In this document: positions 1 to 64,000 of the stretch, piece by piece
Layout of the letters: every line of letters begins with the position of its first letter
Numbering within the stretch: position 1 is the stretch's first letter
Source: an uncultured Clostridia bacterium
GTDB lineage: Bacteria; Bacillota; Clostridia; TANB77; CAG-508
DNA length: 64,000 nt
Assembly (NCBI GenBank): GCA_947626605.1
Contig: CANQSV010000003.1
Location: 68,356 to 132,355 of the forward strand
Direction of reading: 5' to 3'
Position numbers and translations under genes: made by a program
The notes under the pieces: model-generated
What the model was told of the DNA's origin: nothing
The model's database searches: none
What the model saw: the letters and a program-made list of their open reading frames with translations, nothing else

Positions 1-436
1 AAGTTCCTGCTATTGACCATATAAGTCCTATTATTACATTCTTCCATTCAGATAAATTAACAGCTTCTATTCCATATATTGCTAAAGCACTTCCAGTTAG
101 TCCTGCCACTAATCCATGTGTTTCACTTGTTGGATTTCCGAAACGTAAAGCCACTAAAGCAAACACTACTACTGTTAATATTGCTATTGTTAGCCCCATC
201 ATTCCAATTATTCCATCATCTAATCTAACCATTGAACTGATGCAATTTGCTACTGATATATTTATAAGACTCATTACAACTATTCCAATAAAATTGAATG
301 TTGCACTGAGTCTTGCTGCTTTTTTAAATTCCATAACTTTTGTTCCTACAAGAGTACAAATTGCATTAGGAGCATCTGTTATTGCATTTGTAAAAATAAG
401 CAAAGTTATAGTTATAATAGAAAAAATATACAGCAT
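1..436 (-). CDS. Inorganic phosphate transporter, PiT (PHO4) family, N-terminal part; gene runs off the window start
   Basis: Minus-strand ORF from ATG at 434-436 with RBS GGAGG (441-445). It reads MLYIFSIITITLLIFTNAITDAPNAICTLVGTK...FGNPTSETHGLVAGLTG. The N-x-x-D-A-P-N-A and G-x-P-x-S-x-T-H motifs are PiT signatures. It is absent from the ORF track because it is truncated by the window edge. Confidence 0.75.
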   Translation of the reverse strand, partial: MLYIFSIITITLLIFTNAITDAPNAICTLVGTKVMEFKKAARLSATFNFIGIVVMSLINISVANCISSMVRLDDGIIGMMGLTIAILTVVVFALVALRFGNPTSETHGLVAGLTGSALAIYGIEAVNLSEWKNVIIGLIWSIAGT

Positions 437-515
437 TTTTCCTCCTTCAACTGATATATATGTATTTATAATAATAGGAATTTTCTCTTTTTGAAAGAAA
501 AAATTCCTACTATCT

Positions 516-570
516 TTTTTATTAAAAGATGATAAGTTTCTAATATTTTCTTATTAGAACTTATCATTCT
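516..570 (-). terminator. Rho-independent terminator downstream of argS
   Basis: Long AT-rich hairpin GATGATAAGTT(T)CTAATA / TATTAGAACTTATCATT, followed on the minus strand by a T-rich run (TTTTAATAAAAAA). Confidence 0.6.
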
Positions 571-621
571 TCTTTTATATATTATACTCTTGATTATTAT
601 AATTATTCCTTTGCTATATTA

Positions 622-2331
622 TTACATTCTTTCTGGCATTTCTATTCCTAATAAATTCATTCCTTCTTTTAAAACATTTCCTACTGCATATGTTAAAAGA
701 AGCCTTGCATCAGTATTTTTCTTGTCTTCAGATATAATTTTGTTAGAATCATAAAAACTACTATAACTTTGTGCAAGATCTATTAAATATCTTGCTAAAA
801 TTGATGTTTCATTCTTATTTGCTGTTGATACTACAATATCACTAAATTGATATAACAATTTTAAAACATTTAATGCTTCTTTATTATTTAATACAGAAAA
901 ATCAACATCTTCTATTTTTGGCATATATCCTGCTTTTTCTAATACACTTTTTGTTCTTACATATATGTATTGAATATATGGACCAGTTTCTCCGTTAAAA
1001 TTAAGCATTATATTCCAATCGAACACTACATCTTTTATTATTGTTGTTGATAAATTATTAAATATAACAGCACCAATACCTATTTTTTTAGCAATTTCCT
1101 CTTTGTTTTCCAAACTTGGATTTTTAGCTTCTATTATTTCTTTTACTTTATCTATAGCCTCATTTAATAAATCTTGTACTTTTATAATTGTTCCTTCTCT
1201 TGTAGACATTTTTCCTGTTGATAATCTAACCATTCCATATGGTATATGAATTAAATTATTGGCTTTTTCTTCTCCTATTCCCAATAGTTTTGCCACTTCA
1301 AAAATTTGTTTAAAGTGTAAATTTTGTTCATATGCTGTTACATATATTGCTTTTGCAAAGTCATATGTTCTTGCCCTATATAGAATTGCTGCTAAATCTC
1401 TTGTAGCATAAATGCTTGCTCCATTTGATTTGCATATTATACAAGGAGGCATTCCTTTATCTTCTAAATCGATTACTTTAGCTCCTTCTGATTCTACTAA
1501 TTTTCCTGTTGCTTCTAATTTTTCTATAACTTCTCCCATTTTATCTATATAGAAAGATTCTCCATTCCAAGAATCAAACTTTGTTCCTAGCATATCATAT
1601 ATCTTATTAAATTCTTTTATACTAACTTCTCTGAATTTTACCCAAAGATTATGACAATACTCATCACCTTCTTCAAGCTTTTTAAAGTTTTCTCTACATC
1701 TCTCTAGAACATTTTCATCTTCTTTGCATAACTCATTTATCCTTACATATATTTTCATAAGTTCTTCTATTGGGTTTGAATCTATATCGTATTCGTCTCC
1801 CCATAATTTATAACCTTCGATTAATTTGCCAAATTGTGTTCCATAATCACCTAAATGATTAATACCAACTGAATGATAACCTATAAAATTATATATATTG
1901 TATAAAGCTTGTCCTATAACTGTAGTACGTAAATGTCCTATATGAAATGGTTTTGCTATGTTTGGTGATGAATAATCTATTACTACATTTCTTCCATTTC
2001 CTATATTAACTTTTCCATATTCTTCTTTTTTATTATTGATTTCTTTTAAAACTTCTTCTATGAGTAGTTGATTATTTATATAAAAGTTCAAATATCCTCC
2101 TGCTACTTCAACTTTTTCTATATAGTCTTTATTTAGCTCTATTTTTTCTTTTATTTCATTTGCAATTACAGGAGGTGCTTTTCTTAATTCTTTTGCCAAT
2201 CTGAAGCATGGGAACGCATAATCTCCCATATTTGAGTTTTTTGGAATTTCGATATAATTTGATAGTTCATCTGGTTCTATATTTATAACTTTTGATATAC
2301 TGTCGGCAATATATTTTTTAAAATTGATCAT
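622..2331 (-). CDS. argS: Arginine--tRNA ligase
   Basis: 569 aa. Class I HIGH-type motif (PFHIGHLRTTVIG), typical ArgRS length, and a C-terminal anticodon-binding DALR-like region. Confidence 0.93.
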   Translation of the reverse strand: MINFKKYIADSISKVINIEPDELSNYIEIPKNSNMGDYAFPCFRLAKELRKAPPVIANEIKEKIELNKDYIEKVEVAGGYLNFYINNQLLIEEVLKEINNKKEEYGKVNIGNGRNVVIDYSSPNIAKPFHIGHLRTTVIGQALYNIYNFIGYHSVGINHLGDYGTQFGKLIEGYKLWGDEYDIDSNPIEELMKIYVRINELCKEDENVLERCRENFKKLEEGDEYCHNLWVKFREVSIKEFNKIYDMLGTKFDSWNGESFYIDKMGEVIEKLEATGKLVESEGAKVIDLEDKGMPPCIICKSNGASIYATRDLAAILYRARTYDFAKAIYVTAYEQNLHFKQIFEVAKLLGIGEEKANNLIHIPYGMVRLSTGKMSTREGTIIKVQDLLNEAIDKVKEIIEAKNPSLENKEEIAKKIGIGAVIFNNLSTTIIKDVVFDWNIMLNFNGETGPYIQYIYVRTKSVLEKAGYMPKIEDVDFSVLNNKEALNVLKLLYQFSDIVVSTANKNETSILARYLIDLAQSYSSFYDSNKIISEDKKNTDARLLLTYAVGNVLKEGMNLLGIEMPERM

Positions 2332-2398
2332 AAATCTCCTCCTTGTTTATATTAGTATTTGTTTGTAAATTATACTACAAAATTAATGTATGTGCAAG

Positions 2399-2440
2399 GT
2401 AAAAGAGAACGGAACTAAGATTAGTTCCGTTCTCTTTTCT
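2399..2440 (-). terminator. Rho-independent terminator after the 2453-3160 gene
   Basis: Hairpin AAGAGAACGGAACTA-aga-TTAGTTCCGTTCTCTT with a flanking T/A run. Confidence 0.7.
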
Positions 2441-2452
2441 TTACATTGCATT

Positions 2453-3160
2453 TTAGATGTGAATCTCTGCAAAACTTAATACAAAACTTACAACTTCATA
2501 TAATGCTACTATTAGTATGTATTTTTTTATAAATTGTTTATCTTCGTTCTCATTAAATAATTTTTTAAATCCAAAGTATAGTAATACAATAGTTAGTGTA
2601 GATAATATGCTTGCAATTGGACTTGTTAATTTGCTTATATCTGAAGAAATTAGAGTTAAAAGACTAATTATTCTACCTGCAATAACTGGTAAATATGCTA
2701 TTGTTACAACAGATATTACTTCTGGCAATTGTTTTTTATTGTTTTTGTTTAATACATATGCTATTACTGAATATACAATAATTATTAATATAGGTGATAT
2801 AATTGAGAATATAGTTGATTTTTCAAAAATAAAATTTTTAAACAAATATCCTAAATCTTTATCCCACTTACTTATAAATTTTATTCCACTTACTAAACTT
2901 TTTAATAATACAGTTGCTGCCCAAACAATTATTAAAAATAAAGATGTTTTGAAGAACTTATTTTCTCTATCCTCTGCTACTCTTTCAACTGTTCCTATTG
3001 GATCTTTCCACATCTCCATTACAGCTCCTTTTGCAGCCATAGTTTCTTCTTTAAAGTTGACATTTTTCATTGTTTCTTTTACTTGCTTTGCAGTATTAAC
3101 TGTTTGTTGTTTTAATTCATCTGCATTAACAGATTTTTCTTGGTTATTATTCTCTTCCAT
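2453..3160 (-). CDS. Hypothetical polytopic membrane protein (Yip1-like topology)
   Basis: 235 aa with RBS AAGGAG upstream of the ATG. Soluble charged N-terminus followed by about 5 hydrophobic segments. The family assignment is only tentative. Confidence 0.6.
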   Translation of the reverse strand: MEENNNQEKSVNADELKQQTVNTAKQVKETMKNVNFKEETMAAKGAVMEMWKDPIGTVERVAEDRENKFFKTSLFLIIVWAATVLLKSLVSGIKFISKWDKDLGYLFKNFIFEKSTIFSIISPILIIIVYSVIAYVLNKNNKKQLPEVISVVTIAYLPVIAGRIISLLTLISSDISKLTSPIASILSTLTIVLLYFGFKKLFNENEDKQFIKKYILIVALYEVVSFVLSFAEIHI

Positions 3161-3255
3161 TTTTCTTTCTCCTTTTTATTTGTTTTTATATATTATATAT
3201 ATTAATTTTATCATAGTCAATAATTAATATTTAATTTATATGCTACTATTTTTAT

Positions 3256-3729
3256 TTAATTACTAGTTGACTTTTCTTCTAAAAACATTTTTCTTGTAAT
3301 AAAATTAAATACCATTACCACAGCTGTTGCAAAAATTTTAGCTAACATATAATGTATACCTATTTTTTCTGATAATCCCCAAACCATTAAGTCATTTAAC
3401 ATTAATCCTAACACACTAAAAAATATAAATAATATAAAACTTTTTTTCTTATCATTATTTTCACTTACATCAAATACCCATTTTGTACTTGCTATATAAT
3501 TATATATTAGTGAAATTATAAATGATAGAGTGTTTGCTAATACTATATTCAAATTTAAAATACTTTTAAAAATGAATAAAAATACAAAATCTATTAGTGT
3601 TGCTATAACTCCTACTATAAAAAACTTGACTATTTGTATTAATAACTTTTTATGCTTTTCTTCTAAATTTAATTTTATTTTATTTAATATTTTATTTATC
3701 AAAACTTCTATTTTATCATTATTCTCCAT
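3256..3729 (-). CDS. GtrA family membrane protein (polyprenol-sugar flippase-like)
   Basis: 157 aa with 4 TM segments. N-terminal FFIVGVIATLIDFVFLFIF and C-terminal NFITRKMF pattern are typical of GtrA-like proteins. Confidence 0.75.
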   Translation of the reverse strand: MENNDKIEVLINKILNKIKLNLEEKHKKLLIQIVKFFIVGVIATLIDFVFLFIFKSILNLNIVLANTLSFIISLIYNYIASTKWVFDVSENNDKKKSFILFIFFSVLGLMLNDLMVWGLSEKIGIHYMLAKIFATAVVMVFNFITRKMFLEEKSTSN

Positions 3730-3800
3730 AAAAAACCTCTTTAAATTTATTAATTAACATTTACTATATTTTTTTATTATTTGTTTCTTTATTTATTGTT

Positions 3801-5945
3801 TTATACTATTATCTCCTTATTTTTCTTGATGTATGGATAAAATACATAAAATTCCATTACAATTATAAAGATGCTTAAAAATAAATATAAAGTTTTAGAA
3901 ATGTATGTTCTTTCTATTTTGTTTTCAACCTTAAATACAATATCTCCATTGTATTTTTCACCATTTACTATTAAATTACCTTCTGGATATATATTAAACT
4001 TAGTTATGTCAGAATAAAGCCTAACTCCAAGTAAACAGTAATCTTCTGAGTTGTTCTCTGCAGATAATTTTATTTTATATTTTGTTTTTCCTCTTGGTTG
4101 AATATATTCAAAATCAAATGTTTTATATTCTCTATTTTTAACAGAATCACTGTAAAACTCCTTCTTTACAAGTTCGTTTCCATTTTCATCTGTTAAAATA
4201 AAATTATATTTATTATTTTTCTTTTTATTATTTTTTGTAAATTTAATTGATACAGAATTAAACTTTTTATCTGCGATAAACTCTTGTTCTATTTCATTAT
4301 TAGCAATATCGTTATATGTATTATAAGAATTTAATTGCATTGCTACTTTATCATATTTTATATTTTTATGTATACAATACTTATCTGCATTAATTACTAA
4401 TAACCCAATAGTACTAATTAATATTGTTATACAAACATATCTAATTGCTTTTTTAAAATCAATTATTGTAGTTTTATCTGCATCTAATTTTATTTGCTTT
4501 ATTTTCAAAACTTGTTCTAATCTTTCAATTCCAATTGAGAATAATAGAATCATTATAGGCATACATGAAAGACTATACCTTCTACCCACTTCCCAAATCA
4601 TATAAAATAAAAAGAATCCAAAAACTGATATGAAAACAAATTTATAGTTTTTTTCTTTTCTTATTTCGTCTAGTATAGCTATTGTAAACATCACATATAA
4701 TATAGCTTTGCAAATTTGCAAATAATATATTAAAAATATTTTTCTATTACCCACTATAAATTCATATAAATCGTTCATTTCTTCTATATCGTAAAATTTA
4801 TTATTGAATTCATAATCTCCATTAGACCAATTAACTTCTAATTTCTTTTTTTGTAATTCAAATAATCTGGACAATCCCATATTTTTTATTCTCAATATTG
4901 TCCTTTTTACATTTTTTCCAATCTTCTTTTCATAATTACCTGCATTAAAAGTATAGTTATAATCATCATTATTAAATCTGCCATCCGTTTTCTCGTTTAC
5001 TGACATCATTATCCAGTGAGTAGGAGGAAATTCAAGATCTTTATTTTTTACAGTTTCAAAATTTTTGGCTATTATCTTATAGCTCAGCAATCCACATAAA
5101 AATCCTAATAACATACATATAAAAATTATTATTCTACTTTTGACTTCTTTTTTTTGAAAAAATAATGCTAAAATAATACCTATAAAAACTATTCCAACAA
5201 CGACTCTTATTTTAAAACCAAAAGCTAAAACTAAACCAGCTATAACAGACAAAATAACTTTATTTTTAATATTACTACTTTCATTTGCACAAATAAATAA
5301 GTAAATAGAAATTATTGCAAAAGGCATACATAAAGTATCTGTATAGTAATATGATGCATATAGATAAAATATTGGATTCATCACAAAGAAAATTAAGGTT
5401 AATAAACCAAACTTATCTCCCTTTAATTTTTTTGATATCATAAATACAAAAAAGGCTGTTACTGCTATAAACATTGAATTTATTATTATCATTAAATTAG
5501 GAATGTTTAAAATGCTCCCTATTTTATTTATATAAAATACTAATAACATTAGCGGTATTTGATTTGCATATTTAGCAAAATATTCTTTAGTTTCTATATG
5601 CCCACCATTTTTTAGCATTAAATCTGCTTCACCTATTATTTGATCTAAATCGAAGTATGGCATTGATTTAAAATTCATACCAAATATAGTCATTGCACCA
5701 AAAAACAAAATACAAATTATTATTGCCATTGTAATTGTTTGTTTTTTTGTTAAAGTATTTATTTTTTTATTTATTTTAATAAAAAACATAGACATTACAA
5801 TAATTCCAATAATTATTACAAATGGTTGTAATATTTCCGTTGCATTATATATTTTATAAATAGAACAATATGTTACATATAACATCAATACTAATAAAAT
5901 AATTAGTATTGTTTTATATGATATTTTTTTAATTTTTTCTAACAT
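3801..5945 (-). CDS. Polytopic GT-C-type membrane glycosyltransferase (ArnT/PMT, GT39-like) with a C-terminal extracytoplasmic beta-rich domain
   Basis: Start moved to ATG 5945 (RBS GGAGG at 5950-5954). More than 10 TM segments in the N-terminal 500 aa, then a ~190 aa soluble region and a final TM anchor. Family assigned by topology and context next to GtrA. Confidence 0.55.
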   Translation of the reverse strand: MLEKIKKISYKTILIILLVLMLYVTYCSIYKIYNATEILQPFVIIIGIIVMSMFFIKINKKINTLTKKQTITMAIIICILFFGAMTIFGMNFKSMPYFDLDQIIGEADLMLKNGGHIETKEYFAKYANQIPLMLLVFYINKIGSILNIPNLMIIINSMFIAVTAFFVFMISKKLKGDKFGLLTLIFFVMNPIFYLYASYYYTDTLCMPFAIISIYLFICANESSNIKNKVILSVIAGLVLAFGFKIRVVVGIVFIGIILALFFQKKEVKSRIIIFICMLLGFLCGLLSYKIIAKNFETVKNKDLEFPPTHWIMMSVNEKTDGRFNNDDYNYTFNAGNYEKKIGKNVKRTILRIKNMGLSRLFELQKKKLEVNWSNGDYEFNNKFYDIEEMNDLYEFIVGNRKIFLIYYLQICKAILYVMFTIAILDEIRKEKNYKFVFISVFGFFLFYMIWEVGRRYSLSCMPIMILLFSIGIERLEQVLKIKQIKLDADKTTIIDFKKAIRYVCITILISTIGLLVINADKYCIHKNIKYDKVAMQLNSYNTYNDIANNEIEQEFIADKKFNSVSIKFTKNNKKKNNKYNFILTDENGNELVKKEFYSDSVKNREYKTFDFEYIQPRGKTKYKIKLSAENNSEDYCLLGVRLYSDITKFNIYPEGNLIVNGEKYNGDIVFKVENKIERTYISKTLYLFLSIFIIVMEFYVFYPYIKKNKEIIV

Positions 5946-5976
5946 TTTTCCTCCGATTATTGTATCATCCAAATGC

Positions 5977-7098
5977 TTAGCGTATTTGAGTGTTTTTTAT
6001 AATTGAATTACTTATCTCTTTTACTTGTTTTGTTGGTTCATAATCCTCTTGATTAAAAAGTTCTTTGTGCAAATCTTTAACATTTTTTTCTAAATTAACA
6101 GGTACTCCATACCATCTATCTAAAGTTATACCTTTAACTTCGTATGGCCATCCTATACTTGTTGTAACATCACATGAAATTGCTTTTGGTATTAATTTAG
6201 TAATCTCTTTTGAAGATACATTAGTTTCTACATTTTCGCATAGAGTATCTACCATTTCGTTTAGTTTTATTACATTTGTTTTTTTAGCTTTATTTAACGT
6301 TTCTTTAAGAACTGTTCTCATTCTCTCGGTTCTTTTATAATCTCCTCCTGTTGTTTTTCTTATTCTTGCATATGTTACTGCTTGTACACCATCTAAATGT
6401 TGTAGACCAGGTGACGTAATATTAGTAGACTTCATTCCTATATTTTTTGAAGTATCTTTTATATATTTGTTCATTTGAGAAATTTCATAATCTTCTATAT
6501 TTATGTCTATTCCACCTAAAGAATTTACTATATTTGCTACACTTGCAAAGTTAACAGTTGCATATTCTTTAATATTTAAGTCTAAATTTTCATTTAAGAC
6601 TTTTATAGCTAATTCTGGACCTCCATATGCATATGCATGAGTTATTTTATCTAAGCCATGTTCGTCATCTATCTTTACATATGTATCTCTATAAACAGAA
6701 ACTAATTTTACTTCTGATGTTTTTTGGTTGATACTTACTATTATTATTGCATCACTTCTAGAACCTTTATTATTAGCAATATCTCTAGTATCTACTCCAA
6801 ATAATACAATGTTTCTAAAACTATCTAATTCGCTATCTACTTCATTACTAATTCCTAAATTAGCAATATTAATTTCTTTATAATTAATTTTATCAAATTT
6901 ATCTCTTACTAATGCAATTACTATTCCCATTGAAATTACTAGAAGTATTATAAATATAATTAATATATTCCTAATAAATCTAAGAAGTTTCATAAAAGGA
7001 CTTCTTTTTTTCTTCTTTCTATTTTCTTTCTTATTTTTGGAAACAGTTCTTTCATTTTTTATATTATAATTTTGATTTTTCATTCGTGTATTCTCCAT
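5977..7098 (-). CDS. LytR-CpsA-Psr (LCP) family cell-wall glycopolymer ligase
   Basis: 373 aa. N-terminal basic tail plus a single TM, then LCP core motifs (RSDAIIIVSINQKTSEVKLVSVYRDTYV). Confidence 0.88.
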   Translation of the reverse strand: MENTRMKNQNYNIKNERTVSKNKKENRKKKKRSPFMKLLRFIRNILIIFIILLVISMGIVIALVRDKFDKINYKEINIANLGISNEVDSELDSFRNIVLFGVDTRDIANNKGSRSDAIIIVSINQKTSEVKLVSVYRDTYVKIDDEHGLDKITHAYAYGGPELAIKVLNENLDLNIKEYATVNFASVANIVNSLGGIDINIEDYEISQMNKYIKDTSKNIGMKSTNITSPGLQHLDGVQAVTYARIRKTTGGDYKRTERMRTVLKETLNKAKKTNVIKLNEMVDTLCENVETNVSSKEITKLIPKAISCDVTTSIGWPYEVKGITLDRWYGVPVNLEKNVKDLHKELFNQEDYEPTKQVKEISNSIIKNTQIR

Positions 7099-7121
7099 AT
7101 ATACCCTCTTTATTAAAAATT

Positions 7122-7850
7122 TTATAAAGTATTATTATAATATTCTATTGCCTCATCAATGCTAGCATCTAGTTCAACTTTACCTTTTTTCATTACTATC
7201 CCTCTAGTACAGAATTCTTTTGCTACGCCTGTAGCATGAGTTACAAACAATAGCGTCACTTCTTCTTTGTTAACAATTTCGTTAACTTTAGCCGTACATT
7301 TTCTTTTGAAAGCTTCGTCTCCGACACTTAAAGCCTCATCTATTATAAGTATTTCAGGTTTTATGTTTACATTTATTGCAAATCCTAGCCTTGCCTTCAT
7401 ACCACTAGAATATGTTCGTACTGGTTGATCTATATATTCTTCTAATTCTGCAAAATCTATAATACTTTGTTCTAGTTCTTTTATTTCCGAATCTTTTAAA
7501 CCTAATATTTGTCCTTTTAGATATATATTATCTCTTCCTGAAAATTCAGGGTCGAATCCAGATGTTAATTCCAAAAGAGCACTTACCCTTCCTTTAACAT
7601 ATATCTCTCCTTTATTAGGAAAAGAAACACTTGTTATCATTTTTAGTATTGTTGATTTTCCTGCACCATTTTTTCCAAATAAAGCTACTGTTTCTCCTTT
7701 TTTTATTGTAAAACTAACATTGTCAACAGCTTTTTTTTCTTGATATTTAATTTTTTTAAAAATTGCCCCTAGAACCCTTTGCTTATCATTTTTATATAAT
7801 TTATATGTTTTAGTTACATTTTTAAATTGAATAACAATATCTTCTTTCAT
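7122..7850 (-). CDS. tagH: Teichoic acid/polysaccharide export ABC transporter ATP-binding protein
   Basis: 242 aa with Walker A GKNGAGKST, signature YSSGMKARL and Walker B ILIIDEALSVGD. This is the TagH/TarH short-form pattern, in a locus with a tagG-like permease. Confidence 0.85.
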   Translation of the reverse strand: MKEDIVIQFKNVTKTYKLYKNDKQRVLGAIFKKIKYQEKKAVDNVSFTIKKGETVALFGKNGAGKSTILKMITSVSFPNKGEIYVKGRVSALLELTSGFDPEFSGRDNIYLKGQILGLKDSEIKELEQSIIDFAELEEYIDQPVRTYSSGMKARLGFAINVNIKPEILIIDEALSVGDEAFKRKCTAKVNEIVNKEEVTLLFVTHATGVAKEFCTRGIVMKKGKVELDASIDEAIEYYNNTL

Positions 7851-7865
7851 AAATTCTCCTCATTT

Positions 7866-8801
7866 TTATTCTATATTTATCTTTTTTTCAATTATATATT
7901 CTGGTCTTGATTTTCCTTCTTCATATATTCTTGCAATATATTCTGACATTATCCAAATTGATAATAGTTGTATACCAGAGAAAAATGTTACTGTGACCAT
8001 TATTGATGTCCACCCAGCAGTCAAGTTATTTAAGTTAAAAATAAATGAAACAAGTGAATATACTAAAATAGTAAAGGATATTACAATAGATAAAAGTCCT
8101 AATACTCCAACTAATTTTAATGGTTTACTCGAAAAACTGATTATTCCATCAGATGCTAATTTTAACATTTTCTTTAATGGGTATTTTGTTTTTCCAGCAT
8201 ATCTTTCTTTCCTTTCATATTCAAAAGGTATTTGTTTAAACCCAATCCAACTGAATAAACCTCTTAAAAATTTATTGTGTTCTGGCATTTCATTTAAAAC
8301 TTCTACAACTTGTCTATCTACTAATCTAAAATCCCCAGTATCTTTTGGAATTTCAATATCTGACAATCCATTTAATACTTTATAAAACATTTTTGCCGTT
8401 AATAATTTAAAAGCAGACTCTCCTTTTCTTTTTTTACGCTTTGCATATACAACTTTATTGCCTTCTTCCCATAGTTTGATCATATCTTTTATTAATTCTG
8501 GAGGGTCTTGCATATCTGCATCAATAATAACAATTGCGTCACCTGTTACATATTTAAGACCAGCTGTAACTGCAGCTTGATGTCCAAAGTTTCTTGAAAA
8601 AGATAATACTTTTACATCTTTGTCATTTTCACTTATTTCTTCTAAAATTTCAAGAGTTTTATCTTTACTTCCATCATTAACAAAAATTATTTCTGATTCA
8701 TAGTTTTCTATGCTATCTAAAACCTCTTTTACTCTTTTATAACATTCATTTGCTACTTCTTCTTCAAAATACATTGGTATTACTACAGATATTTTTTTCA
8801 T
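7866..8801 (-). CDS. GT2 family glycosyltransferase, GtrB/CsbB-like polyprenol-phosphate sugar synthase
   Basis: 311 aa. N-terminal GT-A domain (VVIPMYFEE...DGSKD...DADMQDPP) plus two C-terminal TM helices, the hallmark of GtrB-type enzymes. Its start overlaps the upstream stop (ATGA). Confidence 0.85.
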   Translation of the reverse strand: MKKISVVIPMYFEEEVANECYKRVKEVLDSIENYESEIIFVNDGSKDKTLEILEEISENDKDVKVLSFSRNFGHQAAVTAGLKYVTGDAIVIIDADMQDPPELIKDMIKLWEEGNKVVYAKRKKRKGESAFKLLTAKMFYKVLNGLSDIEIPKDTGDFRLVDRQVVEVLNEMPEHNKFLRGLFSWIGFKQIPFEYERKERYAGKTKYPLKKMLKLASDGIISFSSKPLKLVGVLGLLSIVISFTILVYSLVSFIFNLNNLTAGWTSIMVTVTFFSGIQLLSIWIMSEYIARIYEEGKSRPEYIIEKKINIE

Positions 8802-10375
8802 TTCTTTACTCCTTCTTTATTTTCTGCGCTATTTTTATGCATTATTTTATCTATTACAACAGAATATCCTATAATTGCATATGGTATTAATAATATAAAA
8901 TATGTAATTGTATATTGACATTTTGCCTCCCATAATATATGAAAGAAAAATCCTCCAATAAACACTATTGCTAGAGTTAATTGTTTGAACTCTATATTTT
9001 TAAAATCCATCACTATATATAGTAGACTTCCAAATAATATTATAGTTTGCATAATATCCATATACTCTAATAATGCATTATATAGCATTCCTTTTTCATT
9101 TATAATATCTTCAAATATTTTTGGTGTACTCTCTATACTAATTCTATGCTGAGCTATCCAAAAGCACTGGAACGTTGGTTCTGCCCATTGTGAAACTATC
9201 TTTTCTGTAATTTGCTTTCTAAATCTATGTAAATCATTTAAATATTCGTTTAAAGTTTTCTTTAAATCTTCTTTTACTTTATTATTTGTTTTTTCGTAAT
9301 CATAATCATTCTGCATAAAAACTATTATATTATATCCATTAAACCAACCTGATGTAAATTTGTTTCCTCCTTCTTGTAATCCCATTTCTATATATGCCAA
9401 TTTTGGAGTACCTTTATTTAATTCTTGGTGCGTAATATTTTCTATTGTTATTTCAACTAATTTATTACCTAATAGATAACATATTATCAAAAAAACTGAA
9501 AATAACAATAATTTATATTTATTTTTAACTATAGCTTCATATATTAATATTAGAAACATTGCAATTAGTGTTATTAAATAATTTAATTTAATAATAACTG
9601 CTAATGTTATACTTATAAAACTAATTATAAGATTTGAAATTTTTTCATCTTGCAAAAATTTCAGTTCATAATAAATTCCTACTACAGAAAACATTAATCC
9701 TAAGATATTGCCATAAATAAATGTTGTATAAAATGCCATCTGAATATATGCAAATAGACTTATTACAATAATTAACATACTACTTTTACTTTTTTCTTTG
9801 AATATTACCTGACAAATCTTATATATATAATAGTAAGATATTATCAAACAAATAATATTTAGGAACTGTATTGCTATGAAGTTGTTTCCACCAAAAAACA
9901 TTTCAAGTGCACCAAATAATAATACTATTCCAGATTGATGTGGCATAATATACATATATGCCCCCTTTTCAAAGTCTGAATAAATTCCTTGAGAGATATT
10001 AAATACGATATTTATAATTTCTTCTTGATCAGCTCTAGGGAACATCAACGTAAGAGATATCCATGAAATTGTAAATGTTATCCAAATTAATGCTACAACT
10101 TTCAATATTCTTTTAAGTATTCTGTATGAAGATTCTACTTTTTTCTTATCTAATTTTAATTTAATAATAGATATAATTTTGCATATAATTATGGAAAACA
10201 CAATTACTAAAATATTCTTTAAAATGTTGTCTTTATTATATAATGTTTTTTCATATGCACCTATAACACTACAGGTAGTAGATATTACACATATAAATAG
10301 AAATATAATAACAAATAAAAATATTATTTTTATTATGTTAGTTATTATACTGTCTATTTTATTTCTAACATTCAT
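8798..10375 (-). CDS. Large polytopic membrane protein, putative GT-C-type glycosyltransferase partner of the GtrB-like enzyme
   Basis: 525 aa with 12 or more hydrophobic segments and a ~100 aa soluble loop. Translationally coupled to the GT2 gene. Function is inferred from context only. Confidence 0.4.
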   Translation of the reverse strand: MNVRNKIDSIITNIIKIIFLFVIIFLFICVISTTCSVIGAYEKTLYNKDNILKNILVIVFSIIICKIISIIKLKLDKKKVESSYRILKRILKVVALIWITFTISWISLTLMFPRADQEEIINIVFNISQGIYSDFEKGAYMYIMPHQSGIVLLFGALEMFFGGNNFIAIQFLNIICLIISYYYIYKICQVIFKEKSKSSMLIIVISLFAYIQMAFYTTFIYGNILGLMFSVVGIYYELKFLQDEKISNLIISFISITLAVIIKLNYLITLIAMFLILIYEAIVKNKYKLLLFSVFLIICYLLGNKLVEITIENITHQELNKGTPKLAYIEMGLQEGGNKFTSGWFNGYNIIVFMQNDYDYEKTNNKVKEDLKKTLNEYLNDLHRFRKQITEKIVSQWAEPTFQCFWIAQHRISIESTPKIFEDIINEKGMLYNALLEYMDIMQTIILFGSLLYIVMDFKNIEFKQLTLAIVFIGGFFFHILWEAKCQYTITYFILLIPYAIIGYSVVIDKIMHKNSAENKEGVKK

Positions 10376-10401
10376 TAAATTTTCCTCTTTCGTTTTTTGA
10401 A

Positions 10402-11208
10402 TTATAACACATCTGGTATTTCTTTTCTGAATTTTTTATAACTCCAAATTGCTAATATCCACATAATTATTGTTGCAATTGCAAAATACATAAATCTTTT
10501 TGGTTGCTCCCAGAACCAAATTCCTTCAATAAAACAACTTCTAAATCCATTTACTATATAAGTTACAGGATTTAATCTTAATAATTTTTTTAGCCATAAG
10601 ATTTGAATTCCTTCTGAATTCCATAATATTCCTGATAGCCATAATACAGCAGGAATAAATGACTTAACTAGATTTGCAAAATCTTTACTAATTGCTGCAA
10701 TATTAGCAGCAAATAAAGCCCATCCCGTAAAAAGTATAAAAGAAAAAAGAATAAATATTGGTATCTGTAAATAATATATTGTTGGTTTGAATCCAAAGGC
10801 CATGAAAATTATTATTGCAATAACTAATAATATCGTATTTATTATCATCTTTGAGAGACTTACAAAAGTCGATATAGTTGATACTGGAAATTTCATTTTT
10901 GTAATTAAATAGCTGTATTTTCTAAAGCAGTCTGTTCCTTGTGATAACATATCACTTATGTAAAACCATGGTATTATTCCTGCTATTAACCATAAAAAGA
11001 ATGGAAAACCGTTTACTGGCTTTGAAGCTCTAATTCCAATTTCAAAGGCAAACCAATATACAAATATTGTTACTGTTGGTTTTATTATTGCCCAAGACCA
11101 ACCTAAAGCTGCTCCTCTATATGTTTTTGCTATATCTGCCTTTGCTAGTTTTATTATTTGCCTTCTATATTCAATATGAGCTTTAATTATTTCTATTAGA
11201 GTTTTCAT
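10402..11208 (-). CDS. tagG: Teichoic acid export ABC transporter permease (ABC-2 type)
   Basis: 268 aa, 6 TM ABC-2 permease (YRGAALGWSWAIIKP...), located in the WTA locus. Confidence 0.85.
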   Translation of the reverse strand: MKTLIEIIKAHIEYRRQIIKLAKADIAKTYRGAALGWSWAIIKPTVTIFVYWFAFEIGIRASKPVNGFPFFLWLIAGIIPWFYISDMLSQGTDCFRKYSYLITKMKFPVSTISTFVSLSKMIINTILLVIAIIIFMAFGFKPTIYYLQIPIFILFSFILFTGWALFAANIAAISKDFANLVKSFIPAVLWLSGILWNSEGIQILWLKKLLRLNPVTYIVNGFRSCFIEGIWFWEQPKRFMYFAIATIIMWILAIWSYKKFRKEIPDVL

Positions 11209-11221
11209 ATGTATTCTCCTC

Positions 11222-11659
11222 TTATATTTTTGGTGTTGGTATTTGATTCACTTCATTTTTTGGTACTTGAAGTTTTAAGTCTCTTTTTATTTTTGTTGTA
11301 GATATTCCTTCTGTTCTTGGAAGATATACTACTTCGCAGTAATCTTTTAGAATTTCAAATTTTTCATTGCCTGTCCAATCATCTCCCATAACAACTGTAT
11401 CTACATAATAGTTTTTAACATCATCTATTTTTTGTTCCCAGTTATTTTCTGGTATAACTAAATCTACATATCTTATTGCTTCTAGCATTTTTTTTCTAGT
11501 TTCGTAATTGTGATATGCTTTTTTATGTTTTATTGCATTAAATTCATCTGTAGATAGTGCTACTATTAAATAATCTCCTAACTCTTTTGCTCTTTTTAAT
11601 ATTCTTATATGTCCATAATGTAATAAATCAAATGTTCCATATGTTAATATTCTTTTCAT
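11222..11659 (-). CDS. tagD: Glycerol-3-phosphate cytidylyltransferase
   Basis: 145 aa. GTFDLLHYGHIRIL (HxGH) and RTEGISTT motifs of the TagD/cytidylyltransferase family. Confidence 0.92.
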   Translation of the reverse strand: MKRILTYGTFDLLHYGHIRILKRAKELGDYLIVALSTDEFNAIKHKKAYHNYETRKKMLEAIRYVDLVIPENNWEQKIDDVKNYYVDTVVMGDDWTGNEKFEILKDYCEVVYLPRTEGISTTKIKRDLKLQVPKNEVNQIPTPKI

Positions 11660-11692
11660 AATCTTTCCTTTCTTAAAATATGATATTAATAT

Positions 11693-14152
11693 CTATTTTA
11701 CTATACTATGAAATTCTTTTTCTGCTTTTTTATTGAATTCTTCTGAATTAAATTTTTTAATTTTAGTTATTTTTCCATTTTTAAAATCTTTCAATCCATT
11801 GGCTAAACCTTCGATTGAATTTTCTACCAAATAACCATATCCTTTTTCTAAAAATTCTCTAGGACCTATAATGTTTGTAGATATTACTGTTTTTCCCAAT
11901 ATTAAAGCTTCCATTATTGTCATTGGTAATCCCTCATATATAGATGATAATACAAAAGCATTACACTTATTTAAAATAGGATACGGATTCATTATTGATT
12001 TTATAATTATTACATTTTCTATTTTTACAGTTCCATCTGCTTTTTGTATCATACTTAATATGTTTTTAAATTCTTTACCATATCCACCGATTATTATTAA
12101 ATATGCTTTTTTATCATTTTCTGTTCTATAATTATCAAAAGCCTTTATTAGTCTATCTAATCCCTTTTCTTTTGAAAATCTAGCTATATTGATAAATTTT
12201 GTAATTTCTTTATCATTCAGAATTCTGTTTAATTCTTCAATTTCCACGTTACAATATGTAGAATCTTGAAATTCCACTTCTTTTTGGGCTTTTTCTTTTA
12301 TCCCTTCTATATCATTAATATTATGAACTACTACAATATTTTCTTGTTGAGAACTTTTTATGTACTTTTTTAATTCTTCTTTCATACTTTCTCTTACTAC
12401 AACTATTTTATCAAATGTATTGTATGAATTTTTTAATGAATTCTTATGAAAATTACCCTTTAACTTTTCTTCTTTATACATATTATTATGTGCCCAAATA
12501 ATTTTTTTTGTATTCATGCTAGAAATCATATGCATAATATTAGATTCATATCCCGAAAAATGTATTGCATATTCGAAATCTAAGTTTGGATAAATTCTTT
12601 TTATTTCTCTATCAAAAATGTTCTTTATTTTTTTTCTAATAAATTTTGTATTCAATTCACATTTAAAATATAAAAAATGGCATAAAGCTTCTGAAAAAGT
12701 CATATTTTTCTGACCTTGAATTACAAGGTAATCATAATCCTTTTCCACAAATTCTTTAACATAATCCAAATTATTTTTTACTTTGTTTTTATAAAAAGTA
12801 ATTAAATAATTTTTATTATCTTTTCTATTTACACTATCTATTAAACTATTAAAAGCTGTTGTTATACCATTTTTATTTAATACTCCTGGGAACATTAAAA
12901 CATTCTTTTTACCATTAGCGAAACTCTCACCTTCAATTACTTCAATACTTGAGTCTAATTGTTTTTTTAATATATAATTACAAATCTTTTTTGACGCATT
13001 AATGTCATCATATGCTATATAGTGATTCATTTTCTTAGAATAGTCTTGATAAATATCTATGTTATTAATTTCATTAATTAATTCTATAGAATTATATGTT
13101 AATGCAAAAGGTAATGATTTAAAATCTAAGTACATTCCTCTTTCAGCCATATACTTATCTAAATCATATGCATATAAAATTATCTTTTTTTTGGTATTCA
13201 TAAAATCAAAAAACACACTAGAATAATCTGTAATTAAACAATCTGCTATATTCAAAAATTCATATGTTTCATATTCATGTGGTATTTCTTTTATTTTGTT
13301 TAATTTATTCAAATCTAAAGTTTGTTTTACATAGTTATGCAGTTTTACATAAACAACTATATTATCATTTAATTTTGCTTCCATTTCATAAATTGCTTGT
13401 TTTATATAAGCCATTTGCTGATCCACATTTTTTGTTTCTAAAGTTCCTTTCCATGTTGGCATAAAAACTGCTATTTTCTTATTCTCTAACTTATACTTTT
13501 TTATTATTTGCTTCTTTTTTTCTTCATCAAAAAAAGCTTCATTTCGTGGATATCCTGATATTAAATATTTTCCTTTGAAAAGATTATCTAACATGTAATC
13601 TTTTTTCATTCTTTCAAAAGTAAATTTATTTGGATAAAGCAAATAATCTGCCATCATAAAATTTCTTTGCGTATTTCCTATTTCATTTGGTGCAGCTTTT
13701 ATTCTTTTTCCTAAAGTTTTTAATGGTGTTCCATGCCATGTATTAAGATAAATTTGTCCTTCTTTCTTTATAAAATATACTGGAAATGTTGAATTATTTA
13801 TAAGATAACTAGCGGTTGCTAAAATTTTACAATATTTTGCTGAATGAATTTTTACAACTTCAACATTTTTCCAACCGTTTCGTTCTATCTGCTCTTTTAT
13901 TACATTCTCTGAAAGTACCCTATCTACTACTACTTTTCTATATTCTTCATATTCTGGATTTTCACATAATTCTTTTAATAAATAATATGGATTACCTGAT
14001 ATACTGCTACCATCATAAGATTGAATCAATATTAATTTTTCTTCAATAGGTAGTTTCTCATAATACTTTGTATAAGTAAATTTTGCTCTGAAATCTCCCC
14101 TTCGTATGTATCTATCAAGGTTCTTCTTTATAGTGTTCAAAATTTTGTTCAT
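11693..14152 (-). CDS. Fusion protein: CDP-glycerol glycerophosphotransferase (TagF family) + GT4 (group 1) glycosyltransferase
   Basis: 819 aa. The N-terminal half has TagF motifs (NTWHGTPLKTLGK, ITDYSSVFFDF). The C-terminal half has a GT-B/GT4 E-x7-E type region (SSIYEGLPMTIMEALILGKTVIST). Confidence 0.8.
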   Translation of the reverse strand: MNKILNTIKKNLDRYIRRGDFRAKFTYTKYYEKLPIEEKLILIQSYDGSSISGNPYYLLKELCENPEYEEYRKVVVDRVLSENVIKEQIERNGWKNVEVVKIHSAKYCKILATASYLINNSTFPVYFIKKEGQIYLNTWHGTPLKTLGKRIKAAPNEIGNTQRNFMMADYLLYPNKFTFERMKKDYMLDNLFKGKYLISGYPRNEAFFDEEKKKQIIKKYKLENKKIAVFMPTWKGTLETKNVDQQMAYIKQAIYEMEAKLNDNIVVYVKLHNYVKQTLDLNKLNKIKEIPHEYETYEFLNIADCLITDYSSVFFDFMNTKKKIILYAYDLDKYMAERGMYLDFKSLPFALTYNSIELINEINNIDIYQDYSKKMNHYIAYDDINASKKICNYILKKQLDSSIEVIEGESFANGKKNVLMFPGVLNKNGITTAFNSLIDSVNRKDNKNYLITFYKNKVKNNLDYVKEFVEKDYDYLVIQGQKNMTFSEALCHFLYFKCELNTKFIRKKIKNIFDREIKRIYPNLDFEYAIHFSGYESNIMHMISSMNTKKIIWAHNNMYKEEKLKGNFHKNSLKNSYNTFDKIVVVRESMKEELKKYIKSSQQENIVVVHNINDIEGIKEKAQKEVEFQDSTYCNVEIEELNRILNDKEITKFINIARFSKEKGLDRLIKAFDNYRTENDKKAYLIIIGGYGKEFKNILSMIQKADGTVKIENVIIIKSIMNPYPILNKCNAFVLSSIYEGLPMTIMEALILGKTVISTNIIGPREFLEKGYGYLVENSIEGLANGLKDFKNGKITKIKKFNSEEFNKKAEKEFHSIVK

Positions 14153-14179
14153 TGCTTGATTCCTCTTTTCTGTATTGTA

Positions 14180-15433
14180 CTACTCTTTATTGATAATTTT
14201 TTCTATTACCCTTTTACTTGCATTTCCATCATCTAAATAATTATATGTTTCATTGAATTGTTTATATTTTTCATCATATTTAAAGCTCTTTGTTAAATCT
14301 TCTATTTTATTAATTAGTTCATCTTCTGTTCTTACTATTGGACCTGGTAATTCACTTATGTCAAAATAAAATCCTCTAATGTCATCTCTATAAGCTTCTA
14401 AGTCATACATATAAAAAATTATTGGTCTTTTTAAATTTGCATAATCAAAGAATACACTTGAATAGTCTGTTATTAATATATCTGATATAATGTACAATTC
14501 ATTTATATCATCAACCTTTGAAACATCATATATGAAATTAGAATATTTGTCAAACTTAAAAGAATTAGAAACTAGATAATGTGCTCTAAATAAAATAATA
14601 TAATCTTTTTCTAGTTTTTGCTTCATTTTATCAAAATCTACTTCTGTTTTATATGTATATCCAACAGTAGCTGTATGTTGATTATCTCTCCATGTTGGTG
14701 CATACAAAATTATTTTTCTATTGTCATTTTCTAGTCCTAGTTTTTTCTTAATTTCTTTTACATCAGCATCAGTATAATTATATAAGAAATCATTTCTTGG
14801 ATATCCTTGTTCTATAATAACATTTTCCTTATTGAATTCTTTTAAGTTCCACGCAGATATAAATTTTTCACTTGCAAATTTTGATGGTGATATAAAATAT
14901 TTGAATTTTTTAGCATCTAATTCATATTTTTTCCTTATTTCATTTCTAGAATTCATTGCATTATCTGTATGTTCTAAATCATATCCCAATCTTTTTAGTG
15001 GAGTTCCATGCCAACATTGTATAAATATTTGATTTTCTTTTGGGAAAATATAATCCCTTGGTCTATAGTTAAAAATCCAGTACTTAGCAGATGCCAAATA
15101 CTTTTGATATTCTTTACTCATAAATTTTACTATTATTGTATTATCGTTATCTGCTATTTTTTTATGTTCTTCTAAATCCTTAAATCCCCATACAAAAGTA
15201 TAATTTTTGAATTTCTCATCTTTAAGCATTTGTTCATAAATGGCTTTCGGACTACATGAATATGATTTACCATTAAATGCTGTAAATATTATTAATTTAT
15301 CATCAACTTTTGTTCCTAATGAATTGAATTTATATTGAATTTTTCGTTTAAGATTTCTTAATCCTCTAACACACTTTCTTAAAATCACATTTTTTTTTGC
15401 GGTATCGAGTATAATTTTTTTTAAATTTCCCAT
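14180..15433 (-). CDS. CDP-glycerol glycerophosphotransferase (TagB/TagF family)
   Basis: 417 aa with motifs QCWHGTPLKRLG and ITDYSSVFFDYANL. Confidence 0.85.
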   Translation of the reverse strand: MGNLKKIILDTAKKNVILRKCVRGLRNLKRKIQYKFNSLGTKVDDKLIIFTAFNGKSYSCSPKAIYEQMLKDEKFKNYTFVWGFKDLEEHKKIADNDNTIIVKFMSKEYQKYLASAKYWIFNYRPRDYIFPKENQIFIQCWHGTPLKRLGYDLEHTDNAMNSRNEIRKKYELDAKKFKYFISPSKFASEKFISAWNLKEFNKENVIIEQGYPRNDFLYNYTDADVKEIKKKLGLENDNRKIILYAPTWRDNQHTATVGYTYKTEVDFDKMKQKLEKDYIILFRAHYLVSNSFKFDKYSNFIYDVSKVDDINELYIISDILITDYSSVFFDYANLKRPIIFYMYDLEAYRDDIRGFYFDISELPGPIVRTEDELINKIEDLTKSFKYDEKYKQFNETYNYLDDGNASKRVIEKIINKE

Positions 15434-15437
15434 TATA

Positions 15438-16559
15438 TCACCTTTTTAGATTTTTTAAAATAAATTCTACAATTTTGTTAGTGTTATTTGTGTTCTTTGT
15501 TTCTATATATTTGTTTACAAATTTATTTAGTTCTTCATAATTATATTTATCACTTTCTATTTTGTTTATAATATTTTTTGCTTCTTTTGAAGTCGATGAT
15601 GACATTTCTTCAAATAAATTTATATTTAAGCCCCTATTTTCTTGATATTCTTCAATATCATATAAATAAAAATATGTTGGTTTGTTTTTTATGGCTGCTT
15701 CAAAAGCTATTGCAGAATAATCCGTTATTATGTAGTCTGCTACATCAAGCCAATCAATTGAACTGTATTTGTTATCAACGATACAACCTTCGCTATCTTC
15801 TATCTTTTCAGATGGGTGCTTTTTTATAATTAAATTATACTTGTCCATATTGACAGATTTTATTAAGTCTTCAGTTTTTATTTGCTGATTTTTTCTAAAA
15901 GTTGGTACATATAATATATTTTTTTTGTTTTTTAATTCTGGATAATCATTTAATATATTTGATATAATACTATCATTTTGTTTTAGTAAATAATCTATCC
16001 TAGGCATTCCCATTATTAAAATTTTTTCCTTGTCAACATTAAATGCTTTTTGATAAAAAATTTTAGTTGCATTACTTGGAGCTATTATATATGTATAATT
16101 TTTATGCATATTCATAATATCCGATATATCTTTATCTCTCCCTTCTTTTGTTCCAAGAGATTGATATCCAAATTTTTTGATAGCCCCTAAAGCATGCCAT
16201 ATTTGTATTACTACTAGTTCTTTTCTTTGTTTTAATATCGAAACAGGAATAGAATATCCATCTATTATACAAACTTTTGAATTTGCTAAATTAGCCATAA
16301 TTTTTAACATATAAATACCGTAGCTTAATTTTTTTACAATTCCTTTTTTTATTGTTTTACAAAATATTTTTATTTCAATTGTTGGATCTTGACTTCTTAT
16401 TTCTTCTTCAATCATTTTGAAGTCAAGTGATGGATAATCTACCTGTCTGCTTATTAATATAACTTTATTTTTCAATTTACATTTTTTCATGAAAAAATAC
16501 ATTACATTTAAAAAGCATTTCATTATAACTATTAAAATTTTTATCAAAGACTTTTTCAT
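15438..16559 (-). CDS. CDP-glycerol glycerophosphotransferase family protein (TagB/TagF-like)
   Basis: Motifs IWHALGAIKKFG and ITDYSAIAFEAA. Start placed at ATG 16559 (MKKSLIK, preceded by GAAGGA) rather than the track start at 16586. Confidence 0.75.
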   Translation of the reverse strand: MKKSLIKILIVIMKCFLNVMYFFMKKCKLKNKVILISRQVDYPSLDFKMIEEEIRSQDPTIEIKIFCKTIKKGIVKKLSYGIYMLKIMANLANSKVCIIDGYSIPVSILKQRKELVVIQIWHALGAIKKFGYQSLGTKEGRDKDISDIMNMHKNYTYIIAPSNATKIFYQKAFNVDKEKILIMGMPRIDYLLKQNDSIISNILNDYPELKNKKNILYVPTFRKNQQIKTEDLIKSVNMDKYNLIIKKHPSEKIEDSEGCIVDNKYSSIDWLDVADYIITDYSAIAFEAAIKNKPTYFYLYDIEEYQENRGLNINLFEEMSSSTSKEAKNIINKIESDKYNYEELNKFVNKYIETKNTNNTNKIVEFILKNLKR

Positions 16560-16613
16560 ATATATTCCTTCTATATAATAATTCATTTATTATATATTTT
16601 TCATTATTATTGC

Positions 16614-19196
16614 TTATTCTGTTCTTAAAGCTTCTACAGGATCTTTTTTAGCAGCCATCTTTGCAGGTATTAATCCTGCAACTACTGTTAGTACCATACT
16701 TATGATTATTAATGCTATAGCTCCTACTGTTGGCAATTTTGCTAGATTTGAAACGTCAGCTAGTGCTTTAATTATTGAATTTGCTGGTATCAATAACAAT
16801 AATGTAACTCCAATTCCTATTGCTCCTGCTAATACACCAACAATAAATGTTTCTGCATTGAACACTCTTGAAATGTCTTTCTTTGATGCTCCTATACTTC
16901 TTAGTATTCCTATTTCTTTAATTCTTTCTAGAACAGAAATATATGTTATAATTCCAATCATAATTGATGAAACTACTAAGCTTATTCCAACAAATGCAAT
17001 TAATACATAGCTTATCATATCAACAATAGATGTTACCGCATTTAGCATTATTCCTATATAATCTGTGTATACAAGTTTATCTTCTTCTTTACCAGCATCA
17101 ATCATTTTTTGATTATAATCTTCTATTTCATCACTAATTAAATTTTTTGTTTCAAAATCTTTTGGATAAATGCTTATCATTGATGGATCATCTAAATCAA
17201 CTATCCCTAATTTTTTTAAATTATCTTCATATGTTGCACCATATGTATCAGAATAATTTGCCATAAATTCAGCTAATTCTTCTTGTGATAGTGATGCTAA
17301 ATAGGCTTTTTGCTCATCTGTTAATTTTGAATAATCTGCTTTTTTACTATCAACAAACTTAGTACCAGTAAATACATTAATTTTTTTGTTTTTTAACTGT
17401 TCTTTTGCTATATCAGTTTCATTTATTTTATTAATTACATATTCTGTTAAAGCATGTGTATATCCTACATTTCCAGCAATTGATGTAGATGTAGCTTCTG
17501 AATTTTGTTTTATAATTCCTACTACTTTAATTTCTATGGCATTATCTAATTTTTTGTTTAGATATTTTTCATCATTTTCCTTATTTATCCACATATCGCT
17601 TTCTTTTTTATAATAGTCTGTATTTAATAAAACTTTGTACTTCAAATTTAACAATTCATCATATGTATATGTACTTACTTCTGCCTCTTCTACTTTTTCA
17701 CCCTTTAGTAATTTTTTATATGCTTTATTAAACTCATCTACATCTTTTAAACCTAAAGCATATAAAGAGTAGTCTGTTATTTTATTATTATCATCTACTT
17801 TTATAACAATTTCATTATAAGCCTTTGGCCATCTTCCTGCTAATAAATCAAATTGTGATTCTAGCAAGTTTTGATTATCAAGCATTTCTTCCCAAACATT
17901 TGCATTCATCATCGTTTCAGGAGTCATATTGCTGTTAGTACCATATATTTCATCAAAAACTTTTGTTGGTTGAACCTGCTCATAATTTCCATCATCTTGT
18001 TTTTTATATATATTTAAATCTAGATTATAACTATATTTTATAGCTGTACTATTTTCTTTTATTTTACTTTCATCACTTTCAATATATTTTTTAAATTTTT
18101 CTAGATTATTTTCTGTACGTTCTGCTGATAAAGTTTCCATTAAATCCATCATTATATTTTGTGATGTTACAACATTTTCTTTTGTTTCTTCATCTGTTGT
18201 TTGTTTTTCATTGCTTTCTTGCATTTCTTCAATCATTGATCCCATATCTACGGTAGTTGATTCAATTGTAATTGGATATGATGATAAAGTATCTTCTTGT
18301 ACTTTTTGAATATATTTATCTACACCATTTGATAATGATAATATTGATGCAATTCCTATAATTCCTATACTTCCTGCAAAGGCTGTTAGGAATGTTCTTC
18401 CTTTTTTTGTTAATAAATTATTTAAACTAAGAGATAAAGCTGTAAGAAAACTCATATGTGTTTTTTTCATTTCTTTTGCTTTTGCCTGTGCATTTTCTAC
18501 TTCTTTTTCTGAAGCAGAATATGGATTTGAATCATCTGTAATTTTGCCATCTAGTAATCTAACAATTCTTGTTGAATACTCCTGAGCAAGTTCTGGATTA
18601 TGAGTTACCATTATTACTAATCTATCTTTAGCAATTTTTTTTAATAAATCCATTATTTGAACGGATGTAGCTGTATCTAATGCACCTGTAGGCTCATCAG
18701 CTAATAGTATATCTGGATTACCTACTAGAGCCCTTGCAATTGCAACTCTTTGCATTTGTCCACCTGATAATTGATTTGGTTTTTTATGTATTTGCTCTCC
18801 TAATCCTACTTCTTTTAATGCATTAATAGCTCTTTTTCTTCTCTCTTTTTTTCCAATACCTGCTAAAGTTAATGCTAATTCAACATTTGAAAGTATAGAT
18901 TGATGACTTATAAGGTTATAGTTTTGAAAAACAAAACCAATTGAATGATTTCTGTATGTATCCCAATCTCTGTCTTTAAATTTTTTAGTTGATTTACCAT
19001 TTATAATTAAATCACCAGTTGTGTATTGATCCAATCCACCTATAATATTAAGTAGTGTTGTCTTTCCACAACCACTTTGCCCAAGTATTGATACAAATTC
19101 ATTTTCTCTAAATTCAATATCTATTCCTTTTAGAGCTTGAACTTTTCTGTTATCATCATTACCATATGTTTTTGTAATATTCTTTAGTTGCAGCAT
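16614..19196 (-). CDS. MacB-type fused ABC transporter (N-terminal ATPase + FtsX-type permease with very large extracytoplasmic domain)
   Basis: 860 aa with Walker A GQSGCGKTT, LSGGQMQRVAIARAL and LLADEPTGALD. These are followed by TM1, a ~430 aa hydrophilic region, and a C-terminal 3-TM FtsX domain. Confidence 0.85.
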   Translation of the reverse strand: MLQLKNITKTYGNDDNRKVQALKGIDIEFRENEFVSILGQSGCGKTTLLNIIGGLDQYTTGDLIINGKSTKKFKDRDWDTYRNHSIGFVFQNYNLISHQSILSNVELALTLAGIGKKERRKRAINALKEVGLGEQIHKKPNQLSGGQMQRVAIARALVGNPDILLADEPTGALDTATSVQIMDLLKKIAKDRLVIMVTHNPELAQEYSTRIVRLLDGKITDDSNPYSASEKEVENAQAKAKEMKKTHMSFLTALSLSLNNLLTKKGRTFLTAFAGSIGIIGIASILSLSNGVDKYIQKVQEDTLSSYPITIESTTVDMGSMIEEMQESNEKQTTDEETKENVVTSQNIMMDLMETLSAERTENNLEKFKKYIESDESKIKENSTAIKYSYNLDLNIYKKQDDGNYEQVQPTKVFDEIYGTNSNMTPETMMNANVWEEMLDNQNLLESQFDLLAGRWPKAYNEIVIKVDDNNKITDYSLYALGLKDVDEFNKAYKKLLKGEKVEEAEVSTYTYDELLNLKYKVLLNTDYYKKESDMWINKENDEKYLNKKLDNAIEIKVVGIIKQNSEATSTSIAGNVGYTHALTEYVINKINETDIAKEQLKNKKINVFTGTKFVDSKKADYSKLTDEQKAYLASLSQEELAEFMANYSDTYGATYEDNLKKLGIVDLDDPSMISIYPKDFETKNLISDEIEDYNQKMIDAGKEEDKLVYTDYIGIMLNAVTSIVDMISYVLIAFVGISLVVSSIMIGIITYISVLERIKEIGILRSIGASKKDISRVFNAETFIVGVLAGAIGIGVTLLLLIPANSIIKALADVSNLAKLPTVGAIALIIISMVLTVVAGLIPAKMAAKKDPVEALRTE

Positions 19197-19450
19197 GTAT
19201 TTTGTACCTCCTATTTTTATTTTATACTGATATATATATACATTATTTTCATGTTATTGTTACTATAATTTTTTATATTATTTTTGTTATTTTTTGTGCA
19301 TAATATAATACCCTTGTATTCTATCAATTATGTGGTGGTTTGTCAATTTCCAAGAAATAAATTCTACAAATTTTATACCTATTTTTTATATTATTGGTAA
19401 TACTAAAATATATATGCAAAATCAGCATATATATTTTTAAGGAGGTATTT

Positions 19451-19648
19451 ATGAAAGTTATTAATTGTATTGCACTTACTTTAGTAATAATAGGTGCTCT
19501 TAATTGGTTGCTTGTTGGATTATTTTCTTTTAATCTTGTTGATACTTTATTTGGTGTATCTTCAATAATTTCTAGAATTGTCTATATTTTAGTAGGAATA
19601 TCTGGTATATGGTCTCTCGTATTCTACTCTAAAGTATTAGAAGACTAA
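19451..19648 (+). CDS. DUF378 family small membrane protein
   Basis: Start moved to ATG 19451, with RBS AAGGAGG 8 nt upstream. MKVINCIALTLVIIGALNWLLVGLF...is the DUF378 pattern, with two TM helices. Confidence 0.8.
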   Translation: MKVINCIALTLVIIGALNWLLVGLFSFNLVDTLFGVSSIISRIVYILVGISGIWSLVFYSKVLED

Positions 19649-19668
19649 CATAGCTCCAAAATTGAAAT

Positions 19669-19726
19669 AAAACAACATTAGTATTCTAAAAGTATTTTAT
19701 ATTACTTATCATGCTAATGTTGTTTT
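19669..19726. terminator. Putative bidirectional terminator between convergent genes
   Basis: 13-bp stem AAAACAACATTAG / CTAATGTTGTTTT with a large AT-rich loop and flanking A and T runs. Confidence 0.45.
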
Positions 19727-19738
19727 ATATAATTTTTT

Positions 19739-20536
19739 CTACATCATATTTGTATGTACTACTACTTGCTTATATGGTATTTGTATATTATTTTTATCTA
19801 ATTCAAATTTTATTATTCTATTTGCCTCTGTTCTAACTTGTAATTTTGTTTCAGGTTTGCAAAGAATTCTTATTTTATAATATAAAGCATATTCGCCAAA
19901 TTCATATAAACCTTTATATTCCGCTTCTGTAACATTTTCTATATGCTTTATATTGTTAATTATTTCTCCTATTATTTCCTCTATTTTTGCAATCGGTTCT
20001 TCATATGGTAATGGTAAATCTATATCTATTTGATTCGAAATTGTTAAAGCATCTGTTATACTTCTATTAGAAATTATTAATGTATTTCCATTATTAACAT
20101 CCTTTAATTTTGTAGATTTTAAACCTAATTCAATTACTTTGCCTTGCACTTCTCCTATTTGCAAAACATCTCCTACGGAAAAATAATCATCAACAATGAT
20201 ATTAAATCCCATTATAATATCCTTAAGAGCATCTTGAAGTGCTAGACCTGCAATTACAGATACAAGTCCTAACCCTGCTACAATTGATGTAACATTTACT
20301 CCATTTACTTGCAATACTGCAACACAAACTATTATTAAAATTACATATTTTAGAATACTATTTATTAATCTTATATATGTTCTTTTTCTATTATTTAAGT
20401 TAGGATTGTTTTTATTCTTTTCTATCATTTTTTTCATTATTCGCTTAAGTATTATATATGTTATTGTTCCAATAACTATAATAGCAATTGATATATAAAT
20501 ATTTTTGTTAGTTATAAATTCTATAATTTGTTTCAT
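19739..20536 (-). CDS. Small-conductance mechanosensitive channel (MscS family)
   Basis: 265 aa with 3 N-terminal TM segments and the pore-helix/beta-domain pattern LQDALKDIIMGFNIIVDDYFSVGDVLQIGEVQGKVIELGLKSTKLKD. Confidence 0.85.
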   Translation of the reverse strand: MKQIIEFITNKNIYISIAIIVIGTITYIILKRIMKKMIEKNKNNPNLNNRKRTYIRLINSILKYVILIIVCVAVLQVNGVNVTSIVAGLGLVSVIAGLALQDALKDIIMGFNIIVDDYFSVGDVLQIGEVQGKVIELGLKSTKLKDVNNGNTLIISNRSITDALTISNQIDIDLPLPYEEPIAKIEEIIGEIINNIKHIENVTEAEYKGLYEFGEYALYYKIRILCKPETKLQVRTEANRIIKFELDKNNIQIPYKQVVVHTNMM

Positions 20537-20609
20537 CTTTACTCCTTTTATTAATACGTTTTTTATTTAAATCCTACAGAATTCTATCATAAATGCAAAT
20601 ATTAATCAA

Positions 20610-21557
20610 TTATTTTATAAACAAACTAAACATGTATGAAAAATATATTACACAATATATAAAACCATTTTCCCTACTTATTTTATTTTTAGGTGGTATA
20701 ATTGGTAATATAGCCAAACCAAATGTTGCTAAAATTAATATTAGCATTTCAATATTATAACTTACATTATAAATAATTGGTCTAATTAATGCTGCTGTTC
20801 CTGTTATTAATAATAAATTGAACATATTCGAACCCAATACATTTCCAATTACAATATCACTTTTACCTTTTATAGCTCCTGCTATACTTGTTACTAATTC
20901 TGGTAAGCTTGTTCCTATTGATAAAATTACAATACTCATTATTTTCTCACTTAAATTAAAAAAAGTAGCAAGCTTATATGCATTATCTACTGTTAAATCT
21001 CCTCCTAGTTTTAATAATATAATACCTATTATAACTAATAGAAAATCTTTAACTATAGTTTTATCACCTTGTTCAAAATTATTTTTGTTTTTATTAATTC
21101 TTTTCTCTTTGCTTGATATTATAATAGTAAACCACATAAACATTACAAATAAAGCAAGCAGTATAATAGCATCAATTCTAGATACACTTTTATCTATATT
21201 ACATAGAACAATAAAAATAATAGCAACTGCAAAAGACATTGGTAATTCCATTACTTTTGTTTCTTTTTTTAGATATATAGGACTAATAAATGCTGATATT
21301 CCTAAAATCATAAGTATATTAGAAATATTACTTCCTATAACATTTCCAATCGCCACATCAGAATAACCTTTTAGTGTAGATGTTATACTCAATAATAATT
21401 CTGGCATTGATGTTCCTATGGAAACAATTGTCAAACCTATTATGAATTCTGATATATTAAGCCTTTTTGCAATTTTACTTGAACCGTTTACTAATAAATT
21501 AGCTCCTTTTATTAATAATATAAAACCCAATATTATTAGTAATATTGATAGAAACAT
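20610..21557 (-). CDS. Calcium/sodium antiporter (CaCA family, YrbG-like)
   Basis: 315 aa. Duplicated alpha-repeat motifs GTSMPEL...GNVIGSNISNIL and GTSLPEL...GNVLGSNMFNLL. Confidence 0.88.
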   Translation of the reverse strand: MFLSILLIILGFILLIKGANLLVNGSSKIAKRLNISEFIIGLTIVSIGTSMPELLLSITSTLKGYSDVAIGNVIGSNISNILMILGISAFISPIYLKKETKVMELPMSFAVAIIFIVLCNIDKSVSRIDAIILLALFVMFMWFTIIISSKEKRINKNKNNFEQGDKTIVKDFLLVIIGIILLKLGGDLTVDNAYKLATFFNLSEKIMSIVILSIGTSLPELVTSIAGAIKGKSDIVIGNVLGSNMFNLLLITGTAALIRPIIYNVSYNIEMLILILATFGLAILPIIPPKNKISRENGFIYCVIYFSYMFSLFIK

Positions 21558-21731
21558 AATTATATACTCTCCTTATTTTTTTGTATAATAATTATTATTT
21601 CCATATTACTATATGTTATTTATATAGTTTGTTTCTAATTTATATTTAATTATTTCACTTAATATATTTTCTTATTTTTTCTATTAAATTTTATTTTTTG
21701 ATTCATCATATAATTTTTTATATAATTTCTA

Positions 21732-23939
21732 TTAACCTTTTATTTTTCTTAATCTTAAAGCATTTAATATAACTGTTATACTGCTTAATACCATTGCTAA
21801 GCTTGCTATCATTGGTGTAATTGAAATTCCTATAGGTTTTAATATTCCTACTGCTATTGGTATCATTAATAAATTATAAAAAAATGCCCAGAACAAATTT
21901 TGTTTAATATTTCTAATTGTTTTTTTGCTTATATTTATTAAATTGATTATACTTTTTAAATCATTTCTTGTAAGTATTACATCTGATGAATCTATTGCAA
22001 TATCTGTTCCTGTATTTACACTTACTCCAATATCACTTACAGTTAATGCTGGACTATCATTGATTCCATCTCCACACATCATTACAAATTTATTTGCTTT
22101 TTTTAGTTTATTAATCATATTTGCTTTCTCTGTTGGCAATACATTTGCAATTACTTTTGTTATTCCAAGATTGTTAGCAATTTTTTCTGCAGTTTCTTTA
22201 TTATCACCTGTAAGCATTATTGTTTGAATTTTTCTTTTATTTAACTCTGCCACAACCTCTTTTGCGTTTTCTCTTACTATATCATTTATTCCTATAATTC
22301 CAACTATTTGCTGATTTTTCACAACATACACAATGCTATTTCCATTTTCAGCTAATTTTTTTTCATCTTCTTCATGAGAATTTTCTATATTATATTTTTG
22401 AAGTATTTTTGCATTTCCAAGTAAAAAGTCATTATCATCTATTTTTGCTTTTATTCCCAATCCAGCAATATTTTCAAAATCAGATATCTTTAGTGTTTGT
22501 AATTTTTTATCTTGCAAATAATCTGTAAATGCTTTTCCTATTGGATGTGTAGATTTTGATTCTATACTTCCAACTTCTTGTATCAATTGTTCTTCTTCCA
22601 TATTACTATAATTTATAATTTTAGCTATTTTTAACTTTCCATATGTCAAAGTTCCTGTTTTATCAAATACTATTGTGTCTACTTTTTGTGCATTTTCTAA
22701 TATTTCACTTTTCTTAACTAATATTCCTTTTTCAGCACATAGTCCTTCTGCAACTACTATAGCAAGAGGAGTAGCTAAGCCTAAACTACATGGACATGCA
22801 ACTACCAATACAGTAACAAACGTAGTAAGTGCTATTTCTAGTCCCTGTCCTAAAATTAAATATACAATAAAACTTATAATAGCAATAAGCATAACTAGTG
22901 GAACAAATATCCCTGACACTTTATCTGCTATTTTGGCAATAGGTGCTTTAGTATTACTTGCTTCTACAACCAATCGTACAATTTCAGATATTGTTGATTC
23001 TTTACCTATTCTTTCTGCCTTATATTCTATATATCCATCATAATTTATACTTCCTGCAATAACTTTACTCCCAATTTCTTTTGAAACAGGTTTACTCTCT
23101 CCCGTGATAAAAGATTCATCCAAATGAGTCTTACCAACTGTTATTTCTCCATCAACTGCAATCTTATCTCCTGGTTTTGCTACTACTATATCGCCTTTAT
23201 TAATTTCATCTAAAGTTACTTTCTTTTCTTCTCCATTAATCTTAATTACAGCTGAGTTTGGTGTTATTTCTACTAATTTTTGTATTGCTTCTTTAGTTTT
23301 ATCTTTGCTAATTCCATCAATATATCTTCCTAATTTTATGAAATAAATAACTATTGCTGATGATTCAAAATATAAATTCATAACTTGATGATGATTTACT
23401 GTTAGTGCCATATACATATTATAAATACTATACAAAAAGCTAGACATTACACCTATAGCCACTAAAGTATCCATATTAGGAGTTTTATGCACTAAATTTT
23501 TATATCCATTTTTTAATATATCAAATCCATAAAATAAGAAAGCAATTGTTAAAATCAGCAAACTTGTCATGTAGATAGCTGTATTTTCATGCGGATCAAA
23601 AATTTTAATTGTTGGCAAATTAATCATATGTCCCATTGAAATATACATTAGAATAATTGCAAGTATTGTGAAAATTATAAATTTTACCTTTTCTTTCTTA
23701 TTTTTCTTTTCGGTTTTTATTTCCTTAAATTCACCTAAACTTTTAAAACCTGCTTGTTTAACAAACTCTTCTAATTTTTCAAGATTTAATATTTTTTCAT
23801 CATACTCAATACTCGCATTAGCCATTACAAGGTTAACACTTGCTTCTTTTATACCTTTTTGCTTGTTTAAGTATTTTTCTAATCCGTTAGAACAAGCTGA
23901 GCATGTCATTCCTTCAATAGATAAAATTACTTTTTTCAT
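21732..23939 (-). CDS. copA: Copper-translocating P1B-type ATPase
   Basis: 735 aa with an N-terminal MTCSAC metal-binding domain, the CPC transmembrane motif, DKTGTLT phosphorylation site, GDGINDSPAL and TGES. Confidence 0.93.
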   Translation of the reverse strand: MKKVILSIEGMTCSACSNGLEKYLNKQKGIKEASVNLVMANASIEYDEKILNLEKLEEFVKQAGFKSLGEFKEIKTEKKNKKEKVKFIIFTILAIILMYISMGHMINLPTIKIFDPHENTAIYMTSLLILTIAFLFYGFDILKNGYKNLVHKTPNMDTLVAIGVMSSFLYSIYNMYMALTVNHHQVMNLYFESSAIVIYFIKLGRYIDGISKDKTKEAIQKLVEITPNSAVIKINGEEKKVTLDEINKGDIVVAKPGDKIAVDGEITVGKTHLDESFITGESKPVSKEIGSKVIAGSINYDGYIEYKAERIGKESTISEIVRLVVEASNTKAPIAKIADKVSGIFVPLVMLIAIISFIVYLILGQGLEIALTTFVTVLVVACPCSLGLATPLAIVVAEGLCAEKGILVKKSEILENAQKVDTIVFDKTGTLTYGKLKIAKIINYSNMEEEQLIQEVGSIESKSTHPIGKAFTDYLQDKKLQTLKISDFENIAGLGIKAKIDDNDFLLGNAKILQKYNIENSHEEDEKKLAENGNSIVYVVKNQQIVGIIGINDIVRENAKEVVAELNKRKIQTIMLTGDNKETAEKIANNLGITKVIANVLPTEKANMINKLKKANKFVMMCGDGINDSPALTVSDIGVSVNTGTDIAIDSSDVILTRNDLKSIINLINISKKTIRNIKQNLFWAFFYNLLMIPIAVGILKPIGISITPMIASLAMVLSSITVILNALRLRKIKG

Positions 23940-23954
23940 ATATATAAGCTCCTT

Positions 23955-24161
23955 CTATTCTTTTATTGAATAACCTATATCATCTATCTTATCCTTTATA
24001 ACCTTTTCATCTATATCTTTATTTAAAGTCACTGTAACAGTTCCATCAACATGATTTGCAACAACTTTTTCTACTCCTTCTACTGTTTTTAATGCATTTT
24101 GCACTCTGTTCTCACATCCACTACACATCATACCTTCTACTTTAATTACTAATTCTTTCAT
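23955..24161 (-). CDS. copZ: Copper chaperone (HMA domain)
   Basis: 68 aa with the GMMCSGC metal-binding motif, directly upstream of copA. Confidence 0.9.
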   Translation of the reverse strand: MKELVIKVEGMMCSGCENRVQNALKTVEGVEKVVANHVDGTVTVTLNKDIDEKVIKDKIDDIGYSIKE

Positions 24162-24187
24162 TTTATTTCCACCTTTCTTTTTTTATT

Positions 24188-24604
24188 TTATTCTTCCAAT
24201 AAATTTTGAAATTTATTACTAAACTCTGGAGCATATTTTTTCAAATTTATTGGTTTTAAACTTTTATCTGTGAAACAATGCTTTGTTTCTCCTGTTAAAA
24301 ATAATTTGCCTGTTTCTTTATCTGTCATTTCATATCCAACTGTCATTCTAACTCCTGAATATTCTTTCATATATGCCTTAATTAATATAGTATTTCCAAA
24401 AGTAGCATGATATTTATAATTACAGCTTACACCTAATACTGGGATTGTTATTTGATTTTCTTCTAAAACTTCAAAAGGCATATCTATACTTTCTAGCCAA
24501 TAACATCTTGCTTCTTCCATAAATCTAATATAATTTGAATGATGTACTACTCCCATTTTATCTGTTTCATAATAATTAATTTTTCTTTCAAAAATAAAAC
24601 TCAC
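24188..24604 (-). CDS. Acyl-CoA thioesterase, hotdog fold (YbgC/4HBT family)
   Basis: 138 aa. N-terminal YYETDKMGVVHHSNYIRFMEEAR is the 4HBT/YbgC catalytic-Asp motif. Confidence 0.8.
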   Translation of the reverse strand: MSFIFERKINYYETDKMGVVHHSNYIRFMEEARCYWLESIDMPFEVLEENQITIPVLGVSCNYKYHATFGNTILIKAYMKEYSGVRMTVGYEMTDKETGKLFLTGETKHCFTDKSLKPINLKKYAPEFSNKFQNLLEE

Positions 24605-24619
24605 TTTTTCTCTTCCTTT

Positions 24620-24922
24620 CTATGCTTTATTAAATCTTTTAAATAAACTAATTAATTCATCTATTATTTCTAAATTTCCATCTTCCAAATCCTTTGTAAC
24701 ACAACTATATAAATGTTTTTCTAATATATGATTTGATAGACTCTTAACAGAATTTTCGATAGCCGACAGTTGAATTAAAATATCATTACAATATGCTTCT
24801 TCACTAACCATCCTTCTTATACCTTGTAATTGTCCTTCTATTCTGCTGATTCTATTATTTATAACTTTCTTTTCTTCTTCAGTTCTATGAGTTGTTTTTT
24901 TACAACATTGCTTATTATCCAT
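24620..24922 (-). CDS. csoR: CsoR family copper-sensing transcriptional repressor
   Basis: 100 aa. RISRIEGQLQGIRRMV helix plus the C...H...C ligand pattern (YCNDIL..., HILEKHLYSC). Confidence 0.88.
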   Translation of the reverse strand: MDNKQCCKKTTHRTEEEKKVINNRISRIEGQLQGIRRMVSEEAYCNDILIQLSAIENSVKSLSNHILEKHLYSCVTKDLEDGNLEIIDELISLFKRFNKA

Positions 24923-24947
24923 AAAATTATCACCTGCAAGTTATTAT

Positions 24948-24984
24948 ATACCCTTATGGGTATTTTGTAAATATGGGGGTATAT
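24948..24984 (-). promoter_or_regulatory. Putative CsoR operator(s) in the cop operon promoter
   Basis: Perfect palindrome ATACCC-TTAT-GGGTAT (24948-24963) and a second G-tract half-site TATGGGGGTATA (24972-24983), immediately upstream of csoR. This matches the GC-tract pseudo-palindromes bound by CsoR proteins. Confidence 0.55.
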
Positions 24985-25020
24985 AAAAAAAGAAAAGCAT
25001 TGTAACTTTTCTTCTAACTA

Positions 25021-25773
25021 TTATTTATTAATTATATCTTTTATTACTTCTCCTGCAATGATTAATCCTGCAACTGATGGTACAAAAGATATGCTACCAG
25101 GAACTTGATTTCTTATTGAGCATTTTCTCTTTGCATCAGGTGGACATATGCAATTATTTTTACAACTAGAATTTGAAGTCTCATCTATTTTTACAGGTTC
25201 TTCTTTAGAATACACAACCTTTAATTTTTCTATTCCTCTTGCTCGCAATTCTTTTCTCATAACTTTTGCTAAAGGACATACGCTTGTTTTATAAATATCT
25301 GTTACTTCAAACTTTGTTGGATCTAATTTATTTCCTGTTCCCATGCTAGATATTATTGGAATATTTAACTTGTTTGCTCTTATCACTAGTTCTATTTTTG
25401 CAGTAACAGTATCAACACTATCTACTACATAATCTACAGTTTCATCTAATATTTCTTTGCTATCTGGCATAAAAAATTCTTGATGTATTTCTACATTAGC
25501 ATTTGGATTTATTTCTAAAATTCTCTCTTTCGCAACATCAACTTTATTTTTTCCAACTGTATTTCTTGTTGCAATTATTTGTCTATTAAGATTTGTTAAA
25601 CAAACTTTATCATCATCTACTAAAATAAAATTTTCTATACCTGCTCTTACCAATCCTTCAACAACAAAAGAGCCAACTCCTCCAATACCAAATACAGCAA
25701 CTTTAGCTTTATTTAATTTTTCTATTCCTTCTTTTCCTATTAATAATTCTGTTCTAGAAAATTGATTTAACAT
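25021..25773 (-). CDS. tcdA: tRNA threonylcarbamoyladenosine dehydratase (ThiF/E1-like)
   Basis: 250 aa with the Rossmann motif VAVFGIGGVGSFVVEGLVRAG and the downstream VDDDKVCLTNLNRQ pattern of the TcdA/CsdL family. Confidence 0.82.
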   Translation of the reverse strand: MLNQFSRTELLIGKEGIEKLNKAKVAVFGIGGVGSFVVEGLVRAGIENFILVDDDKVCLTNLNRQIIATRNTVGKNKVDVAKERILEINPNANVEIHQEFFMPDSKEILDETVDYVVDSVDTVTAKIELVIRANKLNIPIISSMGTGNKLDPTKFEVTDIYKTSVCPLAKVMRKELRARGIEKLKVVYSKEEPVKIDETSNSSCKNNCICPPDAKRKCSIRNQVPGSISFVPSVAGLIIAGEVIKDIINK

Positions 25774-25838
25774 TTTATAAAATCTCCTTATAATCTTATT
25801 TTATAGCATTGAAGCTGTTTATGTTTATTATATAAACA

Positions 25839-26273
25839 TTATTCCTTATATATTTTTTGTAATAAAGCCTCTTCTAGTGTTTTTGAAAAGTTTATTTTCA
25901 AAGTTTCAGCTTTAGCATTAATCCATTTTGGAATATTAACTGTCTTTTTTACTAATTCCTTGCCCCATTTTTCTGCAAAAGAACTTACATCCACTGCTAT
26001 ATATGTTTTAAATTTTGAAATATACTCCCAATTTTCTATATTTAATTCTTTCTCTAATTTTTCAAATGTTATATCTTCAATTTTGCTTGATTTAGGTATT
26101 TGATTATTTTCTTCCATTTCATCAAGTACAATACCAGCAATTAAATCTTCCGCCATTGACATTGCTTCTTCTAATGTGCTACCGCAAGTAGATTTATTCT
26201 GCAAATCCGGAACAAAAACAGAATATCCTCCTTCTTTTTCCTCGTAAAACAAAACTGGATAAATTGCTTTCAT
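25839..26273 (-). CDS. hicB: Type II antitoxin HicB
   Basis: 144 aa. N-terminal HicB fold pattern (YPVLFYEEKEGGYSVFVPDL...GSTLEEAMSMAEDLI) and a C-terminal ribbon-helix-helix-like segment. RBS GGGGAGG. Lies immediately downstream of the hicA remnant. Confidence 0.8.
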   Translation of the reverse strand: MKAIYPVLFYEEKEGGYSVFVPDLQNKSTCGSTLEEAMSMAEDLIAGIVLDEMEENNQIPKSSKIEDITFEKLEKELNIENWEYISKFKTYIAVDVSSFAEKWGKELVKKTVNIPKWINAKAETLKINFSKTLEEALLQKIYKE

Positions 26274-26307
26274 AATATACCTCCCCTATATATTTTACAA
26301 GCTGAGG

Positions 26308-26491
26308 CTATTTCACCCCCGCTTGTTTCAAGATATTGTTAAGAGTTCCTTTCGGGATATCTCCTTTATGATTTGGTACTGGTATACTTCCGTTTGACTT
26401 CTTTGTGCTTATATATGTAATGCGAACCATTAGTATGATGATGATACCATCCCTTGGAGATTAACAATTTCTCTAATTCTCGAAAAGTCAT
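26308..26491 (-). pseudogene. hicA: hicA mRNA-interferase toxin gene disrupted by a 1-nt frameshift
   Basis: ATG at 26489-26491 with RBS AGGAGG (26499-26504). Frame 0 reads MTFRELEKLLISKGWYHHHTNGSHYIYKHKEVK, then RKYTSTKS-stop at 26366-26368. Shifting by one base after GTC (at the AAA run 26393-26395) gives NGSIPVPNHKGDIPKGTLNNILKQAGVK-stop (26308-26310), the canonical HicA C-terminus. Total span is 184 nt = 3n+1. Confidence 0.8.
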
Positions 26492-26513
26492 GATGATTCC
26501 TCCTAACAATTAT

Positions 26514-26542
26514 ATTATACTACGTATTCTACGTATTGTAAA
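26514..26542 (-). promoter_or_regulatory. hicAB promoter with tandem TACGTA-containing repeats in the spacer
   Basis: On the minus strand, TTTACA (26537-26542), a 17-bp spacer, then TATAAT (26514-26519). The spacer is ATACGTAG-AATACGTAG, two direct repeats each containing the palindrome TACGTA. Confidence 0.65.
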
Positions 26543-26609
26543 CAGTTTTTTATTTTTTCTTGATATTGTTGAAGATTATATTTTTATAACATCTCTTCTG
26601 TTTTTGTTT

Positions 26610-26663
26610 GCGGGTCGTCAGTGCTGAGGCTGTTAAGGTTTCGCCTGCTGGACGCCGACCCCT
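26610..26663. other. Isolated GC-rich imperfect hairpin in an AT-rich spacer
   Basis: GCGGGTCGTCAGTGCTGAGGC-tgttaaggtttc-GCCTGCTGGACGCCGACCCC. Pairings are GGGTCG/CGACCC, TC/GA, CAG/CTG and AGGC/GCCT. About 60% GC against ~20% in the flanks. No convincing ORF. Confidence 0.5.
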
Positions 26664-26695
26664 ACAGATATTTCATATATTATAGTATCTCATAT

Positions 26696-26848
26696 AATTT
26701 TCTATGTTTTTTCGTAGCGAGCTTGTGTGGGGACCGACTAGTTAGAAACAGTTAAGAAAATATCGAAGCAATCGCTAGCGAAATTGCAAGAATATTTTCT
26801 ATACGGTTTCTACTAGTTGGGACGAGCGAGAAAAAAGCATAGAAAATT
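26696..26848. repeat. Palindromic repeat element, copy 1 (114-nt conserved core 26716-26829 inside a copy-specific outer inverted repeat)
   Basis: The core is 111/114 identical to 42413-42526. The outer IR is AATTTTCTATGTTTTTTC (26696-26713) / GAAAAAAGCATAGAAAATT (26830-26848). There are nested internal stems. Confidence 0.9.
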
Positions 26849-26854
26849 TTAGCA

Positions 26855-26897
26855 TGAAAAAAAGAAAATTAGAAATGCAAATTCTAATTTTCTTTTT
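26855..26897 (-). terminator. Rho-independent terminator of dprA
   Basis: Hairpin AGAAAATTAGAA-atgcaa-ATTCTAATTTTCT, followed on the minus strand by a T7 run. Confidence 0.75.
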
Positions 26898-26972
26898 ATA
26901 AAATTCAAGGGGATATTTGTGCTAATTCTTATTAGTACATTTTTAATATATTAGTTATACCTTAAAAAATCA

Positions 26973-27617
26973 TTAAAATTCTTCTAAAATATCAGATATA
27001 TTTTGTACTAATTTTGCACCTTCTTTTATTAAATTATTTGTGCCTATCGAGTTTGAAGAATTGATATTTCCTGGTACTACGAATATGTTTTTTCCTTGGT
27101 CTAATGCAAAATCTACTGTTATAAGTGTTCCACTTTTTTCTTTAGCTTCAATTACTAACACACCATCTGATATGGCACTTATAATACGGTTTCTTGCAGG
27201 AAAATGATATTTTAATGGCTTAGTTCCTAAAGGATATTCAGATATTATTAAGCCTCCTTCTTTTATAATTTTATCATATAACCACTTATTTTCTTCTGGA
27301 TAAACTATATCTAATCCAGAGCCTATAACAGCAATAGTTTTTCCTCCAGCCTCTATACAAGCATTATGTGAAAAACTATCTATTCCTTTTGCTAAACCGC
27401 TAACTATAACTATATCTTTTTTAGCTAATTCCGATGCAAAATAATTTGCACAACTTCTACCATATTCGCTATAATTTCTGCATCCAATTATTGCAATTTT
27501 AGTTTTATTTAAAAGACTATAATCTCCTGCTATATATAATTTTATTGGTGGATCAAATATATTTTTTAAACTTTCCGGATATTCTTTATCAAAAATAGAA
27601 ATCTCTTTAAAATTCAT
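26973..27617 (-). CDS. dprA: DNA-processing protein DprA, minimal Rossmann-fold-only form
   Basis: 214 aa with YPESLKNIFDPPIKLYIAGD, IAIIGCRNYSEYG, VSGLAKGIDSFSHNA and GSGLDIVYPEEN, then the GTLITVDFALDQGKNIFVVPG motifs. It lacks the N-terminal SAM-like and C-terminal winged-helix extensions. Confidence 0.85.
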   Translation of the reverse strand: MNFKEISIFDKEYPESLKNIFDPPIKLYIAGDYSLLNKTKIAIIGCRNYSEYGRSCANYFASELAKKDIVIVSGLAKGIDSFSHNACIEAGGKTIAVIGSGLDIVYPEENKWLYDKIIKEGGLIISEYPLGTKPLKYHFPARNRIISAISDGVLVIEAKEKSGTLITVDFALDQGKNIFVVPGNINSSNSIGTNNLIKEGAKLVQNISDILEEF

Positions 27618-27685
27618 CTTTTTTCTCCTCCCTTACATAAAAAGAGAGCTATTTAGTTAGCTCTCTTTCTTTTTACTTTTCTCGT

Positions 27686-28537
27686 TTAGTTTTTTTTTGC
27701 TGCTTTTACTACATTTGACATTAGCATCGCAACTGTCATCGGTCCAACTCCCCCTGGAACCGGTGTTATATATGATGCTTTTTTCTCAACATTTTCAAAA
27801 TCTATATCTCCAACAATTTTTCCATTGTCTAGCCTATTTATTCCTACATCTATTATTACACTACCTTCTTTTACCATATCGCTTTTAACGAAATTAGGTT
27901 TTCCTAAAGCAGCTATAACTATATCTGCTTTTTGTGTTATTTTTTCTATATCTTTTGTTTTTGAGTGGCATACTGTTACTGTTGCATTTTTGTTTAATAA
28001 ACATTGCACTAATGGTTTTCCAACGATATTACTTCTGCCTATTATAACTGTATTTGCTCCTTCTGTAGGTATATTATATTCTTCAAGCATTTTTACTACT
28101 CCATTTGGTGTACATGACACAAAACCATCTTGATTTAAGCACAATTTTCCAACATTTACTGGATTGAATCCATCAACATCTTTATCTGGTGAAATTTCTC
28201 TAAAAGCCTCATCTATATCCAAATGTTTTGGTAATGGACTTTGAAGTAATATTCCATGTATTTTATCATCGTTGTTTAATTTATGAATTAAATTTAATAA
28301 TTCTTCCATTGTTGTTTCTTCTTTTAATAGATATTCTTCATATTCAATTCCAAGTTCTTCACATGCTTTACTCTTATTTTTTACATATATTTTTGAAGCT
28401 TTGTCTTCTCCTACCATAATAACAGCAAGTTTTGGCTGTATGCCGTTCTTTTTTAGCTCTTCTACTTCACTTTTTAAGTTGCCTCGTATCGTTTTTGCAA
28501 GTGCTTTTCCATCTATTATTTTTGCCATGCTTTTCAC
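27686..28537 (-). CDS. folD: Bifunctional methylenetetrahydrofolate dehydrogenase / methenyl-THF cyclohydrolase
   Basis: 283 aa with typical FolD motifs (ASKIYVKNKSKACEELGI, HGILLQSPLP, DVDGFNPVNVGKL, GRSNIVGKP, PVPGGVGPMT). Confidence 0.93.
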   Translation of the reverse strand: MKSMAKIIDGKALAKTIRGNLKSEVEELKKNGIQPKLAVIMVGEDKASKIYVKNKSKACEELGIEYEEYLLKEETTMEELLNLIHKLNNDDKIHGILLQSPLPKHLDIDEAFREISPDKDVDGFNPVNVGKLCLNQDGFVSCTPNGVVKMLEEYNIPTEGANTVIIGRSNIVGKPLVQCLLNKNATVTVCHSKTKDIEKITQKADIVIAALGKPNFVKSDMVKEGSVIIDVGINRLDNGKIVGDIDFENVEKKASYITPVPGGVGPMTVAMLMSNVVKAAKKN

Positions 28538-28743
28538 CTCTGAAAATTGTACTATTATATTTCTCTTCTTTAGTTTTTATCATTCTATACTAACCTTATT
28601 AATTTTGCAATACTATTTTGTATTTATATTTTAATTAACATATTTTACATTTATATTTCTTTTTTCGAAAAAATCTTTCATTTTTTTTTGTTTTATGATA
28701 GAATCTGTTAAAATATTAAATATAGATTTATGGAGGTTTCATT

Positions 28744-29028
28744 ATGGAATTTAAAAAATGTAATCGTTGTGGTTGTTTCTTTACTTCTGATGGAGATACT
28801 TGTGTTAATTGTTCTCCAAAGGATAAATTAGAAATTAATAAATTAAAAAATTTTTTAGACGGAGCTACTCCTAATGATGAAACAAATATTGATTCAATTT
28901 CATACAATACTGGAATTACAATAAAAAACTTAAATAGGTTTTTAGAATCTGATGAATTTTCTGGAATTGTAAAAGAACTTGGAATTTTGAATACTGAAAA
29001 AGGTGTTTCAGGAAATATAGAATGTTAA
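28744..29028 (+). CDS. Small zinc-ribbon protein (YvyF/TIGR03826-like architecture, tentative)
   Basis: 94 aa with RBS GGAGG. N-terminal CxxC...CxxC (CNRCGCFF...CVNC) followed by a helical region. Confidence 0.6.
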   Translation: MEFKKCNRCGCFFTSDGDTCVNCSPKDKLEINKLKNFLDGATPNDETNIDSISYNTGITIKNLNRFLESDEFSGIVKELGILNTEKGVSGNIEC

Positions 29029-29048
29029 ATAATAAAAAGAAAATAGTA

Positions 29049-29084
29049 AAGCTTCTCTATAAATTAGAGAAGCTTAAAATTTTG
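29049..29084. terminator. Bidirectional terminator between convergent genes
   Basis: Hairpin AAGCTTCTCT-ataaatt-AGAGAAGCTT followed by AAAATTTT. It overlaps the stop codon of the radical SAM gene. Confidence 0.6.
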
Positions 29085-29979
29085 GAACATAAACCTCTTC
29101 ATTATCACTTGAGTTATACTCTTGTATGTATCCATTTTCTATTTCTAATATTTCTAAAAAATTTTCTATTTCTTTATATTCTTTTCTTGTTATTTTTCTA
29201 TTAATCAATAAATCTTCTTTTGCTAAATATGTTGGGAAATATTGTGACATTATACTAACATATATATCATCCGGCATATTGTTTTTTATCCATTTTAATA
29301 CATTTTTCGTATTTAACATGTGATTTGGTAATATTAAATGTCTTATTATTACACCTTTCTTTATCATTCCATTATTATCTAATTCTACATTTCCAACTTG
29401 ATTGTACATTTCTTTTATTGCCTCAGTTGCTATTTCAAAATAATTATTTATATTAGAATATTTCTTAGCAACATTATTATTAGAATATTTTAAATCCGGC
29501 AAATATACATCTATATATCCTTTTAAAGATTTTATAGTCTCTACATTTTCATATCCATTAGAATTATATATTATTGGAATATTCAAACCTTTTTGTTTTG
29601 CTATTTCTATTGCTATTTTTATTTGTTCTGCATATATTGTTGGTGTAACTAAATTTATATTATGTACCTTATTTTCTTGCTGTTCTATAAAAATTTCTGC
29701 AAGTCTTTCTATTGAAATCTCTTTACCTTTTCCCTTCTGGCTTATCTCATAATTTTGACAAAATTTACAATTCATATTACAATTAGAAAAAAATACTGTA
29801 CCTGAGCCATGTTCTCCACTTATACATGGCTCTTCATACATATGTGAACTGACTAATGCAATTTTAATATTGGCATTGCTTTTACATCTTCCAAACTGAT
29901 TGTTATTTCTGTTAACTTTACATTTATGTGGACAAATAGTACAATAATCCAATTTTTTTATTTCTCTAAAGCTATTCAT
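29074..29979 (-). CDS. Radical SAM protein, PflX/PflA-like activase family
   Basis: 301 aa. An N-terminal Cys cluster (CTICPHKC...C) plus the canonical CNMNCKFCQN radical SAM CxxxCxxC motif. Confidence 0.8.
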   Translation of the reverse strand: MNSFREIKKLDYCTICPHKCKVNRNNNQFGRCKSNANIKIALVSSHMYEEPCISGEHGSGTVFFSNCNMNCKFCQNYEISQKGKGKEISIERLAEIFIEQQENKVHNINLVTPTIYAEQIKIAIEIAKQKGLNIPIIYNSNGYENVETIKSLKGYIDVYLPDLKYSNNNVAKKYSNINNYFEIATEAIKEMYNQVGNVELDNNGMIKKGVIIRHLILPNHMLNTKNVLKWIKNNMPDDIYVSIMSQYFPTYLAKEDLLINRKITRKEYKEIENFLEILEIENGYIQEYNSSDNEEVYVPKF

Positions 29980-29980
29980 A

Positions 29981-30754
29981 TTACTTTCTGTCTTTCTTCT
30001 TAGATTTAATTTTTTCTTTAAATTCTGCTTTAATTTCTTTCATTTTTTCTTCATCTTTTTTAATTATTTTTTTCATAGCTAAAATAACTAGGAATACGGC
30101 TGTTATAATTGCTAAATATTGAATTTCAATTTTTACAAAATATATAGTTCCATATGCTAATATAAGTGTTAACATTTGTATAAGTTCCATTGACACTATT
30201 GCAGAAATTAATGCTATTATATACATTATTCCAACTTCTTTTATATTCGTTGGGTTCTTTATAGAAAACATAAATAAAACAATTCCAAGAAACATACCAT
30301 ATATTATAGACACACATAATGTTTCTATTTGCAATTCTCCTCTTGACATTGTCATTGAATAGAATACTACTCCCATTGGATAATCTTTTGAAAGCTCAGT
30401 TATATTTTTATATTCTTTTTCTTCTTCATTTTTTGTTTCAGTATTTTTTTCTTCATCTTTTTTGTTATTATCTTCTTTATCTTCTTTTTTCTTTGTATCT
30501 TCTTTTTTATTTTCTGATGTTTCTTCTTGATTAGTATTAGATTTTTCTTCAGATGTCGTTTGATCCTGTTCTAATGATTTTTTAAAATCTGATTCAATCT
30601 TTTTTGAATACTCTACAACATCTTTTTCTGAACCATGTTTTATAAAATCAACTGTCGTTCTGACGTTTCCCCAATTATTTAAATTGCTTATAGCAAAATA
30701 TACAACACATATTGATAATACAATATATAATAATAATCTACCAACTTTTTTCAT
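29981..30754 (-). CDS. Hypothetical membrane protein with Lys/Glu/Asp-rich low-complexity linker
   Basis: 257 aa. N-terminal TM, a ~70 aa KEDN-rich region, and 4 C-terminal TM segments. No recognised family. Confidence 0.6.
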   Translation of the reverse strand: MKKVGRLLLYIVLSICVVYFAISNLNNWGNVRTTVDFIKHGSEKDVVEYSKKIESDFKKSLEQDQTTSEEKSNTNQEETSENKKEDTKKKEDKEDNNKKDEEKNTETKNEEEKEYKNITELSKDYPMGVVFYSMTMSRGELQIETLCVSIIYGMFLGIVLFMFSIKNPTNIKEVGIMYIIALISAIVSMELIQMLTLILAYGTIYFVKIEIQYLAIITAVFLVILAMKKIIKKDEEKMKEIKAEFKEKIKSKKKDRK

Positions 30755-30756
30755 TT

Positions 30757-31002
30757 TTATTCCTCCATAACTCTTACTTTATATTCTATTTCTTCCATAA
30801 ATGGATATATTTCATGTAATCTTTTTCTTGTTATCATTGATATTTTGGGTTGTGGGTTTTTATCATTTTTAGATATTAGCTTTTGTGTATAACAATTATC
30901 TGATGTTTTGAAAACCAAATATCTATTTCTAACATAAGTAAAATATACTTGAAATCCGTTTTCTAATTCTTTTTCAAATTGTTCAAAAGTTTTATCTTGC
31001 AT
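30757..31002 (-). CDS. Hypothetical small protein
   Basis: 81 aa ORF tightly packed between ligA and the membrane protein gene. No recognised motif. Confidence 0.5.
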   Translation of the reverse strand: MQDKTFEQFEKELENGFQVYFTYVRNRYLVFKTSDNCYTQKLISKNDKNPQPKISMITRKRLHEIYPFMEEIEYKVRVMEE

Positions 31003-31021
31003 GCTTAACTCCTTATTATTT

Positions 31022-33049
<2,028 letters not shown>

Positions 33050-33652
33050 CTAACTTTTAAATAAGTCTTTTCCTTTACTCAAATAATCCCAACCTGAAAA
33101 AACTGTTGCAATTACTGAAATTGTTAATAAAACCGTAGTTATTATATTTATTATTAATTCTATTCCTGTTAAATTAGTATTTACAAAATTAGCAAATATA
33201 TTTGTTCCATTTATATTAATTAAAGCAAATATTATAGCTAACATTTGTGTAACGGTTTTTAACTTTCCCCATATTGATGCTGCTACTACTTTTCCGCCTT
33301 TTTCTACTGCAACTAGTCTATAACCTGATACTATAAACTCTCTCGCCAATACTATTATTGGAATCCAAGCTGGAATCATACCTTTCTCAACAAGAATAAG
33401 CATAGTACTTAGTACTAATATTTTATCTGCTAAAGGATCTAAAAATTTTCCAAATGTTGTTATTTGATTTCTACTTCTTGCAATATAACCATCTAATTTA
33501 TCTGTTATGGAAGCAATTATAAAAATTAAATTCATTATCCAAAAAGTTATTCCAATTCCAAGCCATGTACCTTGTATATTTATTAATGAAACTACAACTA
33601 TTATTGGTACTAGTATCATTCTAAATATTGTTAATTTATTCGCTAAATTCAT
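33050..33652 (-). CDS. pgsA: CDP-diacylglycerol--glycerol-3-phosphate 3-phosphatidyltransferase
   Basis: CDP-alcohol phosphotransferase motif DKLDGYIARSRNQITTFGKFLDPLADK. Start at ATG 33652 with RBS AAGGAGG; the longer track ORF is an upstream extension. Confidence 0.9.
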   Translation of the reverse strand: MNLANKLTIFRMILVPIIVVVSLINIQGTWLGIGITFWIMNLIFIIASITDKLDGYIARSRNQITTFGKFLDPLADKILVLSTMLILVEKGMIPAWIPIIVLAREFIVSGYRLVAVEKGGKVVAASIWGKLKTVTQMLAIIFALININGTNIFANFVNTNLTGIELIINIITTVLLTISVIATVFSGWDYLSKGKDLFKS

Positions 33653-33798
33653 TTTTCCTCCTTTGCATAAATATATTTGTATCATTATATACAAAAACGA
33701 AAAAAAAATAAATAGCAAAAATGCTATTTATTTAGAAAATTGTTACATCAACTTTTTAATTTCTCTATTTATAACTTTTGTTAATAATTGTTTCCATT

Positions 33799-34242
33799 TT
33801 AATACTCTTTACTGTGAGCCTGACTGCATCCTTCACATACTTTTATGTTTTTGATTTCTAGATCTGATGTATCTTTTCCTTGTTTTTTATAGTAATCTAT
33901 TATTGCTGTTTTCACAGCTTCTTCTGCCAATATTGAACAATGCATTTTTACTGGTGGAAGTCCATCTAAAGCTTCTGCCACTGCTTCGTTTGTTAACTTT
34001 AAAGCTTCTTCAATTTTTTTACCTTTGATTAATTCTGTTGCCATACTACTTGTTGCAATTGCAGCTCCACATCCAAAAGTTTTAAATTTAACATCCACAA
34101 TTACATCATTTTCGATTTTTAAATATATTTTCATTATATCTCCACAAACTGGACTTCCCACTTGTCCTATGCCGTCTGCATTTTCTATTTCACCCACATT
34201 TCTTGGATTTTGAAAATGATCTATAACTTTTTCTGAATACAT
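33799..34242 (-). CDS. nifU: Fe-S cluster assembly scaffold protein (NifU/IscU N-terminal type)
   Basis: MYSEKVIDHFQNPRNVGE..., GSPVCGD, FKTFGCGAAIA and KMHCS motifs. Start at ATG 34242, 13 nt after the nifS stop. Confidence 0.9.
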   Translation of the reverse strand: MYSEKVIDHFQNPRNVGEIENADGIGQVGSPVCGDIMKIYLKIENDVIVDVKFKTFGCGAAIATSSMATELIKGKKIEEALKLTNEAVAEALDGLPPVKMHCSILAEEAVKTAIIDYYKKQGKDTSDLEIKNIKVCEGCSQAHSKEY

Positions 34243-34255
34243 GCCTTTTCTCCTT

Positions 34256-35437
34256 TTATCCATTATTTTTAACAAAATCTTCATATAAAGGTGACATATT
34301 ACGCAATTTCTCTACTATACCTACTAATGTATTTACTAAAAATTCTACATCTTCTTCTGTATTCTCTTCTCCAAAAGTAATTCTTAATGATCCATGAGCC
34401 ATATCATGAGGAAGTCCTATTGCTAAAAGTACATGTGAAGGATCTAAAGAACCTGAAGTACATGCAGACCCACTTGATGCACAAATTCCATTCATATCTA
34501 GATTTAACAATAATGATTCTCCTTCTACAAATCTAAATGATATGTTTGCATTTCCTGGTAATCTTTTTTCTCTATCTCCATTTAATTTTACATATGGAAT
34601 TTTCTTTTCAATTTGTTCTATATATAAATCTCTTAATTTTGTGAGTTTAGCATTATATTCGTCTATATTTTCATATGCTAGTTCTATTGCTTTTCCTAGT
34701 CCAACTATTCCAGGCACATTCTCTGTACCTGCTCTTTTATCTCTTTCTTGATGTCCTCCATCCTGTATTTTGTTGAATTTAACATTTTTTCTCACATATA
34801 AAGCTCCAACACCTTTTGGTCCATAGAATTTATGGGCAGATAATGATAATAAATCTATTCCTAGTTCATTAACATTTATTTTTATATTTCCTACTGCTTG
34901 AACTGCGTCTGTATGAAAATATATTCCATTTTCTTTTGCAATGGCTCCTATTTCTTTTATTGGCTGAATCGTTCCTATTTCATTATTTGCAAACATTATA
35001 CTTATTAGAATAGTTTTATCTGTAATTGAGTTTTTAATGTCTTCTAAACTAATGAATCCATTTTTATCAACATTTAAATACGTAACTTTGTATCCTTCTT
35101 TTTCTAAGGTCTTACATGTATTTAAAACTGCTGGATGTTCAATTTTGGTTGTTATTATGTGATTACCTTTATCTCTATTTGCATATGCAACACCTTTAAT
35201 TGCTAAATTATCGCTTTCACTACCACATCCAGTAAAATATATTTCTTTGCTATCTGCTCCTAAAGCTCTTGCTACTTTTTCTCTTGCATCTTCTATTGCT
35301 TTCTTATTTTTTCTTCCTAAACTATATATTGATGATGCATTTCCATAGCTTTCTGTAAAATATGGAATCATCTCTTTTACAACTTCTTCTTTTACAGCAG
35401 TTGTTGCAGCATGATCAAAATATCTTATCTTTGCCAA
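34256..35437 (-). CDS. nifS: Cysteine desulfurase (NifS type)
   Basis: 393 aa with the PLP-lysine region [13 protein letters not shown] and active-site SSGSACTSG. Confidence 0.92.
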
Positions 35438-35523
35438 TTTATATTATCTCCTTTCTAATTTTCTTTGTATTACTACTATTATATGTCATAAATATAAATT
35501 TAGCCCCTGAAAATTTCTACTAT

Positions 35524-35550
35524 ATAAAACGGGCGAGCATTGCTCGCCCT
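35524..35550 (-). terminator. Rho-independent terminator of ileS
   Basis: GC-rich hairpin GGGCGAG-caatg-CTCGCCC, followed by GTTTTAT on the minus strand. Confidence 0.75.
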
Positions 35551-35596
35551 TGCACAAATTAATTAAAAATATTATTACACAAAAAATATTTATCTA

Positions 35597-38374
35597 CTAT
35601 TTTAAAGCCTCACTACATCTCTTACATATTGTTGGATTTTCCTTATCTTCTCCTACAGTTTCAGAGTACATCCAACATCTTTCACATTTCTCTCCTGGTG
35701 CTTGCTCAACTTTTACTCCTATCTCTACTTCTTCATCATCATTTCTTCTGTTTCCACTTACTTCAACAGCAGATACAATAAATATTTGTTTTAATAAATC
35801 TTCTTTATCTTTTAAGAATTCATAATCTGGCTCTTCCACATATATTGTTACTTTTGCATTTAATGAATGTCCTATTATTTTTTTATTTCTTGCAATTTCT
35901 AATTCTTTAGCAACCTCATTCTTTATTTTAATTAATTTTTCCCATTTTATTTCTAGTTCACGATTATCATACTCAGGATTTTCTTTTGGATAGTATGCAA
36001 GCATAACACTATCTAGTTTTTCTCCGTCTGGATGTGGCATATATTGCCAAATTTCATCTGCAGTATATGATATCATTGGTGCTAAAATTCTAACTAGCGC
36101 TTGTAATATATTATACATAGTTGTTTGTGCAGCACGTCTTTTTAAATCATTAGGTTTTGATGTATATAATCTATCTTTTATAATATCTAAATAGAAATTG
36201 CTCATTTCTACAACGCAGAAATTATTTATTGCTTTATATGCCTTATTAAATTCATATCCATCAAATGCTTTTGTACATTCTTTAACTAATTTATTTAATT
36301 TTAATAAAGCCCATTTATCAATTTCTTCTAAATCTTTGTATTCTACTAAATTATTTACATCTAAGTCATATATATTTCCTAATATATATCTTGCAGTATT
36401 TCTTATTTTTCTATATACTTCCATAACTTGTTTCAATATTCCTTTTGAAATATGAACATCTGAAGTATAATCAGCAGATAATGCCCATAATCTAACTATA
36501 TCTGCTCCTGATTCATTAATAACTTCTAGTGGATCTATACCATTACCAAGAGATTTAGACATTTTTCTTCCTTGCTCATCTACTGTATACCCATGAGTTA
36601 CAACTTCTTTATATGGTGATATACCTTTTGTTGCAACAGAAGTTAACATTGATGATTGGAACCAACCTCTGTATTGGTCACTTCCTTCTAGGTAAAGGTT
36701 TGCTGGTGGTAATCCTCTTTCAACTAGTACAGATTCATGTGTTGAACCTGAATCAAACCATACATCCATTATATCTGTTTCTTTTTTAAATTTAGTACAA
36801 CCACAACTACATTTTGCACCATCTGGTAATAATTCTTCAGCTGGTAAATCAAACCATGCATTGCTTCCTTTTTCTTTAACTATTTTTTGAACCTTTTCAA
36901 AACTTTCTGGTGTAGCATATTCTTTTTCACAGTCTTCGCAATAGAATATTGGAATTGGAACTCCCCAAGTACGTTGTCTTGAAATACACCAGTCATTTCT
37001 CTCTTCTACCATTTTAGTGATTCTTTCTTCTCCCCAACTTGGATACCATTTAACTTGTTTAATTGCTTCTAAAGTTGGTTGTCTAAAATTATCTACTGAT
37101 GCAAACCATTGATTTGTTGCTCTAAATATTATTGGTTTTTTACATCTCCAGCAATGTGGATAAGAGTGAACAATTTCTTCTTTTTGAAGTAATAGTCCGT
37201 TTTCTTCTAGCCATTCTACTATTGCTTTATTAGATTTGGCATAATACATTCCTGAAAATGGTCCAGCACCTTCTGTTTGCATTCCTTTACTATTAACAGT
37301 TACTACTATTTCTAAATCATTCTTTAATCCACACAAATAGTCTTCTTTACCATATCCAGGTGCAGTATGAACAGCTCCAGTACCTGTATCTAATTCAACA
37401 GGAAGTGTGTCATCACTACCTAAAACTACTCTTGATGTTCTATCTAAGAAAGGATGTTTACACAAAACTCCTTCTAATTCTTTTCCTTCAAATTCTTGTA
37501 ATTTTTTATAATCTGTAATTTCTGCTTGATTCATTACTTTTTCAACTAATTCAGAAGCTAATATTAATTTTCCTTTATTTGTTTCAACTATAGAATATTT
37601 ATATTCAGGTCCTATTGTTATTCCCATATTTCCTGGTAAAGTCCATGGTGTTGTAGTCCAAATTACGAAATAAGTATTTTCTACATCAAACAACCCTTTA
37701 CTATCTGATACTGGGAACTTAACAAAAGCTGATAAAGATTTATGATCTGCATATTCTATTTCGGCTTCTGCTAATGCTGTTTCACAATCTGTACACCAAT
37801 AAACAGGCTTTAATCCTTTATATATATACCCCTTATTATACATATCAGCAAAAACTCCTATTTGCTTTGCTTCCATTTCTGATTGATATGTTATATATGG
37901 ATTTTTCCAATCTCCTAAAACTCCTAAACGTTTAAATCCATCTATTTGCAATTGCATATATTTTTTATTGAATTCCTTACATGTGTCTCTAAATTGTGAT
38001 ACTGACATTTCTTCTCTGTTTAAGCCTAATTTTTCAATAGCTTTTTTCTCTGTTGGCATACCATGTGTATCAAAACCTGGTATAAAAGGAGTATCAAAAC
38101 CTTGTAAGTTTTTGTAACGAACTACTGCATCTTTTAAAACTTTGTTTAATGCATGTCCTATATGAATCTCACCATTTGCATATGGAGGTCCATCATGAAG
38201 CACAAATGGCTCTTTTCCCTTATTTTTTTCTAACATTTTTTCATATAAATCTTTTTCAAAAACATTTTCTAAAATTTGGGGTTCGTTTTCTGGTAAATTT
38301 CCTCTCATAGGGAAATCTGTTTGTGGTAAATTTAGTGTTTTGCCATAATCTTTTTTCTCACAGTTATCACACAT
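35597..38374 (-). CDS. ileS: Isoleucine--tRNA ligase
   Basis: 925 aa with PPYANGEIHIGH (HIGH) and KMSKSLGN (KMSKS) motifs, a CP1 editing domain and a C-terminal zinc-binding CxxC pairs region. Confidence 0.95.
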   Translation of the reverse strand: MCDNCEKKDYGKTLNLPQTDFPMRGNLPENEPQILENVFEKDLYEKMLEKNKGKEPFVLHDGPPYANGEIHIGHALNKVLKDAVVRYKNLQGFDTPFIPGFDTHGMPTEKKAIEKLGLNREEMSVSQFRDTCKEFNKKYMQLQIDGFKRLGVLGDWKNPYITYQSEMEAKQIGVFADMYNKGYIYKGLKPVYWCTDCETALAEAEIEYADHKSLSAFVKFPVSDSKGLFDVENTYFVIWTTTPWTLPGNMGITIGPEYKYSIVETNKGKLILASELVEKVMNQAEITDYKKLQEFEGKELEGVLCKHPFLDRTSRVVLGSDDTLPVELDTGTGAVHTAPGYGKEDYLCGLKNDLEIVVTVNSKGMQTEGAGPFSGMYYAKSNKAIVEWLEENGLLLQKEEIVHSYPHCWRCKKPIIFRATNQWFASVDNFRQPTLEAIKQVKWYPSWGEERITKMVEERNDWCISRQRTWGVPIPIFYCEDCEKEYATPESFEKVQKIVKEKGSNAWFDLPAEELLPDGAKCSCGCTKFKKETDIMDVWFDSGSTHESVLVERGLPPANLYLEGSDQYRGWFQSSMLTSVATKGISPYKEVVTHGYTVDEQGRKMSKSLGNGIDPLEVINESGADIVRLWALSADYTSDVHISKGILKQVMEVYRKIRNTARYILGNIYDLDVNNLVEYKDLEEIDKWALLKLNKLVKECTKAFDGYEFNKAYKAINNFCVVEMSNFYLDIIKDRLYTSKPNDLKRRAAQTTMYNILQALVRILAPMISYTADEIWQYMPHPDGEKLDSVMLAYYPKENPEYDNRELEIKWEKLIKIKNEVAKELEIARNKKIIGHSLNAKVTIYVEEPDYEFLKDKEDLLKQIFIVSAVEVSGNRRNDDEEVEIGVKVEQAPGEKCERCWMYSETVGEDKENPTICKRCSEALK

Positions 38375-38395
38375 TTTTCATCTCTCCTTTTTTAT

Positions 38396-38657
38396 ATAAA
38401 ACAAAAAATCCATTTCAGTCATTTAGGACGAAATGGATTTATATTTCCGCGGTACCACCTAATTTAAAAATAATTTTCTTGTAAATTATTTTTCACTCGA
38501 ACTCTTTAACGCAGATATACGTCTTAAATTACTGCACTTTTCATTTAAGCAACCATAAGGTGATAATATACATACTATTCTTACTGGTTCTCAGCAAAAT
38601 CCAGTTCTCTGTAAAGTATTCATATATATATTGTATCCTTATCTTTGTTTTTCGTTT
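38396..38657 (-). promoter_or_regulatory. T-box riboswitch leader of ileS (candidate specifier AUC, Ile)
   Basis: The minus strand shows the conserved T-box AATTAGGTGGTACCGCGG (38448-38465). It overlaps a terminator AAATCCATTTCGTCC..GACTGAAATGGATTTTTT (38403-38440). The Stem I region has AGAGA and GCTGAGA motifs. A candidate specifier ATC-A lies at 38562-38564. Confidence 0.85.
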
Positions 38658-38663
38658 TTTTAA

Positions 38664-38692
38664 ATTTTAACACTTAATTTTATACTTTTCAA
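38664..38692 (-). promoter_or_regulatory. Sigma-A type promoter of the ileS T-box leader
   Basis: TTGAAA (38687-38692), 17-bp spacer, TAAAAT (38664-38669). Confidence 0.6.
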
Positions 38693-38730
38693 GTATAAAA
38701 TAGAATTTTTTATTATTAAAATATTTATAG

Positions 38731-39036
38731 TTACCCAATTTCCTCAATTTTTTCTTCATATTCAAAACTATTAATATAAACTGTCTCTGGAGAAATGTCA
38801 ATTTTCCCATTATTCCATACTATAATTCCATTTTGCAATCTAGCACTTTTAAATACTTCATAATCTTCTAATTGCTTATAAATCGGATATTGAAGTAATT
38901 TAGATGCATCAAAGATTCGTTTTTCTCCATTTGAAAACGTAACTAACATACACAATTTATCAAGAATCTTCATATTTTCGATTTTTAATGACTCTCCATT
39001 ATTACTAGCATAAGCTATATCCCCTAAAACGTACAT
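38731..39036 (-). CDS. DUF2442 domain protein
   Basis: 101 aa. ...LCMLVTFSNGEKRIFDASKLL...GIIVWNNGKIDISPETVY matches the DUF2442 pattern. Confidence 0.8.
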   Translation of the reverse strand: MYVLGDIAYASNNGESLKIENMKILDKLCMLVTFSNGEKRIFDASKLLQYPIYKQLEDYEVFKSARLQNGIIVWNNGKIDISPETVYINSFEYEEKIEEIG

Positions 39037-39050
39037 TTAAATTCTCTCCT

Positions 39051-39317
39051 TTATTCTAAAGGTTTTATATTATCAAAAGGAATTCCTTGTACAGCATTAT
39101 TCCATGCATTATATAATTCCTCCTCATGCAAAATCATCCAGGCTTGCAATAACTTTAATTTTTTTACAGGAATTGAACCACTTAATAATTCTCCATCAAT
39201 TCCAACTGATGCCTCATATTCACCATAATATACATGAACATGTGGTTTATGGTGTTTTTCATTGTCTAAAAAAATAAGTTTAATAATCATACCTTGAAAT
39301 CTACTTAATTCTGGCAT
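39051..39317 (-). CDS. DUF4160 domain protein
   Basis: 88 aa. MPELSRFQGMIIKLIFLDNEKHHKPHVHVYYGEYEASVGI...LLQAWMILHEEEL matches the DUF4160 pattern. Confidence 0.82.
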   Translation of the reverse strand: MPELSRFQGMIIKLIFLDNEKHHKPHVHVYYGEYEASVGIDGELLSGSIPVKKLKLLQAWMILHEEELYNAWNNAVQGIPFDNIKPLE

Positions 39318-39326
39318 TGTTCCTCC

Positions 39327-40658
39327 TTATTCTTTTTCATCATCATCTTCTTTATCTTTTTCTTCTGGTTTTGGATTATTTTTACAAACTTTTATTAAAT
39401 AAATTCTTTGATCTTTATATTTTTCAATTTTATATGTTGCATTTTTTGTTTCCACTACAGGTTTTTCTTTATCCTTAGGAATTCTTCCTAGTTGTTCAAT
39501 TAAATATCCTGAAATAGTATCATAGTCACCTTCTGGAATAGTTATTTTAACTATCTTTTCAAAATCATGTATACTCATATTACCATTTATTCTAAAAGTA
39601 TTATCATCTAATATCTCATATTCTATTTCATCATCATCATACTCATCAAGGATGTTTCCAACTAGCTCTTCGATTATATCTTCCATTGTTATAATTCCAG
39701 CTGTTCCTCCATATTCATCTACAACAATTGCTAGTTGAACTTTATTTACTTGTAATTCTTTAAATACTTGATTAATTGGCTTATTTTCAGAAACAAAATA
39801 TGCTTTTCTTAACATATCTTTTACTTTTATTTTTTTGTTTGAGCGAATATATTTGAATAAGTCTTTTACATATAAAACACCTTTAATATTATCTATTGTA
39901 TCTTCATAAATAGGAACTCTACTGTATTTGTATTCATCTAACTTATCTAACATTTCTCCTATATCTGAATTAATTTCCATTCCAAATACTTCTGTTCTAT
40001 GTTTCATAACTTCTGAAGCCACTTTGTCATTAAATTCAAATACATTGTTTATCATTTCTTTTTCTTGTTCTTCTATTGTTCCATCTTCTTCTCCTGCATC
40101 TACCATGTCTCTAATGTCTTCTTCTGTTACAATTTCTTCTTCATTTTCTGATACTCCAAACAGTTTAGATACTGTATTAGTTGAAAATGTTAAGAACTTT
40201 ACAAAAGGACTCGCTATAACTGCTAGAACTCTAATAAATCCAACTGCTACTCCAGCTACTTTGCTTGAGTATTTCATAGCTAACCTTTTTGGTACTAATT
40301 CACCAAATACTAATGAGAAATAAGATAAGATTAATGTTACTATAATTATTGATACTGGATTCCAAAAAGCTATTCCTAGTGGAAATAGTTTATCTAATAC
40401 TGGTGCTAATTTTGATGCAAAAGCATCTGATGCAAAGGCACTTGATAAAAATCCTGCAAGTGTTATTCCTATTTGTATTGTTGCTAAAAATTTACTTGGA
40501 TCCTGCAACATTTTTTTTATTTGTTTTGCTTTTTTATCTCCTTCATTAGCTTGTTTTGATATTTTTGCATCATTTAAAGATATAAATGCAATTTCTGTTG
40601 CAGCAAAAAAAGCATTTATTCCGATTAATACAACTAAAACTGCGAGTTGTCCTATCAT
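39327..40658 (-). CDS. CNNM/HlyC-CorC family transporter (DUF21 + CBS pair + CorC_HlyC)
   Basis: 443 aa. N-terminal DUF21 TM domain (AFFAATEIAFISLN), a tandem CBS region, a C-terminal CorC_HlyC domain and an acidic tail. Confidence 0.88.
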   Translation of the reverse strand: MIGQLAVLVVLIGINAFFAATEIAFISLNDAKISKQANEGDKKAKQIKKMLQDPSKFLATIQIGITLAGFLSSAFASDAFASKLAPVLDKLFPLGIAFWNPVSIIIVTLILSYFSLVFGELVPKRLAMKYSSKVAGVAVGFIRVLAVIASPFVKFLTFSTNTVSKLFGVSENEEEIVTEEDIRDMVDAGEEDGTIEEQEKEMINNVFEFNDKVASEVMKHRTEVFGMEINSDIGEMLDKLDEYKYSRVPIYEDTIDNIKGVLYVKDLFKYIRSNKKIKVKDMLRKAYFVSENKPINQVFKELQVNKVQLAIVVDEYGGTAGIITMEDIIEELVGNILDEYDDDEIEYEILDDNTFRINGNMSIHDFEKIVKITIPEGDYDTISGYLIEQLGRIPKDKEKPVVETKNATYKIEKYKDQRIYLIKVCKNNPKPEEKDKEDDDEKE

Positions 40659-40807
40659 TTTTAATTAATTCATTCCTTATATAAATATTTAGGTTTTTTT
40701 AGGGTTTACCCATAAACCTTCTAATCGTAAAACATTATACCATTATGTTATTTATTAATCAATGTATTTTTTTATATTTTTAATTAATTTAACTATAGAT
40801 TTCTATT

Positions 40808-41608
40808 TTAACTTCTTAATGCAATATTATTACCTGATTCATACTTTTTCATTGCAAATTTAAACATTAAATTTGCAACAACAGCAAAAAATATAGTAGC
40901 AGTTATTACTATCACTAAATACTTAAAATTGAAATTAAACAATATTTTTATTGGCATATGTACCATATATCCTGCTGGAATTACAGTATACATTAAAAAT
41001 TTTGTTACTTTTCCAAAAATCTGCTCTGGATATGTCATAAAAGTTATTAATAAGCTATTTTCATAAACATGTGCTACATTGTCTACATCGCCTACCCATA
41101 TTGCTAATAATCTGATTATAGTTGTTGCACTACAAAATATTATCATTCCCATAATAGCAAAAAATACTATTGATAAAAAATCTAATATTGTATTGCTTAC
41201 ATATATTCCAAGAACCATTCCATACAACATATCACCTGCTGCAGCAAATGAACATTTAGATGTTGCAACTGCTAACAATGTATTTTGTGGTTGAATTATG
41301 TATGTATCTAATTCTCCTGATATAATGTATTTATTTAATTTACTAATACCATTAAAGAAAAAATCTGCAAGTCCAACTGCTAAAGTTGGTATAGACCAAA
41401 TATATAATATTTGCTTCATATCTATTCCTGATGTATTTTCTTCTCCTACACCAATTACCACCAGCCAGAAGATTAGAAAAAATCCATTATTTACAAACAT
41501 AAATATTGTTTGCATAATAAAACTCTTTTTGTACTCAAATGCTGATTTTATATTATATTTAGTGCTTATTAATAAAAATTTAATTAATTTTTTAACCTCC
41601 ATTAACAT
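40808..41608 (-). CDS. ABC-2 family permease of an uncharacterised ABC system (COG3694/COG4587-like)
   Basis: 6-TM permease. Start placed at ATG 41608 (MLMEVKKLIKF, RBS GGGGTGG), overlapping the upstream gene's stop by 17 nt. Confidence 0.75.
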   Translation of the reverse strand: MLMEVKKLIKFLLISTKYNIKSAFEYKKSFIMQTIFMFVNNGFFLIFWLVVIGVGEENTSGIDMKQILYIWSIPTLAVGLADFFFNGISKLNKYIISGELDTYIIQPQNTLLAVATSKCSFAAAGDMLYGMVLGIYVSNTILDFLSIVFFAIMGMIIFCSATTIIRLLAIWVGDVDNVAHVYENSLLITFMTYPEQIFGKVTKFLMYTVIPAGYMVHMPIKILFNFNFKYLVIVITATIFFAVVANLMFKFAMKKYESGNNIALRS

Positions 41609-42365
41609 TGATTTTTTCCACCCCTCTTCTATATAAAATTCTTGCAAAAACTACTAGTACAATAAAAGCAACTGTTTGACAAACCAATATCTCAATTGAT
41701 TCATTCATTTCAAATTTTGCAAATATTCTTGCAGGAGCATAAGTTATGTATGTTGTTGGTAAAACTGAAAAGATATTTTTTACAACACTTGGGTAAAATT
41801 CTAATGGTGTAAAGACTAATAACAGCATCATTTTTTGTGTAACTAACCAAAAAGAATCATTTTCTTCTGTGTAGAAAGCTAATAATCCTATAATTAGCTG
41901 TATATATATTCCCATCATAACTGATATAGCTACAGAAACCATAGTTACTATTATACCTGTTGCTGTTAAATCTATTGGTCCAGCAAATACGATTCCTAAA
42001 ACAATTGCAAAAATTACATTAATTGTAAATCTAACTAATACAGATAAATCTTCAGCTACTGTATATTTTATAAAATCAACTGGTCTAACTAGCATATTAG
42101 CAATTTGTCCACTTTTTACTTGATCCGCAATATAATCATATTTTTTATTACAGCTATACATTATAAATTCTCCTAGAATTATGTACCAAATCAATTGTGG
42201 CTTTGTATATCCTGCAATGTTTTCTTTGCCCTGTAAAATATAATCCCACAATTCATTAAATACAAATACATGTATAGCAAATGAAACTAATAAAACTATA
42301 TAGTCGAATATGAAATTTATTTTTGTTTTTAAGCTATATTTAAATATTTCAAAATATTTTCTCAT
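41592..42365 (-). CDS. ABC-2 family permease of an uncharacterised ABC system (COG4587/COG3694-like)
   Basis: 6-TM permease. Start placed at ATG 42365 (MRKYFEIF), with RBS GAGGTG at 42372-42377; the track start at 42374 is a GTG inside the RBS. Confidence 0.75.
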   Translation of the reverse strand: MRKYFEIFKYSLKTKINFIFDYIVLLVSFAIHVFVFNELWDYILQGKENIAGYTKPQLIWYIILGEFIMYSCNKKYDYIADQVKSGQIANMLVRPVDFIKYTVAEDLSVLVRFTINVIFAIVLGIVFAGPIDLTATGIIVTMVSVAISVMMGIYIQLIIGLLAFYTEENDSFWLVTQKMMLLLVFTPLEFYPSVVKNIFSVLPTTYITYAPARIFAKFEMNESIEILVCQTVAFIVLVVFARILYRRGVEKINVNGG

Positions 42366-42389
42366 CCAATGCACCTCATTTTCTATATA

Positions 42390-42547
42390 AACATGATAAT
42401 TATATTATTTTAAGCGAGCTTGTGTGGGGACCGACTAGGTAGAAACAGTTAAGAAAATATCGAAGCAATCGCTAGCGAAATTGCGAGAATATTTTCTATA
42501 CGGTTTCTCCTAGTTGGGACGAGCGAAAATAATATAATTATCATGTT
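42390..42547. repeat. Palindromic repeat element, copy 2 (core 42413-42526 inside a perfect 22-bp outer inverted repeat)
   Basis: The core is 111/114 identical to 26716-26829. The outer IR is AACATGATAATTATATTATTTT (42390-42411) / AAAATAATATAATTATCATGTT (42526-42547), 22/22 complementary. Confidence 0.9.
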
Positions 42548-42565
42548 AGGTATAATATAAAAATT

Positions 42566-43519
42566 TTACTTGGTATAAATGTCGTAAATGACTTCTTCTA
42601 GTGGTAAAGGAAGTGCCTCCATGTCTATTATATTTCCATATTTCATAAACTTTTCTAATATTTCTGAAATTGTTATTCTTTTTGTATCTACTTTTAACAT
42701 TATTTTATTTTCTGCTTTACTCATTATTGGATAGTCAAATTCAACATTTTCAATATTATTATCATACATAATAGTTATAAATTTTTCTGATAAATATTCA
42801 TGTTTTAGTGTTTCTATACTCTCATCTTTTATTATAGTTCCTTTATCAATTATAATTATTCGTTCACAAACTTTTTCAATATCTCCTAAGTCATGGCTCG
42901 TTAAAAATATTGTAGTATTATATTTCTTATTAGTATTCAAGATTGCTTGTCTAACCTTTTCTTTAACTACTATGTCTAATCCAATTGTAGGTTCATCTAA
43001 AAATAGGATTTCTGGTTTATGTAACATTACTGCTGCAATTTCGCATATCATTCTTTGTCCTAATGATAATTTTCTTACTGGAACATTTATTATTTCTTGA
43101 AGATTAAAAAGTTCTACTAATTCATTTATTCTCTCTTCTAACTCTTGTTTTGGAATATCATATACAGCTCCTAATAATCTATATGTATCTATTGCTGGTA
43201 AATGCATCCATAAACTAGATTTTTGCCCAAACATACATCCTATTTTATATCCTAATACTTTTCTATCTTTTGTTGGATTTAGTCCTAATACTTCTACATT
43301 ACCTGCAGTTGGATGAATTATTCCTGTAAGCATTTTTATTGTTGTAGATTTTCCGGCTCCATTAGGTCCTACAAACCCCACTATCTCTCCATCTTTAATT
43401 TCAAAATTAATATTTCTTACAGCTTCAAAATTCTTTTTTTCACCTTTCACAAAACCTAGAAAACCCTTTTTTCTTATTTTTTTTGTGAAAGTTTTCTTTA
43501 ATCCTTCAACTCTAATCAT
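42566..43519 (-). CDS. ABC transporter ATP-binding protein (COG4586-like, partner of the two ABC-2 permeases)
   Basis: Walker A GPNGAGKST, signature LSLGQRM and Walker B ILFLDEPTIGLD, plus a ~90 aa C-terminal extension. Start placed at ATG 43519 (MIRVEGLKK), with RBS AAGGGGA. Confidence 0.88.
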   Translation of the reverse strand: MIRVEGLKKTFTKKIRKKGFLGFVKGEKKNFEAVRNINFEIKDGEIVGFVGPNGAGKSTTIKMLTGIIHPTAGNVEVLGLNPTKDRKVLGYKIGCMFGQKSSLWMHLPAIDTYRLLGAVYDIPKQELEERINELVELFNLQEIINVPVRKLSLGQRMICEIAAVMLHKPEILFLDEPTIGLDIVVKEKVRQAILNTNKKYNTTIFLTSHDLGDIEKVCERIIIIDKGTIIKDESIETLKHEYLSEKFITIMYDNNIENVEFDYPIMSKAENKIMLKVDTKRITISEILEKFMKYGNIIDMEALPLPLEEVIYDIYTK

Positions 43520-43557
43520 ATGAACAATCATCCCCTTTACTTAGCAATACCATTTAA

Positions 43558-43712
43558 GTAAAAAAATAGAAAGCCTTATAAAGAAAATCTTTTAATTCAA
43601 GACTCCTTAATAGGCTTTTCTTCCATTTTTAAGTGTAAATATCTCTTTTTGAGAGACATCCTACATTGCTCGGACCGACACTATTTTTTATAATAGTTGG
43701 AACCCTTAAATG
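43558..43712 (-). promoter_or_regulatory. Candidate ykkC-yxkD family riboswitch (guanidine-I-like or subtype 2) with terminator expression platform
   Basis: The minus strand reads UUAAGGGUUCC-[hairpin ACUAUU..AAUAGU]-GUCGGUCCGAG-[hairpin UCUCU..AGAGA]-UUACAC-UUAAAAAUGGAAGAAAAGCCUAUUAAGGAG. This parallels the B. subtilis ykkC order GGGUUCC / GGUCCGAGAG / ACACGG..GGGAAAAAAGCCCGGGAGAG. The 3' arm can alternatively pair in AAGCCU..AAGGCUU followed by a U7 terminator (43560-43619). Confidence 0.45.
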
Positions 43713-43734
43713 TACTCTTGTTATAATGTTTAAT

Positions 43735-43763
43735 ATTTTACCATATTTATATCTTTTTGTCAA
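43735..43763 (-). promoter_or_regulatory. Consensus-like sigma-A promoter for the riboswitch-ABC operon
   Basis: TTGACA (43758-43763), 17-bp spacer, TGG-TAAAAT extended -10 (43735-43743). Confidence 0.65.
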
Positions 43764-43783
43764 ATTTTATAATTATTGCTTAA

Positions 43784-44332
43784 TTATCTTTCATCATATC
43801 CGAAATGTTTCGCTGGATAAGATCTTAATTTTCCATCATATATAAGATTAACACCATCTAGCTTTTTGAAATCTTCTGGCTTTGGTACTTCTGGAATTGT
43901 AGATGTATCTATATTAGCTGTATTCATGATGTATTTAACAAACTGTGAACAATAAAATTTATTTTCAGGCATATATTTTTTATTTATTCCTGCTAAAGCT
44001 AATCCTGCTATATTAAACCTATATTTTTCTTTATTGCTTTCCATTCTATATATATTTCGTTTTAATTTATCATATTGCTCATCAGAAATCTCTTTTTCAT
44101 ATATTTGTGATGCGGTTTCATAGAATCTTTTAAAAGTTCCAACTTCTATTCCTTCATGAACAAATCCTCCAATAAAAGCATTGTATGGATTTAACCTTCC
44201 AAAAGAATATAATTCTTTCAACTCTTCATCTAAGGCTATTGAAACATGACTAAATTCTTTTCGCGTCCACAGTTTAATTGTTTTTGATAAAAAAGTTCCT
44301 GTGTATGTCAATACTATATATATTTTTTTCAC
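43784..44332 (-). CDS. YiiX/YaeF-like permuted papain-fold (peptidase C92 / NlpC-P60 superfamily) protein
   Basis: 182 aa. The His-containing segment EFSHVSIAL precedes the Cys segment KFYCSQFVKYIM, the circularly permuted order typical of the C92 family. Confidence 0.6.
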   Translation of the reverse strand: MKKIYIVLTYTGTFLSKTIKLWTRKEFSHVSIALDEELKELYSFGRLNPYNAFIGGFVHEGIEVGTFKRFYETASQIYEKEISDEQYDKLKRNIYRMESNKEKYRFNIAGLALAGINKKYMPENKFYCSQFVKYIMNTANIDTSTIPEVPKPEDFKKLDGVNLIYDGKLRSYPAKHFGYDER

Positions 44333-44354
44333 TTTAAAACTCCCTTAGTCTTTA

Positions 44355-44879
44355 CTATTTTTCTCCATTTATAATCTTTAATATTTCTTCATTATTTTGT
44401 AATCTTGGGGTTGCATAAATAATAGTTTTTTTATCTCTTGTTATTGCTTCTTTCATTACTTCTTCATCATCTCTAAGTTCTTTACTTGCATATTTTACTA
44501 TTATTGGTTTGTTTTTTACTGCCTCCAAAACAACATCTTTATCATTTCTTAGATTTTTTGATGCATAATATAATCCTTGACCATTGCCTTTTACACTATT
44601 TAGCATTACATCTTTATCATCTCTTAGTTTTTCAGAAGCATAACATACTGTCCAAGGTGCTGTTTTTAAGGCTTCTAAAACAACATCTTTATCATCTTTT
44701 AGTTCATCACTTACAAATTCCAAGGCTCTTCCGTCTAATTTTAATGCTTCCATTGCTATTTCTTTATCATTTTGTAATCTTTCACTTATATTTTCTATTT
44801 GCATTGGATCTTCTTTAATTACTTGCATTATATATTCTTTATTATCTGTATTCTTCATAAATTCTTCTGTATCTATCAT
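44355..44879 (-). CDS. DUF4116 repeat protein
   Basis: 174 aa with four or five tandem repeats of ...ASxxLRDDKDVVLEAVKxxx.... Confidence 0.75.
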   Translation of the reverse strand: MIDTEEFMKNTDNKEYIMQVIKEDPMQIENISERLQNDKEIAMEALKLDGRALEFVSDELKDDKDVVLEALKTAPWTVCYASEKLRDDKDVMLNSVKGNGQGLYYASKNLRNDKDVVLEAVKNKPIIVKYASKELRDDEEVMKEAITRDKKTIIYATPRLQNNEEILKIINGEK

Positions 44880-44897
44880 AATTCTACTTCCAATTAT

Positions 44898-46355
44898 TTA
44901 TATATTTTTTATATCTTCTTTTTTGAATCTATATATAGATAATCCTATTAGCATTACAAAATATAACATATAGATTATTAAAGAAAATCTAAAATTCAAA
45001 AAATCAAATTGAGCTGGTTTTCCAAAATTATATACTGATAAATCCCAATTTGGAGTTATAAAAAACTTTAAAAATCTAAATTTCTTGTATGACGCTAATA
45101 GAGCATTTATAATTTCTGCAGCAATTGTTCCAATTAAAGGTGTTGCTACTGCAAGAGCTGTATTATTTAGTAGAGTACTTATAAATATTGCAATAGTTGC
45201 TAACATAATTAAAAATGGCAATTTACTAATGAATATTATTCCTACATATGCAAATACATTCATACAATATGCACTACCACTATTATAATCATATACTCCT
45301 ATATTATAAATAGCATAATCTTTAAAACTGAAGAATAGTCCGAATACAACTATAGCTATTAAGCTAATTACTAACATTGAAATAACAGTTACTATTATTG
45401 CCGTTAAAAATTTTGCTATCCATATTTGTTCTCTCTTATATGGTCTTATTAAAAGTTGTTTAATTGTTCCTTTGTTAAACTCATCTGAAATAATTGATGC
45501 TGATATGATAATTATTATTACACTCAAAATCAGCTCTATTACTACATCCATATAATTCTTATATGTTTGACTAGCATTTTTATGATTAAACAAGTCTTTT
45601 TCTGTATCTAAAGCATATTTTGCAATCATTGCATCTGCTCGTACCTCATTAAGTGCACTTTGTGGTATGTTTTCATTATCTTGCAAAACAGTTTGCATTC
45701 CACTAGAATATATATTTAACGCTTCATCCATAAAAGATCCATCATATGGAATCTTCTTGTTTAACCTTAGTTGTAATACTTCTACTTGTAATTCATTATA
45801 TTCTACTGTTTTTTCTAACTCTTTCTTATTTAATTCTGTAGCATTTTCTAGTTGCTCTTTAGAAGTTTTTAATTCTTCTTTTGCTACATCTAACATTTCT
45901 CTAGTATACTGTTCCCATTCATTATTTTTTAACATATTTAAGAAATTTTTATAGAGTTTTTCTGCCTGTTCCAATTCCTTCTTGTTTTTTTCAGGACTGA
46001 ATTTAATTGAATTTATATTATAAATAAGTTGATATGCATTTTTCGTAATACATTCAAATTTCCAACTTTCTTCATTTCTATATTCATTTTCTAAATCTAA
46101 TAACTCTAATGTAGTTTTATCTGCAATATATGCTTCTCTCTCTGATTCGTTTTCGGGATTTAAAGTTTTTAATTCGTTTTCATAAAACTCCCTCATGGAT
46201 GTATCTTCATAATATGTACTTTGATATATATCATCATTATAGTATTTTATCATTATCGCATCTACTATCATAAGGATTACTGCAATTAATATTATTATTT
46301 TTATAGGCCACCTAGAATATATTTTTTTTATTTCGTTTCCTATTAAATTAACCAA
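44898..46355 (-). CDS. ABC-2 type permease with a large coiled-coil-rich extracytoplasmic domain
   Basis: 485 aa. TM1, a ~250 aa E/K/L-rich loop, then 5 TM segments. Overlaps the upstream ATPase gene by 8 nt. Confidence 0.75.
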   Translation of the reverse strand: MVNLIGNEIKKIYSRWPIKIIILIAVILMIVDAIMIKYYNDDIYQSTYYEDTSMREFYENELKTLNPENESEREAYIADKTTLELLDLENEYRNEESWKFECITKNAYQLIYNINSIKFSPEKNKKELEQAEKLYKNFLNMLKNNEWEQYTREMLDVAKEELKTSKEQLENATELNKKELEKTVEYNELQVEVLQLRLNKKIPYDGSFMDEALNIYSSGMQTVLQDNENIPQSALNEVRADAMIAKYALDTEKDLFNHKNASQTYKNYMDVVIELILSVIIIIISASIISDEFNKGTIKQLLIRPYKREQIWIAKFLTAIIVTVISMLVISLIAIVVFGLFFSFKDYAIYNIGVYDYNSGSAYCMNVFAYVGIIFISKLPFLIMLATIAIFISTLLNNTALAVATPLIGTIAAEIINALLASYKKFRFLKFFITPNWDLSVYNFGKPAQFDFLNFRFSLIIYMLYFVMLIGLSIYRFKKEDIKNI

Positions 46356-47268
46356 TTTTATTACCTCCTGTTTTTTTCAAGAAAGCACTTTCTAGTGATA
46401 TTTTTTCTTCTTCTAGTCTGTATATATTTATATCAGCTTCTACTAACTTTTTGATTATTATAGGTATATCATTTTTTTCACATTCTATTTGTATATTTTC
46501 CTTGTTTATTATCTTAGCATTTTTAATAATTTTAATAGCTTTTTTAGTATCATTCAACTCTATTATATATGAATTTCCTTTAATATCAGCTTTTAAATCT
46601 TTAATCGTTGAAGTTTCTACAATTTCACCATTTTGTATTATTATTACTTTGTTACAAAATGTTTCTAATTCGGATAAATTGTGGCTTGATATAAGTACTG
46701 CCATACCCTCTTCTCTTGCTAGTTTTATTAATAATTCTCTTACTTCTTTTATTCCTTCAGGATCTAATCCATTATTTGGTTCGTCTAAAATTAATATATT
46801 AGGCTTATGAAGAATTGCTTGTGCTATTCCCAATCTTTGTCTCATTCCTAAAGAATACTTTGATACTTTATCATTTATTCTATTTTCTAATCCTACTATT
46901 TTTACTACTTCATCAATTCTGCTCTTGTTAACATTATTATATAATTTAGCAATCATTTTTAGATTATCATATCCGGATAAATACATATATAAGTCTGGAC
47001 TTTCAACAATTGCTCCTACCTTTTCAATTGCTTTTGTAAAATCTTTTTGTATATCATAATTATTAATTTTTACAGTACCACTTGTTATTTTTTGTAATCC
47101 TGTAATTAATTTTATCGTAGTTGTTTTTCCTGCACCATTTGGTCCGATAAAGCCTACTATATCTCCTTTACATACTTGCAAAGATACATTATTTAAAATA
47201 GTTTTCTTTCCAATTTTCTTATATAAATTATTGCACTCAACTACAGCATTTTCCATTTTATTTATCAA
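46348..47268 (-). CDS. ABC transporter ATP-binding protein (BcrA/ABC-2 subfamily)
   Basis: 306 aa with Walker A GPNGAGKTT, signature YSLGMRQRL and Walker B ILILDEPNNGLD. The true start may be ATG 47256 (MENAVVE). Confidence 0.88.
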   Translation of the reverse strand: MINKMENAVVECNNLYKKIGKKTILNNVSLQVCKGDIVGFIGPNGAGKTTTIKLITGLQKITSGTVKINNYDIQKDFTKAIEKVGAIVESPDLYMYLSGYDNLKMIAKLYNNVNKSRIDEVVKIVGLENRINDKVSKYSLGMRQRLGIAQAILHKPNILILDEPNNGLDPEGIKEVRELLIKLAREEGMAVLISSHNLSELETFCNKVIIIQNGEIVETSTIKDLKADIKGNSYIIELNDTKKAIKIIKNAKIINKENIQIECEKNDIPIIIKKLVEADINIYRLEEEKISLESAFLKKTGGNKIG

Positions 47269-47332
47269 TCCCTCCTGTAACTTTAACTCCTACTTATTAT
47301 AACATATTCAATATTTTTTACAATATTTTCTC

Positions 47333-47373
47333 TAAAAAAAAGATGACTAAAGTTTTAAACTCTAGTCATCTTC
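47333..47373 (-). terminator. Rho-independent terminator after the CAP-domain gene
   Basis: Hairpin AAGATGACTA-..-TAGTCATCTT followed by T8 on the minus strand. Confidence 0.75.
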
Positions 47374-47394
47374 AAATCTTACTTTCTGTTCATT

Positions 47395-48693
47395 TTAATA
47401 TCCGAAAAGTTCTACCCAAAAATATTGACCATCAATAATGCAACATGCTGCTCCCATTGTTTTATATTTTTTATTTACCATATTTCTATAATGTGTTGGT
47501 GATTTAATCCAACCTTTATTTACACCATTTGCAGTAGAATATCCCATTCCTAAGTTTTCTCCATATACTGCATCATTAACTGTATAAAAGTTAGAGCCAT
47601 TTGGTCTTGTATGTGAAAACTTGTCAGATATTTCTTGTGCTCTTATTTTAGCGGCACTTTCTAATGTACTACTCCAAGCTAAGTTTCCTAAACCTTCTTC
47701 TTTTCTTGTTGCATTAACTAATGTTATTAACTCTCTTGCACTAACATATGTAGCATTTTTCTTAGGTGTGAAAACTTCAGTTTCTTTCTTCTCTTCTTTT
47801 TTAGATTCTTCTTGTTTTTTAGGTGTAGCTGTCTCAGTAGCTTTTGTTTCTTGCTTTGGAGTATCCTTTCTACTAGTATCAGCTGTAGAACTTCTGCTAG
47901 TCTCAGTAGAATTGTTTCTACTTGTATCACTAGAACTTTTTCTGCTAGCTACTGTTGTTGTTTGTTTTTGATTAGATGTAGTAGGTTCACTCTTAGTTGT
48001 TGTTTTAGCTACAATCTCTCTCTTTTCCATAGTGCTTTTATTAGTTGTTGATTTATTTTCAGTAGTTGTATTATTTTCTACCTTAGGAGAACTTACTTTA
48101 ACTGCATTTTCTGTTTCAGTTTTTGTTTCAGTTTTTGTTTCATTCTCTACTTTAGCTACTGTTGTTTGCTTTGCATTTACTTTTAAAGTGAAATCTTTTT
48201 CTTCTATATTACCTGCATTATCCATTGCAACATATTTTAAACTATATTCTCCTGGTTTATTTATATCATATTGTCCCTCAACTTTTACTTCTATATTTTT
48301 ATCTACATTATCAATTACAGTAACTCCATCTAATAAATTAACACTATCTCCTTCTATTATTTCTAGAGATGCTTTTGCTAAGCTTATTTCAGGTTTTACT
48401 GTATCTACTACTTCTAATATTTCATCGATTTTGGTTTCAGCTTCTTTCTTTTGTTCATTAACAAATTCAACATTTTTACTAAATGTTTTTTCCAATTTTT
48501 CTTGTGTATCTTTCTCTTCTACTTGGGAAATATTCTTTTTATTAATAGCTATTCCAATGGTTGCCATACTAGTTACAAACATCACCACTGTTAAAATAAT
48601 AATTAATACTACTAATGTTCTCAAAATTACATTCCCATATTCTTTATCTTTTGGATTTTTGCTTATATTTGGAAAATTAAATTTGTTTATCAT
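47395..48693 (-). CDS. Membrane-anchored surface protein: Ig-like (DUF5011-type) domain + Thr/Ser-rich linker + C-terminal CAP/SCP (YkwD-like) domain
   Basis: Start at ATG 48693 (RBS GGAGGGG). TM anchor, then KPEISLAKASLEIIEGDSVNLLDGVTVID...GEYSLKYVAMDNAGN (Ig-like). A T/S/K/E-rich low-complexity region follows. The C-terminus has NATRKEEGL...HTRPNG...GENLG...W..SPTHYRNM (CAP domain). Confidence 0.75.
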   Translation of the reverse strand: MINKFNFPNISKNPKDKEYGNVILRTLVVLIIILTVVMFVTSMATIGIAINKKNISQVEEKDTQEKLEKTFSKNVEFVNEQKKEAETKIDEILEVVDTVKPEISLAKASLEIIEGDSVNLLDGVTVIDNVDKNIEVKVEGQYDINKPGEYSLKYVAMDNAGNIEEKDFTLKVNAKQTTVAKVENETKTETKTETENAVKVSSPKVENNTTTENKSTTNKSTMEKREIVAKTTTKSEPTTSNQKQTTTVASRKSSSDTSRNNSTETSRSSTADTSRKDTPKQETKATETATPKKQEESKKEEKKETEVFTPKKNATYVSARELITLVNATRKEEGLGNLAWSSTLESAAKIRAQEISDKFSHTRPNGSNFYTVNDAVYGENLGMGYSTANGVNKGWIKSPTHYRNMVNKKYKTMGAACCIIDGQYFWVELFGY

Positions 48694-48964
48694 ATTTCCC
48701 CTCCTTTTCTTTTTCTTTTTTATTTTTAGTATAAGCATACTATTCCAAAACCTCTAATTTATTATAACATATTTTTTTAATTTTTTCTATACTTTTTGCC
48801 AATTTTGTTTATTTTTTCCTAATATATTAATCATTTGATCTTGTGGCAACATAACGACTATACTGTTTTAGCCAATTTCGAGATTTTTTATTTTATATAT
48901 TTTTTTGCTTTTCTGTTGATTTTTATTCATTTTCCCTATATATTTTAGGTTAAGGTGATTAATT

Positions 48965-49843
48965 TTGATATTATTATATACTGTAAAAGACAATGATAAT
49001 TATATAAATTTAAAACAAATTTTAAAAGAAGAATTTTTTATATCTGAAAGACTTCTTTTAAAGCTAAAAAATAACAAACAATTTTTTATAAACAATCAGA
49101 ATGTTTATGTCTCTGCTCCTGTACACGCAAATGACATTGTAAAAGTTGATCTTGATTTCGAAGAAACATCTGATAATATAGTTTCTACCTTCATAGAACT
49201 CAATATACTTTATGAAGATGACGCTTTTTTAGTTCTTAATAAACCAGCTGGCATAGCAATTCACCCTAGTCATTCTCATTTTGATACCAGTCTTTCTAAT
49301 GGTGTTAAATTTTACTTTGATAAAATTAATCTAAAACGAAAAATTCGCCCTGTAAATAGATTAGATAAAGATACATCAGGTGCTGTTATTTTTGCCAAAA
49401 ATGAATACATACAAGAATGTTTAACAAGGCAAATGAAAAAAAATATATTTAAAAAAGAATATATTGCTTTATTAGAAGGAAAAGTTAAAGATTCTAAAGC
49501 TACTATTAATTTGCCAATTGCTAGAGAAAAAGATAGTATTATTAAAAGGTGCGTTCGTGATGATGGTGATACAGCTGTTTCTCATTATGAAGTACTTAAC
49601 TATTATGATTGTTTTTCAGAAGTAAAATTCATAATTGAAACTGGTAGAACTCATCAAATCCGCGTACATGCTAGTTATATTGGTCATCCTGTTTTAGGAG
49701 ACACATTATATGGAACATCTTCACCACTAATTTCAAGACAAGCTCTTCATTCTTATAAAGTTTCTTTTATCCATCCCATCACAAGAAAACCTTTAGAGAT
49801 TGTTGCTCCTTTATTTAAAGATATGAGTTCTTTATTGCATTGA
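48965..49843 (+). CDS. RluA family pseudouridine synthase (RluD-like, S4 domain + catalytic domain)
   Basis: 292 aa. TTG start with RBS AAGGTGA. Catalytic motif RPVNRLDKDTSGAVIFAK and C-terminal TGRTHQIRVHASYIGHPVLGDTLYG. Confidence 0.88.
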   Translation: MILLYTVKDNDNYINLKQILKEEFFISERLLLKLKNNKQFFINNQNVYVSAPVHANDIVKVDLDFEETSDNIVSTFIELNILYEDDAFLVLNKPAGIAIHPSHSHFDTSLSNGVKFYFDKINLKRKIRPVNRLDKDTSGAVIFAKNEYIQECLTRQMKKNIFKKEYIALLEGKVKDSKATINLPIAREKDSIIKRCVRDDGDTAVSHYEVLNYYDCFSEVKFIIETGRTHQIRVHASYIGHPVLGDTLYGTSSPLISRQALHSYKVSFIHPITRKPLEIVAPLFKDMSSLLH

Positions 49844-49854
49844 TTTTTAAACGA

Positions 49855-49883
49855 AAACAGATAGGTTCTACCTATCTGTTTTC
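49855..49883. terminator. Terminator hairpin shared by the pseudouridine synthase gene and (opposite strand) rnpB
   Basis: AAACAGATAGG-ttcta-CCTATCTGTTT followed by TC/T-rich sequence. Confidence 0.7.
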
Positions 49884-49892
49884 ATGTTTATA

Positions 49893-50236
49893 GAAGTAAA
49901 TCTGTAAGCCGGGTTCTGTCTAGAATAGCCATTTATCTAGGATATATATTACTATATACCTCAAGCCACCAATTCAAAAAGACACCGAGCAGGCTTAATC
50001 TTTTTTATTAGGTGTTGCTCCAGATGGGGTTTACATGGTCCCAGTATGTCACCATACCAGCGGTAAGCTCTTACCTCACCTTTTCATCCTTACCTAAACT
50101 TTAGGCGGTTATTTTCTGTTGCACTTTCCTTAAGGTTTCCCTCACTGGACGTTATCCAGCATCATTGCTCTATGGAGCCCGGACTTTCCTCTCGTACAAC
50201 CTTGCGGTTTATACCAGCGACTATTCAATTTACTCT
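49893..50236 (-). ncRNA. rnpB: RNase P RNA (bacterial type B)
   Basis: The minus strand contains the universally conserved GAGGAAAGUCCGGGCUCC (P4 5' strand) and ACAGAACCCGGCUUA (P4 3' strand). P1 pairing is AGUAAAUUG / CAGAUUUACU at the two ends. About 344 nt. Confidence 0.92.
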
Positions 50237-50243
50237 AAATTTT

Positions 50244-50272
50244 ATTTTACTTTAATTGTTTTAAAAAGTCAA
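50244..50272 (-). promoter_or_regulatory. rnpB promoter
   Basis: TTGACT (50267-50272), 17-bp spacer, TAAAAT (50244-50249), 7-8 nt upstream of the P1 5' end. Confidence 0.65.
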
Positions 50273-50396
50273 GGAAATTCCCTAAAATGCAACTTTCTCT
50301 GTTTACTATCTGTATTAATTTTATTGTTTTCTCTAAGTAGTATAATCTTCTTTCTTTTATAGCATATCATTTTAATATATAATCTTTTGAAGCAAC

Positions 50397-50424
50397 AATT
50401 TAACTATTTGTCAATAGTTAAATT
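50397..50424. promoter_or_regulatory. Perfect 12-bp inverted repeat upstream of the 50480 gene (possible operator)
   Basis: AATTTAACTATT-tgtc-AATAGTTAAATT, located just upstream of a putative TTGTAT-18bp-TATAAT promoter (50432-50461). Confidence 0.3.
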
Positions 50425-50479
50425 TCACATATTGTATATTTTTTTATTAAATTAATATAATAAATGTAGGTGATTAAAA

Positions 50480-50797
50480 ATGGATTATACTTTAAATTTA
50501 TATAGTTCTAATCAAGAATGTATATCTAAATTTTTAAAGTCTTTTTACGAAAAAGATAAAAATATATTAGGTTGGGAAATTAGTTCACACCTATCTAACA
50601 AAGAAAATAAAAATCCTGTGTATGTATACACAAAAAGAACTACAAATCCTGTTGATTTTGTAGTTCTTCTCGGAGCTTTAGCTGATAACAATAATATAAA
50701 AGCTTGGCTTAGTTTAGACAAAGATGCTTTTATTAATATTACTCATAACAATATAGATTTAATAATAAAATATATTTATGAGAGATTTCCTTATTAA
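50480..50797 (+). CDS. Hypothetical protein
   Basis: 105 aa with RBS-like TAGGTGA 8 nt upstream of the ATG. No recognised motif. Confidence 0.55.
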   Translation: MDYTLNLYSSNQECISKFLKSFYEKDKNILGWEISSHLSNKENKNPVYVYTKRTTNPVDFVVLLGALADNNNIKAWLSLDKDAFINITHNNIDLIIKYIYERFPY

Positions 50798-50799
50798 TT

Positions 50800-51297
50800 T
50801 TATGCTTCTTCAAATTCACTATAATCTTCATTATCGTCATTTTTAATATCTGTACCTGGAGAAACCTTATTTTTTTCATTCTCATCGTTTTTATCTGGTT
50901 CATTGTTAGCAGTATCTTTTCCTTTGTCATCATTACTTTGAGCTTCTCCACAATTAGGGCAATAATTAAAAACTGTATATATTTCTGTATAACATTTTGG
51001 ACATTGTCGCCTGTTATTTAATTTTAAGATTTTCTTTCTATATTCTTCTATTTCGTCTGCTAATTTATCTATTTTTTTACAATGTTCATTCTTTCTATCC
51101 TCAAAATCATCCATTTCTTCTCTTACATTATTTTCATACACAATTTTTCCCAATTCTGTATATAAATCATTTATTTTGGCTTTACAATCACTCATTTTCC
51201 ACTTTAATTTTGTTATCGTTGCTAATCTATTTGTTTGCTGAGTCGTATATTTACATGTTTTATTTGCTACATTTCCTAGCTTTTCAAAAAATTCCAT
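50800..51297 (-). CDS. Zinc-ribbon domain protein with coiled-coil N-terminus and acidic tail
   Basis: 165 aa with CPKC...CPNC zinc ribbon and RBS GGAGG upstream. Confidence 0.7.
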   Translation of the reverse strand: MEFFEKLGNVANKTCKYTTQQTNRLATITKLKWKMSDCKAKINDLYTELGKIVYENNVREEMDDFEDRKNEHCKKIDKLADEIEEYRKKILKLNNRRQCPKCYTEIYTVFNYCPNCGEAQSNDDKGKDTANNEPDKNDENEKNKVSPGTDIKNDDNEDYSEFEEA

Positions 51298-51380
51298 ATT
51301 TCTTACCTCCAGAAATATTATATGTAAATTGACTTAAATTTATTCTGTATAAAATTATTATAAAAGTATAAAACTAGTTT

Positions 51381-52373
51381 TTATATTTGTTCTGACTTTT
51401 TAGTTCTAGTCATCAATTTATAAACTGCTTCATTCGCATCTAATTCATTATATAAAACATCATATACCGTATTTATAATTGGAGTATCTAAATCAAATTT
51501 TTTTGATAGCTCATAAGCAACATCAATATTATCTATACTTTCTATTGTCATTCCAATTTCTTTTCGTACATCTTCTATTTTCATTCCTTTACCAACTAAC
51601 TTACCAGCTCTTCTATTTCTACTATGTTCACTTCCACAAGTTACAATTAAATCCCCCAAACCTGTTAGTCCATAAAAAGTTTCTGTTTTTCCTCCTAGTG
51701 CTGTACCTAATCTGTTTATTTCTGCTAACCCTCTTGTTACTAATGCTGCAAAAGAATTATCTCCCAAATTTAATCCAGTTGCAATCCCTGCACAAAAAGC
51801 AATTATATTTTTTAATCCCCCACCTAGCTCAACACCTTTTATATCTGTTGATGTGTATACTCTCATATCTTTATTCATAAAAAGTTCTTGGATTTCATCA
51901 TTTAATTGGTTATCATCAGATGCTACTACCATTGCAGTAGGTATTCCAATAGAAACCTCTTCAGCATGGCTTGGACCTGCTAAAGCTCCTATTTTGTTGT
52001 TTGGTAATTCTTGTTTTATAACTTCATCTAAAGTTAGAAGTGTTTCTTTTTCAAAGCCCTTTGTACATATTATAATTGGCTGATTTTCTTTTACATATTG
52101 CTTATATTGTTTTACAGTATTTCTTGTAAACAAAGATGGCGTTACATGTAAAATGAGATCTGCACCTTCTATAACATCTTTATATTCTAAAGAGCAATAA
52201 ATATTCTCTGGTAAAGTTACTTCTGGTAAAAATTTACATTTTTTTTCATTATTTATTAAATCTTCTTCTTCTTTAGCAAAAGACCATACTTTTACATTAT
52301 TCCCTTTTTTGGCTAAATGAATTGCAAGAGCAATTCCCCAGCTACCACTACCTATGATTGCTATATTTTTCAT
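51381..52373 (-). CDS. gpsA: NAD(P)H-dependent glycerol-3-phosphate dehydrogenase
   Basis: 330 aa with N-terminal IAIIGSGSWGIALA, GPSHAEEV and GLKNIIA motifs. Confidence 0.93.
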   Translation of the reverse strand: MKNIAIIGSGSWGIALAIHLAKKGNNVKVWSFAKEEEDLINNEKKCKFLPEVTLPENIYCSLEYKDVIEGADLILHVTPSLFTRNTVKQYKQYVKENQPIIICTKGFEKETLLTLDEVIKQELPNNKIGALAGPSHAEEVSIGIPTAMVVASDDNQLNDEIQELFMNKDMRVYTSTDIKGVELGGGLKNIIAFCAGIATGLNLGDNSFAALVTRGLAEINRLGTALGGKTETFYGLTGLGDLIVTCGSEHSRNRRAGKLVGKGMKIEDVRKEIGMTIESIDNIDVAYELSKKFDLDTPIINTVYDVLYNELDANEAVYKLMTRTKKSEQI

Positions 52374-52418
52374 AAAAAACCTCCATATATAAATTTAATT
52401 ATTTATATCTAATTTATT

Positions 52419-53060
52419 TTACTTTTTACTAAAACTAATCCTATTTTCTGTTCCATCTGCAATTCTTTTGATATTAGCTCTATGATTAAATATAACAATA
52501 ATAGCTAATATAATGCTAAATATTAGATAACTCATCGTTTCTCCTGGTACTATAAAAAATTCCTTACCGATATACAAGGTCAAAACAGGAAATAAAATTG
52601 CAGCTGCGATTGAGCCTACAGATACCATTCTAGTTAATACTATTAATACTAATGCAAAAGTTAAACAAATAACTCCTATTTGCCAGTTAGTTATTAATAA
52701 CACTCCTAGTGATGTAGCAATTCCTTTGCCTCCTCTAAAGCCAAAGAATATAGGAAATGTATGTCCTATTATAACAAATATTCCTGCTATTTGAATAAGC
52801 AATGATGGATTATCAATATCTTTCACATATTTTCCCATAAGAAAAGCTAATACAATAGCTACTATTCCTTTTAGAATATCTAAAATCAAGGTTATTAGAG
52901 CTGCCTTTTTTCCAACTGTTCTCAAAACATTTGTTGACCCTGCATTTCCGCTGCCCTTATCTCTTAAATCAAAACCTGCAAATTTCTTGCTAATTATAAC
53001 AGAAAAATTTATACTTCCTATTAAATATGCCACTATTCCCATTACTATGTATGGTCCCAT
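52419..53060 (-). CDS. plsY: Glycerol-3-phosphate acyltransferase PlsY
   Basis: YLIGSINFSVI, GSGNAGSTNVLR and GGKGIATSLG motifs. Start at ATG 53060 (RBS AAGGAG 8 nt upstream). Confidence 0.92.
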   Translation of the reverse strand: MGPYIVMGIVAYLIGSINFSVIISKKFAGFDLRDKGSGNAGSTNVLRTVGKKAALITLILDILKGIVAIVLAFLMGKYVKDIDNPSLLIQIAGIFVIIGHTFPIFFGFRGGKGIATSLGVLLITNWQIGVICLTFALVLIVLTRMVSVGSIAAAILFPVLTLYIGKEFFIVPGETMSYLIFSIILAIIVIFNHRANIKRIADGTENRISFSKK

Positions 53061-53146
53061 ATTTATCACTCCTTTATCTCTTGTTTATATTGTTTATTTC
53101 ATACTTATTAAAGTTCAAATGCAAATTGGAAAAGAATTAGGATTAA

Positions 53147-54469
53147 TTATTTTTCAATTTTTTCTCTTACTATCATTCGTATCGGTGTTCCTTGAAGTCC
53201 AAATTCTTTTCTTATATGATTTATTAAGTATCTTTCATATGAAAAATGAAATAAATCTTTACTATTTACAAAAACCACAAAAGTTGGTGGCTTTGTAGAA
53301 GCCTGTGTCATATAATATACTTTTAATCTTTTTCCTTTATCTGATGGTGGTTGAACAATTGCTACAGCTTCATTAAGCACTTGGTTTAACATTGATGTAC
53401 TTACTCTCATAGCATTTTGATCTGCTACAAAATTTATTAATTCAAATATCTTATTTATTCTCTGACCAGTTTTAGCAGAAATAAATAAAATTGGAGCATA
53501 TGTTAAATATGATAATCTATTATATACTTCTTTTTTGAATTTTTCCATTGTATGGTCATCTTTTTCTATTTCATCCCATTTATTTATAATTAGTATAATA
53601 CCCTTACCAGCTTCATGAGCCTCTCCCGCAATTTTTGCATCTTGATCTGTAACACCTTCTGTCGCATCAATCATCATCAAACACACATCAGATCTTTCTA
53701 TCGCATATAAAGTTCTCATTACACTAAATTTTTCTATGGCTTCATTAACTTTACTTTTTCTCCTAATACCTGCTGTATCAATAAAAACATATTTTCCAAA
53801 TTCATTTTCATATTCAGAATCTATTGCATCTCTTGTAGTTCCTGCAATATCACTTACAATAACTCTAGACTCACCTAATATTTTATTTACTAATGATGAT
53901 TTTCCAACATTAGGTTTTCCTATAATAGCTACTTTAATAATATTATCTTCTTCTTCATTTTCGTTCTCTTCTGGCAAATGCTTGTAAACCTCATCCAATA
54001 AATCTCCTATACCTAGTGCATTTGTAGCTGATACTGGAAATGGTGTGCCTAGACCTAAATTATAAAACTCATATATATCATCTGCTGTTTTTCCGAAATT
54101 ATCAGCTTTATTACAAACTAATATTACAGGTTTTTTTGATTTTCTTAATATTTGTGCTATTTCTCTATCTGCTGCTGTTATTCCTGCTTGAATATCTGTT
54201 AAAAACAAAATAACATCTGCTACTCCTATTGCAATATTAGCTTGTTCTCTCATTCCAGAAATTATTATGTCATCTGTTTGCTCTTCTATTCCGGCTGTAT
54301 CTATTAGAGAAAACTTTCTTCCTCTCCATTCTGCATCTGCATATATTCTATCTCTTGTAACACCTGGTGTATCTTCAACTATTGATATTCTTTGTCCTAT
54401 TATATAATTAAAAAAAGTTGACTTTCCAACATTAGGTCTTCCTACTATTGCTACTGTTGGCTTTGACAC
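53147..54469 (-). CDS. der: Ribosome biogenesis GTPase Der (EngA), tandem G domains + KH-like domain
   Basis: 440 aa with two P-loops (GRPNVGKST, GKPNVGKSS), two DTAG motifs and NKAD / NKWD motifs. Confidence 0.94.
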   Translation of the reverse strand: MSKPTVAIVGRPNVGKSTFFNYIIGQRISIVEDTPGVTRDRIYADAEWRGRKFSLIDTAGIEEQTDDIIISGMREQANIAIGVADVILFLTDIQAGITAADREIAQILRKSKKPVILVCNKADNFGKTADDIYEFYNLGLGTPFPVSATNALGIGDLLDEVYKHLPEENENEEEDNIIKVAIIGKPNVGKSSLVNKILGESRVIVSDIAGTTRDAIDSEYENEFGKYVFIDTAGIRRKSKVNEAIEKFSVMRTLYAIERSDVCLMMIDATEGVTDQDAKIAGEAHEAGKGIILIINKWDEIEKDDHTMEKFKKEVYNRLSYLTYAPILFISAKTGQRINKIFELINFVADQNAMRVSTSMLNQVLNEAVAIVQPPSDKGKRLKVYYMTQASTKPPTFVVFVNSKDLFHFSYERYLINHIRKEFGLQGTPIRMIVREKIEK

Positions 54470-54521
54470 TATTTCTCACCTCTATTCGTTATTGATTTAC
54501 ATTTTATAACATTTGAAATAT

Positions 54522-56105
54522 TTAGTCAATTGTTAATACTTCAATTGCGCATTTAATTCCATCTACTGCTGCAGACATTATTCCTCCTGCATATCCTGCT
54601 CCTTCTCCACATGGATATATTCCATCTATATTGGACACTAATTTCTCATTTCTTGGTATTTTAACAGGTGATGAACTTCTTGTTTCTACACCTGTTAAGA
54701 TAGCATCTTTATCTGCAAACCCCTTTATTCTTTTATCAAAATACACTATTCCCTCTTTTAATGTTTTGGATACAAAATCCGGCAATATTTCATTTAAATT
54801 AGATAACATTACTCCTGGCATATAAGTTGGTTTTACCTCTCCTATAAATTCAGATTTTCTATTTTGAAGAAAATCTTCAACTCTTTGAACTGGTGCAAAA
54901 TAATTTTTTCCACCTAAATTATATGCTTTTTCTTCTAAATCTTTTTGAAAATATATACCTTCTAATGGTGAATCTCCTTTAAAATCATCTGGAGTTACAT
55001 TTACTAATATTGCACTATTTGCATTTTCTCCATCTCTCGCAAATCTACTCATTCCATTTGTAACAACAGTATGTTCATCACTAGATGAGCCCACTACTAC
55101 ACCACCTGGACACATACAGAACGTATAACATGATCTACCATCTTCTCCATGATATGCTAGTTTATATTCTGCTGGTGGCAATTTCAATTTTGTTTTTTCA
55201 GAATATTGGGATTTATTTATCATTTCCTGTTTGTGTTCTATTCTTACACCTACTGAGAAATTCTTTTTTTCCATGTTAATACCTTTTTCATATAATTTTT
55301 TAAAAGTATCTCTAGCACTATGACCTATTGCTAATATTACAGTATCAGTTTCTATTTTTCTTTTATCAGAAATTACTGACTTGATTCTATTATTTTCTAT
55401 TTCAAAATCTATTGCTTTTTCATTAAATAAAAACTCTCCACCTAATCTTATTATCTCTTCTCTCATATTTTTTATTATATTTATTAAATTGTCTGTTCCT
55501 ATATGAGGTTTACTTATATATGCTATTTGTTTTGGTGCTCCAAAATTTATAAACTCTTCTATAACTTTACCACAAAGTTTATTATTTATGCCTGTTGTAA
55601 GCTTTCCATCTGAAAAAGTTCCTGCTCCACCTTCTCCAAATTGAACATTAGATTTAGTGTTTAATTTTCCTGTTTTAAAAAATTCATCCACATCTTTTTT
55701 TCTTTCTTCAACTTTTTTCCCTTGTTCCAATATAATTGGTTGTATGCCATTTTCTACAAAAGTAAGTGCAGCAAATAACCCTGCTGGTCCTGCTCCAATA
55801 ATTACAGGTTTAAATTTACTTTTTCTCTTTACAATTATTGGTTGTATTTCTTGTTTTTCAATAATTTCTATATTATTTTTATTTTTTATACTTCTATAGA
55901 TTATCTGTTCTTTTTCCAGCATAACTTCTATATCTACAGAATAAGAGTAATGGATATCATTTTTATCTCTTGCATCTATTGATTTCTTAAAAATACGCCA
56001 AGAAATTATAATTGATTTACCAATACCATATTTATCACAAATTAAATTAAAAACTTCTTCTTCTGAAATATCCTCTCTAACTTTTATTTGTTTAAATCTT
56101 ATCAT
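54522..56105 (-). CDS. FAD-dependent protein (COG2509-like NAD(P)/FAD-dependent oxidoreductase)
   Basis: 527 aa. Dinucleotide-binding VIIGAGPAGLFAAL after a ~90 aa N-terminal domain. C-terminal GIYPCGEGAGYAGGI motif. Confidence 0.8.
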   Translation of the reverse strand: MIRFKQIKVREDISEEEVFNLICDKYGIGKSIIISWRIFKKSIDARDKNDIHYSYSVDIEVMLEKEQIIYRSIKNKNNIEIIEKQEIQPIIVKRKSKFKPVIIGAGPAGLFAALTFVENGIQPIILEQGKKVEERKKDVDEFFKTGKLNTKSNVQFGEGGAGTFSDGKLTTGINNKLCGKVIEEFINFGAPKQIAYISKPHIGTDNLINIIKNMREEIIRLGGEFLFNEKAIDFEIENNRIKSVISDKRKIETDTVILAIGHSARDTFKKLYEKGINMEKKNFSVGVRIEHKQEMINKSQYSEKTKLKLPPAEYKLAYHGEDGRSCYTFCMCPGGVVVGSSSDEHTVVTNGMSRFARDGENANSAILVNVTPDDFKGDSPLEGIYFQKDLEEKAYNLGGKNYFAPVQRVEDFLQNRKSEFIGEVKPTYMPGVMLSNLNEILPDFVSKTLKEGIVYFDKRIKGFADKDAILTGVETRSSSPVKIPRNEKLVSNIDGIYPCGEGAGYAGGIMSAAVDGIKCAIEVLTID

Positions 56106-56222
56106 TTTTACCTCTAAACCCTTTAATTAATATGTAAAATTATACTATTATTGCTATGAATTTTCAAGTTATATATATGTGAAATTTAATTATAACTATT
56201 TCATCTAATCATTGTATAAAAC

Positions 56223-56251
56223 TTGTAAATTTACATTATTTGTGATATAAT
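56223..56251 (+). promoter_or_regulatory. Strong sigma-A promoter of the GC-rich orphan gene
   Basis: TTGTAA (56223-56228), 17-bp spacer, extended -10 TGA-TATAAT (56243-56251). Confidence 0.6.
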
Positions 56252-56335
56252 ATATTTTACATTCGCCGTATCCCAAAATGTGGATACACCGCCCAGTGCC
56301 TTAAAAAGCACGTGCTTAAAGAAAGGAGCCAGATT

Positions 56336-56611
56336 ATGGCAACGTTTGAATGCAGTGACCTTTTAGTTCACTTATTGGAAACCTTACCTCCCAGCAAATA
56401 CTATCTCTTTGACTATCCTGAAGAGGAGAAGGTCGGAATCGTGGACGACTTGTATCACTTGAGTGATGCAGCCGTCATGTTGTACATCACTATTGACTGT
56501 GATACCAAAAACACTTTCTTCGATGCCGTCCATGAAGCCTGGAAAAATCTTGAAACAGTAAGAGGTAAGCCCGTAAGGCACTACGATGATGGTGCTATAC
56601 ACACAAGCTAA
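56336..56611 (+). CDS. Orphan small acidic protein, compositionally foreign (about 45% GC)
   Basis: 91 aa from ATG 56336, with RBS AAAGGAG 7 nt upstream: MATFECSDLLVHLLETLPPSKYYLFDYPEEEKVGIVDDLYHL.... It uses GC-ending codons (GTC, GTG, GAC, GCC, CTC) that are rare in neighbouring genes. No recognised family. Confidence 0.65.
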   Translation: MATFECSDLLVHLLETLPPSKYYLFDYPEEEKVGIVDDLYHLSDAAVMLYITIDCDTKNTFFDAVHEAWKNLETVRGKPVRHYDDGAIHTS

Positions 56612-56657
56612 AAAACGAACAGGACCGCCCTTCACGGGTAGTCCTGTTTGCTTTTTT
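56610..56657. terminator. Bidirectional GC-rich terminator shared by the orphan gene and the 56656-57444 gene
   Basis: AAAAAA-CGAACAGGAC-CGCCCTTCACGGGTA-GTCCTGTTTG-CTTTTTT, with A-run and T-run on either side. Confidence 0.8.
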
Positions 56658-57444
56658 ACTTTTTCTTTTTTATTCTTGGTATAAAATTCTCTGTAAACTT
56701 ATATTTATCTCTATGCTTTATATATAAATAACCAAATATTGAGAATGTCAATGCTCCTATAAAATTTACAATTAAATCTTGCATTGTATCATTCAAACCA
56801 ACATCCAAATAGCCACCTTCTATTATAGTTTCATCAAGTTCTCCATTTTTATAAGTATACACTTTTGAAAATTTAATATTTTCAATTTTCTCTGGTTCGT
56901 TAAGACCTTCTTTATTTAGAGAAACAGATTTTATTTGTGTTACTATTGAATCCTTTTGCATATCATGGTTGGTAAAATTGTCTACTCCGTATTCATAAAA
57001 TTCCCATAATACACCTATAGTCATTGAAAAGCTAAATGCTACAAGTGCAACAAAAACACTTGATAGATGAATATGAACTTTATCATTTTGATTTAATATA
57101 TCTACTAGAGAAAAACCTATTCCTGCACATATAAACCCATTTATTGTATGTAGAATTATATCCCAATATGGAAATACTTTATAAAAATAACTAATTTCTC
57201 CTAATATTAAAGATGCATATATGAATAATAATATAATTATTTCTAAAGTATTGGGGATTTCTATATTAAATTTTCTATCTAATATACTGGGTACTAGAAA
57301 TAATAGCAAAGTTAATATGCATAAAAAAACATTATTCCAGTTTTTTAAGAATATTTGAATAATTAATGCTGCTATAACAAGAAATCTTAATATTAAATAG
57401 ACTATTATAACTTTCTTTTTGTTTTTGGCTATATTATCTTTCAA
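56656..57444 (-). CDS. Hypothetical polytopic membrane protein
   Basis: 262 aa with 6-7 TM segments and one ~70 aa soluble loop. No confident family. Confidence 0.6.
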   Translation of the reverse strand: MKDNIAKNKKKVIIVYLILRFLVIAALIIQIFLKNWNNVFLCILTLLLFLVPSILDRKFNIEIPNTLEIIILLFIYASLILGEISYFYKVFPYWDIILHTINGFICAGIGFSLVDILNQNDKVHIHLSSVFVALVAFSFSMTIGVLWEFYEYGVDNFTNHDMQKDSIVTQIKSVSLNKEGLNEPEKIENIKFSKVYTYKNGELDETIIEGGYLDVGLNDTMQDLIVNFIGALTFSIFGYLYIKHRDKYKFTENFIPRIKKKK

Positions 57445-57462
57445 ATTTATCCTCCATCAAAT

Positions 57463-58137
57463 TTAAACTACAAATAAAAGCACACATAAAACATGTAATA
57501 AACTTCCTAAAACACATGCCAAATGAAATATTGAATGCATCCATTTATGCTTTTTGCCCAATCCATATAACAGAGCTCCTATAGTATAAACAATTCCACC
57601 TGATAATAATAGTAAAAAGCCTGTTGTTCCTAATAGTGTTGGTAGTACATTTCCTTTTATAATTATACACCATCCCATTGCTAAATAGCATATCATAGAA
57701 AAAGTCTTGTATTTTTTCAAATCTATAGAATTAAAAACTACACCTAAAGCCGCTAATCCCCAAACAATTCCAAAAATTGACCATCCTAAAGCTGTATTAT
57801 ACTCTCTTAGAGTACACAGTGTAAAAGGTGTATATGAACCTGCGATTAGTAAGAATATTGAACAGTGATCTATAATTTGAAACACTTTCTTTGCCTTTGT
57901 TTTTGGTTTCAATCCATGATAAATACTTGACATTGTGTATAGTGCAATTAGTGTAACTCCAAATATAGCACTTGATACTATTCCATATACATTTCTATGT
58001 ATAGCAGAAAATATAACACATAAAGTTAGGGCAACAATTCCTAATGCACCTCCGACAATGTGAGATACCATATTAAATATTTCTTCACCCTTTGTATATG
58101 TTGGTAGGATTCTATCAGCTAATTTTGTTCTAACCAT
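57463..58137 (-). CDS. Hemolysin III / PAQR family membrane protein
   Basis: 224 aa, 7 TM, with motifs SSIYHG, DHCSIFLLIAGSYTPF and HSIFHL. Confidence 0.88.
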   Translation of the reverse strand: MVRTKLADRILPTYTKGEEIFNMVSHIVGGALGIVALTLCVIFSAIHRNVYGIVSSAIFGVTLIALYTMSSIYHGLKPKTKAKKVFQIIDHCSIFLLIAGSYTPFTLCTLREYNTALGWSIFGIVWGLAALGVVFNSIDLKKYKTFSMICYLAMGWCIIIKGNVLPTLLGTTGFLLLLSGGIVYTIGALLYGLGKKHKWMHSIFHLACVLGSLLHVLCVLLFVV

Positions 58138-58209
58138 ACTAATTCTCCTTAATTAAATATTTTCTTAATGTTATCATATGTAAAAATTTTTTTCAATATA
58201 CATATTAAT

Positions 58210-58236
58210 AAAAACCTGCATTAGATACAGGTTTTT
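58210..58236 (-). terminator. Rho-independent terminator after the hybrid kinase gene
   Basis: AAAAACCTG-cattagata-CAGGTTTTT. Confidence 0.7.
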
Positions 58237-58242
58237 ATTATT

Positions 58243-60879
58243 TTATCCCAAAATTTCTTTTAGTGGTTTTATTAATTGTTTTATATCAATTGGCTTTGCA
58301 ACATGTCCATTCATTCCTGCTTCTTTTGCCAACTTTTTATCTTCTTCAAAAGCATTAGCTGTCATTGCTATTATTGGAATATTAGCAATTTGCTTATTTG
58401 AAAACTTACGAATAGCTCTAGTAGCATCATATCCATTCATAATTGGCATTTGAATATCCATTAGTACTAAATCAAAATACCCAGGTTGTGCATTTTTCAA
58501 AATATCACAAGCCTCTTTTCCATTTTCGGCAGTTTCTACTAGTATTCCAAAATCATTCAGATATTCTGTAGCAATTTCTCGATTCATCATATTATCTTCT
58601 ACAAGAAGTACCCTCTTTCCAGTAAAATCAAATTCTTCTTCGTCTTCTCCGTTCTTTTTTTCTTCTATTTTAAAGGATTTCATTAAAAGACTTCTTATAT
58701 CTGATGGGAATAATGGCTTACTGATAAATTCATTAATACCTGCTTCTTTTGCCTCATCTTCTACCTCTGCCCAATCATATGCTGAAAGAAGAATTATTAT
58801 AGCTTTATCCCCTATTGCTTTTCGAATACGTCTAGCTGTTTCAATACCATTCATATCTGGCATTAACCAATCTACAAAATATACTTCAAATTCATCTTTC
58901 ATTTGTAAAGCTTCTTTAGTACGAACCACTGCTTCTTTACCATACATTGTCCATTCAGACTTTAACCCCAATTGTCTAAGCATATAAGATAAGCTTTGAC
59001 ATGTATTCATATCATCATCTACTACCAAAGCGCGCATTCCTTGTAATTTTTCAATAACTTCTATTTCTCTATGTTCTTCTTGTAATCTAAAATCAAGTGT
59101 AACAGTAATTTCCGTTCCTTTTCCTTCTTTACTATCAATTTTAATAGTTCCACCCATCATATCAACAATCTTTTTAGTTATTGCCATTCCAAGACCAGTT
59201 CCTTGAATCCCACTTACTGTTGAATTACGTTCTCTTGCAAAAGGTTCAAAAATTTCTTTTATAAATTGCTTACTAATTCCAATACCAGTATCTTTTACTT
59301 TAAATTCATATGTTCCATACCCTTTCTTTTCCACTGGCTTTTGCTTAATATGTAATGATATTTTTCCTCCAGGTTGTGTAAATTTAATAGCATTAGATAA
59401 AAGATTTATTAATATTTGATTTACTCTTAATTTATCACAATATATACTCTCATCTGTAATATTTATTGTATCAATCACAAATTCCATCTGTTTTGCATAT
59501 ATATCAGCTTGTACTATATTTCTTATACTATGAAGTATATCAGCAAGATTTTCTTCTTTTTCTTCAATATTTACTTTTCCAGATTCTATTCTGCTCATAT
59601 CAAGAACATCATTAATTAAAGATAATAAATGATCTGATGATTGTTTTATTTTTTCTAGATAATCTTTAACTCTTTCTTTATTATCAATGTGGGTTATTGC
59701 TAGTGAAGTAAATCCCATTATTGCATTCATAGGAGTACGAATATCATGTGACATATTATTTAAGAAAGTGGTTTTTGCTCTATTGGCTTGTTCTGCCATG
59801 GCTAAAGCCGATTTTAATTCGTCTCCATGCTTCATCTCATATTTCATAAGACTTTTTTGTGAACGATTTCTTAGTGCCAATATAACAACCAATATAATTG
59901 CAACTAGAATAGCACCTGCTAAAATTGTAAATAGTTCTAGTAAACTATTTGCTCTATTTTGGAAAAATTCCATAGGAACTGACATAACAAAGTACCATCT
60001 TAAATTTTCCATTGGAGTACACACCATAATTCGGTCTTCATTTTCCAATTCATATTGAAATGAAACAGACTCTCTCGAAGATATCTTATTATATATCTCT
60101 TCTACTGTAATTCCAGATTTTATATCAGCATTTTGCATTATCTCATAGAAATTATTTCTTTCAAAAGATGTGTTCTCTCTTTCTTGATATACTAAATAAT
60201 CGCCTTTAGTATTAATAACACTACTATATCCCTCTCCATTGTAACTATCAATTCTAAGTTCATCAGTTAGTGTGCTTATATCATAATATGTTAAAGCATA
60301 CTTAATTGTATTACCATTTACAAGAAAAGGCTCTTTTAGTTTTTTTCCTATTAATAATATATCTTTATCAGTGTTATTTTTTATATAGCTTATACTTATA
60401 TCTGAATTAACTCTCCTATATACAAACTCTTCATTAGACTCTTCACATAAATCCAACAGTTTTTTTGAGTCTTCCATCTTTTTACTACTTCCAAAAGCTT
60501 TTCCATCTTCTGAAAGCAATACATATTCTATACAAGCTGTTGTTTTTGCTCTAAGATTTAATATATTTAGCATTTCATCAATACTATTTACTTTTAAATT
60601 TTTTATTTCTTCTGCTACACTGTCTATTTCTTCCCATCTATGTTCAATTCCTGATAAAATAGACTTTTCATCATGTTTTGCCAATTCTTCCATATTTTGA
60701 ATTGATGAGTTTATAACTCTTTCATATATAGCTTTTGAACACAAGCTATATATGTACATTATTATGGCAACCATTGCTATAGCTGCAAAAAAAAGAAAAA
60801 TGTTATTTCTTTTTATTTGCTTTTCCCTAACTTTAAAATCCTCATTCATGTTTTTTTTATTCTTTTTCAAATCTATCAC
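58243..60879 (-). CDS. Hybrid sensor histidine kinase (TM-Cache-like sensor-TM, HisKA, HATPase_c, two receiver domains)
   Basis: 878 aa with H-box MSHDIRTPMNAIMGF, N-box LLSNAIKFT and G-boxes DTGIGI / GTGLGMAI. REC1 has VVDDD...VDWLMPDMNG; REC2 has LLVEDN...VLMDIQMPIMNG. Confidence 0.9.
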   Translation of the reverse strand: MIDLKKNKKNMNEDFKVREKQIKRNNIFLFFAAIAMVAIIMYIYSLCSKAIYERVINSSIQNMEELAKHDEKSILSGIEHRWEEIDSVAEEIKNLKVNSIDEMLNILNLRAKTTACIEYVLLSEDGKAFGSSKKMEDSKKLLDLCEESNEEFVYRRVNSDISISYIKNNTDKDILLIGKKLKEPFLVNGNTIKYALTYYDISTLTDELRIDSYNGEGYSSVINTKGDYLVYQERENTSFERNNFYEIMQNADIKSGITVEEIYNKISSRESVSFQYELENEDRIMVCTPMENLRWYFVMSVPMEFFQNRANSLLELFTILAGAILVAIILVVILALRNRSQKSLMKYEMKHGDELKSALAMAEQANRAKTTFLNNMSHDIRTPMNAIMGFTSLAITHIDNKERVKDYLEKIKQSSDHLLSLINDVLDMSRIESGKVNIEEKEENLADILHSIRNIVQADIYAKQMEFVIDTINITDESIYCDKLRVNQILINLLSNAIKFTQPGGKISLHIKQKPVEKKGYGTYEFKVKDTGIGISKQFIKEIFEPFARERNSTVSGIQGTGLGMAITKKIVDMMGGTIKIDSKEGKGTEITVTLDFRLQEEHREIEVIEKLQGMRALVVDDDMNTCQSLSYMLRQLGLKSEWTMYGKEAVVRTKEALQMKDEFEVYFVDWLMPDMNGIETARRIRKAIGDKAIIILLSAYDWAEVEDEAKEAGINEFISKPLFPSDIRSLLMKSFKIEEKKNGEDEEEFDFTGKRVLLVEDNMMNREIATEYLNDFGILVETAENGKEACDILKNAQPGYFDLVLMDIQMPIMNGYDATRAIRKFSNKQIANIPIIAMTANAFEEDKKLAKEAGMNGHVAKPIDIKQLIKPLKEILG

Positions 60880-60890
60880 CCATTTTTCTC

Positions 60891-61958
60891 TTATTTTATT
60901 GATACTTTTGCCACTAAATCATCTTTTGAATGCTCAAGGCATTCTAATAATCTTGGTGAAAAAACACCACAGTCTCCATTATGTATCATTTTTAAAGTTT
61001 CCTCTTGAGAATACGACTCTTTATAAACTCTTTTACTTGTCATAGCATCATAAACATCTACTATTGAAACTATTTGAGCACAAATTGGTATATCTTCGCC
61101 AGCTAGTCCATCCGGATATCCCCTACCATCATATCTTTCATGATGATGTCTGCATATATTATAACAATATTTGTAGAAATCATTTTCTGTTTGCTTAAAT
61201 TTTTCTAACATTTGACAACCATATATTGTATGTTTTTTCATTTCTTCATATTCTTCTGGTGTTAATCTTCCTGGCTTCATCAAAATATTATCTGGTATAG
61301 CTATTTTACCGATATCATGAAGTGCAGACGCACTTACAATCAACTCTATTTGCTCATCTGTGAATTCTTTTTCCCCATATAAAGCTCTCCAATGTTTTAA
61401 TAATATTTTTGTAAATTTTTTTACTCTTTGAATGTGTTCTCCGGACTCTAAACTTCTGAATTCAACAACAGAACTTAATGCATTAATTATAAAATCATTG
61501 TTTTGTTCTAATTTCTTTTTGCTTTCTATTAATTCTTGAGTTCTCATTTCTAATTCTTTTTCAATTGATATTCTATGTTTAAACAATTCTATTATATTTT
61601 TTGCTCTACGAGTGACAACCGCTGGTTCAAATGGCTTATAGATGATATCTGCAGCACCTAATTCATATGCTTTTACATCAGACTCTACAGTTGCTTGTCC
61701 TGTAATCATTATTACAGGAATAGTTTTTAACATCCCCTTTAAAGACATATGTTGCATTACTTCTAATCCATTTTTCTTAGGCATCACTAAATCTAAAAAT
61801 ACTAATACAATTTCTTTTTTGTGTTTATTTAATAAATTAATTGCCTCATCACCATTAGATGCTTCAAGAATTTGATATTTTCCAGTAAATATATCCTTTA
61901 ACATTTCTCTATTAATCATTGCATCATCTACAATAAGTAATGTATCTTTTTCTTCCAT
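60891..61958 (-). CDS. Response regulator with HD-GYP output domain (putative c-di-GMP phosphodiesterase)
   Basis: 355 aa. REC domain (LIVDDA...FLDLVMPKKNG...K). HD-GYP domain with ALHDIGKIAIP and HHERYDGRGYPDGL. Confidence 0.88.
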   Translation of the reverse strand: MEEKDTLLIVDDAMINREMLKDIFTGKYQILEASNGDEAINLLNKHKKEIVLVFLDLVMPKKNGLEVMQHMSLKGMLKTIPVIMITGQATVESDVKAYELGAADIIYKPFEPAVVTRRAKNIIELFKHRISIEKELEMRTQELIESKKKLEQNNDFIINALSSVVEFRSLESGEHIQRVKKFTKILLKHWRALYGEKEFTDEQIELIVSASALHDIGKIAIPDNILMKPGRLTPEEYEEMKKHTIYGCQMLEKFKQTENDFYKYCYNICRHHHERYDGRGYPDGLAGEDIPICAQIVSIVDVYDAMTSKRVYKESYSQEETLKMIHNGDCGVFSPRLLECLEHSKDDLVAKVSIK

Positions 61959-61978
61959 ATTATCATCCTTATCTATTT

Positions 61979-62323
61979 CTACATAATATTTTTTATTGCA
62001 TTAATTACTCTTTCATATTCTTTTTTTACTTCTAAAAACATTTCTTTAGCTTTTTCAAAATTATTTGCTCTCAATTCTTCAGTAATTTCTGAAACTACAA
62101 TACTTAGTTCTGTAAAAGCCATGTTTTGGCAAACACCTTTTAGTGTATGAGCTCCTCTAAAAGCCTCTTCACAATTTTTAGTTGTTATCCCATCTTCTAA
62201 CTGAGTATATGATTCATCCATTAAAAAAAAACCTAAATATTTTTTTATTCTTTCATCATTTTGCATTCTTGAAATTGCTTGTGTGTAGTCTCCACCTATC
62301 TTTTCATACATTTCTTTTACCAT
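61979..62323 (-). CDS. Hpt (histidine phosphotransfer) domain protein
   Basis: 114 aa. The four-helix-bundle Hpt motif GAHTLKGVCQNMAF contains the phosphorylatable His. Confidence 0.82.
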   Translation of the reverse strand: MVKEMYEKIGGDYTQAISRMQNDERIKKYLGFFLMDESYTQLEDGITTKNCEEAFRGAHTLKGVCQNMAFTELSIVVSEITEELRANNFEKAKEMFLEVKKEYERVINAIKNIM

Positions 62324-62416
62324 AAATTTACCTACCTTGATATTTTATATATATAAAGTTATAATAACAATAGGAAAAAGTCAACCAATTTATGTATTAT
62401 ATTTTTATTTTTTTAA

Positions 62417-63727
62417 CTATAGGTAAAAATCTACTATTCTTTTTTTTAAATCATTAAAATTTTTTAACTTCCAAGACCAATTATCTTTACTCATAGTTCC
62501 TGGTACGTTAATTCTTGAACTATCATCTAATCCAAGTATATCTTGAACTGATACTATTGCAATATTTGCTTTACATTTCAAACAGTATTGCATCATACCA
62601 TGATTTACATTTATATTATTACATCCATTATTTCCTAAAAACTTTTTTAAATTTTCTTTGTTATCTTCACTTAAACTTTTATACCAACCATATATTGTTT
62701 GACAGTCATGATTTCCAGGTGCAATTACTACATTTTCAGATTCATTATCTCTATCATATCCGCCATATAAATCAATAGAAAATTGTAGAATTTTTTGTCT
62801 CGTAAAATCGTAATGTTCTCTTAATTTAACTGTTTCTTCCCTTATATCTCCTAAATCTTCAATGATTAAATTATCTTTCGTAATATTTTTTTCTTCAAAC
62901 AATTTATCGAAAAATCCATAACTTACTCCATCTTCATAACATCCAAATTTTCCAGATTTTCTAATAGGAATCTTGTAAAAAGACTCATATCCTCTAAAAT
63001 AATCCACTCTAACTTTATCAAAAAGTTTTAAATAATATTTATATCTATCCACTAAATATTTGAACTTATCTTTTTTTATGTTTTTTATATTATATACATA
63101 ACTTCCCCATTTTTGTCCATCTTCATTAAAATAATCTGGTGGAGTTCCTGCTTCAAAATCGAAATCGTAATATTTAGGATTATATTCAGTTTCAGCAGAT
63201 TCAAAAGGTGGATATGCTGGCATATCTCCAATTACTTTAATACCCTTAGAATTTGCATATATTTTTAATTCCATCCATTGCTTAAAAGCTGTATACTGCA
63301 AAAAAGAATAATATACTTCACTCTTGTTTGTTTTTTTACTCATATATGTACAGTACTTTTTTATCTCTTTATCTCTAGCAAATTCTTTGTACTCATCATT
63401 CTTTTTAAAATTATTAAATGCTTCTTGAAAGTATTTTTCTTTAAAATTACTATTAAGAATTCTATCAGCTGAATTTCTTCTTCTAGTAGCCTTTATTAAG
63501 CCATCAGCTTTTAATTTATCTAGTGAAATATAAGACTCTTCTAAAGCATAATAACTAATTGGAGAATATGGTAGCCCCCTGCAAGCATTTATTGGTAGAA
63601 TCTCCCAATAATCAATTTTATTTTCACTTAAAATATCAATAAATTCATATGCTTCATAACCAAAATCACCAATTCCATACTTAGATGGTAATGAAAAAAT
63701 AGGAAGTAAAATTCCTCTCTGCTTCAT
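62417..63727 (-). CDS. malQ: 4-alpha-glucanotransferase (amylomaltase, GH77)
   Basis: 436 aa with an N-terminal GILLPIFSLPSKYGIGDFG motif, VIGDMPAY, VRVDYFRG and IEDLGD catalytic-region motifs. Shorter than typical MalQ (~500 aa). Confidence 0.85.
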   Translation of the reverse strand: MKQRGILLPIFSLPSKYGIGDFGYEAYEFIDILSENKIDYWEILPINACRGLPYSPISYYALEESYISLDKLKADGLIKATRRRNSADRILNSNFKEKYFQEAFNNFKKNDEYKEFARDKEIKKYCTYMSKKTNKSEVYYSFLQYTAFKQWMELKIYANSKGIKVIGDMPAYPPFESAETEYNPKYYDFDFEAGTPPDYFNEDGQKWGSYVYNIKNIKKDKFKYLVDRYKYYLKLFDKVRVDYFRGYESFYKIPIRKSGKFGCYEDGVSYGFFDKLFEEKNITKDNLIIEDLGDIREETVKLREHYDFTRQKILQFSIDLYGGYDRDNESENVVIAPGNHDCQTIYGWYKSLSEDNKENLKKFLGNNGCNNINVNHGMMQYCLKCKANIAIVSVQDILGLDDSSRINVPGTMSKDNWSWKLKNFNDLKKRIVDFYL

Positions 63728-63904
63728 AATTTTTCTCCTTAGTATATAATTATTTGTATATATTCTAAACTAAATTCATTTAAATATCAATTATTATATA
63801 TTCTTTTATTTGATTTTTTTTAATTACATTATTGTCAATGTTTTCCCTGATTTATCTTGTAAATGGAATATATTCTAAAATAAATCTTCTCTACCTTCTA
63901 TATA

Positions 63905-63932
63905 ATAAACGGGAGACCGATGGTCTCCCCTA
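63905..63932 (-). terminator. Terminator hairpin for a minus-strand gene lying beyond the window end
   Basis: GGGAGACC-gat-GGTCTCCC, followed on the minus strand by GTTTATTAT. Confidence 0.5.
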
Positions 63933-64000
63933 CATTTGTTCTATATTTTGCTGTCATTCTCATAATTTTAAAATTTAATCTAATAAAACAATCTTATTGC

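Follow-up and report, generated by a model that had tools for sequence, protein, structure and literature searches.

Dispersed hairpin repeats with a constant internal loop: a candidate family of non-autonomous mobile elements in uncultured gut Clostridia

Results

Two copies of a hairpin element in a 64-kb window

The DNA analysed here, a stretch of 64 kb which we refer to as the window, contains two copies of a palindromic element of 153-158 nt (Table 1). The plus strand of the element is defined as the strand bearing GAGCTTGTGTGGGGA; so defined, copy 2 is antisense to the ABC-transporter operon that contains it.

Table 1. Features of the two element copies and of a neighbouring hairpin, in window coordinates.
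Feature	Position	Strand	Remarks
Copy 1, whole hairpin element	26696..26848	+	Outer stem P1, conserved asymmetric loop, inner hairpin P2
Copy 1, P1 5' arm	26696..26713	+	AATTTTCTATGTTTTTTC; partner is 26830-26848
Copy 1, loop 5' strand	26716..26733	+	AGC, then GAGCTTGTGTGGGGA; AGC pairs with GCG 26826-28
Copy 1, inner hairpin P2	26734..26820	+	Base CCGAC (26734-38) : GTTGG (26816-20), including the invariant G·T
Copy 1, loop 3' strand	26821..26829	+	GACGA, then GCGA; GTTGGGACGA invariant in 21/21 elements, partly by construction because elements were fetched partly with that motif
Copy 1, P1 3' arm	26830..26848	+	GAAAAAAGCATAGAAAATT
Copy 2, whole hairpin element	42390..42547	+	Between ABC ATPase stop (42566) and permease start (42365/42374)
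Copy 2, P1 5' arm	42390..42411	+	AACATGATAATTATATTATTTT; perfect 22/22 duplex with 42526-42547
Copy 2, core (conserved loop strands and P2)	42413..42526	+	111/114 identity to 26716-26829, same strand
GC-rich hairpin resembling a GTAG-tagged REP	26610..26665	-	GTAGGGGTCGGCG...CGACGACCCGC; outside the element

A first-pass annotation of this DNA had described a repeated 114-nt core bracketed by outer inverted repeats, and both can be read directly in the letters. The two cores differ at three positions (T26742G, A26779G and A26812C). The outer repeat of copy 1 forms 18 pairs and leaves a single C over in the 3' arm, and that of copy 2 is perfect. A 32-nt probe matched the window at exactly these two places, 100 shuffles gave no match, and a fuzzy search with either conserved motif gave no third copy in the window. 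The element is non-coding, as had been proposed: there are stops in all six frames of the 114-nt core, and no ORF of at least 50 aa overlaps either copy. A CRISPR array was considered and rejected, there being only two copies, 15.7 kb apart, with genes in between.

The nested fold described in that annotation is predicted for both copies and on both strands. Folded as RNA, the plus strand has a free energy of -53.7 kcal/mol in copy 1 (z = -7.0) and -61.0 kcal/mol in copy 2 (z = -8.5), and none of 200 shuffles was as stable as either. DNA parameters give z = -6.7 and -8.5 respectively, and the long-hairpin fold has z of about -7 to -10 for both copies. The compensatory change that had been reported between the copies is real, in that two of the three substitutions restore a pair; it is weaker than had been claimed, as the 5' arm has one extra base at this point. 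The new G in copy 2 pairs with the new C and the adjacent T becomes a bulge. At the site corresponding to 26742, copy 1 has T, copy 2 has G and an orthologue (L002) has C.

A family built on one plan

Scans of sequence collections returned nine genome loci and 23 metagenome loci, which represent 21 distinct elements in about 10 subfamilies. The hosts belong to a clade of uncultured, AT-rich gut Clostridia, from rabbit, chicken, human and shrew gut. All 21 distinct elements are built on one plan. On the outside is a variable, AT-rich outer stem P1 of 18-34 bp. The 5' strand of the loop reads AGY-GAGCT(N1-2)GTGTGGGGA, in which GAGCT and GTGTGGGGA are invariant in the 21 distinct elements and the linker between them is a variable 1-2 nt. 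The base of the inner helix, CCGAC:GTTGG, is located inside the outer stem, and its five base pairs, with the invariant G·T, are unchanged in 21/21. It is followed by a variable inner hairpin P2, the distal pairs of which covary and differ between subfamilies, and the 3' strand of the loop reads GACGA-RCR. The usual unit is ~150 nt, rising to ~200-250 nt where extra outer stems occur. A covariance model (R1) recovers all family elements at 77-148 bits, with copy 1 scoring 81.4 bits (E = 4e-17) and copy 2 scoring 89.8 bits. Membership is a matter of fold and a small constant centre, and not of conserved terminal sequences.

The direct repeat AGCGAG that had been noted on the two sides of the loop is not conserved across this family. 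The consensus is instead AGY-GAGCT facing GACGA-RCR, with AGY pairing with RCR; these pairs covary, from C:G to T:A and, in L021, from G:C to A:T.

Pairing in the family as a whole was assessed in two alignments. The first was fitted to the covariance model and tends to favour the structure modelled; in it, 94% of cells are paired and 24 of 38 pairs have changed on both sides. None of 500 shuffles matched this number of double-sided changes, and sliding the partners by 1-3 columns lowers pairing to 43-47%. MAFFT alone misaligns the variable stems of the family; an alignment of a subset of elements made with it has 18/38 pairs changed on both sides. Covariation in both alignments thus bears out the suggestion that the hairpin is kept by compensatory change. 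The arms are almost purely Watson-Crick; when wobble pairs are set against A·C mismatches in the arms, and the invariant G·T is left aside, neither strand has a clear excess of G·U. The plus strand is more stable than the minus strand in 21/21 elements. On paper, GUUGG-GAC-GA / GA-CCGAC could possibly be read as a kink-turn.

The family is, so far, undescribed, as had been suspected when the two copies were not recognised. Rfam 15 at the gathering score reports only RNase P and a T-box in the window and gives no match to the element, and at E <= 10 the element has only generic matches to miRNA-type hairpin models. BLAST searches of plasmid and phage collections with the core gave no match, full-text literature queried with the conserved motifs returned only unrelated primer sequences, and a scan of viral contigs gave two matches, which we take as chance because both lie in GC-rich coding sequence and lack the rest of the motif. 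Several known RNAs were tried and set aside: 6S RNA, Y RNA, SRP RNA and self-cleaving ribozymes give no Rfam signal, and have unsuitable copy number and contexts. A retron msr-msd RNA was rejected likewise, as there is no reverse-transcriptase gene among the neighbours and no Rfam msr match. UAGCGAG beside the outer stem resembles the priming region of retron Ec86; most family members have AGUGAG instead.

The outer stem belongs to the element

We found the P1 of copy 1 in identical form at L004, at L007 (two sites) and at L009, loci of a related genome with unrelated flanks. Because this outer repeat recurs unchanged at four loci with unrelated flanks, P1 is part of the element. The complete 153-nt unit of copy 1 is also present at L004, L007b, L009, L044, L045 and L049. 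The P1 of copy 2 is homologous to that of L002, L041 and L043, in which both arms end in CTAG and not CATG. The first-pass annotation had described the core as nested in copy-specific inverted repeats. That description has to be given up, since P1 is specific to the subfamily and not to the copy.

The annotation had further proposed that only the 114-nt core is mobile and enters the loops of existing hairpins, so that the outer stems would be target sequence. Such a process would account for cores that are 97% identical within unrelated outer stems; the P1 stems of copies 1 and 2, in one genome, are indeed unrelated in sequence. It would also suit L007a, which combines the same outer stem and loop with an unrelated P2 tip, and the REP-like hairpins whose loops carry nested palindromic inserts (short in L049, longer in the window and L009), and which thus show that hairpins within hairpins occur in these genomes. 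However, the outer stem of copy 1 (P1-A) accompanies the core to at least four unrelated loci, and no solo outer-stem hairpin without a core was found among the sequences compared. Nor do empty sites at the ABC-transporter locus, described below, have a long palindrome. The outer stems of the subfamilies share an AT-rich theme and a T-run beside the loop, as diverged homologues would. We therefore consider it improbable that the core moves by itself.

Copy number, empty sites and orientation

Several genomes hold more than one copy. One MAG has elements at five loci, comprising four 153-nt units with a common P1 and L002, which has a different P1; among the four, three cores are 99-100% identical and L007a has a different P2 tip. 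A second MAG has three complete, near-identical 197-nt units and one copy that runs off the end of the sequence examined, and one metagenome has three copies. Modules have been exchanged between copies, with one core found in unrelated P1 stems and one P1 and loop found with an unrelated P2 tip.

Where the element is present, the spacer between the ABC ATPase and permease genes is at least 191 nt. In relatives with a 73-81% identical permease it measures 18-49 nt; these empty sites belong to fairly distant relatives, too distant to fix the exact ends of the element or the origin of P1 there. They contain no 22-bp palindrome, which argues against the earlier proposal of insertion into pre-existing hairpins. 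At the dprA locus the element is present in all close relatives, and more distant ones have other neighbouring genes. No target-site duplication was found at the five copies with the P1-A stem or at the units of the second MAG.

Both orientations of the element occur at two of four orthologous loci, in different samples or strains. At the ABC locus the window, L040 and L042 have one orientation and L002, L041 and L043 the inverse; L041 and the window have flanking genes 99.7% identical (7 differences in about 2290 coding-region bases), and the element is inverted. In the gap-pgk spacer, L013 and L032 are opposed to L020. A single orientation is found at the copy-1 locus (5 contigs, L009 and L049) and at the smpB-fba locus (12 contigs). 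Relative to flanking genes orientation is mixed: six loci are antisense and three sense, and the rest lie between convergent or divergent genes.

A segment that is bracketed by inverted repeats, that occurs in both orientations at the ABC locus of closely similar strains and in the gap-pgk spacer, and within which contigs break, could be an invertible switch, in which a site-specific recombinase flips the DNA between the outer repeats and so alters the transcript content of the operon. Yet the outer repeats show no sequence relationship between copy 1 and copy 2, which makes a single recombinase site unlikely, and because the interior is itself palindromic a flip alters only ~15 nt and the apical loop. 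No recombinase gene was found in the window or near the copies, and no promoter was found inside the element; the copy-1 and smpB-fba loci, moreover, keep one orientation. The two ABC alleles differ also by indels and by their P1 ends, which is more in keeping with rare recombination between the arms than with a clean switch. A dedicated switch thus seems to us highly improbable.

Genomic context and the possibility of a structured RNA

An all-versus-all comparison of ORFs lying up to 3.5 kb from every copy revealed no recurrent neighbour gene besides orthologous housekeeping genes; the neighbours include dprA, hicB, ABC-transporter genes, smpB, fba, gap and pgk. No transposase or recombinase was recognised among the translated ORF starts of the 64-kb window, and no transposase, recombinase or integrase was seen next to any copy; a parent element was seen neither there nor in the window. 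Promoter-like and terminator-like sites around both copies are at or below shuffle expectation, and no tmRNA was found beside the smpB-linked copies.

Hairpins similar to the REP-like GTAG hairpin near copy 1 (Table 1) lie beside many copies in rabbit-gut genomes. In the second MAG the unit abuts ...CCTAC in three of four copies, and elements in human-gut and other lineages have no REP neighbour.

The element could instead be a structured RNA with a function in the host, such as a protein-binding ncRNA or a cis-acting mRNA element for termination, processing or stability. The purine-rich asymmetric loop would then be a putative binding site, and the additional copies would be gene duplicates. 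Strong covariation around an invariant loop is consistent with such a function, as are the greater stability of the plus strand throughout the family and the invariance of the G·U on that strand. At three loci (L010, L025 and L028) the genes on either side converge on the element, each stop codon is 32-33 nt away from it, and a T-run follows the hairpin. Conservation points the same way in the human-gut lineage, in which the element occupies one locus (smpB-fba) in 12/12 contigs: it is ~97% identical to that of a sister lineage, compared with ~88-92% for adjacent coding DNA, and the spacers are scrambled. This pattern looks like purifying selection on a host function and not like a selfish repeat. 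The element is also better conserved than its flanking genes when the window is compared with L009 and with L002.

A host function at the level of RNA is difficult to reconcile with an orientation that is not fixed relative to transcription and that flips at orthologous sites within operons. Genomic contexts are unrelated, near-identical copies occupy unrelated loci, and assemblies break at the repeat. The arms, furthermore, are almost purely Watson-Crick and have no clear strand bias in wobble, promoter-like and terminator-like signals do not exceed chance, and Rfam has no matching family. On this evidence we judge a host RNA rather unlikely as an explanation of the family; it nevertheless deserves to be taken seriously, since in one apparently single-copy lineage the element is better conserved than its flanking genes.

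Discussion

Hairpins that may move as whole units

Of the three explanations offered in the first-pass annotation, two are still tenable: a structured RNA, and an element that moves or recombines and is recognised in the form of a folded single strand. With confidence a little better than even, we favour the view that the two copies are members of a new family of hairpin repeats that are mobile but non-autonomous and are defined by their structure. We infer mobility from the distribution of the copies; neither a mobilising enzyme nor a parent element was seen, nor any intermediate of excision or insertion.

If the elements are mobile, the unit that appears at new sites would be the whole hairpin, consisting of P1, the conserved asymmetric loop and P2. 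The constant loop and its G·T are a candidate recognition site for a protein supplied in trans and acting on the folded single strand. That strand is somewhat more likely to be DNA than RNA, given the lack of a fixed orientation with respect to transcription and the nearly pure Watson-Crick pairing of the arms. Transposition is probably not of the DDE cut-and-paste kind; a strand-specific mechanism, involving an IS200/IS605 (HUH/Y1)-type single-strand nuclease or a site-specific recombinase, would fit better. The long complementary arms may undergo recombination or template switching, both between themselves and with other copies, which would explain the flips, the very clean complementarity of the arms and the mosaic structure. 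Cores that are 97% identical in unrelated P1 stems are awkward for simple transposition of the whole unit, so that gene conversion or nesting has to be added as an assumption.

A more specific proposal is that a structure-specific enzyme cuts or recognises the constant loop and G·T, and thereby moves, flips and re-nests the hairpin modules. We put this forward as speculation, and think it unlikely as it stands. If it is true, the family would represent a class of mobile element defined by fold and internal loop, in which termini are not conserved, target duplication is absent and one hairpin may sit inside another. Nested hairpins are seen also in the neighbouring REP-like elements. As a variant, the element may have been domesticated as a protein-binding RNA in some lineages.

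Small dispersed hairpin repeats are common in bacteria, and their mobilising activity and host role are mostly obscure. The signature described here, an invariant internal loop with a G·T within freely changing stems, is unusually clean and so gives a definite starting point from which to look for its recognition protein. The flips and module swaps occur at the strain level inside essential operons (gap-pgk and the ABC transporter), where they could alter mRNA processing or stability. The element also breaks short-read assemblies at predictable points.

Comparison with known systems

Hairpin repeats of the MITE type have been reviewed for the Enterobacteria (ERIC/RU-1), Neisseria (Correia/NEMIS) and the Bacillus cereus group (bcr1) (PMC3184786, PMC2229807). 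Our elements resemble them in a length of 100-200 nt with no ORF, in intergenic placement, often inside transcription units, in several copies per genome that vary in number and position between relatives, and in a long stem-loop fold; in bcr1, too, compensatory changes preserve structure (PMC3184786). The signatures of a MITE are terminal inverted repeats and flanking direct target duplications, TA for ERIC and 5 bp for bcr1 (PMC3184786). The elements are short (<~400 bp), have no transposase ORF and occupy several unrelated loci with presence or absence between relatives (two copies in the window, MAGs with five and four). They differ in having no flanking target-site duplication and no conserved terminal inverted repeats matching a parent insertion sequence: the terminal arms are wholly different between copies of one genome, and the constant part is an internal asymmetric loop. 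The family also has no similarity in plasmid and phage collections or Rfam.

Invertons, such as the flgB and cwpV switches of Clostridioides difficile, are alike in having a segment of 100-200 bp, inverted repeats of ~20 bp and both orientations among close strains. In the family described here, by contrast, the interior is palindromic, the inverted repeats differ between copies, most loci have a single orientation, and neither recombinase gene nor promoter was found in the window or the neighbourhoods of the copies.

REP/RAYT systems and the ends of IS200/IS605 elements share with our family a hairpin with a short constant motif in place of long conserved ends, a stem sequence that varies between species and the absence of target duplication. 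A further likeness to REP/RAYT is the REP-like GTAG hairpin that adjoins many copies. A REP is by definition GC-rich and palindromic, 20-40 bp long, and bears a GTAG or CGTC tag at its end (PMC3733652). The neighbouring GC-rich hairpins do fit that definition. The element itself is 150-200 nt, AT-rich and has an internal constant motif. We considered and rejected a CGTC-tagged REP: the minus strand reads CGTC-CCAAC..., but stem and loop sizes are outside the family definition (PMC3733652). In a RAYT system a Y1 transposase gene lies in the genome, flanked by the repeats; here we saw no such gene near the copies or within the 64-kb window.

REP/RAYT and IS200/IS605 systems (IS608 among the latter) have as their established mechanism the recognition of DNA that has folded as a single strand (PMC3733652). 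In integrons, too, the attC sites are recognised by their structure, as one strand that has folded: they are imperfect palindromes that vary in sequence and length, have short conserved boxes and a variable terminal structure, and carry unpaired bases by which the strand is marked. Our elements share with them the imperfect, variable palindrome, the short conserved boxes and the variable tip. In attC the boxes RYYYAAC / GTTRRRY stand at the outer ends, and the sites form arrays at cassette boundaries next to intI. We rejected an integron attC for the present elements, as their conserved CCGAC/GTTGG is enclosed by the outer stem, the copies are scattered among housekeeping genes, and an integrase was seen neither near the copies nor in the window. 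If an enzyme does act on these hairpins as folded single strands, the family would be a Firmicute addition to structure-guided DNA transactions, beside those of IS200/IS605-RAYT and integron attC.

Two folded copies in the window

The first-pass annotation described a 114-nt core repeated on the same strand and nested within inverted repeats. We found that the two cores are identical at 111 of 114 positions; a 32-nt probe recovers these two sites alone from the window and nothing from 100 shuffles, and relaxed motif searches of the window found no third copy. Complementary arms bracket each core as described: AATTTTCTATGTTTTTTC / GAAAAAAGCATAGAAAATT at copy 1, forming 18 pairs with one extra C, and a perfect 22/22 inverted repeat at copy 2. 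Both copies are predicted to fold as a single long rod (RNA z -7.0 to -10.2, either strand; -6.7 and -8.5 for the two copies with DNA parameters), in agreement with the nested fold proposed earlier, and all six reading frames are closed within the core, as expected from its description as non-coding. The compensatory change T26742G/A26812C is real, the new G pairing with the new C in copy 2, with one refinement: the 5' arm has an extra base at 26742 (T, G or C in three homologues), and in copy 2 the adjacent T is bulged.

Coordinates of the element and of other features in the window and comparison loci (L numbers)
Feature	Location	Strand	Details
Copy 1	26696-26848	+	core 26716-26829
Copy 2	42390-42547	+	core 42413-42526; ABC ATPase-permease spacer
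Copies in second rabbit MAG	L003:7586-7738; L006:232-384; L001:1-59; L005:941-1093
Weaker covariance-model match	L021:159-289	-	28.7 bits, E 0.001
GTAG hairpins	63911-63933; 26610-26665	-	26610-26665 at dprA locus
dprA-locus hairpin in relatives	L049:2190-2220 region; L009:4210-4500 region
HicB-like antitoxin gene	25839-26273	-	upstream stretch 26274-26610 (~340 nt)
Promoter-like site	26542-26514	-	TTTACA-17-TATAAT, near consensus
T-box leader	38421-38654	-	112 bits; upstream of ORF 35597-38374
Tandem coding repeats	44454-44777	-	in ORF 44355-44879
RNase P RNA, class A	49889-50236	-	297.9 bits

A family with a common plan

An exact-match scan of 185,579 species genomes yielded nine loci in three uncultured Clostridia metagenome-assembled genomes (MAGs; two rabbit, one chicken), and a two-anchor scan of metagenome contigs added 23 loci from human gut, alpine shrew and other sources. 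Together these represent 21 distinct elements in about ten subfamilies. All have an outer stem (P1) that is AT-rich, 18-34 bp long and variable in sequence between subfamilies. Inside it lie the 5' loop strand AGY-GAGCT(N1-2)GTGTGGGGA, the helix base CCGAC:GTTGG, in which one G·T is invariant, the inner hairpin (P2), variable in its distal part and length, and the 3' loop strand GACGA-RCR, which runs into P1's 3' arm. Because exact-match patterns taken from the loop motifs were used to fetch the elements, the invariance of these motifs is in part built in.

The AGY:RCR pairing covaries, being C:G in the window lineage and T:A elsewhere, with G:C replaced by A:T in L021. When eight representatives of the subfamilies are aligned with MAFFT, 18 of the 38 consensus pairs are changed on both sides (matched by 0 of 500 shuffles), and sliding the partners reduces pairing from 91.7% to 40-48%. 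When all 21 elements are aligned by fitting to the family's covariance model (R1), which biases the alignment toward the modelled structure, covariation is seen at 24 of 38 pairs, and 94% of cells are paired (0/500 shuffles). The weaker match to this covariance model in L021 is also a long hairpin. Its 3' motif, GCAGGTTGACGAC, is similar, and it has no 5' GAGCT...GGGGA strand; it may be distantly related to the family, or a different hairpin repeat.

Outer stems and insertion sites

The outer repeats had been regarded as copy-specific, and insertion into pre-existing hairpins had been suggested. The copy-1 outer stem (P1-A) is found unchanged at L004, two sites in L007, L009, L044, L045 and L049, and the flanks at L004 and both L007 sites are unrelated to those of the window. 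At the ABC locus, relatives with permeases 73-81% identical have an ATPase-permease spacer of just 18-49 nt; the 22-bp arms are absent from all of these empty sites, which come from relatives too distant to fix the exact ends of the element. No core-less outer-stem hairpin occurred in the sequences examined. Thus, the outer repeats form part of the inserted unit and differ by subfamily, and insertion into pre-existing hairpins is unsupported at the ABC locus. A model in which the core inserts into hairpin loops is improbable, although it keeps some weight because these genomes do contain hairpins nested within hairpins: at the dprA locus, a REP-like hairpin has three sizes, being short in L049 (GTAGGGGTCGGCGTCCTCGACGACCCG) and carrying palindromic loop inserts of 30 nt in the window and ~50 nt in L009.

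GC-rich hairpins of this kind, whose minus strand reads GTAG with a palindrome (GTAGGGGAGACCATCGGTCTCCC is one), occur in the window and in L003, L005, L006, L007, L009 and L049. They fit the definition of GTAG-tagged REPs and are frequent in intergenic regions of these Clostridia MAGs; Firmicutes go unmentioned in a 2013 survey (PMC3733652), which lists such REPs from Proteobacteria, Cyanobacteria, Chloroflexi and the PVC group. The second rabbit MAG has a 197-nt unit (TARTAGAG...TCTATTT) that directly abuts the ...CCTAC of a REP-like hairpin in three of four copies, and in two of these three another REP-like hairpin ending (C/G)TAC follows; the unit may be composite, or it may insert preferentially at this point. 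At the dprA locus, the window, L044 and L045 have the HicB-like gene and its upstream stretch, which are missing between dprA and a thiF-like gene in L049 and L009 (DprA 97% identical). No hicA-sized ORF (at least 50 aa) lies upstream of the HicB-like gene on the minus strand.

Dispersal and mosaicism

The first rabbit MAG carries elements at five loci, four with P1-A and the fifth (L002) with a different outer stem; three of the P1-A cores are 99-100% identical, and the remaining copy, L007a, differs at the P2 tip. In the second there are three complete 197-nt units, nearly identical and bearing an extra outer stem, plus one truncated where the retrieved sequence stops, and one metagenome has three copies, 88-90% alike. 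Several independent short-read contigs (L041:1, L042:1, L046-L048, L050) end within the element, one such stop being at ...CTCGCTCGTC. Such ends are expected of a dispersed repeat; either the repeat itself or the presence of two orientations breaks these assemblies. Copies are also mosaic: copies 1 and 2 have a 97% identical core in unrelated outer stems, and L007a combines the outer stem, loop and P2 base of copy 1 with an unrelated P2 tip. No gene recurs beside the copies (neighbours are dprA, hicB, ABC-transporter genes, smpB, fba, gap and pgk), and no transposase or recombinase was recognised among the window's translated ORF starts. Copies in the two rabbit MAGs and the three-copy metagenome lack flanking direct target duplications, which argues against DDE transposition.

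On balance, we consider it somewhat probable that these elements are a new family of mobile hairpin repeats that are non-autonomous and defined by structure. Their constant loop would probably be the recognition site for a trans-supplied factor acting on the folded strand, presumably preferring single-stranded DNA, and recombination between arms and between copies would generate the mosaic structure and the inversions described below.

Orientation

At the ABC locus, the core is antisense to the operon in the window, L040 and L042 and sense in L002, L041 and L043. The L041 and window permeases are identical, and the two sequences show seven differences in ~2290 bp downstream and ten within the 27 nt adjoining the element. 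The antisense and sense alleles also differ in their outer-stem ends (CATG versus CTAG, both arms) and by outer-spacer indels. In the gap-pgk spacer, L013 and L032 carry the element in the opposite orientation to L020, with flanks ~91% identical. A single orientation was found at the copy-1 locus (window, L009, L044, L045, L049) and the smpB-fba locus (12 contigs and L010), and orientation relative to flanking genes is mixed across independent loci. Recombination or template switching is expected for inverted repeats with long complementary arms, and is the simplest reading of the flips; a dedicated switch is a less likely cause, and we regard it as very improbable that the element as a whole is an invertible switch.

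Recognition as DNA or RNA

The + strand is the more stable in 21 of 21 elements, largely because of the invariant G·T and the G-rich loop. Arm mismatches show no excess of wobble pairs on one strand, the arms are almost purely Watson-Crick, and no promoter-like or terminator-like signals were found above chance. The free orientation and clean complementarity tilt the balance towards recognition as DNA, or towards a hairpin able to act in both orientations. The human-gut lineage points the other way: its element, apparently single-copy, is ~97% identical to that of a sister lineage, whereas the adjacent smpB and fba are ~88-92% identical and the spacers flanking the element are poorly conserved, as purifying selection on a functional element would give. 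A structured RNA serving the host is a possible but distinctly less likely explanation than mobile repeats.

About 55 of 60 window ORFs lie on the minus strand, suggesting a single replication arm on which gene-strand bias is strong; the G-rich loop strand of both copies is on the opposite (+) strand to most genes. The four tandem 75-nt coding repeats specify 25-residue units (...LRDDKDVVLEA...), and L002 has a similar array. The ORF downstream of the T-box leader looks like isoleucyl-tRNA synthetase.

Comparison with known systems

An Rfam 15 scan of the window matched RNase P and T-box only, and at E<=10 the element itself retrieved only generic miRNA-type hairpin models. Plasmid and phage collections held no similar DNA, and a full-text literature search with the conserved motifs found nothing relevant; two matches in a viral-contig scan were judged to be chance. 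The family therefore matches no described element in Rfam, these collections or the literature searched. Closest in behaviour are ERIC, Correia and bcr1, described as MITE-like palindromic repeats (PMC3184786), but two of their defining features, target duplications and conserved termini, are absent here. REP/RAYT elements and IS200/IS605 ends (PMC3733652), and integron attC sites, resemble the element in being defined by a fold and a short motif; it differs from them in size, motif position and associated genes.
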